In this document: positions 1-64,000 of the stretch, in pieces
How the letters are laid out: each line of letters opens with the position of its first letter
How positions within the stretch are numbered: the stretch's first letter is position 1
NCBI GenBank assembly: GCA_951406725.2
Contig: OX597823.1
Coordinates: 107,384,001 to 107,448,000, forward strand
DNA: 64,000 nt
From: Octopus vulgaris
Lineage: Eukaryota
Direction of reading: 5' to 3'
Made by a program: the position numbers and the translations under genes
The notes under the pieces: generated by a model
What the model saw: only the letters and a program-made list of their open reading frames with translations
What the model was told of the DNA's origin: nothing
Database searches by the model: none

Positions 1-121
1 TCTGTGTCGGTTGCATTGAAATAGCTCGGTGGTGGTTGAAGTGATGTAACACAATAATAGTTATAACATAGTTCAATGGTTTATTTAACATCTTTTCAAC
101 ATTAGCTGGAATAGGACAGCT

Positions 122-765
122 CAGTAGTTAGTTAGTTAAGTTAAGTTAAGTTAATTTGGCTCAAAAAGCAAAAAGCATGGCCATGTAGGGGGACATGGAG
201 TTATGTACAGGGAGGGCGTTCATGCAAAGAGTTCAGGCCATTTCTGGTCAAGAGAGACCTTGAACCGAGCGGTCGTCGGCATCTTCACTATCTCGTCCGG
301 CAGCTTATTCCACGGATCCGCAACCCGGACGGAGAAAGCCCCTCTCCTTCGATTGAGATGAAATCGTCGCAGATAGAGCTTTTCGGAATGACCCCGCAGC
401 CGACGCTCTGGAGCAAGAGTGAAGAACAGCTGAGATCACCGCGGCGTCGTCGTTTTTCTAGAAAATAAAGGTCGAGCGTCTTCAGCCATTCTTCATAAGA
501 CAAATGCTTGAGACCAAGAACCATGCGGGTAGCCAGCTTCTGGACTCTTTCGAGATGATGTATGTCTTTGAGGAGATAAGGAGAAGAGGCTTTAATCCCG
601 TACTCCAATATGGGTCTCACCAACGTGACATAGAGCGGTAGGAATATGGCTGCTGTGAGCATTCCGAATGACCGTCGAATCAAAAACAGAACTCCGCGTG
701 CTTTGTTGGCAGCATGGACGCACTGGGCCGAAGGCGAAAAGGAAGAATCCAGCAAGGTAGTGTAT
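122..765 (-). mobile_element. 3' fragment of a CR1-group LINE (C-terminal part of ORF2/RT, 3' UTR, simple-repeat tail)
   Basis: ORF 288..782 contains AANKARGVLFLIRRSF...LYVTLVRPILEYG...LERVQKLATRMV.GLKHLSYEE.L..LDL..LEKRRRRGDL, the typical CR1-clade post-RT region. A (TTAAC/TAAC)n tail reads AGTTA repeats at about 126-155 on +. Confidence 0.85.
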
Positions 766-809
766 ACGATGAAGCACATCAAGAGTGATCTACTACATTA
801 AAACTGGAA

Positions 810-1022
810 TTGTGTGTGTTTGTATCTGTGTTTGTTCCTCCATCAAAGCTTGACAACCGGTGTTGGTGTATTTATGTCCCCGTAGCATAGCGTTTCAGCA
901 AAAGAGACCGATACAATGAGTACTAGGCCTAAAAAAGTTCTCGATTTCTTAGACTAATACCTTTCAAGGTGGTGCTCCGACATGGCTGCAGAAAAATTAC
1001 TGAAACCAGTAAAAGAATAAAA
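810..1022 (+). mobile_element. SINE family A, 3' half, diverged
   Basis: Matches the 3' part of the copy at 3937-4380 (cttgacaaccg...gtccccgt...caaaagagaccgat...ggtgctcc...catgg...ctgaaac.agtaaaaga). Confidence 0.8.
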
Positions 1023-2399
1023 AATGTTACTATCTATTCTAAACTTAACAAATTGTGCTCTCTCATAGTAACATTATATTTTGTTGATATTAGTAATTAC
1101 AAATGAATGCACATTACACATTGCAAGTACACAGAGAACCTATTTCATAGTTTCGCTTTCATTCCCTGACTTCAAATTTTCATTTCCTGACGCCCGCTAA
1201 AATAAGAATTAACCCAGTTGCTTAAAATTATTGTAGCTAGAGCATAATTATTGACAGCACTGATAAATTAAAGTATATGATTATGCAGAAAAGGACACGA
1301 AAACAATATTATTGTAGATTTCAAAATTATTAGATTCTTAACAGCAATAATTTTGCTGTGTGTACCTGTCTTAAAAAATGCTGTGAAAAACGTTTAACGT
1401 TGACTGGGGTGGGGTGGGGGAGCGTCGCAAAGCAGGGAGTATCACAGCAAATGAGAGTGAGTTTTGGGGTTTAACTAACAGGAAATTGAGAAGAACCAGA
1501 AAAGCTACTCTTCTTGAAAATGTATTAAAATTGGTATTTAAAGCTTTTACTATTCATTTAAGACTGGAGAGAAAGTTACATAAAAATATTCATCTCTTAA
1601 TCACTTTACCCCGTTATAATTAGATACGTGGCAGCCATATATTGGGTCCATTGCTAGTTCAAGGATAAAAGGCAAAATTGACCCCTTTAGTATATTGATT
1701 CCATCGTTTACTACTGCAATAATGGCAACAAAAACAACTACTACTACTATGTAGCATATACATATGTGTATTCCTGAGAGAGCACGATGTTCTCTAGTAC
1801 GAACAGTTCAGCTGTCATTAAAAAATGGTCAAGAACTATTTTTGCCACTAATATATACAATCCTCTTTCCGAGTCCATTTACTCACTCTTTTAGTTTTTT
1901 ATTCTCTATCACGAGTTCTTTACTCAAACTTAATTTAATTTTCATATTTTTTCTAACAGAATTATTGACCACAAATTACAGTATTGTGGTATTGTCGCTT
2001 TAATTGACCCTAGTACATGTTTGATTCTATTCTATTAACTTCAGAAGGATAAAAGGCAAAGTCGATGCCGGAGAGTTTTGAACTAAGGCACGTAACTAGT
2101 TATCGACAAACCTTTTTGTCCGACACTCTGCCGATTCAGCCAAGATGATGAAGTTGTTTTAAGTTTAAAAATCATTAACAACAACAACACCTGCTACAAC
2201 AATAGCAGGAATTGAAAGAGGCCATCATTTGCTAATGTGTTAGTTGGAGTAGCTGTCTCCGGAAGTAGAACACACTGTAAATACATATTTCAAAAAGAGA
2301 AATTCTCTTTGATGGCTGTGCGAGTGATTCGAACCAATAACATTACAGTTTCCGGTGTTCTGGGTCAAGAATAGGCGATGTTGTGGGAGATGTGGCGAG

Positions 2400-3260
2400 G
2401 GGATGACTGTAATGGTTATAGTGGGGAGCTGGTATTATAATGATGGAAATTATACTGATGGTGATATTGTACTTTTTGTAGTGGTCATGACGAAGATGGT
2501 GATGGTGATGATGATGTTGGTGGTGGTGGCGGTGGTAGGACGGCAGTGGTGGCGGCGGCGGCGGCTGTAGTGGTAGTGGCAAAACCATTTTATTTGTAGT
2601 GGTAGTATTATAGGAATGTAGGTTATACTAATGGTAGTTGAGACGGCTTTAGTTCTTCTGGAAGTGGTGATAGTTGTAAATGTGGTTGAGATAGCATTGA
2701 TCGTGATGGTGATGATGATTATAATGGTATGAGTGAGCATGCTGTTGCGGGTGGCAGTGATGGTTAATATGTTAATGTTATTGTTGTTGTTTCCGGAGAT
2801 GGGGAGAGAGTGGTGTTATTGTTTTTAGTGTATTAAAACTGTTTTTATTGTTGTTGCTGTTATTTGTGGATGGTGATGGCGGTGTGGGGAAGTAGTGCTG
2901 TTTTGTAGTGTTTGGTGTTAAGTGTCATGGTGCGGCTGGTCGTAGTGGCGTAGTGATGATTATGGTGTAGGCTGGTGCTGATAATGGGAATGGTGTTCAT
3001 AGAAGTAGTTGTAGTGGCGGTGGTAGTGGTTGTGGTGGCGATGTAGCAAGAAGCAAGCTGAATGTGGACTGGTGACAGTTATGGTGGTGTTGGTGCTGGT
3101 GCTGGTAGCACTGGTGCCGATGGTGGTTGTGTATGTACTATTGGTGTTGGTGTTGGTGGTTGTAGTTCTGATGTTATTGATAGAGGCAGTGTTGGTAGTG
3201 ACATTAGTGGCAGAGCTAACGGTGTTGGTGGTGGTAGTGGTGGTGGTGGTGCAGGTATGA
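2400..3260. repeat. Degenerate (GGT/GAT/GTT)n low-complexity tract
   Basis: G/T-rich trinucleotide sequence; the overlapping ORFs are poly-V/H/T artefacts. Confidence 0.8.
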
Positions 3261-3936
3261 CTGTGTCAATGTCGTCGTTATTGCAACTAATTAAGTAGGT
3301 TGTGAGGGTAGAACATAGCGGAAGAAGGAGAGAAAAGGAGAAGTGCGGAAGAAAGAGTGAAATCAGATTGCAGAGGTCAGTAAGTGCAGTTAGCAGCCAA
3401 CAGAATGTACAGCAAATCTTACTACTAATGCTGCTCAAACCGCACGTACACAAGCACACACACACACACAACACACACACAAACAAGCACACACACAAGC
3501 ACACACACAACACACACACATACACAACACACACACAAGCACACACACACATACACAACACACACACACATTCGTATACGCTCATACACACACGCACACA
3601 CACACGCACACACACACATTCGTATACGCACATACACACACAAACACACACACACAAACAAAAACAAACACACGTACACACGCATATACGCACACGCATA
3701 TATATATATATATATAGTAAATACATGCATACATACATACATACATACATACATACATACATACATACATACATACATACATACATACATACTTATATAC
3801 AGTTATAGTGAAATAAATTTCAAAAAGAAAACAAACCACTTGTATATGCTTAAATACTAGCATTCACATATTGTCTGTATATGGAGTTGGTGTATAAAGA
3901 ACTCAAGACATAAAACTTAAGTGTGCTTGTATTATG

Positions 3937-4380
3937 TGTGGCTGTGGTAAGTAGCTTGCATACCAACCACATGGTTCCGGGTTCAGTCCCACTGCGTGGC
4001 ACCTTGTGCAATGTGTATGCCTGAGAAATACAATAGCTCGGGCCCACCAAAGCCTTGTGAGTGGATTTGGTAGACGGAAACTGAAAGAAGCCTGTCGTAT
4101 ATATGTATATATATATATATATATATATACATATATGTGTGTGTGTGTGTGTGTGTGCATGTGTGTTTGTGTGTCTGTGTTTGTCCCACTAGCATTGCTT
4201 GACAACCGATGCTAGTGTGTTTATGTCCCCGTCACTTAGCGGTTTGGCAAAAGAGACCGATAGAATAAGTAGTGGGCTTACAAAGAATAAGTCCCGGGTC
4301 GAGTTGCTCGACTAAAGGCGGTGCTCCAGCATGGCCGCAGTCAAATGACTGAAACAAGTAAAAGAGATAAAAGAGATAAA
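3937..4380 (+). mobile_element. SINE family A (tRNA-derived, internal TA/TG microsatellite)
   Basis: Head with Pol III A-box-like TGGCTGTGG and B-box-like GGTTCAGTCCC, AAAAGAG-type tail. Homologous copies at 9057, 26161, 41654 and 47725/49662. Confidence 0.9.
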
Positions 4381-4631
4381 GAAGCATGTGTGTATATATG
4401 TGAAGACGTTGAATTATATTTCTTCCCTTACTTTGGATGGTTCCAAAGGGTGATTTCTAACAAAGATTCTTCATATTTTGCTGGTAGCTTACTGGCGCAA
4501 GATTTTTGCGAATACGAAATTATTACGTTTATGGTGTGTTATGAGAATTTATGGAAAGGTATTTCATAGAAACTCAACAAGTATGTTAAAAATGGAGAAG
4601 AGATGTTAAAATTTAAAAGAATTTTCATACA

Positions 4632-4742
4632 TGCATACGATCGTTTCAAAAAGTGATATTAACATATAAATAACATGGTAGAATAATTAAAATTAATTTA
4701 ATTAAATTAGATAAATTACAAATCACTGTTCTCCTCAGTGCA
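4632..4742 (-). ncRNA. Type I hammerhead ribozyme motif, intact core
   Basis: Minus strand: tgca-CTGAGGA-gaacagtgat...(64 nt)...atcacttttt-GAAAC-gatc-GTA-tgca. Stem I tgca/tgca, palindromic loop III. Confidence 0.7.
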
Positions 4743-4973
4743 AGAAGTATACAACAGGAAATATTATTATTACAGAAGACTTGATGAAGGAAATAGCAGA
4801 TAACAAATTCGGATATACGTATTTTATCTTTATGAAAAATTGAGAGCATACTAAAGAATGTTGTTTAGTCTAGCTGTGTATAAACTAAAGGATAAAATAT
4901 GCATATCCGAATCTGTTATCTGCTATTTCCTTCATCAAGTCTTCTGTAATAATAATTCCTGTTGTATACTTCT

Positions 4974-5059
4974 TGCACTGAGGAGAACTGGGTTATGTGA
5001 TTAATTATTTTACCATGCTATTTACATGTTAATATCGCTATTTGAAACGATCGAATGCA
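4974..5059 (+). ncRNA. Hammerhead motif, mutated cleavage triplet (GTA>GAA)
   Basis: tgca-CTGAGGA...GAAAC-gatc-GAA-tgca in the right arm of the palindrome. Confidence 0.55.
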
Positions 5060-5164
5060 TGTATTAAAATTCTTTTAAATTTTAACAGCTTCACTTCTCC
5101 ACGTTTAACATACTTGAGTTTCTATGGGATACCTTTACATAAATTATCATATTACACCATATAC

Positions 5165-5270
<106 letters not shown>

Positions 5271-5682
5271 TGTGTGTGTGTAAAAAATACAAGATAAAAG
5301 ATATGTGCATGTGTGTGCGCGGGTATACATATACGTATATGTGCATATATGTGTGTGTGCGTGTAGATATATATACATACACTGTGCATGTGTGTTTGTG
5401 TGTGTGTGCATGTATATATATTTTATGATTTAGCAGTCATTGCATGAAATTTTTGTCCATTTCACTATTGGATATGAATCGAAAACAAATTGTAGGATAT
5501 ATATTTGTTTTATTTATTTGTTATATTATTTTATGTATATATTATATTATATTATATTATATTATATTATATTATATTATATTATATTATATTATATATA
5601 TCATATTATAATATATTATAGTATAGTATATTTTTTATAGTATAATCATGTATTATAACGTTAATATTCTCTATTTTCTTTA

Positions 5683-5782
<100 letters not shown>

Positions 5783-5939
5783 ATGTATGTATGTATGTAT
5801 GTATGTATGCATGTAGGTATATTGAAGTGTAGTAAGAAGTGTCTTTCCCAAACAAATGGCATCCTGGGTTTTGAGTCCCACTGCGTGGCACATTGGGTTA
5901 ATGTCCTCTACAATAGCTCCGGGCCGAATAAAGCCTTCA

Positions 5940-6200
5940 CGTGATCGACCAGACTGTCGGATGTTATCATACACTGCTAGTCACAATGCGCTTTGCATCA
6001 TTTTAGGTTTCAAATTATGCCACCCCGCTGACTAGGCAAGCAGCCCAACATTCTCTCAACCCCGCCCCGTCGCGGGGTTACCCATTTGCAGCAGAGCTAA
6101 GTGAAAGGAAGTGATTTGCTCAAGAACACAACACACAGTCGGTCTGCGAATCGAAACCACGATCTCACCGTCGTGAGTGCAACACCCTTAACCTCCGAAC
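5940..6200 (-). mobile_element. Diverged tRNA-derived SINE (head related to family C)
   Basis: Minus strand ...gatcgtggtttcgattcgcagaccg...cttgagcaaa..., similar to 23650-23870. Confidence 0.55.
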
Positions 6201-6564
6201 CAGCATGTATGTATCTAGGTATATATGTATAGATATATATGTATAGATAACTGTGTGTATATATGTATAGATAACTGTGTGTATGCATCTTTGTGTCAGT
6301 CACCCACCACTGCTGGTTTGTCTACATTGGCATTACGGATCAAATTGATAAAAAAAAAATGAAACGAAAGGGTGGCAGAATAAGATCAGGGCTTTAACAA
6401 AGAAGTACTGTGGTAGATTTGTTCGATGTATGTGTGTATAAAATTACGCTAGTATCCACACTGGATGGTGGGCAAAATTTACACCCGAGTCACATTCTTT
6501 ACCGCATCAAATGGGAGGTTATTCCGCCGCAGTCTGTGTATTTACTAAATTGTGTCTTTCTTCG

Positions 6565-6611
<47 letters not shown>

Positions 6612-6619
6612 TATATATA

Positions 6620-6832
6620 TATAAAGTTAATCCAAACAAGAAAACAAAAAAAAACACAGCAACGCGAGGACGTGGAACAAATAAAGTATTATTGGACGCT
6701 CAGGAAAGAAGGAAAGAAGGAGTGTTTAACGTTTCAAGCGGATCTCTTCATCGGAAACATAGGAGAAGGAAAGATCCAGAGAAGGGAAGACAGAGGAAAA
6801 AAATCGCCAACGGTACACACGCGGTCACACAT
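6620..6832 (-). mobile_element. Short microsatellite-flanked element with a decayed HHR (6723-6759)
   Basis: Minus strand tgttt-CCGATGA-agagatccgctt-GAAAC-GTT-aaaca. A related element lies at about 47168-47362. Confidence 0.55.
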
Positions 6833-6854
6833 ACATATATATAGATAGATAGAT

Positions 6855-7071
6855 AAGGCGGCGAGCTGGTAGAAACGTTAGCACGCCGGGCGAAATTCGT
6901 CTGTCGTTACGTTCCGAGTTCAAATTCCGCCGAGGTCGACTTTGCCTTTCATCCTTTCGGGGTCGATAAATTAAGTACCAGTTACGCACTGGGGTCGATG
7001 TAGTCGACTTAATCCCTTTGTCTGTCCTTGTTTGTCCCCTCTGTGTTTAGCCCCTTGTGGGTAGTAAGAAA
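6855..7071 (+). mobile_element. SINE family B (tRNA-derived)
   Basis: ggcggcgagctggtagaaacgttagc head, B-box-like GAGTTCAAATTCC, core gactttgcctttcatcctttcggggtcgat. Copies at 10581-10810(-) and 45610-45850; decayed copies at about 2005-2140 and 10385-10545. Confidence 0.9.
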
Positions 7072-7116
7072 TATATATATATAGATAGATTGTAGATAGA
7101 TAGTAGATAGATAGAA

Positions 7117-7155
<39 letters not shown>

Positions 7156-7475
7156 TACATCCTTGTGTGTGTATGAGAGACAGACAGACAGGCAGACAGA
7201 AAGAAAGAGAAAGAGAGAGGTGGGGAGTAAGTGCGCATATGTAAATCTGAGTGGGTAATAGATATGTGCTTTTCAGTACAAATCACTGTACTTCAGCTAA
7301 AGGCGAAGTGTTATCCGTAGAGTGCTCAATACGAAATGTAGACTTAATTAATTAGAGCTATGATTACAAAGTGTATGTAAATGAAAGGAAACAAAAATAG
7401 AAGATTCACACGTTGCCTGTTTGTTTTGTACGATACATATACGTGTGTTTGTTCGACCATGTGCGTGCTCTTGTG

Positions 7476-7540
<65 letters not shown>

Positions 7541-7764
7541 TCACACACATAATTAAGTATATACATACACGCATGCATACATATGTACCTAATATCCAAA
7601 GAAAGGGAGGTATAGACATTAAGAAATCACAATTTTACGCATCTATAGTTTCACGGAATTTTTTTCTTTTTATTTTATTGTAAAATTTATTTAGTCTTTC
7701 GGTCTTTATATTGATTTCTTTATTCCTATTGGGTCATTGTATATAAATTTCACCATGTCCATCT

Positions 7765-7804
7765 TATCGACGTTTCATGGTCTCGTGACCCCCTTATCAG
7801 GATA
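7765..7804 (-). ncRNA. Minimal type I hammerhead motif with a G8>A change
   Basis: Minus strand tatc-CTGATAA-ggg-ggtc-acga-gacc-at-GAAAC-GTC-gata. Confidence 0.55.
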
Positions 7805-8157
7805 TCCAACCATACGATTGACGGATGTTGTCTGTGATCTTCCACCACTCTGGGTTTTTTTTAATTGTTTTCTAAAGTTTGGTGCTAATGGCTGTTATAA
7901 AATGTGTGATGATTTGTAAAATGGTTATTAATGGAAATATTGTAATGTGTCCTGTATGTGATGCGTTTGTTTGTAGACGGCTTCGTTGAAGCATTGACAC
8001 CGGAACTTGTGTTTTTTAATTACACACACTCACACACACACACATTTATATACACAGATGCATGCATACATGCATATATGCATACACACGCACATGAGTA
8101 TAAATATATATATTATGTATATACATGTATATACATACAAGCATATATATATATATA

Positions 8158-8188
<31 letters not shown>

Positions 8189-9056
8189 GCATGCATACAT
8201 ATACATATATATATATATGGATTTATATACACACACATACATGCGCGCGCGCGCACACATGCTGATAGTGCAGATTTCGAAATTTTTCCTATTGGCACCA
8301 GTATAATCAGGCATGGCAGTATGTTTCAGAAGTTTGCTTTGTATTTACATTCTTTCGGGTTCGAGCTCAGTGTGGAGCACGTACCGTAATCTCAAGTCTG
8401 ACAGACGGACTGGTTTGGGGTAATAAACTTAATCCCTCATCCAACACTGCCATTGATATAGTTTGAAGAGAGTTCGTTACTCCTAATAATCTTGGGGAGT
8501 TCAAAATGCTCTTCTGATTAATCGCACCATGGAAAAAATTATTTTTTAATATTGTGTTGTTCGGAATCATAAAAATGAATAAAAATGGAATGTCCACTTT
8601 AACATTGGCGTTATATATATATATAGATATAGATATAGATTTAGATACATACATACATACATACATACATACATACATACATACATACATACATACATAC
8701 ATACATACATACCAAAAGTTATACAGTGAAGGGGGAAAATTTAAGAAAACTGGGCGAAACCATAATGGACAGAAAAGAGAAACGAAAACACGATACCAGG
8801 AACATTTCTCATCTGTTGGTATCTGAGGCGTCATAGTGGTTTCACGCTATTTAAAGCAAGACCACTGTTATCAACCGGGAGCACCAGAGCAGAGAGCTAC
8901 AGGAAAAAGCTGACGAATGTATGCGAGGACAGGACAAAATAACGTTATACATAATAGAAAATGCCATACGGCTGTACAATAAGTAAGAGCAAGAATTATA
9001 CATATAGAGTACTAAAACCATACAGTACAAACACGAAAAGCCTTTTCACACACATA

Positions 9057-9468
9057 TAGGCGCAGGCAAGCCTGTGTAATAAGAAGCTTGCTTCCCAACC
9101 ACATGGTTCTGTGTTCAGTCCCACTGCATGGCACCTTGAGTAAGTGTCTTCTACTATAGCCTCACGCCGGCAAAAGCCTTGTGAATAAATTTGGTTAACG
9201 GAAACTGAAAAGAGCCCGACATATTTATATATGTATATGTATCTATGCGTGTGTGTCTTTCTGTCTGTGTTTGTACCCCATCACAACTTGACCACCGGTG
9301 TTAGTGTGATTGCGTCCCCGTAAACCAGCGCTTCGGCAAAATAGACAGATAGAATAAGTACCAGGCTTTAAAAAGAAGTACTGAGGTCGATTGAATCATT
9401 CGAGTAAAAATTCAAAGCACTGCCCTAGCATGGCCGCAATCTAATGACTGAAACAAGTAAAAGATAAA
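9057..9468 (+). mobile_element. SINE family A, full length, diverged
   Basis: Colinear with 3937-4380 from taggcgcagg to gaaacaagtaaaaga. Confidence 0.85.
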
Positions 9469-9514
9469 CGATATATATATAAGTATACACACACACGTAC
9501 ACACAAGCACATAG

Positions 9515-9589
<75 letters not shown>

Positions 9590-10580
9590 CTGTGTAGGCG
9601 TGTGACCTAGTGGTGAAGGTATTGCACTGTAACATAACTTCGAAAGGGAATTTGGTTGTAGAGAAAAAAATTCTCATACACACACGCACACATATCTGTT
9701 TGTATATTTTATCTTCTATTTTCAATTATTGGAAGTTTCTAGCAATGACGAAACTCCATGGGATAATGAAAACAAATTCGCATTTTGAATTTGAGAAAAG
9801 TTTTACATATGTTTACTGTTTCGCTTACAGATTATATTTGTGAAGAACGTGTTTGCCAACAAAATCATGTCTATGAATTATTATTGGTATAAATATGAAT
9901 TTATAATCTTGATTTATAAGCTGAAGCTTTCGAAACAACTGTCCATAGTTATACTCATTTGCTTTTGTTTATTTCTAAGAGATATTCACATCAGCAAAAC
10001 AGCTGACCTTTATGACTATTCATACTTTTTCTTGTCTCTCCCAAACAAGGATACCAACCTATTTTGTTTGCCCTTTGTAGAAGTTTTTATGCGACTGTTC
10101 TACCAATATTCCTTGCATTGATATTTATATATGTATTCAATAATAGGGAGAGGGTCTCTGTATTTATCCCAAGACGGTCTTCTTTCTCGGATAGCATTAT
10201 ATATTCTCTTTGCAACAACTGGAGGTGGTGCTTTGATGACATTTCTGAGCAACTGGTGATCACACCTGTCATGTAGGTAAGTTTGAGGGTATATGTATTT
10301 GCATAATTGGTGGAAGGGTGTATATGTTTATATATATCTATATTAAACTGTCTAAAATAGTGGTTTGTAATTTGGGCATAAGACTGGATCTTTTGAAGGT
10401 AGGGGGTTAGACGATTACATTGACTCCAGTTCTACTCTGGTACTTTATAGTATGGACCCGATAAGATAAAACCAAAAGTTGATCGAGGTCGGATTCGAAC
10501 TTAGAATGTATAGAACTGTATCAAATACCGCGCAGTATTTAGTCTGATACTTTAACGTAAACTATCTAAAATAATTTTAA

Positions 10581-10810
10581 TTCTTTATTGCCCACAAGGG
10601 GCTAAACATAGAGGGGACAAACAATGACAGACAAACGGATTAAGTCGATTATATCGACCCTAGTGCGTAACTGGTACTTAGTTTATCGACCCCGAAAGGA
10701 TGAAAGGCAAAGTCGACCTCGGCGAAATTTGAACTCAGAACATGAAGACAGACGAAATACCGCTAAGCATTTCGCCCGGCGAGCTAACGTCTCTGCCAGC
10801 TCACTGCCTT
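10581..10810 (-). mobile_element. SINE family B
   Basis: Reverse complement of 6855-7071. Confidence 0.9.
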
Positions 10811-13232
10811 AAAACTGTCTAAAATAATGTCAACGCATATTTAGTGTTCAACATAGTTTCTCTATTACTAGAAAGAAAACTATACAAACTAAATTCTACA
10901 TATTTAAATCGTGGTATGTTTAAAAATAGATTGCTGTGACTTCTTGAGGAAGAGTATAGTTAAGTTACGTTAAACTGACACCTGCAGGTTGTTATATTCA
11001 TAAACAAATGACTCCCTCGATTTATTTTGCATTACGTTGCTGTACGTATTGTTCTTTAGCTCCTGGAAGTCCTTACTGAGCTAGTGTGTGATTAATGACA
11101 TTCAAGTGTTATTAAGAAAATAGTATATTCAGGACAATATTATCCAGTGTAGCTGTCATTTTTTAAAGATTTGCGGTACTTCTGGCTAATATTTCCACTT
11201 GGTCATGCACTGATGAAGAGGTTTTCTTGGTTGACTTCAGATATCTGTAGGTACTACATGTGCTACAAGTGTTATGTACTACATCTTCTATACATATATC
11301 GTAAAATAGAATGAATTCCAGACAGTGACTTGTCTGTGAAATACTTCAAGAATACTTATACTCACCACTACTTGTAACCAAACGGCCTTCTTTGTGGTGA
11401 GTGTTATGTATACTTATGTATGATTGCGTAATTTTCTCAGTCTAAGTGTGTACGCGTGTACGTATTTACATATATGTAACTTGGTGTTAAACTTGTATAT
11501 GTTATCTGTCTGTATATTTATATACGCAGAGTATGCATCGTTAAGTATGCTTGCGTTTTTGCTACTCCAAACAGGTATTTATGACAGTAAATGTCTCTTC
11601 AGCCTTGAGCAGGTTTTAAGGGCCGATGCTTAACTCTAGTTTCGTAGTGATAAGTGGAGACGAGAACATTTTCGCTTGTAGAGGTGTTAGATCAATGGGA
11701 TGTACCATTCCTGAAAGACCTGGTACTTATTTCAAGCAGCTACATAAACAGGGCCTGAAGTATATTGCCCAAATATTTTAAGTATATTGCCCAAATGTTG
11801 AATTAAAATCCTGCAGTGGAAGTGAACTCAAGATCTATGAAATAGTTATATTCGACCATTTGAATAAATACATGATCATATATGTAAGTATTGATTCAAT
11901 ACGAATGAAGTCAAGATTAGCTTAATAATTATTTTTAAAAGAACCGAAAAACCAACAGAAGCAAAGGAATAACACTGCCACCCCTGCTTGTGCAATGATT
12001 TCATCTCAATATATAGAGGAACTAAATTAATTTGTTTCAATCAGCTCTGTGTCTGGATATGCATATGTATGTGTAATACTAGAACAGATGAAATTAATTA
12101 AGGGACAGAAATTTTGTGAAGAGTGACGAACGTGAGAGACATTCGAGTGTGATAGTGATTGGGTAGTGATTGACGGGGGACTTTAAAGTATAGGCAGAAT
12201 ATAATCGAGAAAAATGATAGAATATAAAACGCTAAAAGTGAGAGAAGTTAGGATAAAATAATGAGAGAGATGTTAAGAAGCAAGGATAGAAAAATAATAA
12301 GAGGGGCAAAAAATAGAAAAAGAGAAGAATGTGTGAGAAAGGCAGTGCGTAAGGAAAGAAAAGGGCTAAAGAAGAAAATAGAAGAGTTTGTAGGAATTAT
12401 GGATAGAGAGATAGTTTATTCGTTTGTAGCATGAAAACCTAGAGACAGATTGAATAAGAGTGATTGAATGGAGGGGAAGATATAGTATGGAGAGTGAGAG
12501 AGACTACTTCCTGTCTTGAGTGGAAAAAAAAAGTGGTGGAGGAATAAGTGTTGAGGTGAAAAAGTGAAATTGAATGTAAGGAGAGGGAGATTGGGTAAAG
12601 TAGGTTTCTATAAAGGCTTAGAGGATGAACAAAAATGGGATATTGCGAAGTAGTAAGAGGGTGGAAATAGATAAAATGTAAGCGGGGAGGGGAAAGAACG
12701 TGAAACACTGAGGGAGAATGAAAAGATAGACAGAGTGGAAAGGAGAGAGGTCCAAGACAAAAAAACGAGAGAGTAAGAGAGAGAGAGAGAGAGAGCATGA
12801 AAATGAAAAGCTAGCAGAGAGATTGAACAAACACACTAAAAGTGAGTGAAGAAAGAGCAGAGAGAAGGAAAAACAGAAATACTGTGAGAAAAATGAAAAA
12901 AAAAAAACCCAAAGAAAACGAAGGGAAAAGGACAGAGTGAAGATCAAAGAGAAGTTAGAACACTGCTGGCTGGAAACGAAGTAAAACAATAAGTTTAAAA
13001 TCATCTAAGTGTTAGCAAGTGTATGACGTCAGATCTGAGGTCATCAGGCGTAATTTTCCCCCTTTTCCCTTCCTTCTCTTCCTCTTTGCCTCCCTATCAC
13101 ATTCTCTCATCTCCCCTCCTTCATATTTCTCTCACTCTATCTTTTCTTTTTTTCTTATCATTGCCTCCCATTATAAAACTTTCAACGTCTTTCTCTCGCC
13201 TTTTGCAGTCATTAAGTATCTTTTTTTTGTTG

Positions 13233-13339
<107 letters not shown>

Positions 13340-13494
13340 GCTCTCCGTGACACAGAGACTTACTTTCTGATCGAAAACTGACATATATAGAGACAAAGAC
13401 AGCGGGTAACAAAGAAATTTACGTTCATTCATATGTATGTATGTATGTATGTGTGTATGTATGTATGTATGTATGTATGTATGTATGTATGAAT

Positions 13495-13870
13495 GTATGT
13501 ATGTATCAGTGTGTGAGTGTGTATATGAATATACGCATGTTGTCTGTATGAATGAGTATAAATACACACATACTCACACATATTCATATACACTAATATA
13601 CGCCCACACATTACACACATTCATATATGTATGTATATATTATAGCTATGTGTATGCATGTATGCATGTATGTATCTATGTATGTATGCATGAATGTATG
13701 TATGTAATAATGAATGTATCAGTGTATGTGTGTGTGTGTGTGTGTGTGTATGAATATATGCATGTTGTCTGTATGAATGAGTATGAATACTCACATACAC
13801 ACACATATTCATATACACTAACATACGCCCACACATTACACACATTCATATATGTATGTATATATTATAT
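13495..13870. repeat. Tandem duplication (period about 224 bp) in microsatellite-rich sequence
   Basis: gtatcagtgt...catgttgtctgtatgaatgagtat...cgcccacacattacacacattcatatatgtatgtatatattat occurs twice. Confidence 0.8.
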
Positions 13871-14475
13871 GTGTATGTATGTATGCATGTATATATAGTT
13901 GACCAATTTATCACGTGTCAGATAAAACTGGAACTCAAATGTTTTGTAAAAGAGTGAGTATATTACTACACTTTGTATATTGTAACACTTCCATAGTAAC
14001 AAATTTATATTGTTTCCAAATTTTAGAAAATTGATAGGCAAATTCAGGAGTCATCTGCTTTGGCTAGGATACCTGTTGGAGACCAGGAAACTCCACATCC
14101 TGTTTATGGGTCTCAGAGTTATAAAAAGTCGGTACGAAATTTGTAAATGAAAGAACAGACTAAAGCAAATCCAGAACGAGGCTGTTTTAGTAGCTCCCGT
14201 CTGATTTTTTTCTCCAAGAATTCATTTATTCCTTTAGCCAGAAAACTGAAAGTCAAGATTCAGTTAGTAAAATATATTTCATATATATTTGATTGTAGAG
14301 TGGAGGAGATAAGAATAAATTGTTTTAGAGATATAGAGGAGAGGTGAGAGAACGGAATAGGATAGGGGTGGAAGATTTTAAACAGGTTTAAAATCGACAC
14401 ATACACATATATATAAAATACAAAAATGTGTGTGTGTGTGTGAATAAATATCCGAAAGAAGTTTTTCAATTGTAA

Positions 14476-14549
<74 letters not shown>

Positions 14550-14576
14550 TATATCTCTCTCTCTCTCTCTCTAGAT

Positions 14577-14677
<101 letters not shown>

Positions 14678-15135
14678 TCCTTTCGCTCGCAGATTTCAAC
14701 AAGTCAACATCGACTTCTTCTGTCTCTAGCAAATCGATCTTCTGAATTGCGCTCCAAAGAATTTTTCCACCGTCTAGGCTTAAAAAAGCCCTCAATGTTG
14801 GTTTCCTTGTCCTGTTTTTATTCTTTATGTGTACTGTATTTTTATTGGTATTGCTTTTACGTCCTGTTCTTGTCACTTTTTTTCTTTTTTTACCCCTCTG
14901 CAAAATAATTTTATTTAATTCATTTTGCAGGAAGGACTGCTTCGGCAGGTTCGTGTTCTGCTCTTACCTTCGAAATACGCATTGAGTCGAACCAGGGGCA
15001 GCTGATGAAGAGGAATATTCCTTGTATTGTTTGTCTTGTACTCTGTTTTTTCGTTGTTAAAAAAAGTCCGTTTCCTTGTTTGTTTTTATGTTTTCGTTTC
15101 TCGTTGTGTTCTACGTTTATTTGTGGTGTCCTGTA

Positions 15136-15179
<44 letters not shown>

Positions 15180-15293
15180 TGTATATATACATATAGATGT
15201 AGGTATGTACATATATGTATGTATGTATGCATATGTTTTATTTGTTAAATTGTTAGTGTATATATATATATATATATATATAGATAGATAGAT

Positions 15294-15367
<74 letters not shown>

Positions 15368-15523
15368 TTACAATTGAAAACGTTTTTCGGTTGTATATTC
15401 ACACACGACAGATGTCCGAACACAAACCATGATGTACGTATGATACTACTACTGGATAGCACGGGGTGAAATCTGAAGGTAGACGAGCTTTATACTGTAC
15501 TCTCTACTTCTTTTAACTCACTG

Positions 15524-15611
<88 letters not shown>

Positions 15612-15626
15612 CACACATACATACAA

Positions 15627-15668
<42 letters not shown>

Positions 15669-15694
15669 ATACACACACATATATACATATATGT

Positions 15695-16400
15695 ATACAA
15701 GGGGTTAAAACGTTCATAGACTAACGTAGATATTTTCATGGTATGTGACCGAATGACTTATTTTTCAACACAGAACACCTTGCGGTCCACGCATTTCTTC
15801 CATCGGTGTTGCAGCGCTTGGATCCCATTGGTGAAGAAGCTTTCATCCTGTTGGTCATAGAAGTCATCAACAGTAGATATGATGTCAGCATCACTGCGAT
15901 ACTGGTTTCCTGTCAAGTGTTTTTCTTTACGTTGGAATTTATGATAATTAGATGGAGCCGAATTGGAGAATGGAGAGAGTGATCAACCAGTTCAAAGCTG
16001 CAGTCACGCACAGCAGCCATTGAAACCAAGAGCTTGTGCGCTGGTGCCTTGTCCTGATGAAACAAAACATTTTTCATCTGTTTATCTGGGTGTTGGGTCT
16101 TGATAGCCTTTTGTAACTGCTTCAGCAAATTGGTATAATACTTTCCATTCGAGTTGTGACTCTTTTGAAGATAGTCAATAAACACGATACCTGTTGCATC
16201 TCCAAAACTGAGGCCATCACCTTCCCTGCAGATGAAACGACTTCGGCCTTCTTTGGAGAAGAGTGTTTCCGCTGCATGAATTGTCTCTTTGTATCTGGCT
16301 CTAAGTGATGAAATCAATACTCATGCTGGGTTAGGAAACGTTTAAGGAAAGCAGCTGGATCAGCCTGAAACAGTGTCAGATTTTCCCGTGATATGTTCAG
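15695..16400 (-). pseudogene. Mariner (DD34D-type) transposase relic
   Basis: ORF 15913..16317 contains GIVFIDYL...GKYYTNLLKQL..AIK...VLFHQDKAPAH...ELVDHSLHSP, matching mariner FHQDNAPAH and HPPYSPDL motifs. Frameshifted, with a TA-bounded end near 15695. Confidence 0.85.
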
Positions 16401-16559
16401 AATATTCTTAAGAAGAATATAATAGTATTCTTCTTTAAGAATTATAAATTTTAACTCTATTATACTCAATTATACGTTCTATGCCATGACCCGAGCATAG
16501 AACGGGGCTTACCTCTTTGTGCTGGGAAATGAATGGAATGCCTTGTGTGTGTCTTGCTG

Positions 16560-16850
16560 TGGCATCACAATCTGCCAGCATCAGATGGTTAATACACAGA
16601 ACAACCGTTGGCTTGTACCGAGAGTGATAAAAATTAAGCATCCAGGCAACACCATAGTGTTTGGAGTGATTATTAGTGATGGCGACGTTATGCCTCCTTT
16701 CATCTTCCTACACAGCCTCAGACTCAACACGGAGGCCTACATCAAGTGCTTGGTGGAGGAAGTGTTGCCTGGGACAAGAGGGTGGCTGCTGGAAGACCCT
16801 ATATCTGGCAACTGGACTCTGCACCATGCCACACAAGAAGAGTTTAAGAA
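16560..16850 (+). pseudogene. Tc1/mariner-superfamily transposase fragment
   Basis: KHPGNTIVFGVIISDGDVMPPFIF...LRLNTEAYIKCL.E.VLP resembles the catalytic-domain segment of Tc1/maT-like transposases. Confidence 0.7.
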
Positions 16851-17053
16851 GAGTTGGAAAATATTCTAGTCTCTTAACAATTTTTCAAGCCGATCACATG
16901 GATAAAGTTGTTCGCCTCTATAAGATACTAGGATATTTTCCTACTCGTCTTAACATAAAACCAATGGTAGCCTTAATTCACAAATAAAGAAATTATATAT
17001 CCACCAATGCGGTGTTGAGCACTCTTTTCAACGTTATATATATATATATATAC

Positions 17054-17089
<36 letters not shown>

Positions 17090-17129
17090 GCAGATACACA
17101 CATTATTAAGGTGATTTTAAAAGCCAAAA

Positions 17130-17700
17130 GGCACACGTACAATCGACACTAAACTGACAAGGCGTATTCAGTTTAACCCTAGGCAACGGAGTAAGTGTCA
17201 TTGACGAGGATTGATTCAATCTGAAATCATCGATGATCTGGCAATCTCGCTTGCTGTAGGAAGGTTGTCTACCTCGTCAGTCAATAGATAAGTGTTATAC
17301 CCATGGTTAAGAGTTGTTTAGACTCTTATTTCTAGCAATGCTGGTGCTGATTTGCACCCTTAGTCATTTTAGTGACGATTGTACTTGTGCTTTCTGGTTT
17401 TAAATTGCGACAAATTGCGACTAACCACCTTAATAACTTATAATTTTCACTTTATCAGTTTACCGAATGAGCCACTGATTCCTATGGTATTTTCTATAAA
17501 CTGAAAAAGCGGTTTCAATTTAAACCTAGGCAAAGAAGTGTCAATGATGAAGATTAATTCAATCCAAAATCATCGATGATCTGACACTCTCGCTTGCTCT
17601 AGGGAGGTTGTCTCCTTTGTTAGTCAATAGATAAGTGCTTTGCTGTAACAATGTTGATGCTGACAGGCAACCTTAGTCACTTTAGTGACGGTCGTACTAT
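17130..17700 (+). mobile_element. Direct-repeat element (period 343 nt) with a decayed HHR in each repeat and a short inverted 5' extension
   Basis: Repeats about 17168-17390 and 17515-17698. HHR-like gtgtca-TTGACGA-ggattgattcaatct-GAAA-tcatcgatga-TC-tggca (17195-17243) and gtgtca-ATGATGA...AAAA-tcatcgatga-TC-tgacac (17538-17587). 17131-17160 is inverted relative to about 17360-17390. Confidence 0.65.
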
Positions 17701-17781
17701 ATATAACAGTAATTTTTAATACTGGTGTCCTACAACAATCCTCAGGCACTGCCCATATGGCTTCGTTATGCCATATGGGCA

Positions 17782-17867
17782 GTGCCTGATGATTATGCTA
17801 GGACTCCAGATTTGTTAATAAAAATACTGCCTGGTATGCTCTCAGCAGGTGAAACTAATAGTAGCAC
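17782..17867 (+). ncRNA. Type I hammerhead ribozyme motif, intact core
   Basis: gtgc-CTGATGA-ttatgct...agcaggt-GAAAC-taata-GTA-gcac. Its 5' end overlaps a perfect 20-bp hairpin (tcaggcactgcccatatggc / gccatatgggcagtgcctga). The base of stem II is imperfect. Confidence 0.65.
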
Positions 17868-17957
17868 ATAAAAACATATATTGCTTTTATTAGATAATAT
17901 TTATCTCTCACCAGATAGAGTACTTTTTGTTGATCTTACCATAACGGAACAGTACAT

Positions 17958-18057
<100 letters not shown>

Positions 18058-18314
18058 CGTATATATATGCATACATACATACATTACATACATATATATA
18101 CACACACTTGTATATATATATATATATAAAATGTACTACAATATAATGTTATATTATATTGTATATATGCAATATAGATAGAAAGAGGGGGAAGAGAAAA
18201 ATAGATGGGAAGGGACAGGCAAAGAGGAAAATAAAACAATGTACCTATACATATAGGTATATTCTCTGAAGCTTGGCTTGGGAGAACGAGAAGGAGATTG
18301 ATAGCTAGACAGAC

Positions 18315-18376
<62 letters not shown>

Positions 18377-20386
18377 TATGATGGAAAGAGAGAGCGATAG
18401 GGGGAGAGAGTAGAATATCTAAAAATATATATACACCCTCATGTATAGTGTAGATTTCCTTTGTTATGCAGGAATTTCATTGGAAGCCAAATTAAAATGA
18501 AAAGCCTGAAAATCTAGGGCAAGCAGTTTATTGTGTGAAAGTGATTATAAATACTTGAGTTGGTGAAATGAGAAAAAGTTTTAAAACTTAAACACTCGCC
18601 ATTCAATTAATTATAGCAATTATGCTAAATCAACGGAGACCTGAATGTTTTCGAGTATTTATGTTTGTGTGTGTGTGTGTGTGTGTATGATTGTATGTGT
18701 GCGCGCGCGCGCGTGGTTTTCTTTGTGTGGGTGTGTGTATATGTGCACGCGCGTGGTAGTGTGAAAGCAAAAGAGAGAACGGGAGAGTATTTGTAAGTAT
18801 AATGGAGATTGGCTGTGGCTTTGTTTATGTGATTGTGTAAGAGATTAAGAATGTGAGTATATTTGAGAATATTTGCGTGAGAAGGTGAAATATTAGCTTT
18901 GGGTTGGTGTATATGACACTCATATACACAGATATATATGCATGTGAGTGTCATCGAATGTGTAGCGAAATATGATACTGTACATATTTGAAAATATAGC
19001 AAATGTTTTTATTGTGTTATTAAATGTATGCGTGTATTTTCGAGCTTATAGACATATGAATCTGTGTGATTGTAGAATTAAATGTATTTCTGTAGGTATA
19101 ACTGTTAATGATTATGGAAGTGAGTATATGGAAGTGAGTGTGATTGAGTATTTTTTAAGTAGTTGCTTCACTGGAGTTGCCTATCAGTTAATTCACCACC
19201 AAGTGCATTTCTTTTACTGATTATTAAATATTGTGATCACAAAATAGAAAGATGCTCTTTCTTTCGGTTTTAAGTTGAGAAGTGATATGCCTGGTATGCC
19301 AGAATATTTTAAGCTGTTACGTTTTCTTCATATGGGACAGAGTCAATTGATTTTTAGACTATTAACATAGCAATGTCATGTGTCGGAATACTAAATAATT
19401 GTTCCCTTTACATCTCAGAGTTCTGGTAATTTGCTGCCGGATTCGGAGAAATTTTCTCATTCCGGATCTTTAACTAGTTCAACACTTAATGTTTTCCAAT
19501 TCTTTCCTCCCGGAACTGCAACTCTAAGATCCACACACCATCTACGTTCCTCCTTCTCCCCACAGCTATCAACAGGCAAAAGAAGATTTTCATCTGATAT
19601 CTATAATCTCATCATTCTCTCGATATTCCTTCTAATTTTCCTTCTAACTTTCCACTGTTATATATATATATATATATATATATTTTAAGTTGTTTAAATT
19701 TTGAAATATATACATTTTTTGTGCATGTGTCGTATAAGTGAGCTGAGTTTGAATTCATAAATTTTTTTTAATACAAGTAGGTTTTTCAGTGGTCAATCCT
19801 AAATTAGTTTTCTACAAATATAAATTTAAATTTACATCGATATTATTTTCTTTGATCAGAACAGAACAAATATGAAAATTATGCTGATATAAACGCATCA
19901 GCACCACCATTTTTTAATCGTACAGTACACCCATAAAAAGATCTGGAAACCGCATCACTACCCTACAACCATCACCATACGCATCACCATCATTACAATC
20001 AATACTATCATTACCACTGATTCTACGTCATTTAACATACAGACATTTAGACAAAGCCATACCGCCTAAACATCATCATGTAAAAGTCGACATGAAAAGA
20101 AAACCGACGACAGGTGACTATTTAATTAAGCATTGTTCTTCGCACATTAATGAATTTGGCGTGGCCTAATTATAAACCTTCGCATCCCCCACGTCTTCGC
20201 TTTCTCAGCGGCTTCATTTAAAACAACGCAACACAAGAGAAACACTTCCATCACCAGTTTCAGTGCGCAACGACATCGGCAAAAGCATTCGCATCACAAT
20301 CTTCTTCTCCAGTTCACACCATCAAAACAACTACAACTACAACTACTGCTATAGCCGTAGCTACTAATGCTGCTGCTGCTGCTATT

Positions 20387-20387
<1 letters not shown>

Positions 20388-20474
<87 letters not shown>

Positions 20475-20551
20475 GGTGGTGGTGGTGGTGGTGGTGGTGG
20501 TGGTAGTTGTAGTAGTAGTAGTGGTGGGGGGTAGTGGTAGTAGTAGTAGCG

Positions 20552-20630
<79 letters not shown>

Positions 20631-20638
20631 GGGTAGTG

Positions 20639-20669
<31 letters not shown>

Positions 20670-20717
20670 CGGTGGTGGTGGTGGTGGGTAGTAGTAGTAG
20701 TAGTAGTAGTAGCGGTG

Positions 20718-20771
<54 letters not shown>
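20388..20771. repeat. Compound (TAG)n/(TGG)n trinucleotide microsatellite
   Basis: Seen directly; explains ORFs 20314-20917. Confidence 0.95.
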
Positions 20772-20854
20772 TTTGCAGCAACATAATATCAAATATTATT
20801 TTAATTATGACTAGCTTGAACAACCATCATACAAGCATACCCGGGAAACTCTTT

Positions 20855-21790
20855 GCAGTTGCTCGACCTGCTACAAACAGCAAAGAAACCAATAAAAAAA
20901 ATACGAGAAGGTTGTGATTGGAGTCCCTTTGATCAGAGTTCAACTTAATCGGGGCTGATGTAGAGCTAAACAGTTTTCAAATGAGTCATCAGTGGTTGCT
21001 CGACCTTCAAGAAACAGTAGCCAAATGTCTTCCAAATAACATCACACCATATTGATAAAGAATGTAGGATCACAGTTAGAATGCTTTTAATCACATGCGT
21101 GCTTGATTAGGGCCTCAGCCTCGGTTCTAAGCAACAACTATAACAACCATGTGAACGCTCGCTCTGCTAAAAGTGGCAGCCATTTCTTCCAATGGTCTTT
21201 AAAAAGTAGGCATTATACAATGTCGTCCAAAATATGGATGATAATGTTCGGAATATCTTTGATCATAGATCTGTTTGGTCGGAGTTGACGACCTAGCGCT
21301 AAACAGCATTACCCCCAACAACAGCAACAACTATCATACACAACCAACGTTATCATTAACTTTTCTTATCTTGGTACAAAGCCGGAAATTTTGAGGGCTG
21401 GAGAAGTCGATTAACAATCAAATCTCTTTCCAGTCACACCCTACAGACTGGATAGCCTTATATGGAATACATAGCACGAAAAGAAAATAACATAAGTTCA
21501 TACCTGGAATGATTTTAATCATAGGTATTTTCGACTAAGGCTGATATGGATTAATCGACTGCAACAATAACGACAAGAAAAATCCAACGAGTTAGTAAGA
21601 ATGGTTATTTCTTGTTGCTTAAATTTCCAGCTAAGCCTTTCTTGAATCTTGCCATATCATCTCAGAAAAGAAAGGACAAGCTATGCCTTAAAAACGAACA
21701 TGATTGTCACAATTTGAATGTTTTGGGCTTTAGGACTACTCATTCAGAATGGACAAGGAGTTAATCAACAACAACAACAATACCAACATG
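20855..21790 (+). repeat. Cluster of about 4-5 old, diverged copies of a short repeat ending in gctaaacaacaac-like tails
   Basis: Recurrent gctcgacct..agaaa.agcagccaaat...tcacacc...gatcatag...gctaaaca motifs near 20860, 20997, 21157, 21420 and 21700; another copy near 33930-34215. Confidence 0.5.
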
Positions 21791-22601
21791 CAGTAAAAAG
21801 CTACACCTTCTGTCGCACCCACCAGTTCATACCCTCATCACACATCCCAAAATTATTTCTCCTATCTTGCTAAGCTAGAAGAAGAAATATAAATACTCTT
21901 GTGAGAATTCTGCCTGACTTATTTAAATCTGAAGGACAGTTTAGGTATGAGCAATATGAGAAGTAAGCATTTTTGGTAAATATTTTAGGATGGTAAAGAA
22001 ATTTGTTTTACGACATATTAAAGCATCTTAAATGAGCAAGTATGATGATGTGGATTAAGAAAAATAACAAGAAACAGTAGTAAAAAGATGGTTTAGAGGT
22101 TATACATAATACATAGTCAATTATAGTAAAATACAGTGTCACGTAAAATTAAGGTGAAAGTAGTTTAACCATTGTTGAAATTAATTAAGTGGAGAGTTCA
22201 ATATTGTTATGATAATATAATGACAGTTAAACTGTATGATAATGATGCTAATATATATGTATGTATGCACTCACAAACGCGCGCACGCACAAATATACGA
22301 GGAAAATTGATGTAAGGGGAGAAGAAGAAAATCGTTTTAGAATAGCATTGACGTTATGAATAATAATGTGCAAAAATTAATATGGTTGCTACTCATTTGT
22401 TCACATTGTAATAGCGCGGTGTTTTATTGAAAGATTGCTTTACAGTTAAATGGAGATATGTGCTTCTGGGTTCAGAAGATAGATTCAAAATGTAATGTGC
22501 GGGTACTGTAATAGATATGATTCTAAAGAGAGCAATTAGATATATTTAAAGGGGTAAGTGTGGTGTTTAACTTATAATTGCTTGTTCTCTGTATTTGAAT
22601 A

Positions 22602-23574
22602 CTGTAAATCCTCGAGTATAGCCCGCCCTTGTGTATAATACGCAGGGGATTTTTAGGGGGCTGTACCTCTGAAAAACCTAAACCTTGTGTATAATACGTA
22701 TCCCTTCTCTAACTTGAGTCAAGGAGGTCTATATAACGTCCTTGATTTGTAAGAATGTATGCAGTAACGTCCTTTATTATTGCCTTCTTGCCTTCTTTAT
22801 CTTTGGCATCTGTTTAATTTCATCTTTATTTCTTCTCCATAACCTGACATTGCTTTCGTCAACATCAAATTTTCTTCCGGCGGCCCTATTACCATGCTCT
22901 TCAGCATATGATATAACTTCAAGTTTAAACATAGCTAAATAATATCTACGAGGCATTTTATGGGCATGTGATGTATAAAATGTTTTATTGGAGATTAATG
23001 TACAGGTTTAAGTGCCGCTTATAAAAGAAAAACCCTAGTAAAGACCCTCAGTAGTACAAACATTTAATACTGGTATTTAATTAAGTATCTATTATTTACC
23101 ATGGTAATGATGCAAACTACTAATACAAACAGCAGGATGAACTATTTAGCGCTAAACTATTAAGCACAATTTATGCGTAATTAAGCCAGCAGCACCTAGT
23201 CGAACAAACACTTCCGTGCATGCGTAATACAATAATGGTGATGTTTTTAACTGTTATATGGGAATGTAAATATGTTTTCAAATTGTTTTTGTTACATGTT
23301 ATTCTGTGTTCTGAATACTTTTATTTTAATAAATGTTGCTTACTGCAAGTTATGGATGATTCTTTTATGACATCATTGCTTTCAAGCTTAGCTTAAGGTA
23401 TTTTCGCGCCCGACATCACAAAATGCGTCTGAATAAATATTGCCGGACAGCAAATAGAGACTGGAACATTGCTTAGAAAATATTTTTCATTTTTAACCTC
23501 GTATATAGTACGCACTTGGGATTTTGACCTTTAAATTTTTGGGAAAAATGCGGATTATACTCGAGGATTTACAG
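22602..23574 (-). mobile_element. Non-autonomous pogo/Tc1-mariner element with perfect 19-bp TIRs and a TA TSD
   Basis: TA-CTGTAAATCCTCGAGTATA (22602-22620) ... TATACTCGAGGATTTACAG-TA (23556-23574). Confidence 0.92.
22777..22956 (-). CDS. 59-aa ORF, Brinker-like/pogo N-terminal helix-turn-helix DNA-binding domain (truncated transposase)
   Basis: Hand translation MPRRYYLAMFKLEVISYAEEHGNRAAGRKFDVDESNVRLWRRNKDEIKQMPKIKKARRQ*, matching the pogo/POGK-type FKL.V..YAE.HGNR.A.RKF.V.E.NVR.WR pattern. Below the ORF-track length cutoff; expression unknown. Confidence 0.7.
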   Translation of the reverse strand: MPRRYYLAMFKLEVISYAEEHGNRAAGRKFDVDESNVRLWRRNKDEIKQMPKIKKARRQ

Positions 23575-23649
23575 TATGAATTGAAAGAGCTTTAGGTAAA
23601 AGTTTGATTTGTGATGTGAGTGGAAAGATATATTTCTAAAAGAGAATAG

Positions 23650-23870
23650 ACTCATACGGATTCAGGACCGGTTTTCCGGTTTCCGTGATGTATATATTCC
23701 TCCTGTGGAGGATGCCAGGCCGTGGTAGGCTTACTCATCTTTACCAGCTGAGTGAACCGGAAATGAGGTATTTTGCTCAAGAGCACACTGTGCCACTCGG
23801 TCCAGAAATCGAAACCATAATCTTACGATCATGAGTCCATCAGCCTAACCACTAAGCCACGCGCTTCCAT
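23650..23870 (-). mobile_element. Diverged tRNA-derived SINE
   Basis: Minus-strand head ggaagcgcgtggcttagtggttagg...gactcatgatcgtaagattatggtttcgatttctggacc with A and B boxes. Confidence 0.7.
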
Positions 23871-24184
23871 AAGAGTAATTCAAGTGTTATAGGCCCATTA
23901 TTATTTATGTTAAATTTAGAAAGTAGAAGAAATTAGGTGCTGGTATATTTATGTCTGAGTAAATGGTAATGGTAAGCATAGTAGTTAGTATTATTTATTC
24001 CTAGCTGGGTGATTACAATTAAAATACCATGTGCAGATGCGTTATAAAATATTGTATTCTACTATTTGTATGGCTAGATAAATCGGTACGATTAGAAGAA
24101 AGATAGGTTAACTGGTACAGTTTCGAAGACATTTTGAAATAGACATAAAGACGTGCGAGTTCAGAGAAGAAAAGTAAACGAAAA

Positions 24185-24235
<51 letters not shown>

Positions 24236-24469
24236 CCTGTAGTACTCATCTCTCTTTTAGTATTTCTCTTTCACTCTGAGTATGAACTACTGTATGTATT
24301 TATATACTGAGAAATGTTCACACACACGCGCGCATGGGCTCACATACATGCGCACATACACGAACATATACACAAACACGAACACTATACACAAATGCAC
24401 CATAAGCATATATGCGTATGTGTGCGCATGTGTGTGTATGTAAGTATAAGAGGTTATATAACCAGAAAC

Positions 24470-24581
24470 GGCTCTGATGAAAGTAGGATTAATTTTCTTA
24501 GGTCGTTCAATTTTCCTCAATTGATCAATAGACCAATTGAAGAAACTTATCGGTAATGAATACTGGAAACAGCTGTAAGCC
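24470..24581 (+). ncRNA. Type I hammerhead ribozyme motif, intact core
   Basis: ggct-CTGATGA-aagta...(75 nt, with internal ttcaatt/aattgaa pairing)...tactg-GAAAC-agct-GTA-agcc. Confidence 0.72.
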
Positions 24582-26160
24582 ATAATTGCTCTAATAAAAA
24601 AAAATGTGTATTGATCATTATTTTAACTTGTTTCTGATATATTACTCTGTGTAAAAATCTACGGATTTGCAATATAGAATTGTGATGAAACGTAACCTTG
24701 GACACTATTACAAGATTACCTGGAGTTCTTCACTAATATTGCTAGCCTGGAGTCCCAACAGAGAGCTTGCCCGGATTGATAATCCTTCACTATTAGTTGT
24801 GTGTGTGTGTGTCTGTGTGTGTGTTTGTATGTGGCTGTATGTCCTGCATGTAAATAAATTATACAAAGGTATACGAGCACTCGTATATAAATATCTATGT
24901 ATATCTTTTATGTATAGATATATATCTATGTTTATATGTATATGCGTGCACGTGTGTGTATCCGTGTCTGTGTAGATATATGTGTACATATGTATATGTC
25001 TAAGAATTTTGCACAAAATTGTTACAATTACTAAATGAGACACTAAGACAAATGTGATTCCTAACAGCAAATCTTTTCTGGCTCTTGTTTAGACATATCA
25101 CCCCATGAAGAACTTTTGGTGTCTAAAATGATAAAGTTTAATGTGTAATCCGAAGGGGAATATTAACGAATTCTTATATTTTAAAAGAGGAGACATGTTT
25201 TGATTTAGAATAAGCTCCAATGAGAATAGAAAGCCGCTCCAATATGGAACTCGGTCGATCAATGGAAAAGGCTAGCTTAAGAAATATTAACATTGGGTCA
25301 ATTATTTTTACATTCAAACTTTAGTTTATGTATGTAAATGAAATTTTCAACTCTTTCAAAGAGCTCAATACATAAATGTTATGATGTCTGCAACAATCAT
25401 AATGAGATGTAAATTGTAAATCGCATTGTCTAAAAGAGATATACCGATGTTGTTGTCGTTGTTTTTGTTGTTGTTGTTGTTGATTTTGTTGCTTTTTAAA
25501 TCTCTTGACTAAATTTATCTAACGTTTTCTTTTTTCTTCCTAATAATCGCGATTTCTACGACAGGAGTGATAACGACGACTCTGGCAAGATGGCAATAAC
25601 AATACGAGCAACAAGTACAATGACCATGATGATGATAATGATGATTTTAGCAACACCAATAACAACAACGACAACGATAGCAACAACAACAACAATCATA
25701 ATGTCTTTATGAAGTAGCATCCTGTCCTGAATTCGTAAATACTAGATTGCTAGATATATTTTATCGATTCTGATTCTGTGACTCAGTGCCAAATTTAGAA
25801 AACGTGTCAATGAGTAGATGTTTATGAATATATTTCCATTTAGTAGAAAGACAGCTTGGATTTTCAGTGCCAAATACTATTAGGTTCAGCAGTTGGTTGT
25901 GAGTTCATTCCCATTCAAGAATCTGCACTTTGTACTGAATTTATCAATGCAATACTGAGAAAATAAGACATCTAGATATCTCTTCAATGTAAAAATGAAT
26001 ATCTCGTAGACGTTAGTGCTATGTGGTGGCCTTCTAATTATTTTTCCTCTCTCTTTTCCTCTCCCTTCCCTTTTATATGCAGCCCTCTGTAAGACAAACA
26101 CATACACACACATGCATACAAACACATCAAATGTATGCGCGTGTGTATAAATATATATAT

Positions 26161-26576
26161 ACTCTTTTACTCTTTACTCTTTTACTTGTTTCAGTCATTT
26201 GACTGCGGCCATGCTGGAGCACCGCCTTTAGTCGAGCAAATCGACCCCGGGACTTATTCTTTTGTAAGCCCAGTACTTATTCTATTGGTCTCTTTTGCCG
26301 AACCGCTAAGTGACGGGGACGTAAACACACCAGCATCGGTTGTCAAGCAATGATAGGGGGACAAACACAGACACACAAACATATACACACACACTTATAT
26401 ATATATACATATATACGACAGGCTTCTTTCAGTTTCTGTCTACCAAATCCACTCACAAGGCATTGGTCGGCCCGGGGCTATAGCAGAAGACACTTGCCCA
26501 AGATGCCACGCAGTGAGACTGAACCTGGAACCATGTGGTTGGTTAGCAAGCTACTTACCACACAGCCACTCCTGCG

Positions 26577-26580
<4 letters not shown>
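26161..26580 (-). mobile_element. SINE family A, full length
   Basis: Reverse complement of 3937-4380; the head abuts (TA)n. Confidence 0.92.
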
Positions 26581-26625
<45 letters not shown>

Positions 26626-27464
26626 GGGTAAATAGACAAAGGAAAGGAGGGAACTCAACCAATTTATTGGGAGTTACGTGTATGGATCAAAGCAGCTTGA
26701 TTCAAATTCGTTGGTACACTTGAGTTTCAAGCGTGGTGCTAGACGTCAGCCATTTTGAATTTGAATGACAGAAGTTGATTGTAACTACCATAAGGTGAGC
26801 TCGGAATGGTCGAGGAAGGGCATACGATGTCGTGGTTTCATGCAGGTATATGCGTAACAGTTAGTTGGAAAATACCGCATGGCGAACAGGAAAATTACCA
26901 CGTGGAGGACAGGAAATAGAATACGTAGCAATTAGAAATCAGTCAAATTGATGGGGGGGGGGGGGAAGCACCAACTGGTGCTAGACGATTTTCGTTTGCT
27001 TCTGGTTTATTTTATGCTAACGCTAAACGTCTCTAAGAAGTACTATCTAAGGACTGATACCGTATTTAAATAGAATTTCCATAATGTATTTGCATTAAGT
27101 GTGATATGCAGATGGCTATTTTAAACTAATACTGCTTCTGTTACTCATACCAAATAGGTGTGTATATGTATGTATATATATCTATATATATGTTTTTCTA
27201 CCAATTATATACGTTTTTATTATTATTTTTTGCAATTTACATAATCTTTAACATTCTATTGTTATTTTAATTTCAATTTTTCTATTATATGTAATTTTCT
27301 AGATGGTGTAATTTAATTGTTCATTTTGAATTGATAAAAGGTGGGGTTTTTTTTTTCTAATTTCATATATATATATTATATTGTGTGAAATTCGATTTAG
27401 TATTTCTAAATTGAAATTTTTTCCTTGTAAGTTTGGATTTTATTCCCTCAAATAATAATTATAT

Positions 27465-27880
27465 ATGGATGAATGATTTATCCTTTGTTTACCGTTAACA
27501 TGGAAAATTCAATAAACAGTTACCAAGGTAGCAAAATTCACGCAAGTAACATAGATGAAGCGACCTATTCAAAGGTAGAAACTCCGGGTTAATGTGCAGT
27601 AATTTGTGTATTATAAGTAAATAAATGGATTTTAATGAAGATGTTATTAAAATTCTTTTACTTTCGACATATATTTCGAAGACAACATGGTTTTATTCCA
27701 AAGGAATAAACGGTGTAAAATGCAATCTTCTCATCAGGAAAGAAAGAGAGCCTATCTCAACAACAAGACATTATAACAATTACGTTGACTGCTTAAATGA
27801 TAAACAGAATGTTATTAAGTATTATAAATTGTTGAAAGTAAAAGAATTTTAATAACATCTTCGTTCAACACCATTTATAT
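27465..27880. mobile_element. (TA)n-bounded HHR element with an internal inversion (family shared with 43350-43655)
   Basis: 27469-27583 resembles 43359-43458. Inverted repeat 27636-27669 / 27830-27863. HHR on the minus strand. Confidence 0.75.
27661..27742 (-). ncRNA. Type I hammerhead ribozyme motif, intact core
   Basis: Minus strand ctttc-CTGATGA-gaaga...tcttc-GAAAT-atat-GTC-gaaag, with an inner hairpin tttattcc/ggaataaa. Confidence 0.75.
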
Positions 27881-27885
27881 ATATA

Positions 27886-27947
<62 letters not shown>

Positions 27948-29924
27948 ATGTATATATATATATATATATATATACATACACACACACACAACTTTTACAA
28001 GTTTCACAAGGAATCATAATGCTAAATGATTTTCTGATTGTCCTTCTGCATATAGTTGTAATGATGACGATAGCAATGATTTCCTGCTTGATGGTAACGG
28101 TGTGGCGAAGTCATTAACGCTGTGACAAACTGAGCATAAGCAACAATTCGCAAAGAGGACATTCTCCATGGCACTATACTGTTAGGAATTCATCGTAGCA
28201 CTCAAAGAGCAATTATACTCGGTTTTTGAGACAGAGGGAAGCCTACATATGTTCAAGATAACTTGATCATTGCTAGGTTATGCTTCTTCGTTCAAAAATG
28301 AAAAGATTTTGGTGAAAACTGATTTACCATTTGTACCGAACTGTGAAACTTTGTTTTATTCTAAAACTTTAAAGGCTATAACTTGAAATCTGAGCTTTTA
28401 TCATTATGTAAGCACTCTTTGAAGTATCCTTTTATATGCCACCAGATGGATAATGTCAGAAGTACCTATGAATTGTCGAAAATTGCTGGATCATGGAATT
28501 ATGCATTGTATATTTAGCACCTTTATCAATTTTTTAAAAATCGTAATAGACATTTACACTACTTTATTTTCTTTTTTATATGCATAACTTATTCCACTTA
28601 ACCTAATCTCTTCTTCCAACGATTTTTTTCAAATAGTAGTTGCTTTATGAGACTGAATGTGAGATAACGGGATTTATCAATATCCGATCAAAAAGTATGA
28701 TATTCACACATAATCTTCGTGGTTTATTAAGTATTGGTTCCCTTGCTCTACTGATCCCAGTTATCTGATGGTTGAAACCGAGGAAGTCTTAGATTTCCAA
28801 CAGGTATGTTGTTGAAGACAAAAAAAAATCGAGGGAAATATTTTCTTATTCCAGTTGCCATAGTTTCGGTTGCTTCAGTTTAAGCATGTGGAGATACATA
28901 ATTACAAGAATAAAATTCCGAAAACTGTCTACAATATACAAACATCTCTGAGAAGTGACATGCTACAGGCATTTAAATATTTTAAAACTATTTGAAAGAG
29001 AATATTACTTAAATCTCACCGAACACGTAACTTTTGTAAGCAAGAGGTCCAGTGTATTTCAAATCAATTAGTTGAGTCACAGTTACTCAGTCACGTCATT
29101 CTTAATGTACCTTGCATATTTTGTTTAAATCTGCGCAGCTAGATTTTCTTTAATTCAGAAATTGTTGACATTATACTGCTATATATTTAAGGTTATAAAC
29201 TGGAATACAATGAACAGTATCACAAGTATGAGATTGGATCTATTTCAACACGCGAATATCTGAATAGCTTACATATTCCAGATATAATTCGAAAAAATAT
29301 GATTCCTTCAAGCAGAAAGTAAAATATAAAAAATGTATGTACGTATATTTATCTTTGTTAAAAACTGACTAATTTCTATGGAAATGAGAAATATGATAAT
29401 TGAGAATCAAGATAATAGTTTTCACAAATGTTAGTCACACCAGACAGAATGGCGGCTTTGAATTTCAGTTTGGCCAACAAGATTCATCATATCTTTCAGC
29501 AGAAACATCTGAAAAAAAAAAGTAGAGGATGCCGTTTGATCTGCTTCGTACGGTTAAACTAATATTAAAATAATGGTTATAAACATAATGTTTAAACATT
29601 TAGGTATATTTCCTAAGCGAAGATTATCCTTTAAACATCCAAGCGTTAAGTACTTCAGATCCCTACTTGAAATGAAATAAAAATATATTTATGGGAAAAG
29701 TCTACAATAGATGAAGGGAATAGGGTGCAGAGAGACGGGTGGTTTGAATGTTCGTACCTCGTAGTAAAGTGTATTGTTTTAAGTGGACTCTTAGAGAATG
29801 ATTATCTACACTAGACGTCTAACATTTCCAGTTTGGTAACTCACTCATTTAACTTTTTTAATATGCCACTGAATGTATATTGTGGAATGTTCGCTGAAAA
29901 GAAACGCTGAAAATAAAAGCTACG

Positions 29925-29967
<43 letters not shown>

Positions 29968-31329
29968 CACATCTAAAGGGAAGTTGTTGGAAAAGGATAT
30001 TTGATACAATCACAATATTTGAGGCACGATTTTCTTAAGTTAAAATTTATTAATTATTTTCAAAAAATCTTAAAAGTAACAGAATGACACAAACATTTTG
30101 AAAATAAGTTTTGTGTTGTCATAAGCACTTTTCGCTATTTCCGGCTGTTCATACATTTTTGCAAGTAGCAAATTGGAAATACTCCCGGTTTTGAAAATGA
30201 AAGGAAAAAACAAATGATCAACTACGAAAGAAGAATACTTTATAAGAATTCTAAACCCGAAACGAAAGTGAGTATAATTAACAACGCTACTAAAACAACA
30301 ACCTCTATACGCATTAACTTATAACACGTGTGTTTGAAAAGCTGAAAACCGCAAAAAGCGTTTAACACCAGAAAACTTTCTTCCAAAAACTTTGAATCAT
30401 TTTGTTATTTTAAAGAATTTTTATATAATTAATAACCTTTAAGTGAAGAAAATATTCTTCAAATACACGCACGCGCTTGTGCACACATACACTCAAGCAC
30501 ACACGCACGCGCACACTCACACTCACACGCACACAAACAAACAAACAACATACACACACACATACCTATATTCATTCATATGCATATATATACATCAACA
30601 TTTATATATTCAACTTGATAGATACACACATGATTATGCAATCATACATTCTTACATACTTATACATATATATAAATGTACATATATTATAATTAGATAT
30701 ACATTTATTATATTATATCATACGTGAATATAGATGATATGGAGGAAGCCTTGGACGAAACTGGGTAAAGCTCGACTTGCTTCGTCTGCTTAGTAAAGTT
30801 TTATGAAATGTCTGAGTTCGATCTACCAAAAGAGGAAGCATTTGAGAGCAACTTATGAAAGATTTGATGAACTACAATTGCGATTTAACTTTATTGCATG
30901 TCAATAAATTCCGATTCCGTTTCTTTTAAACGAAAAATTTACTGAAGTAAGTACTTTGATACGTCGGTAATACTCTGTTAAAACTTGTTGAATATTTCTC
31001 GGGTTTGTTGCTGCAGAATGAACCGTGAGAGCTATTTCCAAAATCACACATGGCTATATTTATGAAACTTACACTTTATCCACATACACGCACAAGCGAT
31101 TTTAGCAGTTCCATTAATATAACACGCACGAGCGTAATTATACACATAAAGTATTTTCTGGCTATTTTCTGCGCCCGTATTGCAAGAGTATAGTCTTCAA
31201 AATGAGAGTTAATATCACAGTTGTTAATCAAGGAAAAATTATTTTGATTGCCAATGTTTGAAGCTCTCTGGAAATACATTCCTGTATGAACTTTTGCTAG
31301 AATGCATGCAACTTTTCATCAAATGATTT

Positions 31330-31650
31330 GTTGCTCAAATGTTGAGCAACATCCCTGGATGTGCATCCTAGAACTTGTGGACATCCATCTCTTGCCCAAG
31401 ATGAAAATGCAGCTTAAAGGTCGCCATTTTAACACCGTTGTCAAGATCCAGAGTAAATCACAGAAGATCCTCAACTTGTTTATGGTAAACAACTTTCAGA
31501 CCGGATTACAAAAGTGGCAGGAAAACTGGAACGGGAGTATTGCTACGCAAAGCAACTATTTTGAAGGAGATGATGTTAAATCTTAGGTTAATATGCTATT
31601 TCTTTTTTATTAAACATAACTAGTCCTAGAACGTTTTGATAAGACTTCGT
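31330..31650 (+). pseudogene. Mariner transposase C-terminal relic with a TIR-like end
   Basis: LLPKMKMQLKGRHF...FQTGLQKWQENW..SIA.Q.NYFEGD matches the mariner C-terminus (LFPKLK..LKG..F...W..RW..C....G.YFEGD). Ends ...acgttttgataagacttcgTA. Confidence 0.8.
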
Positions 31651-32408
31651 ATGTATGTATGTATGTATGTATGTATGTATGTATGTATGTATGTATATAT
31701 GGATGGATGCATGGATGCATGCACGTATGTATGCATGTACGCATACATGCATGTATGTATGCATGCATGTATATATGCATGCATGTATATATGCATGTAC
31801 ATACCTTCTTTCGTTCCATCTTTCTTTTTCTGTCCTTTTTCTGTCTGTTTCTCTTTCTGTCCCTTCTCCTCTCTCTCTCTCTCTCTCTCTCTCCCTCTCT
31901 CTCTCCCCCTCTCTCTCTCCCTCTCTCTCTCTCCTACATACAACTACACGTTCATTACATATATTTCTTTCATCTATTTCTTTCCCTCTTTCTGTTTCTC
32001 TAAATCTTCCACTTTACTTACTCCTACAACTCAACTGGTATCGTCTGCTTCTTCCAGAGAGATCTTTTTTCACCACAGTTTCTCCATAACTAGTTGGTAT
32101 TGCATGTTGTCCATAAAAGACCATTTTCCAGGACATTCTTTTAAAATTAAAATAATCATGAAAATATTCACATTTGAATACTTCAAAAATAATTACTGTC
32201 AAAAGCGAATACATAGATTTTCTTAAGGTATCATTTTGTTATATCGTGTCAAATAATGGATTTATATCAATTGTTTTAATATAAGCAAAATATGTTTGAA
32301 TGAATTTATATTTCCTTATACCACCTATCAATACACTAGCAAAAATGTTGGTCTGTTTCAAACACACACACGTACATATATTGGTAAATACACTAACACC
32401 TATGTAAG

Positions 32409-32514
<106 letters not shown>

Positions 32515-32585
32515 AAGAGATACAAATTCTCAGTATACAAATATACACACACACATATAAATATATATATACATATATATAAATA

Positions 32586-32661
<76 letters not shown>

Positions 32662-32678
32662 TGCATATACGTGTGTGC

Positions 32679-32706
<28 letters not shown>

Positions 32707-32711
<5 letters not shown>

Positions 32712-32956
32712 ATGGTTGCATACTGTCAATTTAACGTGACAGTAGGGGATTACACCACTGCTGTTTAGCCCTAGGAAGCATCGACGCTTCTTGTCGGCTT
32801 CGACACACTTACTGTGTCCTTATATATGTGTGTAGTGTCCTTATATATGTGTAAGTGTGTCGAAGCTGACAGGAAGCGTCGATGCTTCCTAGGGCTAAAC
32901 AGCGGTGGTGTAATCCCCTACTGTCACGTTAAATTGACAGTATACAACCATTATAT
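32707..32956. mobile_element. Near-perfect palindromic element (106-bp arms) next to (TA)n
   Basis: Arms 32707-32812 and 32851-32956. A second family member lies at 50527-50746. Confidence 0.85.
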
Positions 32957-33009
32957 CGCCCCACCATCATACATATCTCTATGAGATATTTAGAAATTTA
33001 ATATTTCTG

Positions 33010-33058
<49 letters not shown>

Positions 33059-33061
<3 letters not shown>

Positions 33062-33456
33062 GCAGTATCGCCCGGCGTTGCTCGGGTTTGTAAGGGAAAT
33101 AACTATATAAGCATTTTTAGAGAGTTATAGCCAAAAAATAGCAAAAACATTCATTAAAAATGGAAGAAAACATTGTGGTAAATTTTTTCTAAATCGTTGA
33201 CTCATCGTAGACATTTTTAGAGAGTTACTTCCCTTATATAATAGCGAAAAAATGCATTAAAATGGAAAAAAATTATGCTAAATTTTTTTTTAAATTGTAG
33301 ACTCATCGTAGATGCGCGCTAATACCCAGAAGGGCTCGATGTGAATCACGACTATAAGATACCCGGTTTTGGTTAAACTACACCGCAAAATGTGGGAGTA
33401 GTTAGGAATCTAAATCGTAGGAGACAGACACACAACCTTACTTTTACATATAAAGA
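33059..33456 (-). mobile_element. Non-autonomous Helitron-like element
   Basis: Minus strand starts A|TCTTTATATGT and ends with hairpin cccgagcaacgccggg plus a CTAG-like terminus. Termini are shared with 38677-39057. Confidence 0.7.
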
Positions 33457-34367
33457 TATGCTTGTACATGCGTTTATATATATATATATACATACATATA
33501 TGTAAGTATACAGAAAAATGATTATATATTGCTTCAGCGTCACTATACATATTTAAGTATAATATATTCATCCTCAGTATTGCTCTCTTCTGTCCTGTGA
33601 CTTTTCTGGGTTATTACTTGGTTAAGTACAGTCAATCTCATTTATTCTCAGACCTTTATTTTTTGATTACCCGGAAAATAAACATTAGTTTAACGGGTAA
33701 ATATATAGTAAAAATTATATTTCCAAATTTATCTCGCTATGTGGGTAAATACATAAAGATTCCGTATATACATATTCATGAGTGTATATAAATGCAATTA
33801 ATTCATTATATGCCCCTCGAAACAATTTGTTGTATGTTTGCCAGTTCGTCATAACAAGCATTTTACAGATTTTCCAGAAATTCTTCCAGTGAAAAGTTGT
33901 TGTCTTATAAAACAAAAGAATCTTACTGCGGCTCTCGATGTGCTAGATAAAACAGCTGGAATGTCCCGCAAACCGTATGTTAGACGGCTTAGTGTTTTTC
34001 ACCTGTAGAAGTTTTAAATCAGACATGAGCAAACTGCAACCCGTGGGACTTTCTGAAGGGCACACAAATGAAAAACTATCGTGAACTTTTTCTAGTAGTG
34101 CGGACTGCGTGAGGATGGGTCATGTCTTATCCAGTCCGCCTCTAGTAGAAGTTGCCCTTACCTACTTTAAATCATAAGTCTGAGCGATTAAGTTGGATCT
34201 GGGCATAAACAAGATTATTCATTCACTACATCATCTGATATTTATTTATATTCTTTTCAGTCACAACAATACATAGATATACACTGACATACATACATGC
34301 ACCTACACTTCCCCATACACACAGACCATCTCTCTCAACAGCTCTCACTCTCTCTGATCTCTCTCCG

Positions 34368-34401
<34 letters not shown>

Positions 34402-34451
34402 TACCCCCTTTCTCAACTCTGCTCCTCTCGATCTGCCCTCCTCTCTCTCAC

Positions 34452-34489
<38 letters not shown>

Positions 34490-37235
34490 ACTCTCTCTCT
34501 CTCTTTCTCTCTCAGACTCACACACCTATAATGTATGTAAGCAGTTTTTGTTCATTTGGGTCTCTTCGAAGATTTTCTCAATAATTTCGGTGAAAATTCT
34601 TAGATTCTTAGTTTTTGTTATTTGTGAACAGATTTCTTAGCTATACACAAGTATTTTGATACACAATGTTCTCAAGATTTTATTCTATTGCCTATTGTAA
34701 AATCAAGCAAATAATTGATTATAACAATTCTTTCGTTATAATTACTAGTTGGTCAGTTATTTGTAAAGTTATTAAATGGCAGGTCAATGGCATATCAAAG
34801 CAAAATTCTCTCTAACTATATACGAAGTCTTTACTAAAATGTTAATAACTTCATTTAACACACACACATGTATATGCACATATGTGCATATACACTTATA
34901 CGTATTAAGAGATACACATACACATTCTTACACATACAGACAAAAAAAACAAGACACACACACATAGATATATATGCACATACTATATATACATCTGTGT
35001 GTGTGTTCTTCCACGAACTTTGTTATTGTGAACATGGATCTTTTCAGTTTCGCTCACAGATTTTTTAATTATTTTTTTTAACTAAACAGTTTGAAAATTC
35101 CTCTTATGCGCCCTTCTATTACCTCCTATTACTCTATCCATCTTTTCTCCAGATAGTGTCGTCTGCTTTCTTCCCTTTGGATTTTTACCTGTAATTTCTT
35201 CATGGTCAGTTGATAATGCACGGTGTATTACATTTTTATTTTATCGTGAGATTTCCTTTTACCTTTTTTCGTTCTATCACCTCAGTATTACGTATACATA
35301 TATACTCATACTCGGCGCGCGTATAGACAAACGTATATCCCACCCACATTCGCGCGCAGGTATTTTTAAAGCAGGTGTCTGCATTTTTTGTTCATGGAAT
35401 ATATGCACCATGTTAGTCCATCTTAAAATTATATTTCATTATTGAAAACGATTTTAGAAGATTTGTTTTTAGTAGCTCTCAAAATTTTATTTTCTTCTAA
35501 TATGATAAATCAATGTCTAGTTTTATTGGTAAATCTTACTTTAATGGCAGTTCATAGTAAAATTTATATTTCATGCACATCCTTATTTAGTATGAACGTT
35601 TTATAAAATATCAAATCCTAAATTGTTTTAAAGTTCTGCTCATATTGTTTCATAGCACGTATATACATTTATATAGTGACACGGATACACAAAAACCCTA
35701 AGCAGATGTATGTATGAACGTATATAAGTATGGCTGTATAATTTCTATGTATTGTAAGTACGTGTGTAGGTGTGTGTGTGGAGTTTGTGCTATTCGCCAT
35801 TTGATAAAAATATTTTTTCAGTCAAAACAGTTACCTCTCCCTTAATGTATTACTTTACACGGCGTGCGTAACGTTTTCTCTTGGTGTATCAATTGGTAAA
35901 AGTCTTTTCTCTGCCCTCAAACTATACGATGTATCTTTCCATTCGCGTCTCGCCAGTTTCAACATATCTCTTGCTCGAAACCGATTTGCAATGCGAATGT
36001 GTGTGCTCTCGTGTGTACATATGTGAGTGTGTGTGTATCTGTGAAGGTGTGTGTGTGTTAGTCTGCATATGTGTGTGTGTGTTTGTCTGCATATATGTGT
36101 GTGTGTGTGCATGTGTGTGCGTAAGGCTTCTCTTACATAATGAATTGCCTTTCTATCTCTCTTCATCTCCCACTCCCTCATATTTTTCCTCTTTTAAAAA
36201 TTAAAACTTCCCTTTTTTACATTTTCAACGTCCGCTTACTCTCTCTCTCTTTTATTATCTCTCTCACTCACTCTCTCTCTTTCTCTCTCTCTCTTTCGTA
36301 ATATGTGTATATTTCCTGCAACTACAAATACAGGCTCTAGAAATCTATCTGCGCCTGTGTATGTGAATGTGTGTGCTTGTGGGTTTGTGTGGGCACGTGT
36401 GTGTGTGTGTGTGTGTCTGTGTGTGTGTGCGTGCGCGCTCTGTTTGGATATTTTGAGATGCTAAAATGTTGAGGTCAGGGATAGGCCGCCCACATAATTT
36501 GGATTTTCTCCGTTTACACGGGAATTTTTCGGATTTTTTTTCACGGTGCCCTTGGAAATGACGCGTTGGGGGGAATCTTTTTACCAAAAGCAATTCTCGA
36601 AAATGGTCAATGGGCACTACGCACTTAAAAACCAGGGGAGAAACCTTTTCGTTACATAAAAAAAAACAATTCAACCCCATATTCATGAATTTGTTTCTCT
36701 CAGGATGATACATGGAATATTTTTCTTTTTTTCTTTTCTTTTAACGAAAATGTTTCTCCCCTCGTTTTTAAGTGTGCAGTGCACACAAAATCGACCAAAA
36801 ATCGTTCCGAGATGAGGGTTAAAAAAAATCATCATATCCCTGACGTCCCCCAACTTAGAAATGAAACTATAAGAAAATCTATATTACCTTTCTTTTCAAC
36901 GGATATATTTTGAGGTGTAAAGGACCACTTTATCAAATATTATATTTAAATTAATTGAGTCATTAGTGTATGAGTGATTTGAAGATTTTGTTTTATCTAG
37001 GAGCTCCGGAATCTTAAAGCGATTCCTGTGTTGTACAGGACAACAGAACTTCAGCTGCGAAGTTTGCCGAAAATCTATTCAATGCTTCACATGGCGAATT
37101 GGCCAGAACAGAACTAGAAATGCTATTCTAGATCAGAGTTTAAAGACAATGATATACGCATATACGTGTGTGTGTATACATACATCCATTCACGTATACA
37201 TGTAAATACATACTACATATATATGTATATATGTG

Positions 37236-37273
<38 letters not shown>

Positions 37274-37547
37274 TGTACGTATGTATATATATATAAATAT
37301 ATAACTACACACACATATACTTACTCTTTTACTTGTTTCAGTCAGTTGACTGCGGTCATACAGGAGCAATACACACACTTCAGTAATTCTCGTAGTATAA
37401 ACGTGAGACTTTGTGACATTGAAATTGGCAATAAAGTGACATATATATATATATAAAATATTATTAGAGACAAAACCACTATTTTGCAAAACAAACAAGG
37501 AAAGACTTAATCAATACATAACATTTTAATAAATAGTCAAAAAACCG

Positions 37548-37590
37548 CCACTACAATTGTTTCTTGTCTTGATCGACAATCTTCAGGTGG
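37548..37590 (-). ncRNA. Minimal type I hammerhead ribozyme, intact
   Basis: Exact reverse complement of 37651-37693. Confidence 0.85.
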
Positions 37591-37650
37591 ACTTCCAATA
37601 AGTCAGTTTCAAATTATGAAGTCATAATTTTAAACTGACTTATTGGAAGT

Positions 37651-37693
37651 CCACCTGAAGATTGTCGATCAAGACAAGAAACAATTGTAGTGG
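37651..37693 (+). ncRNA. Minimal type I hammerhead ribozyme, intact
   Basis: ccac-CTGAAGA-ttgtc-gatcaa-gacaa-GAAAC-aatt-GTA-gtgg; stems I and II fully paired, minimal stem III with a palindromic loop. Confidence 0.87.
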
Positions 37694-37870
37694 CGGTTTT
37701 TTTGACTATTTATTAACATTTTATGTATTGATTAAGTCTTTCCTTGTTTGTTTTGCAAAATAGTGGTTTTGTCTCTAATAATATTTTATAATATTTTACT
37801 ATAAAATTGGATTTAATCCTAAATCTGATTTTTTTTCCCTGTAAATTTGGATTTATTCCCTAATATTTAT

Positions 37871-37941
<71 letters not shown>

Positions 37942-38676
37942 GTACATTGTATTGGGAAAAATAATAGGAAGAAATATATGTTCCTAAATATTTTCCTCAT
38001 AATAGAACGATAAATATTAAGACTCACTTGATTTAGCACAAAATAATATTGAGGATTTTTTCTTAAGTGTAAATATGTTTTGAAATAATTGAAATTTGGT
38101 TATTTTCGTTGTATTTATATTTTAAGGACGTCAACACGGAAAATAACGCACTGCCTTGTTTATCCATCAAACATTTCATAATTTCAAAATGGTTTCCTAA
38201 GATGTTTTTTATTTACATGGTGCCCAATATGCTCAGAATTTGATTATCCTGTATTGTGACAGACCACGGTGAAACGGCCAGTTTTTAATTCCGTGTTCTT
38301 ACGTATATCCAGTTACTTCATGGCCTTTCACATATCCAACGCTTTACAAAACATTAAACTGAAATTTGTCCTTAAGTTGGACTCATACTGTTTCACAAGC
38401 ATGTATATATACATTTATGCTACTAAAAGTTGACACTGATACTTAAAAAACTAAATGCGTGTGTTTATGGGTAAAGTATATATGTATGTAAGCATGTAGT
38501 TATGATTGCATGAGTGTTACGTATATATGTACATACGGATGCACGTATGCGTATATAAAACTTTCGCACTTGTTACACGGTGTCTCTCCTATGTACAAGC
38601 TTATTTCAAATTGGTTTAAAAGATTTTTTTTCCAGTCAAAACACCGTTGTGTATCGCCCTGAATTTATACAATCAA

Positions 38677-39057
38677 CTAGCAGCATCGCCCGGTGTTGCT
38701 CGGGTTTGTTTCGGCCCTTTAGAATTGGAATTTTTGAAAAGTAATAATTTTGCATTATATAGCTTGTTATTCTCTTTAAGTGAACATTTTTCTGGCTGAA
38801 ATACACCGAAATATGGCCACACAGCAGTCACAAAATCGTAAAAAATAGGGATTTTCATAGAAAAAAAAGCACCTTTTGATGTAAATAATTTTTGGTGCTA
38901 ACATGGTCCGATTTGAATTTTTCCGTTTATGAAAGGAAGAGCAAGTCTTCTATCATATTCTCAATTTTGGTCAACTTCTACCGCAGGGTCTCGGAGGAGA
39001 TAGTGGCTACCAAACCTGCCATACACAGACAACATCAGCTTTATATAGAGAGAGAGA
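38677..39057 (-). mobile_element. Non-autonomous Helitron-like element
   Basis: Minus strand A|TCTCTCTCTCTATATAAAG ... cccgagcaacaccggg hairpin ... CTAG|T. Confidence 0.72.
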
Positions 39058-39488
39058 TATCTTGTCGTATGTATCTCTTCAGCTTCATTGTATCTCTCTC
39101 CACCACCTCCGCCACCACTACCAACACCCTCTCTTTCTCTCACCCACCCCGTCTCTCTCTCTCTCCCTCTCTCTCTCTCTCGTTGCCTTTCTAAACAGTA
39201 AGGTCATTGCCAAGCGTGTGTATGTGTGTGCCTCTATGTGTGTGTGTGTATGTTGTGTTGTGAGTGAGCGCATGTATGTGTCTGTGTGTGTGTGCGTGTG
39301 CATGCATATGTGTAGCGTTTGTCGTATTCAATAAGTTGCTTCTTTCTCTTACCCTCTCTTCATCTCCCTCCCCCTCCCTTATAAAGTTCTCCACTTTTAA
39401 AACTTAAAACTTCGCTTCTTTTTCTTCTTCCAGCGTCCTTGTTTCCTTTTCTTTTTATTACTCTCTCTCTCTCTCTCTCGCTTTCTTT

Positions 39489-39519
<31 letters not shown>

Positions 39520-40138
39520 CTTTCGTAATATATGCATATTTCTCTCTCATTTCGTCTTAATCTCCCCGCTCTTACCTCCTCCCACTACTCTTCCTCCATC
39601 TCCCTCCAGATAGTGTCGTCTGCTTTCAGTCAGCGTTTCCAACATGGCTTTTTTTCATGGCCAAATTGGTATTGCATGATGTCATATAAATTTTAGCCCA
39701 TGATCTTATCAATTAATGTAAATCACCTTCGAAGACTTCCTTAAAGTATGAATATAAAAATACCCAAATTTCGAAACTTACAAAAAATATCTGCACTCAA
39801 GAAGGAAGCATCTAGACTATTCTCAAGATATTTAACCATTTTGCGTTAAATCATGTAAGTTTTTATATTCATCATTCTATTATATAAGGAAAACATCCAT
39901 GAACACCTTATATTTCTCAGTTCAATGTATTTAGAAAATATGTAACAATAATGTCATATTTAATGAATCTAGGTGTATATATACATACATACACATACAC
40001 TCTCTTAATTATGGACTCCTTTCTAAATCTCAAATCAAAATTTGTATTTAAGTTGCTCTCATATTGTTTCATGTAGCATTTGTATACATTTATGTTTATA
40101 TGCATTCACATGGATACTTAAAAAAACCCCAAAGGACT

Positions 40139-40515
40139 CCGAAAATTCATATCAGGAGTGTTCCGAGCCCTCTCACCACTTCTCCGTTAGCCGGCGCAAT
40201 TTTTTTCTTCATATTCGTTCACTACACATTATTTTACACCTAGTACACTATGTGTTTATCAAATTTTGTGAAGTTAGATGGGTAGGGCACAGACTCGGAT
40301 AATTCACAAAGATCCAGTTACCCGACCTCGACACCAGGACAACAACAACAAAAATTAAATGAATAAAAAGTGCAATAGGCGTAAAATAATGTGTACTAAA
40401 TGATTATGAAAAAATGCGTGCTGGCGAACAGAGGTGGTGTGAGGACAGGACTTGGAAAATTCACAGGATCCGAAAACTCAACGTTAACACCCGGCCACAA
40501 AAATGAAGCAAAAAT
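40139..40515 (+). repeat. Recent direct duplication of about 380 bp (second copy 45231-45610)
   Basis: ccgaaaattcatatcaggagtgttccgagccctctc...cacaaaaatgaagcaaaaata is nearly identical at both positions. Confidence 0.9.
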
Positions 40516-40752
40516 AGTCTGGTGGTGGTGGTCGTGGTGGGGTTGCATCTGTGTGCGTATGTGCGGAGTGAGCTCATGTGTGTGCATGTGGGTGCGTAAG
40601 GCTTCTCTTACATAATGAATTGCTTCTTTCTATCTCTCCTCATCTCCCACTCCCTTATAAATTTTTCCTCTTTTAAAAATTAAAACTTCCCTTTTTACAT
40701 TTTCAGCGTCCGCTTACTCTCTCTTTTATTATATCTCTCTCTCTCACACACA

Positions 40753-40804
<52 letters not shown>

Positions 40805-41044
40805 TTATCTCTCTTTCGTAATATGTGCATATTTCTCTCTCATTTCCTCTTAATCTCCCTGCTCTTACCTCCTCCTACTACTCAGTCCATCTTCCTCCTC
40901 ATAGTGTCGTCTGCTTTCTTCCATTTCCCTATACTTCCTTCATGGCCAATTGCTATTGCATGTATTTTATTTTACCTCAAGATTTATCAATTCATGTAAA
41001 TCACCTTCGAAGACGTCCTTGAAATATAAATTCAACAAAAATAA

Positions 41045-41293
41045 CCAAATTTCAATTATTTCACAACATATTTACACTTAAGAAAAGAATCCTCAATACA
41101 TTTGATCATATTGTGCTAAATCAAGTAAGTCTCAATATTTATCGTTTTATTTATAAGGAAAACATTTAGGAACATATATTTCTTCCTATTATTTTTTCCC
41201 AATCCAATGTACTTAATTATATATATATATATATGTCACTTTATTGCCAATTTCAATGTCACAAAGTCTCACGTTTATACTACGAGAATTACT

Positions 41294-41349
<56 letters not shown>

Positions 41350-41525
41350 GCTCCAGCATGGCCGCAGTCAACTGACTGAAACAAGTAAATGAGAAAGTAT
41401 ATGTGTGTGTATTTATATATTTATATATATATATATACATACGTACACACACACACATATATATATGTAGTATGTATTTACATGTATATGTAAATGGATG
41501 TATGTATACACACACACGTATATGC
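41045..41525 (-). repeat. Inverted paralog of about 37150-38085 lacking the 37455-37872 insert
   Basis: 41235-41294 is the reverse complement of 37381-37440; 41164-41217 is the reverse complement of about 37937-37990. Confidence 0.9.
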
Positions 41526-41653
41526 GTGTGTGTACATATATATATGTACATATATATGTATATACGTATTCCTTTATGTGTACATACAACATTGGCGAAA
41601 TACTACTCGGTATTTCTTCTATGCTTTAGCTTATTAAAAATTGGTTACAGATT

Positions 41654-42072
41654 CTCTCTTACTCTCTTACTCTCTTACTTGTTTCAGTCATTTGACTGCG
41701 GCCATGCTGGAGCACCGCCTTTAATCGAGGAACTCGACCCCGGGACTTATTCTTTGTAAGCCCAGTACTTATTCTATCGGTCTCTTTTTGCCGAACCGCT
41801 AAGTAACGGGGACATAAACAAACCAGCATCGGTTGTCAAGCAATGCTAAGGGACAAACACAGACACACAAACACACACACGCATATATATATATATATAC
41901 ATATATACGACGGGCTTCTTTCAGTTTCCGTCTACCAAATCCACTCACAAGGCTTTGGTCGGCCCGAGGCTATAGTAGAAGACACTTGCCCAAGGTGCCA
42001 CGCAGTGGGACTGAACCCGGAACCATGTAGTTGATAGACAAGCTGCTTACTACACAGCCACTCCTGCGCCTA
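41654..42072 (-). mobile_element. SINE family A, full length
   Basis: Closely matches 26161-26580. Confidence 0.92.
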
Positions 42073-42680
42073 TGATATTTTTTTTTGACCCCGTCAAAAC
42101 TCTGTGTTATCCCTCCCTTAAACTTCACATATATATATGTTTCCGTATCTGTCTCCTCGGTTTAAATGTATCACTATCTTGTTACTTTTCGCGCACGCGA
42201 GAGTGACGTTCCTCGTGCATAATGAATTGCTTCTTTCTCTTTCTCACCCTCTTTTAAAACTTAAAACTTCCCTTCTTACATTTTCATTGTCCTCTTACTC
42301 TCTCTCTCTTTTAATATCTCTCCCCCCTCTCTCTCTCTCTGTTTTTCTCCCACACTCTCTCTCCCTCTCCCTCTCCCTCTATCACTTTTTCATAATATAT
42401 GCACATTTCTCTCTCACTTCATCTCACCCGCCCCTTACCCCCTCCTCCTACTCTCTCATCTTTCCCTCAGATGGTGTCGTCTGCTTTCTTCCAGTCAGAT
42501 TTTTTTTAGTTTCTTCATGGCCAGTTGCTAAGACATGCTTAATATACAAATGTAACATAAATACCAATATTTCAATAATTTCAAAAAATATTTATAGTTA
42601 TTAAAAAACATCCGGACTATTCTCAAGCTTATATATTTGCGTTGCGTTGAACAAGTAAGTCTTTATATATTTATGGTTCT

Positions 42681-43066
42681 TGGAAGCACTCCGTCGGTTA
42701 CGACGATGAGGGTTCCGGTTGATCCGAATCAACGGAACAGCCTGCTCGTGAAATTAACGTGTAAGTGGCTGAGCACTCCACAGACACGTGCACCCTTAAA
42801 GTAGTTCTCGGGGATATTCAGCGTGACACAGAGAGTGATAAGGTCGGCCCCTTGAAATACAGGTACAACATAAACAGGAAGTAAGAGTGAGAGAATGTTG
42901 TGGTGAAAGAGTACAGCAGGGTTCACCACCATCCCCTGCCGGAGCCTCGTGGAGCTTTTAGGTGTTTTCGCTCAATAAACACTCACAACGCCCGGTCTGG
43001 GAATCGAAACCGCGATCCTACGACCGCGAGTCCGCTGCCCTAACTACTGGGCCATTGCGCCTCCAC
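42681..43066 (-). mobile_element. SINE family C (tRNA-like head, possibly Arg-related) with a 12-bp TSD
   Basis: Head gtggaggcgcaatggcccagtagttagggcagcggactcgcggtcgtaggatcgcggtttcgattccc. TSD ATTTATGGTTCT at 42669-42680 and 43067-43078. Confidence 0.92.
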
Positions 43067-43312
43067 ATTTATGGTTCTATTACAAAGAAGACATTTATGA
43101 ACGGATCATATATCTATTATTTTATCTATCAGTCCACTTATTGACAACTATGTATCTCTACGATGTCACTCCGTATATATTTAACTATATTATCATGTTC
43201 AATGTCACTACGTCTATCTCTTAAATCCTACGATTATTGCAGACTGAAGAACAATACATTCTCAGGCCGCTTTAACATTTAAGATTTCCGGAAAATAACC
43301 ATTGGTCAAAAA

Positions 43313-43349
<37 letters not shown>

Positions 43350-43353
<4 letters not shown>

Positions 43354-43651
43354 GCACGTGAATGAATTATCCTAGCATGGAAAATTCGTTTTACCGATAC
43401 CTGGGTAGCAAATTCACGTCAGAAAACACTGTTGAAGCGACCTGTCAAGGGTAGAAACTTTGGTCACCATGTAGGCAATCATCATAAATTCTGTTCGTCT
43501 TGTGACTGAAAGAGGCTCCTTATCTTTCCTGATGAGAAGATGGCACAATGCACTATTTATTCCTTCGGAATTAAAAGTATGCCGTCTTCGAAACATGTGT
43601 CGAGAGTAAAGAAATTTTGTTAACATCTTCGTTCGACTCCATTCTTTCATT

Positions 43652-43655
<4 letters not shown>
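43350..43655 (+). mobile_element. Approximately 300-bp non-coding HHR element flanked on both sides by (TA)n
   Basis: (TA)n at 43315-43350 and 43652-43677; homologous to 27465-27880. Confidence 0.8.
43524..43606 (+). ncRNA. Type I hammerhead ribozyme motif, intact core
   Basis: ctttc-CTGATGA-gaagatggca...(attcc-ttc-ggaat)...tgccgtcttc-GAAAC-atgt-GTC-gagag; 10-bp stem II. Confidence 0.85.
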
Positions 43656-43683
<28 letters not shown>

Positions 43684-44140
43684 ATGGGGTCTTGGTTCAC
43701 AGGTGACCTAAACGAATAGATACGCTGGGTAAATGCTGTAACGGATTATCAGGGATCCAAGCTCGTAATTGAAACGGGAGCTTTGGTTTCCGATTTTGCA
43801 GATATTTGTGAAAGAGGACAACAAACGCCGAGGCATAACATGTATCTCAAGTCATATACAAGTCATATACATTATTTTATATTATTCTTAAATTAGTTGA
43901 GGTCTGTGTTTGGGATATCCCAAGTGATAGGCGAGTATGCCTGAATATGGGCTAGCCCGTCATCAGAGACAAATAAAGAACATATGAAAGATCTAGACAC
44001 GGAAAATTCGCAGATAATAAACAATAAAATAAAAGAGTAGAGAGTAAAGAAATAAGGAAATAAAGTTCGCAGTTCATTTTTCAGAGGGTATGGATGTTAG
44101 TCCGTATGTCCTTAGGTAAAATCCAGGTGAATCCAGCCAG

Positions 44141-44582
44141 TTTACTAGTTTTTACTATATGAATTATTATGCTAACATTTATATTGTATGTATTTGTATT
44201 TTAGGCTAAAATTACTTTTTATGAAGTCGTAGTCTATGAAATGTGTATATGCATATAAATATATATATGTATATGAGTGTGTATCTATATGTTGACACAC
44301 ACACAAAGGTTAGTACCAGATTGTTTCAGAAAAGTACGTTCGAGTTACAACGGGAAATATGCAAAGTGCGTGTGAGAGAGAGGAGGAGAGAGAGGAGGAG
44401 AGAGAGGGAGAGAGAGACGAGAATCATAAAAATACGAAAGCTGTATTTGTATCGATAAAATTTAGAAAAAAAGTTTGTATTTTGTTGGCATCAATCCAAT
44501 GATTTGACAGTAAGTTATGTAATTACTTTTCTGACACAATTTGGTACTAACCCTTGTGTGTATATCTACATATAGATACACC

Positions 44583-44668
<86 letters not shown>

Positions 44669-44782
44669 TGCATACATACGCACATTTCGTAGACTACGAC
44701 TCCAGAAAATATACTTTTACCATAAAATGCAAATACACACAATATAAATGTTAATATAATTCATAGTCTAAAAACTAGTAAA
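44141..44782. repeat. Imperfect long inverted repeat (MITE/foldback-like)
   Basis: Arms about 44141-44336 and 44524-44782 (tttactagttttt / aaaaactagtaaa; gtcgtagtcta / tagactacgac; ggttagtacca / tggtactaacc). Confidence 0.75.
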
Positions 44783-44809
44783 TATTTAGGTTAACCTCCA
44801 GTTTTTGAC

Positions 44810-45230
44810 CCAAGCAAAGAAATGAAAAAAGAAATAGTGTAATAGGTGTAATACAACATGTAGAAACGAACATGAAAAAAATGCGCGCTGGCGAACGGAA
44901 GAGGGGGATAAAACTTGGAAAATTCACATGATCCGAAAACTCAACGCTAACTACCAGTCACAAAAGTGAAAAAGAAATAGTGTAATAGGTGTAAAACAAC
45001 ATGGAGTAAACGGATATGCAAAAAAAAAATGCGCGCCGGCGAACGAGTGGTGAGGGGACTTGGAAAATTCACACGATGAATGACACAGGATCCGAAAACT
45101 CAACGTTAACACCCAGTCACAAACATGAAAAAAAGTAGTGTGATAGGTATAAAACATGTAGTAAACGAATATGCAAAAAAAAAAAAAAAAAGAAATGTGC
45201 GCTGGCGAACGGGCGGTGGAGAGAGGACCC
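44810..45230 (+). repeat. Minisatellite-like tandem units of about 150 bp
   Basis: Three repeats of aaatagtgtaataggtgtaa...aaaaaatgcgcgctggcgaacg...gaaaattca; the first two continue gatccgaaaactcaacg. Confidence 0.8.
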
Positions 45231-45609
45231 CGAAAATTCATATCAGGAGTGTTCCGAGCCCTCTCCCCACTTCTCCGTTAGCCGGCGCAATTTTTTTCTT
45301 CATATTCGTTCACTACACATTATTTTACACCTAGTACACTATGTGTTTATCAAATTTTGTGAAGTTAGATGGGTAGGGCACAGACTCGGATAATTCACAA
45401 AGATCCAGTTACCCGACCTCGACACCAGGACAACAACAACAAAAATTAAATAAATAAAAAGTGCAATAGGCGTAAAATAATGTGTACTCAACGATTATGA
45501 AAAAAAAATGCGCGCTGGTGAACAGGTGGGTGGTGAGGACAGGACTCGGAAAATTCACAGGATCCGAAAACTCAACGTTAACACTCGGTCACAAAAATGA
45601 AGCAAAAAT

Positions 45610-45850
45610 ACGCACTGTGGTCGATATAATCGACTTAATCCGTTTATCTGTCCTTGTTTGTCCTCTCTGTGTTTAGCCCCTTGTGGGTAGTAAAGAAATA
45701 GGTATTTCGTCTGCTGCTATGTTCTGAGTTCAAATTCTGCCGAGGTCAACTTTGCCTTTCATCCTTTCGGGGTCGATTAAATAAGTACCGTTTGTCTGTC
45801 CTTGTTTGTCCCCTCTGTGTTTAGCTCCTTGTGGGTAGTAAAGAAATAGG
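45610..45850 (+). mobile_element. SINE family B, rearranged/tandem partial copies
   Basis: A 3' part followed by core plus 3' part of the 6855-7071 sequence. Confidence 0.8.
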
Positions 45851-47490
45851 GGATCTTTTCGCTTTGACCGGCATATTTTAAAAATTTCTTTGTAACTAAT
45901 AATATTGAGCAATGAATATAATTTTGTTGACTATGTCAGATGTGATGTTTTGAATACAGTTGAGATAATTTGTGTCACTGTCGTTTTGGGTCTCTCTCTA
46001 TCTCTCTCTCTCTCTCACTCACTTAGTAATGAGTTTGTTGTGAGTTAAAGATGTTAATGCTTTTAATTTATGTTTTTAATGCTTAAAGCAAGGAATTAGT
46101 TTCAGATTTTGTTTTACAGTTGTGAGAAAGGTATCAGGTGGTTGTGGGATGTGCTAGAAAGAACTAACTCTCCCTTAAATCGTACATATTTTCGTTTGAA
46201 AATATTTTCAATGTTTTCTTTTTTACTGAAAATGTTTCTCCCATCGTTTTTAAGTGCGTAGTGCAAAAAAACAAAAATTGGTCAAAATCAGTCCGGGACG
46301 AGGGGATAAAATTTTTCCTAAAGATTTTTTTGATAAAAAGCTTACCCCCATAATTTCCAAGCCCGTGATACAAACAAAAAATTGGAAAAACATCCAACTT
46401 ATGTGGACGTCTTCATCCGAAAGTTCGCCATTCATAGCCATTTTTAATAGTCTATTAAAATTTTATTGAAATGCTGTCATATTCTAAAATCTCAGAATTT
46501 GTTTATTTCTATACCAACTACAAATATATCAAAACTCAAGTTTCTGTGGCTTGTACTTTTGAATTTAACTAGGTTTGAAAACACTGCGGAATTGACTGTT
46601 TGTGAGCTGCACCAAAATAGGTTTGACATGAATATTTAAAATATTGCCATAAAACAAGTTTTGTTTCCAAGAACCTGAAAAAAAAAATGAAGCGGAAACT
46701 GCTAGACGATGGTCACTATTAAATTGTTTAGTTTGAAGATGATTATCACCTCAGTTTCAAAGATCTGACATCACAAATATAGCTAATTATTCATTTAGGC
46801 TAATTAGGTAGGATTTTGACCATTTCGCTGACCATTCAAATTATATTTCCCAAAATATTCACCAAACTTTCACAAATGAGGTACCAAAATGTTTTATGTT
46901 TAAATATTTTCAAAAATTCATTGTGGTAACAATTATTATTATGATAAAACACAATCAAACTGTTTTAAATTCTAGGTTTTAACACGGTTCAGTTCATTTT
47001 TTAGCTCATATACTTTGTGTACATAACACTTCACATATTTTACTGTAAGTATATATCCTAGGATTGTTACCTTCATACCAGATTAAATGAAGGGTTTTTA
47101 ACCATACATACACCCACACATACATACGTAAATACATACATATACATACATACATACATACATATATAGGGAGAATTCACACACACAAAAAAAAGATTAA
47201 GACAGGTGGTGTAGACAACAAACAGATGTATTAGTTTAACGCTCGGGAAGTGAAAAAGTCTTTAACGTGTCGAGCCTACGCTCTTACACAGAGGAGAACA
47301 CAGGAAGAAACAAGAAGAGAAAATAAAGAATGTGTAGTGGCTAGCGATCTATCATGGCGAATATATATGTATATATAACAACAAAAGAATGAGACCTCGA
47401 TATTATGTAAATAGAAGAAAATATATATATTCCTTAATCATGTCCGCGAGGTGCAGCCATTTGTTCAGAGTGCCTATATACATATATATA

Positions 47491-47567
<77 letters not shown>

Positions 47568-47568
47568 T

Positions 47569-47728
<160 letters not shown>

Positions 47729-47757
47729 TACAGGCGTGGTTGTGTGGTAAGAAGCTT

Positions 47758-49661
47758 AGTTCTCTCACTACTGAGTGGATGCGTCCTTCGCTGCTGGAGT
47801 CAGGTATTTGTATACCAGCGTCGTGAATTATCGAAGTACAACTACTAGGTAAGACATCTGATTTAGGAGGGGGGATTCAGTGGGGTTTCGTTGCTCATGC
47901 TTACTTATTTTTGTCGAGCAGGGAATCTCCACTGAGTTCTACGCATTTTTCTGCCAGTGTTTTAGCGGAGCGAAGTGTGTGTGTGGGGGGGGCGTAACCT
48001 TCCGAAAATTGTGTATTTTTTGTCACTGTTTTGTGCCATTGCCAGGAAGATTACCAAGCTGGCGAGGAGTGCCAGGACAGCCAGAAGAATTTGCTGTGTT
48101 TTCTTAACTGTTTCTCGTCTTCTTCCTTTCTTCCTGCATTTTTTTTTTAACTTTGAACATTTTATGTGGACTTTTCTTCAATTAGAAACATGCCAAAGAA
48201 GATAAATAACACTGCGTTGGGGTGGGAAATTGTCCCACCCAATCAGTGGATGAAAGACTTTGAAGAGAGGACGGTGGTGCTGCGAACGTACTCCAAGTCG
48301 CTCGACGCTATTGCCCTCTTTCAAAAGTGTGAAATTGAGAAAGAGTTGGCAGAATATTTGCCAACTATCAAATTCATCTCCAGGGCTGTCAAACATGCAA
48401 TGGTGTGGTTGCTATTTGACACCCAGAGGAGGCTTGCATTTCTGCGAGCCAGCCCCTGCAGGGCGATAAAATTTTGTTTCTTCCCACGTATTGTGGGAGG
48501 AAGTTGACAAGAGCTTGGATCTGTGGGTTGCCACCCGGGATAAAATCCGAGTGGATAGAGGAAACTATCCGCCGGGGTCCGGATGGAGGCGGAGACAAAC
48601 TTCTTAATGTGAAAGTTTTTCCTGCGGCTGATTGATTTGGGTCAAAAGCTGTTTTGACTCTTTGGACCCAATCAGTCAATCTGTTTTTCCATGTTTTTTT
48701 TTTAAATGGCCGGGTGCAGGTACCCAGTGATTCTTGAGGGTCGTCTCCCCACCACCACCACCAGGTGTCATCGGTGTCTGGAGCCTGCTCATATAAAGAA
48801 AAAATGTCCCCAGGAACAAAGTAAGGTCCTGGAGCAGTTAAGTGAGACCTCTGTAGAAGAGGGAATGAAGGCGGCCGAGGAGGCGGAGGACTCCCCAAAG
48901 GAGGGGCCGCAAGAGGAAGGTGAGCAACAATGGGTGCTCACCGAAGGATGCTAAGTATGAGGAAGGGAAGGCGAATCTCCCTGTCACGGAGGAGACGTAC
49001 TCTCCCTCAGCTGAAAAGAAAAGAAAGAGGAAGAGGAAGAGAAACTGGACATTGCCGGCAGTCGGTGACATAGTACCGGAATGTCCCGGAACCTCGTCGG
49101 TTGGAGTTGTGCCATCGGCAGGGGAAGAGATACCATTGGCGGGAACTGTGCCGCCAACGATAGAATTGGATATTCCGCCACCGGGGGAAGACGAATTATT
49201 GGTCTTCTTCTATAGAGGCGTAGAGGTTGAAAAGGTGGTGGCCTCTGCAGAGAGCTGTGGAGGTCATAACGTTGCCCGTGACGTATAGTCTGGAGGGACT
49301 CAAGGAAAAGTATCGCCTGTGCCCGGGCGACGCCGACACGGCACTCACTTTGACCTTGAATGAGGCGTGGGTGATGGCGAAGGATGCGGGCACAAGCGAT
49401 ATTGAGGAGGTATATGGATAAGTGGTTGAAAACCTCGGTATTATTGAGAGAGATCCTTTGTTATTAAATATTGTGAACATTGTAGAGGTTTGTTGCCTCA
49501 TGAACAATATACAAGAGATCAATGTCCTCGGGAAAAATCGATCGACGGGCATCGTTTTTTGCCCCATTAATCATCATTTTCATTTCATATAACAGAATGT
49601 CTACGTCCAGCCTGCAGTTTCCTTTCTCTGCGTAAGGCCTTATGGCCAATATAATGAAATA
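47758..49661 (+). mobile_element. 1.9-kb ORF1-only non-LTR element inserted into a family A SINE
   Basis: TSD AAGAAGCTT at 47749-47757 and 49662-49670. The SINE head (47725-47757) resumes at 49671 (gtttcccaaccacatggttccggg). The 3' end has a ggccttatggcc hairpin and an A-rich tail. Confidence 0.82.
48190..49470 (+). pseudogene. Frameshifted gag-like ORF1 with a CCHC zinc knuckle
   Basis: Consecutive ORF pieces 48166.., 48706.., 48920.., 49227.. in a GC-richer block. RCHRCLEPAHIKKKCP is CX2CX4HX4C, followed by an acidic/basic low-complexity segment. Confidence 0.75.
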
Positions 49662-49797
49662 AAGAAGCTTGTTTCCCAACCACATGGTTCCGGGTTTTAG
49701 TCCCACTACGTGACACTTTGGGCGAGTGTCTTCTTTTATAGCCGCGAGCCGACCAAAACCTTGTGAGTGGATTTGGTTGAGAGAAACTGAAAGAAGC

Positions 49798-49863
<66 letters not shown>

Positions 49864-49966
49864 GTATGTGTGTGTGTGCATGTGCGTGCGTGTGTGTGTG
49901 TGTGCGTGTGTGTGTGTGCGTGTGTGCATTCCACAACTGACTACTATATATGTATATATGTATGTA

Positions 49967-50024
<58 letters not shown>

Positions 50025-50027
<3 letters not shown>

Positions 50028-50245
50028 AAGTGAATAAAAACGCACGATGGATAAGTGGCAGCTCATTACAACTGTTTATGTAATTTTCAATGAAGAATGA
50101 GAAACATGACGAGAACGTAATGAGATCTGATGACTACGGTCTTTTATAGTGATGTAATGTTTCTCATTCTTCATTAAAAGTAACGCAAGAAGCAGTTGTA
50201 ATGAGCTGACACTTATCTATTGTGGTTTTTTATTTATTTAACTAT
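50025..50245. repeat. Imperfect inverted repeat next to (TA)n with a decayed HHR-like 3' half
   Basis: gataagtggcagctcattacaactg / cagttgtaatgagctgacacttatc and aatgaagaatgagaaacat / atgtttctcattcttcatt. Contains AAAC-agtt-GTA-atgag. Confidence 0.6.
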
Positions 50246-50476
50246 AATGCACCAAGGGAATTTACGCCTTGTTGGAGACCCTAGAATATACCAACAACGT
50301 ACTACTCATAACGTACTACGCATAATGTGGACAAGCCCCCTTAAGCGCTAAATACTCATAGGGTTGGTTTTCTCTGTGTACAAAGCCGAAATATCCTACT
50401 CGATATCTCGACACCAATCAACCATTGGCCAGAACCACGGACATTACTCAACCCTACCTGGTGCATACCTTTCAAG

Positions 50477-50526
<50 letters not shown>

Positions 50527-50746
50527 TGGTTGTATACTGTCAACTTCACGTGACAGTCCTGTAAGGGAATTTCACCACCGCTGTTTAGCCCTAAGAAGCA
50601 TCGACGCTTCCTGTCGGCCTTGACACATTTCCTGTGTCCTTATATATTTACGAAGGGGAGACAAATACCCCTGTCTCCCCATCGTAAATATATAAGGACA
50701 CAGGAAATGTGTCAAGGCCGACAGGAAGCGTCGATGCTTCCTAGGG
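50527..50746. mobile_element. Second copy of the 32707 palindromic family (right arm truncated)
   Basis: ggttgtatactgtcaa...caccaccgctgtttagcccta.gaagcatcgacgcttcctgtcggc, then a fold-back 50589-50663 / 50672-50746. Confidence 0.85.
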
Positions 50747-51101
50747 TGCTTAATACAAATTGCAGAGTCCAAATTAGCTTGATCTGCTAAACTTAGCTTC
50801 TCTAATGATGAGTCATAACAATGACGATGCATAGGTGTTTTGTCCAGAGTTTACAAAAGTATATCCTTGTATTGCATAGGGTCATTTCTATATATATTGT
50901 TGTTTTCTGTCGATGTTATCGAAATATTTCTTTAACCATTCATAATTATAAGGTAGTTGTTTGTAGCTTTATTCCTGACTCAAAAGAAGCAACAGGAAAA
51001 GATGTACACTGGAAAAAAAAAAGAAAAAGATGGAAAAATAAATACGAGATTCAATGTGTGTAATGTTGAAACAATTTTAATACGTGTATGTATGTATATG
51101 C

Positions 51102-51199
<98 letters not shown>

Positions 51200-51598
51200 A
51201 TGCACGCAGATAAATACCTTTAGATATATGTGAGTTGGTGTTACGTGCATGTTCGGTTCTTTAGTTTTGTTAAGATTGTTTTAACCATATTCCTGAATAC
51301 ACTGCGTACATGTGTACGTAAGACCAAAAACCTAAGAAAGGTGCACTCGGGTAGATATTAGGCATGTATTGCAGTTAATATTCTATCTGAAGAGATAAGA
51401 TTACGCCATGTCATTCGGAAAAAAAGAAAAGCCTTCATTCAAAACGCTTGATTCCACCCGTGTGTTTTGTGTCTCTTGTAAAATGCCCTTCAGTTCCAGA
51501 CAAGGTGTTCCGGTGTCAGGATATCTTTCACGCTACCAATCTCCTAAATTTGCACATACACACATACACACTCATATAATATGTATATATGTACGTGA

Positions 51599-51636
<38 letters not shown>

Positions 51637-52744
51637 ACATATATTGCTCTTTAAAGCATGAGCACTGACACACACACCCATGCTCACGTGCACACGCACA
51701 CAGACACACTCATACACATTTACACAATTTACAAGCGCACGAAGTCTTCCCTTTTGTGTATTTCACTCGCATTCTTTCTCACTTCTTCCCCTTCATTCAT
51801 GTATTAGTTTTGGAAAAACAAGAATTTAATACTTTCTTTTTCATTGCTTTAGGCAAATTTATTGAAAATATGCATAAACATAGACATGCTTACGTGTATA
51901 CACACGCTAAATTATATGAAACCCTACTGTATTTGTTGCATTTTGTATGCAAAACACTCCTCTGAGGTATTCACCCCATCTCAGCATATTTTTAGAGGCA
52001 TACACGCTCAGGGAAGCACAAACACACAACAGCATCCACATGAACGTGTGCATATATATACAAATACACATACACTCACATACATAGGACAGTTATATGC
52101 ATATACATACGTGTATGTATGTATATCTATATATAGAGACATTTGTATGTATTTAGTTATACATACATACATGCATATATATATATTCATTATATATATA
52201 TGCATGTGTATATATATATATATATATGTATGTATTTTATATTCATTATATATGTATAGATATTCATTATATATATATATATATAAATATGATACTTAAA
52301 ACAGTTTGATTCAGTTTCGTGCTACTTCAAGTCTCACAGGCCCGTGTCAGAAGCTCGACTACTTCTGGAATTCCGAATGAAGATGTACAGGAAGTTCTGT
52401 CAGCATTCCTGGAGCCTGAAGGAGTTAGGCTCCCGTTAGGGACTTGTAAAACTTGAAGTAGCGCGGAACCGAATCAGACTCCTACTAAATGTGTTGAGTG
52501 CCCTTTTCTTTCGCCTGTTCACTCACTTATGTATACACACACACTCACACACACATACGCACGTATATACATATATAGGCGTATGTATGGATAAAACAGT
52601 TTGATTCAAATCTATCCATGTAACTCCAAATAAATTTGCTGAGTACCCTTTCGTTTGTCGCTCACTCGTATATAAATATATGTGTGCGTGTGTGTGTGTG
52701 TGTGTGTACATACACATGTACATTAGAGAAAGATAGTCACGGCT

Positions 52745-53800
52745 GGTTCATTGGGGTACCCTGGGTTTCGCGTCCGTAAAGCGCTTAGCTTCTCGTTCCC
52801 ATCTCGTGAGACCTTAATGACTGTTTACCTATAACCTCTTTTCAAAGAGGGTATAGAGAAAAGGCTTTGTAGATAGATTTTGAACACACCGATAAAAAAG
52901 GAAAGTCTAGCACAAGGGATGGATTGTTTCCCTTAGAACACTATCTGGAATCCACCCAGTGAGCTTGCGGGTCCCAGGATTTTAGTTGGAATCGCCTGAA
53001 GTATAAACTTCCATCTGGAATAAAATACATCCTGGAATTTAAGAAGTTCTTCGTTTTGAATGCGTTCTTTAGTATCCACACCCGTTCTGCTATGCACACC
53101 TTTCATCATTTACTACTTTGATGTAGGGACCCTGTTTTTCTAGAATCTTCCATGTGATTACATGTAGCGACCCTTCGTCTTTCAGGAGCCACACCTGGCT
53201 GGTCAAGGACGTAGCATAACGTCTCTCCGAGATCCTAAACGAGAATTTGTGGTTGGAGAAGCGCTGCTTAGAGCCGTTTCCAAAACATCCGATGTGTTTT
53301 CGAATGCTGTTCTTGGTGTCGTTAATGCTGGTATCTCTGTTGGTTCTGCTATAAATATCGTCATTGTTGGAGCTGTTATTGGCACTATAGTGCTGGTTGT
53401 TGTTGTCGTTGTTCTTGTTGTTATCATTATTAGCATTATCATTAGCGATGGGGCTCCTGTGCTTTCTGCTAAAGTTGCTGCCGTTGCTGTTATTATTGCC
53501 ATTCTTGCAACTGCCGTAGCTGTCGGAAAAGCTGTTGTTGATATTACGGTCAGATACTAACTCAGCCTCCTATACAAACCCCTCTGTTTTGCATTGGCCT
53601 CCCATTGGGCATCAGCTGTAGTCCCTCCATGAGCATCTCGTATCAGATCGTGGTCTAGGGGTGTTAACTAAAATATTATTGATATTGGGAGTGCAGCTAA
53701 AGGAGATTCTTAGGTTATGTCTGTTGAATAGTTGTCCGTGCCTATGTGATTGTGTAAAGTGCTTATCTACTAGCCTAATACAACCTGATAAAGTTGTTAA
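52745..53800 (-). pseudogene. Penelope-like element remnant: post-RT linker and GIY-YIG endonuclease
   Basis: ORF 53612..53857 has RLVDKHF...LFNRHNLRISFSCTPNINNIL. Hand translation of about 53297-53000 gives HIG..GNGSKQRFSNHKFSFR....YATSLTSQVWLLKDEG....ITWKILEK..PY, then a frameshift, CIAERVWI...NFLNSR. Both are typical of C-terminal-EN PLEs. Confidence 0.8.
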
Positions 53801-53933
53801 GATGGAAACCTTTATCAACAAAGAACAAAATATAGCTGCAAGACAAAAATTTCGCAAGAACTTAAGATCTAGAGAATTATATTCCAGTGCAATCTATATT
53901 TTAACATTGTAGTCACAAGATATTTTCATATAC

Positions 53934-53964
<31 letters not shown>

Positions 53965-54142
53965 CATACATACATACATACATACATACATACATACATA
54001 CATACATACATACATACAAACATACATACATTTATATATACATATAACTTTTATTAGATTCAGCTCAAGAGCTGTGGTCATGCTGGGACCCCGTCAACAG
54101 GTGTTTGTCCACCTTCATTAATCCTCCGTTAGTTGGCATTTG

Positions 54143-54190
<48 letters not shown>

Positions 54191-54199
54191 ACAGAAGGG

Positions 54200-54475
54200 C
54201 TTAAGTGAAGTTTAAAATTTCCCACAGCCGTTCCGGTTGTATTTTATTGTTGCGTTCATAGATTACATCGTAGTATAAATCCAACACCCCCAGGTAAAAT
54301 TTTAAACACGTATAAACAGGTGAGATAAAACTTGAAGATGACCGGTTAGTTAGTGAATAGGTCATCGACTTATACGTGTTTAAAATTTTACCTAAGGTTG
54401 GTGAATTTATGCTATCAGTGTATGCATCAATAAAATGCTACGGAAACATCTATAGTAAATTTTTAATACCACTTC
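54200..54475. repeat. Imperfect inverted repeat in a (TA)n-bounded segment (54190-54560)
   Basis: aggtaaaattttaaacacgtataa / ttatacgtgtttaaaattttacct with weaker outer pairing. Confidence 0.6.
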
Positions 54476-54625
54476 TTTTCTTCTTTCATACATACATACA
54501 CCACACGTGGAGGCAACCCTGGATCGTTTCTACGGTTTATATGGGATTTGGTAATTAAATATATATATATACATATATGTGTGTGTGTATGTGCGTGTGT
54601 ATGTATGTATGCATCTATATATATA

Positions 54626-55560
54626 CTAGACTACCCGTAACCCATTAGGTCACTGGGAAAGTTTTTTTTCCATGTTATTTCGCATGCTTTTAACGAATGT
54701 TACGTCGAAATCGTTGATTCAATTCCTAGACTGGGTGATACGTTGTATTCTTGAGCAAAACAGTTCGCCTGACGTTACTCTGCGATCATTTCGACGCCTG
54801 ACACGTTGTACACGATACACCTGTTCGGGCAACGTCGATTTGATGGAGTGAGTGAGCCAATATATACATTTGACCTCTATAAACAAATCATTTGTGCAGG
54901 TTGTTCGAAAAAAAAACTGAACACTCATACGTTGTTTTCGACAGGAGAGCCCATATGTATATACATACATGTATATATGTATGCGATCACTAGTAATATT
55001 TTTAACAGAGAAGGTGTTTCTCTGTATATCCTGTTACGCATGCCCAGTGTTACACATTAGCCGCTTATAGCGTTTTCCAGACCGGAGTACATGTTTGTGC
55101 GCATGCCCGAAGACAAAAATTACCGTCAATGCTATTTGAAAATTTTACTTGGCGTATCAATCTTGCGATCTATTCATACAATTTGATTTGCTTTTGTGAT
55201 ATAAGACATCTAGAAATATTTATTGCATAGTATTTACTCTATATCGGATATTACGAATATGCAAAAAATGACACCTTTTCAAATTTCACCCCCTCCCAGT
55301 TTAAAATTTTGATTTTGTTTACCTTAAAGAGATCGTAACGAATTGACGAACATATGCAAATTGAAATCAAATAAAGACAAACGCATTTTACTTGTGTTTG
55401 CCTTCAATAAACTTAAATAATAATTAAATGTAAATTAAATATACGCCATTTTATGAGAAACAAACATTAATATGTTTAATAATTACTGTTATAAAGTTTA
55501 ATAAAGGGCTCAAATTTCACCCACTCACCCCATTTTTAATTTTGAACTTTTTCATCCATT
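54626..55560 (-). mobile_element. Possible Helitron-like element (3' end at 54626; extent uncertain)
   Basis: Minus strand ends with hairpin acctaatgggt...CTAG|T. Confidence 0.35.
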
Positions 55561-56461
55561 TATTTATATGTCTGTCTATTTATCTCTATCCGTTTATTCA
55601 TATCTATCTATGCTTCAGAACGAGGTGTTAGTCGAGTCGCTTAGGCGTAGCAATACTAATAACTAATTCTTAGAACACAATATACTTGTGCTTTAATGTG
55701 AAGCATCATGAAAGTACAGAGCGAAATATCAGTGAATGAATGACACAAACACAAGCACTCAGCACTGAATACGATGCTTCTTAAAGCAGAGACGGCTCTA
55801 AGCTAATGTTCTTCTGACATTCATTAACTCATATATATACATGTGTGTGTATGTGTCTTTGTGTGTATGTGTGTGTGTCTTTGTGTGTGTGTGTGTGTGT
55901 GTCTGAGTGTGTATTTGAACGGTAAACAAAAGTAAACAACAATAATTGTTTTTCTATACTTTTTACAGAATTATATGTGCATAGTTTGCATCGAGCGAGA
56001 TAAATATCAACTTGTTTTATTTACTGTCAATGGCGATATTTTGAGGAAATTGATAGGAAGTGGCGGGGCATAAGTCGGTATAAAACATCTGCTGGGTAAC
56101 AATATCTTTTGTAATTACTGGTAAATACATATAAGGAAATGAATAATACATGGGTGCGAATATTATTTTGAAGCATATATGCATGTGCCCATGTATGTTT
56201 ACGTATACATAAGAATTATATACACACAGACACACGCGCGTCGCGTGTATTCAGGCACAGGCATGTAGACACAACCACACACACACACGCGCACACACAT
56301 ATACACACATACACACATACACGCACACACATACACACACATGTGCACGTATACACTTATTCCAAAATATTGAGCATGATTTAGGAAGCGAGTTTGTATA
56401 CATTCTCTCTCTCCACTTTCTCTCTTTTACTTGGCATACTCTCTGTCAATCTGTCTGTCTA

Positions 56462-56494
<33 letters not shown>

Positions 56495-57470
56495 ATCTAT
56501 CTCTCTCTCACTCACTCACATACACACACACATATGTAGATATTGAGCGTCATGCAGTATTAGGTGTATTTTGATATATGCGAATATATACAAAGCATGG
56601 ATTCACAATTTGTGAGCACATATATGAATTGTTTGTATATATTTATGTATGTATGTATGTATGTATGTATGTATGTATGTATGTATGTATGTATGTATGT
56701 ATGTATGTATGTATGTATGTATGTATGTACGTATGTATGTATGTATGTACGTATGTATGTACGTATGTACGTATGTATGTATGTATGCATGCATATATTT
56801 ATAACATGCTTGAAATATACGATCGATAAGGAGACAAAGGCCATTTTCTCATACCATTTCATTCCGCCGGCAATTTTAAGTGACATTGTAAAATTGTTCT
56901 TTTGAATCAAATGCAAATGTTCAATTCCTGAGGTGTTGCTATTTGTAAACAGAGACTAAAGCAATCTCTGCTTTCTGCCAAGGGGCATGAAGGTCACAAG
57001 CTGAGAAGTTTGTAGAGTTAGAATCAACGAGACTGATTCAACTTAATAAAGGCAGCAACCAAAACAGAAAGGATCGAAAACAAAATGTATATAAGTGAAA
57101 TGTTAGCAATGTTTTGCACGATCTTCTGAAAAATCATTTCCTTCGGATTTCATATTAATTATTTTTATTTTGCCTTTGATACATTTATTTTTGCTTCGAG
57201 ATAAACAAACAAGTACACACAGAGACAGACAGACACACACACACACACACACACGCGAACACACACGCACAGACACGCACACACACATGCACATTACATA
57301 TTTCAGAACGCTTCATTTCATACACATGCAGATTCATTCATCGACATCGTTTTCTTTTTTTCAGTATTCGATTATATTCTATAGAAGAGTGTATATGCAA
57401 ATACATACACTCTTCTATAGAGTGTATACACATATACAAATGCACATACACACATATAAACAGATACCAA

Positions 57471-57531
<61 letters not shown>

Positions 57532-57548
57532 GTCTGTTTATCTATCTA

Positions 57549-57590
<42 letters not shown>

Positions 57591-57632
57591 CATCCGTCTG
57601 TCCGTCTATCAGTCTGTCTGTCTGTCTATCTC

Positions 57633-57847
<215 letters not shown>

Positions 57848-59899
57848 GGTTAAACAATTTGAAAATATTAAATGTAACACCTTGGGTATGAAATACAAAA
57901 TATGTACATATGTATACATGCAAACGAGAGAAAGCAGAGTGGAGACTTTCAGGCGATGAATATTTAAGTATGAATATATAGATATTTGAATTATTAGATC
58001 CAGCTTACACAGAGTACAATCGACAGGGAAAATTAAAGGGGATGAAGTAAAGTGTTATAAACCCAACGGCTGTTTCTATGTTAGGAGAACTATAAGTTGT
58101 TGCAAGGCTGCTTCTAATTTTGGTAGATCTAGTTCTTCACAATAAGCAAGCTGTAGTGGAAGCAATCAGCGTTGGATAAATCAAGCTTCCGTCATAAGGG
58201 TAGAAAAGGTCTTACATTTCAGATTACAACGTAGAGAATTTCAAAGGTAGAATGATTAAATGTGGAGAGCCAGCAGTATTAGAGGGAGGAAGTTGGAGGG
58301 TCGGTGGAGTTATGGGGAGTGTTAAGACTGGGATTATTGAGAGGAAATAAGAGAGCTGGCTCAGAAAGAAGGAGGGGTTAATAATGAGGGTATTAAGAGA
58401 GGTGGTAGGTGGGGTTATGAGATGAGTGGGTGAGGTGGGATTGATAAAAATTGAAAGGTGGTCAGTTATTGTTGGGCTTGTGTATAGGTGTCAAAGTTTA
58501 AGGATAATAGCTATAAAAGTATTGGAAGTTGAGATATTGAGAAAAGGGATGGCAATTATTTATGGGAGGGAAAATGTCTAATTCCACGAAGGATGGAGAT
58601 TACTAAGGTATGTAGAAAGGTATGACAGAAGATAGAGTGAAGTGGAGAGAGGGACGTGGTGAGTCGGTGGTCCAGGTAGCAGTGGTTAAACTATAATGGT
58701 GGGTTAGTGCTATACATAGGTGTCTGTGTATGTGTGTGTGTATGTATATATATATATGCGCGCACGCACACATACACACACATATCTAAAACAGTTTGAT
58801 TCGGCTTCACGCGGTTTAGTTTCGTACTCTCCTTACAGAAATTTAGCCAAATGGATGGCTACCGAAAACTAGGCGTCATTGCACAATGTGGCTCACATGG
58901 TGTTCAAAATTACAAGTGAGATTGACATTCCAGTGACACCAGATGTATTAAAAAGGAGTATATCTCGGACCGCCTGGCTCTACAGGAAGCTGGTGGTACC
59001 TTGTTGTCATGCCAGATCTTGAAGGGACTTGCAGGGGAGAGTGTCTGTGTGTATACTAGATGTATGAGTATGTAGATGTAGGTATCTGATGCCTATGCGC
59101 CTGTATCTGCTATACATGAGTATGTGGTGTGATGCATGTATGTGGGGTGATGCGCGTATGTGTAAGCTAGCGTGTGGATAAGAGCTGATACCAGCAGCGT
59201 ATGTGCGTATTTGCTAGTGAATATGTATGTCTGGGTGGGGATGCGTATCAGCCACGTTTGGATATTCGCGTGCGCGAATGCGTGGGTGTATATGTCAGCT
59301 TTGAATATCAGCTGTGTGGGTGTTAGCTGTCTGTGTGTGTATGTGTGTGTGCGTACGTGCGCGCGCGAATACGTGTGCATTAGTACCCGGTGTATTTGTG
59401 TGTATGCGCGCATATGTTTAAGGTACATTTATGTGTTCGTGAGGATGATTGGTGAACGGGAGTATGTACATTTCTGTGTTTACCTGTGTTCATGGTTGTC
59501 TGGAAGAATGTATGCGAGCGTGTATTTTCAACTGGTGTGTACATGTGTTGTGTATATATGCATGCGTTTAGTATTTGTGTGCTCAAGCATAACAGATGTA
59601 TGCTAGAACAGCTACAACAGCGTTGCTGGTGGGGTTAGTGCATTTGACGTTGGAATGAAGTTTAGTGGTGTTAGGAGAAAAAGGTTTGGTTGTGTTTTCA
59701 TGATGGGGGGAGGAAAGAACACGTACGTGTGTGTGTGTGCGTGCGCGCACCTACGCATATAGAGACGGACGTGGGTGGTTACAGGGGATGCATACGGTCG
59801 GAAGATCAGCCTGAGGACTGCGAAAGATCGGTGGCTAGGAAGCGAATCTTTGGTTCTGAGGCAATGTTATGAGTCTTTGGTTGTGAGGGCAATGTTGAG

Positions 59900-60720
59900 G
59901 TTCAGTCAATGTAAGTATATCTGCGTGGTTTTAAGTTCACCAGGTGGGTTATTCAAGCTTCTGTGAATGTACAGTGTCCTCGTTGAGCTTCTTGTCAGAG
60001 TAGTACTTGCCCGCTTTCGAGGCTAGGATCACGTATAAGAAGTTGACGGTGATTGAGTTGGTGGTAACTGTCATGGACAGACCGAATTCTTTGAATGTTT
60101 TTATCAGGCCTTTCCTAAACTATGACGTGACCGTTCATCTGTGTAAGTATCTGCATTTTTAAGGTATCCAGTACGAATAAGCAACAGGATCGGCTTTCTC
60201 AGCCCTGTAGTAAATCCCCATAGAAACGTCGAACAGTGGATCGCCTTTTTTCACCCAGAAGGAATCGTCGTGACCCAAAACAGACTTTCTGATGTCATTC
60301 TGATATTGCGGTCGCTTATACTAGTGAATCACCTTGTGAAATCCAGGGCCTTCAAGAGTAGCGGTTTCATTATAGTAGGGGAGAAGACCGCAACATCAAA
60401 CTGTGTGAATCTGCTGGCTGGTTTATTCTCGATACCACGGAAGCAGTTAATCACAGCTGCGAATCAGCCCTGTGGTCCATTTAATATCTCAGTTGATGGT
60501 ATCAAGAATACGCTTAATGGCAATGCCTATACTACGTTTAAAACATTTGATCAGTCTACGTTGGGGGTTAGAGAGGAAATTAGGTTTGTAATCCTCATGT
60601 GTAATATGGAGGGACTAGGTGGCGTGGCGGTCCGCTCGATCCTATATAGTAAGAATGATATCGGTATCGATGTGGAAGTGTTAGTTTTCTTATATGTTTT
60701 GGTGATCGTGTTTGCGAGGA
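59900..60720 (-). pseudogene. Penelope-like element reverse transcriptase remnant
   Basis: Hand translation with stops and frameshifts: NPQRRLIK...IGIAIKRILDTIN...VINCFRGIENK...FTQFDVAVFSPTI...LLLKALDF...KKGDPLFDVSMG.Y..AE and RKGLIKTFKEFGLSMTV.TN..TVNFLYV.L....GKYY..KK.N, colinear with PLE RT motifs. A possible decayed GIY-YIG part lies at about 58850-59040. Confidence 0.8.
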
Positions 60721-60790
60721 GCCTTGCGTGTGTGGAATTGCTTGTTTCATAAATGTTCTTTGTTTTTTCTTATGTCTATGTTTGTATATG

Positions 60791-60822
<32 letters not shown>

Positions 60823-60888
60823 TGTATAAACACACATCTACATGTACATACATTTCTATCTATCTATCTATCTATCTATCAATCTATC

Positions 60889-60964
<76 letters not shown>

Positions 60965-61116
60965 CTCCACCGTCTGTGTTATCTTATTACATTAAAGGCA
61001 TACCAGCGAAAACGACGAGTTTCCTCGTTATATCCATTTTCTCATATATTTTCTCATATATATATATATATATATATATGTCTATATGTGTATGTATTAT
61101 GTATGTACATATGTAC

Positions 61117-61174
<58 letters not shown>

Positions 61175-61231
61175 CATTGGTATGTCCAAATTTAGCCAAA
61201 TGCGTTTTTTTTCAATATTTCATTTTGTTTG

Positions 61232-61289
<58 letters not shown>

Positions 61290-61392
61290 CATATATACAT
61301 GTATATACACATGTATATATATATATACACATGTATATATATATATATATACATATATACATGTATATACACATGCCTATATATATATACAC

Positions 61393-61466
<74 letters not shown>

Positions 61467-61671
61467 CACATTTATTTATGTACACATTTATAAATATATA
61501 CATATAGAGATACACATAAACACATGTGAATGCGCACTATGAACGCCTACACATACACACCTATAGGCATTACACACATAAATACATGTATATGTGTGTG
61601 TGTGCGTGCGTGTATGTGTGCATGCGAAATCTAAAAAACTTTCACATAAACAGTTCGAGAAAGAGAGGCAC

Positions 61672-61822
61672 AAGAGATAGTTTCCGTCTGCCAAATCCAC
61701 CCACAAGTTTTAGATCGGTCCAGGGCTATAGTGGAAGTCACTTGCCCAAGATACCACACAGTGGCATTGAACTTGAAACCACCTGGTTTGGAAGTAAACT
61801 TCGTACCGTACAGACATGCCTA
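61672..61822 (+). mobile_element. SINE family A, 5' fragment (element on minus strand), diverged
   Basis: agtttccgtctgccaaatccac...cacttgcccaagataccacacagtgg matches the plus-strand text of 41923-42060. Confidence 0.7.
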
Positions 61823-62544
61823 ATATATAATATATATATATATATATATATACACACATGTCTATATATAGCTATCTATTATGTGTATCTGTAGACATGT
61901 GTATATATGATTCCTTGACATTTTATGATCTCACAGTTCTTGCTGCGTCTATAACCGGCAAATATACACTCGTAGAAGTTTCAACTCATCAATTCACAGT
62001 TTGGTATAAATGTGCATTGTTGACTACCATTAAGTATCGGAATTGCATAATTTCTATACTGTGTAAAGATTACTCTTTAGATGCTCTGTTTCTATGTTCA
62101 AAGTACAGAGAGATTTATATTCATATTTTAATAATACACTAGAAGTGTTGCATAGTTTAAGTAATTTTAGTTCCTATACTTTAGCTACATTTTTGCTTTA
62201 TAATAGCATTGACAAAGTATTATAACTCATATTTAAATGAGAAGCAGAGCTGTTTACGCCAATGGCTGACTGCGTAATAGCTTCATTAAATATTTAGGTG
62301 ACAAGTAGTGAATTGGAACACAAAATGTAAATATAATGTAATGTTTCATTTACAAATTGTATTTTGTATTTGGTACAACATTTATAGTATATAATCGTTC
62401 TTGGTATTAAGATATATAAATGCTCACAATCGAATTATTAAAAATATTTAGAAATGTTTTATAACGTCCAATCAAATCACATAGTTATTGAAATACACAA
62501 ACACACCCGCATGTAGAAGGGCGTGATAGGTGGATATATACCGT

Positions 62545-62901
62545 GGCACTCCGTCGGTTACGACGATGAGGGTTCCAGTTGATCCGATCAACGGAACAGC
62601 CTGCTCGTGAAATTAACGTGCAAGTGGCTGAGCACTCCACAGACACGTGTACCTTAACGTAGTTCTCGGGGAGATTCAGCGTGACACAGAGTGACAAGGC
62701 TGGCCCCTTTGAAATACAGGTACAACAGAAACAGGAAGGAAGAATGAGAAAGTTGTGGTGAAAGAGTACAGCAGGGTTCGCCACCATCCCCTGCCAGAGT
62801 CTCGTGGACTTTTAGGTGGTTCCGCTCAATAAACACTCACAACGCCCGGTCTGGGAATCGAAACCGCGACTCCGCTGCCCTAATCATGGGCCTGCGCCTC
62901 C
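62545..62901 (-). mobile_element. SINE family C
   Basis: Colinear with 42681-43066. Confidence 0.9.
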
Positions 62902-62966
62902 AATGATGGATAGATGTAGATATACATATATGCGTGTATGCATCTATATATATATATATGTGTGTG

Positions 62967-63012
<46 letters not shown>

Positions 63013-63860
63013 GGCAGCTTTTACCACACTTTTGTTAATTGTCTTTGGTACTAATGTCGAGTATACATAGACATCTTTTCAGATCATTCCATTCTAGACT
63101 TATCGGAATATCGAAGAAATGGAGGAGAGGGCCGCACCAATAGTCGTCTGGTATCTATTTTCAGCTGAGTAGATTAGATGAAATTATATGCTTCGCTCAA
63201 GACACGACGCGCTGCCCGTCCCGTTGTCCAACGTATTATCGTGAGCGAAACATCATTATATGTTTATATATACGTCTGTATGTATGAACAGAAGAGTAGT
63301 ATTCCCAACAATGCATGTAGTGTGTGTTGAATTGTTATATGCTTTTAGGTGCCTCTATCCAATGATTTTTATGGTTGGCGATGAGGGGATTACACGGTCT
63401 TCAATTGAAGTTTTTTTCTCAAGATATTTTCTATGTCTGTACATACACAGACTATCCGCTTTTTTCTACTTTATGTATTGAAGCATTATATCGCAGGTTT
63501 TAATCCATTTCTGATGATGCAGTTTCAGCAATATTACAGCTTATAGAAATGCTAATTCCATTATTCTTCAGATTCCATGCATATTGATATAAGAAGTGGA
63601 AGTTAATGCTATTTCTAGGTGTAAGTGCTCTATTGTCCAATTTAGCTCTGCTGTGTATAACCACAAAGGATCATTTTATGTGGACATAAGTAGTAGTACT
63701 GCAACACTGTTGAGTGAAGGGATATCTCATGGTCTTCTATACGCATGCATGCATAAATATACGCACAAATACTTCTATATACCCATATGTATGTATGTTA
63801 TTTATGTGTGTGTGTGCGCGCGCGTGCGCGTATAAATAAATATATATATATATATATATA

Positions 63861-64000
63861 GGGGCGCCGCCCATCCAACTGGACGCCGCCCCCGGGCCAA
63901 TTCAGTAGCCTAGACTCGTTTGTGAACGACTGCAACGCGTTGGTAAACTGGTTTAACTTTAAAAAAAGACCTCTCCGAGACAACCTCACACAGGCTGAAT
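63861..64000 (+). mobile_element. 5'-truncated Penelope-like (Neptune-type) element starting directly after (TA)n and running off the window
   Basis: Open frame from 63862: GRRPSNWTPPPGQFSSLDSFVNDCNALVNWFNFKKRPLRDNLTQAE, resembling the S.WTPP.G...LD.F...NL...E region that precedes ADKG in PLE RTs. Confidence 0.65.

What the first reader, a model, noticed from the sequence alone, without database searches (positions are those of the whole stretch)
37381..41294. Filled versus empty site: the double-HHR palindrome inserted into a (TA)n tract
Seen: about 37150-38085 and 41045-41525 are inverted paralogs. In the 41 kb copy the two unique flanks are joined by a plain (TA)n run (41218-41234). In the 37 kb copy the same flanks enclose a short (TA)n, an approximately 420-bp element and a longer (TA)n (37873-37938). 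Inference: the element is mobile, targets TA microsatellites, inserted after the duplication, and may lengthen the tract.
Basis: partly seen in the sequence, partly recalled or inferred. Interest (0 to 1): 0.85.

Follow-up and report, generated by a model that had tools for sequence, protein, structure and literature searches.

The report
Spliced Penelope leader copied head-to-head
A 418-base palindrome sits in a TA repeat that is empty in two related copies of the site; it matches the spliced front end of a Penelope-like retrotransposon and was likely copied twice from one RNA, which gives a way to test how these elements insert.

Summary
Observation confirmed. The 37-kb and 41-kb copies share flanks (5.3% apart); 497 bp separate the flanks in one, 18 bp of (TA)n in the other. 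A third paralog is also empty, a fourth holds a different insert, and the element is about 1% from its parent, so it is a later insertion. It is not a MITE. It is the spliced 5' leader of a Hydra-clade Penelope-like element (PLE): initiator, 22-nt exon, 1.8-kb GT-AG intron removed, hammerhead, 83-nt tail. Parents with the intron and an 838-aa RT/GIY-YIG-type frame are in the genome. Spliced and unspliced arms are equally common (472 vs 463 exact matches), never mixed within one insertion (0 of 45 pairs), and either arm can reach further 5'. Best reading: both target strands prime reverse transcription at two internal sites of one sense RNA, and the cDNAs join at the RNA 5' end. TA targeting, inverted arms, tail and hammerhead are known PLE traits. 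Abundant intron-less leader palindromes were not found in the papers searched. Tract lengthening is real at this site (+61 bp), but its cause, ribozyme activity and polymorphism are untested.

The parts
37156..37441 (+). Left flank shared with paralogs (microsatellites, a SINE-like piece, 61-bp unique stretch)
37442..37455 (.). Left (TA)7; last 4 bases also fit the end of the tailless arm
37456..37623 (-). Tailless inverted arm: spliced leader from the inferred start site (A at 37622) to the first inferred priming site (about +172)
37548..37590 (-). Type I hammerhead motif, minus-strand copy
37595..37606 (-). Exon-exon junction (between 37600 and 37599); the parent has an 1818-bp GT-AG intron here
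37614..37627 (.). Head-to-head joint of the two arms at the initiator, 1-2 nt microhomology; varies between copies
37622..37790 (+). Forward arm: spliced leader from +3 to +172; exon junction between 37641 and 37642
37651..37693 (+). Type I hammerhead motif (4-bp helix I, CUGAAGA core, 4-5-bp helix II, GAAA, 2-bp helix III with palindromic loop; predicted cut after 37689)
37791..37873 (+). 83-nt tail on one arm only, with a stem-loop at 37803-37832; ends at the second inferred priming site; in the parent it runs on to the ORF
37874..37938 (.). Right (TA)n, 65 bp
37939..38132 (+). Right flank shared with three paralogs
41012..41215 (-). Paralog of the right flank
41218..41234 (.). Empty site, (TA)8
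41235..41527 (-). Paralog of the left flank

Best explanation
The 418-bp insert is two head-to-head copies of the intron-less 5' leader of a Hydra-type Penelope-like retrotransposon, and it was likely made when the element's enzyme cut both strands of a TA repeat and primed reverse transcription twice on one spliced RNA. Shown: filled and empty sites; the parent (initiator-like motif, 22-nt exon, 1.8-kb GT-AG intron, hammerhead, tail, 838-aa frame, second repeat, TA); exact loss of the intron in the short copies; two fixed outer ends; variable centre. Inferred: transcription starts at the initiator A; each cut target strand primes at an internal U/A-rich site (+172 and about +254, the gap being the tail); both cDNAs run to the RNA 5' end and join there by 0-5 nt of microhomology. 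The hammerhead is likely not cut in the template. Extra TA comes from slippage during or after insertion (not resolved).
For: Paralogs: 2 empty, 1 other insert, 1 filled. Age: element 2-3 substitutions from parents vs 4.6-5.7% flank divergence. Parent: L248 and relatives; 8 frames of 838-852 aa at 98-100% identity without a stop in the matched part. Hydra motifs met. Splicing: precise GT-AG removal, 472 spliced vs 463 unspliced exact matches; one copy uses a donor 4 nt further on (L024); spliced and unspliced forms share the same diagnostic variants and both forms occur in sister subfamilies. Fixed ends: inverted arm at one position in 62 of 82, within 7 nt in all. 5' wall: 92 of 94 copies have an arm reaching to within -1..+8 of the initiator A, 1 passes it, 1 stops at +49 (sample chosen by a pattern starting at +4). 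One template: arms agree at diagnostic sites in 63 of 64 and 53 of 53 copies vs 40 and 42 expected; 0 of 45 inverted pairs mix spliced and unspliced. Two primings: the tailless arm reaches further 5' in 29 of 82 copies, the tail arm in 47, equal in 6. Uncut template: 18 of 19 arms spanning the cut site keep the motif. In vitro precedent: both strands cut and extended, two internal start sites (PMC11167929).
Against: Pfam finds neither RVT_1 nor GIY-YIG in the parent frame, and BLASTP to a Neptune-like frame gives E 0.11; the assignment rests on motifs, on likeness by eye to published Hydra proteins and on a homolog profile that scores two Neptune-like frames at 1e-17 to 1e-19. No tree with published Hydra sequences was built. 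No RNA evidence for the start site or for splicing. The tail (83 nt) is twice the usual 30-40 bp. Three spliced copies (L036, L289, L312) carry 27-300 bp upstream of the initiator, so not all spliced templates start there. Arm concordance could partly come from gene conversion. 12 of 94 tail-bearing copies had no inverted arm called by the script, and 10 further loci were set aside as tailless. Hammerhead helices are invariant, so covariation does not exceed shuffles.
Confidence: 0.85

Rival explanations
1. Same parent, other route to the palindrome: one cDNA folds back and primes on itself, or an antisense RNA self-primes (the model raised in PMC3846280).
For: Explains why both arms carry the same variants and splice state and the short palindromic joints.
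Against: A fold-back copy cannot be longer than the strand it copies, yet the tailless arm reaches further 5' than the tail arm in 29 of 82 copies, by 10 nt or more in 12. An antisense template would keep the intron; half the arms lack it. Later deletions at the hairpin centre could blur the first argument.
Confidence: 0.2
2. The short element is an independent non-autonomous family or retrozyme that lost the intron once and multiplies from intron-less masters.
For: Three spliced copies keep upstream sequence and could be transcribed; hundreds of near-identical copies.
Against: Spliced copies come in the same variant combinations as unspliced parents, also in sister subfamilies; 45 different centre joints among 82 show the palindrome is built anew each time; no head-to-tail arrays of the short unit among the loci read.
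Confidence: 0.1
3. The element was ancestral in all paralogs and was lost from the others by recombination between its TA tracts.
For: TA on both sides would allow a clean loss.
Against: Needs 2-3 losses; the element is far younger than the flank divergence; the empty tracts are both 17-18 bp.
Confidence: 0.03
4. It is a MITE or fold-back DNA transposon with TA target duplication.
For: Short, non-coding, long inverted repeats, TA flanks.
Against: Ends are not symmetric (83-nt tail on one side), the centre differs from copy to copy, an intron is removed, and the parent encodes an RT-type frame.
Confidence: 0.02
5. Assembly artefact (fold-back read).
For: Near-perfect palindromes can arise from chimeric long reads.
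Against: Arms differ at 4 places; the same build recurs at 82 loci; contigs of public runs X1 and X2 show the arm end at 37790 running into TA.
Confidence: 0.01

Closest known systems
Hydra clade of C-terminal EN+ Penelope-like elements (Craig et al. 2021, PMC8557442), incl. Hydra-1_Obim from Octopus bimaculoides
   Same: DKT for DKG, no GxKF/Y, CxCx5C linker, CxxC and CxH in the endonuclease, hammerhead, (TA)n target; conserved blocks match Hydra-1_Obim by eye.
   Different: A different family (other hammerhead sequence). Hydra-1_Obim is listed as 2507 bp with 'no pLTR'; this one has a 6-kb unit with a pLTR over 2 kb, a 1.8-kb intron, an 83-nt tail and an Asn-rich insert. RWK reads RIKWK.
Penelope of Drosophila virilis (PMC2377424, PMC4209133, PMC3846280)
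   Same: Start site in the pLTR, intron in the 5' leader that ends just before hammerhead helix I, partial tandems with an inverted arm, one-sided tail.
   Different: 75-bp intron and 34-bp tail; those papers stress intron retention in genomic copies. Here intron-less leader copies are as common as intron-bearing arms.
PAc, Poseidon of Anolis carolinensis (PMC11167929)
   Same: Both target strands cut and extended, two internal start sites define the tail, uncut RNA is the main template.
   Different: There the start sites lie in the ORF and are not homologous to the target; here they lie upstream of the ORF in U/A runs that could pair with TA.
Non-LTR retrozymes (bioRxiv 10.64898/2026.07.22.740005)
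   Same: Short, non-coding, type I hammerhead, derived from PLE pLTRs.
   Different: Retrozymes are head-to-tail arrays with hammerheads on one strand; this is a single head-to-head pair.

Membership tests
EN+ Penelope-like element (parent) | Single ORF with RT and C-terminal GIY-YIG endonuclease | tested here: met
   838-aa frame with RT motifs (IDIDNYY, MGAPDS, YRDD) and VVY..YIG; homolog profile links it to Neptune-like frames. Pfam RVT_1 and GIY-YIG do not score.
EN+ Penelope-like element (parent) | Partial tandem forming pLTRs, with an inverted 5'-truncated copy | tested here: met
   L247/L248, L336, L339, L342/L343
EN+ Penelope-like element (parent) | One-sided tail of 30-40 bp | tested here: met
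   Tail present on one arm, but 83 nt long
EN+ Penelope-like element (parent) | Type I hammerhead motif in the pLTR | tested here: met
   Core and helices conserved in 12 variants; covariation not above shuffles
EN+ Penelope-like element (parent) | Spliceosomal intron in the 5' leader | tested here: met
   GT-AG, 1818 bp in L248; 20 of 20 stretches (18 loci) with a donor have the acceptor 1.5-3.4 kb on; RNA splicing itself not observed
Hydra clade | DKT for DKG; GxKF/Y absent; CxCx5C linker; CxxC and CxH in EN | tested here: met
   DKT 128, CTCRDKSNC 689, CYLC 795, CRH 824, no GxKF/Y (definition)
Hydra clade | RWK motif | tested here: inconclusive
   Reads RIKWK at 41-45
Hydra clade | Insertion into (TA)n | tested here: met
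Hydra clade | Phylogenetic placement with published Hydra RTs | not tested
   Published sequences were seen only as text in a supplement
Hammerhead ribozyme | Self-cleavage (as dimer or protein-assisted) | not testable with these tools
   Monomer fold is not the energy minimum; 18 of 19 inserted arms are uncut
Non-LTR retrozyme | Head-to-tail tandem units, each with a hammerhead | tested here: not met
   Single head-to-head pair; no array of the short unit in the loci read
MITE | Symmetric terminal inverted repeats, fixed body, transposase partner | tested here: not met
   One-sided tail, 45 centre types, RT-type parent

The most novel reading that the evidence does not exclude
This family splits its RNAs by fate: unspliced read-through RNA gives full-length and long copies (14 of 14 ORF-bearing copies that keep the junction have the intron), while the spliced mRNA is primed at its 5' leader and gives only short dead-end hairpins. 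Each insertion records two cDNAs made on one sense RNA. That would explain PLE intron retention without an antisense template and would scatter hundreds of 170-bp perfect hairpins through a cephalopod genome.
Probability: 0.5. Interest if true: 0.7.

Novelty: new variant of a known kind. Interest (0 to 1): 0.52.

Why it matters
How PLEs make inverted repeats and keep introns is stated as open in PMC3846280 (antisense self-priming or unspliced sense RNA) and PMC8557442. This family supplies hundreds of young insertions with a built-in splice marker, two fixed priming sites and intact parents, so the question can be scored in the genome and tested in vitro. It also warns annotators that such copies look like MITEs. 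The filled/empty pair itself is an ordinary insertion into a known target.

Tried and rejected
Rfam found no hammerhead, only hairpin-driven miRNA matches below threshold. MAFFT misaligned the pair; a pairwise aligner was used. A Pfam GIY-YIG search returned Neptune-like families, not the parent; unit matches in L090 and L074 were nested insertions. The first long copy read (L142) had no ORF; the parent was found through head-to-tail copies. First guess Nematis was dropped for Hydra after the motif test. No solved structure matched. Genotyping the site in other samples failed: the contigs are cut at the TA tracts; they do show the 37-kb right flank in all four runs. No RNA holder on record was listed; expression and splicing in RNA remain open. 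Tract lengthening: pure TA runs beside copies have medians of 10 and 13 units vs 6 for window runs (length-weighted mean 20), which target choice could explain. In one search, 12 of 84 copies returned 'empty' matches; 7 were self or chance matches and were dropped; besides this site, 4 sit in a SINE tract, with filled lengths 144, 146, 105 and 73 bp vs empty medians 61, 78, 65 and 65: suggestive only. 12 of 122 tail junctions have 4 or more TAT units vs 2 in the parent (3 is explained by target phase). G before the initiator A in 22 of 40 arms (parent has C; a few duplicates) may reflect a cap but is confounded by microhomology. Earlier findings: nothing returned.

Full report
Observation. The window lies on contig C10 of a 2.8-Gb genome in 227 contigs; the nearest named homologs of the parent protein are from Argonauta and Octopus, so the host is inferred to be an octopus. 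A pairwise alignment shows 37156-38132 (+) and 41012-41527 (-) to be collinear apart from microsatellite lengths and one block. Between the shared flanks lie 497 bp in the 37-kb copy and 18 bp in the 41-kb copy. The block is (TA)7, a 418-bp element (37456-37873) and 65 bp of TA. The element is a 170-bp inverted pair plus an 83-nt single tail, folding at z -41. Each arm holds a type I hammerhead motif, on opposite strands.

Direction of change. The right flank has four paralogs in the genome. C10:9.5 Mb is empty (17 bp), the 41-kb copy is empty, and C28 holds an unrelated 531-bp insert in the same tract. Flank divergences are 3.8-5.7%. The window arms differ from intact parents by 2-3 substitutions in 172-251 bp. 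Insertion after the copies split is the simple reading; loss needs 2-3 events and an element that stayed young. Some differences of the 37-kb flank may be private to this assembly, since contigs of four other runs show the other letter at 37990 and 37998, so the flank age is somewhat overstated.

Family. A search with one arm and the tail gave 1246 candidates, the best 40 at 97-100%; a 28-mer of the tail end has 3709 exact matches across subfamilies. Of 118 loci given to the script, 94 distinct tail-bearing copies remained after duplicates; 11 rows (10 loci) were set aside as tailless. 82 of 94 have an inverted arm. Its outer end is at one position in 62 and within 7 nt in all. The tail end runs into TA in all 94. 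The centre varies: 45 joint types among 82, mostly with 1-5 nt overlap. In 92 of 94, an arm reaches to within -1..+8 of the A of an initiator-like TCACTT motif; one copy passes it. The sample was chosen by sequence starting at +4, so the wall at 0 is informative but the low rate of truncation is not. Two tailless spliced copies also carry 140-300 bp upstream.

Parent. One of 30 tail loci taken in genome order (L120) had the same 3' part behind a different upstream sequence. Such long copies carry the short element's first 22 nt, then GTAAGT, about 1.8 kb, and AG before the hammerhead exon. All 20 stretches fetched at such donors (18 loci) have the matching acceptor. The window element is the exact exon-exon join. 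L024 uses a donor 4 nt further on. Head-to-tail copies (L248, L191, L253) show the whole unit: leader, intron, hammerhead, tail, an 838-aa frame, 3' region, a second repeat, then TA. Eight frames of 838-852 aa at 98-100% identity have no stop in the matched part. The protein has DKT, CxCx5C, CxxC and CxH, no GxKF/Y, and RIKWK for RWK, the Hydra-clade set of PMC8557442 (section read). Against: Pfam scores neither RT nor GIY-YIG, and no tree was made.

Mechanism. Genome-wide exact counts give 472 spliced and 463 unspliced arms (patterns of 24-25 and 21-22 letters). Among the places listed for C1-C3 (72 of the 100 spliced rows, to match the span of the 100 unspliced rows), inverted pairs were 18 spliced-spliced, 27 unspliced-unspliced and 0 mixed. 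Arms of one copy agree at two diagnostic sites in 63 of 64 and 53 of 53 cases, against 40 and 42 for random pairing. So both arms come from one template, or one was converted by the other. The tailless arm reaches further 5' in 29 of 82 copies, which a fold-back of the tail-primed cDNA does not give. I therefore infer two primings on one sense RNA, one from each cut strand, at +172 and about +254, with the cDNAs joined at the RNA 5' end. PMC11167929 (parts 1-2 of 4 read) shows both-strand cutting and two internal start sites in vitro for a lizard PLE. All 14 ORF-bearing copies that keep the junction, of 20 examined, have the intron, and none of the 94 spliced copies runs into the ORF; the spliced RNA seems to yield leader copies only. 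18 of 19 arms that span the hammerhead cut site keep the motif, so the template was uncut. The helix III loop is palindromic (AATT, GATC or the wobble form GATT in 10 of 12 variants), as for dimer-type hammerheads (PMC4209133, parts 1-2 read), but covariation does not exceed shuffles. A transcript through the window element would form one long hairpin that hides the motif.

Tract length. Here TA grew from 17-18 to 79 bp. A target duplication could at most double it, so slippage took part, during priming or later. Family-wide tests were suggestive only.

What is known. TA targeting, inverted arms, the tail, the hammerhead and a leader intron ending at helix I are described (PMC8557442 passages, section 11 and supplement rows; PMC4209133; PMC3846280 passages; PMC2377424 passages). 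Hydra-1_Obim is a different family without a defined pLTR. An octopus repeat survey lists recently active Penelope families but has no occurrence of hammerhead or Hydra (PMC13282606 passages); its supplements were not read. PMC12910113 passages and the retrozyme preprint (part 1 and passages; supplements closed) added nothing on spliced copies. Nine searches found no report of abundant intron-less leader palindromes. Arkhipova 2003 and 2006, Evgen'ev 2005 and Repbase were not seen and may hold such cases. The terms initiator, MITE, Helitron ends and cap-derived G are applied from recalled knowledge.

Verdict. It is a new family and a new kind of by-product of a known clade. Interest 0.52, for the handle it gives on PLE integration and intron retention.

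Noticed in passing
L066 (G000:C28:19734095 region): The paralogous TA tract holds a different 531-bp insert with Helitron-like ends (recalled pattern: 5' TC, 3' hairpin plus CTAG), present twice nearby; the same end motif occurs at window 38677-38690. The tract was hit twice independently.
   Followed up: partly
L127-L136 (e.g. G000:C16:20834500-20841500): A young Neptune-like PLE family with many intact 781-aa RT/GIY-YIG frames, an upstream frame of up to 479 aa, direct pLTRs and TA flanks; no hammerhead found by my crude scan.
   Followed up: partly
L137 1800-4980: Another Neptune-like PLE with the same build: TA, inverted arm with hammerhead, truncated ORF, hammerhead, TA.
   Followed up: partly
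L142 571-9688; L185/L186: Giant inverted repeats of this family: 4-kb arms at 99.6% identity, elements up to 14.6 kb, with the promoter-donor block repeated 2-4 times at 1.74-kb spacing.
   Followed up: partly
L248 ORF residues 490-610: Asn-rich stretch (48 of 120 residues) between RT and endonuclease, like the N-rich inserts described in rotifer Penelope elements (PMC3846280).
   Followed up: no
L097-L126, L149-L151: At least five sister subfamilies share the tail but differ in hammerhead helix II; several occur both spliced and unspliced.
   Followed up: partly
L268: One ORF-bearing copy begins at the predicted hammerhead cut site.
   Followed up: no
window 35139-35222, 36102-36308, 39293-39760, 40577-41038, 42203-42537: Five diverged copies of a 300-500-bp repeat; the 41-kb paralog runs into one of them while the 37-kb copy breaks off at 38132.
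   Followed up: no
window 41660-42070: Near-complete copy of an abundant SINE-like repeat whose internal TA tract is a target of this family elsewhere.
   Followed up: partly
L109/L110 (C1:8.40 and 8.77 Mb): Two near-identical 10-kb stretches with the same PLE insertion: recent duplication or unpurged haplotype.
   Followed up: no
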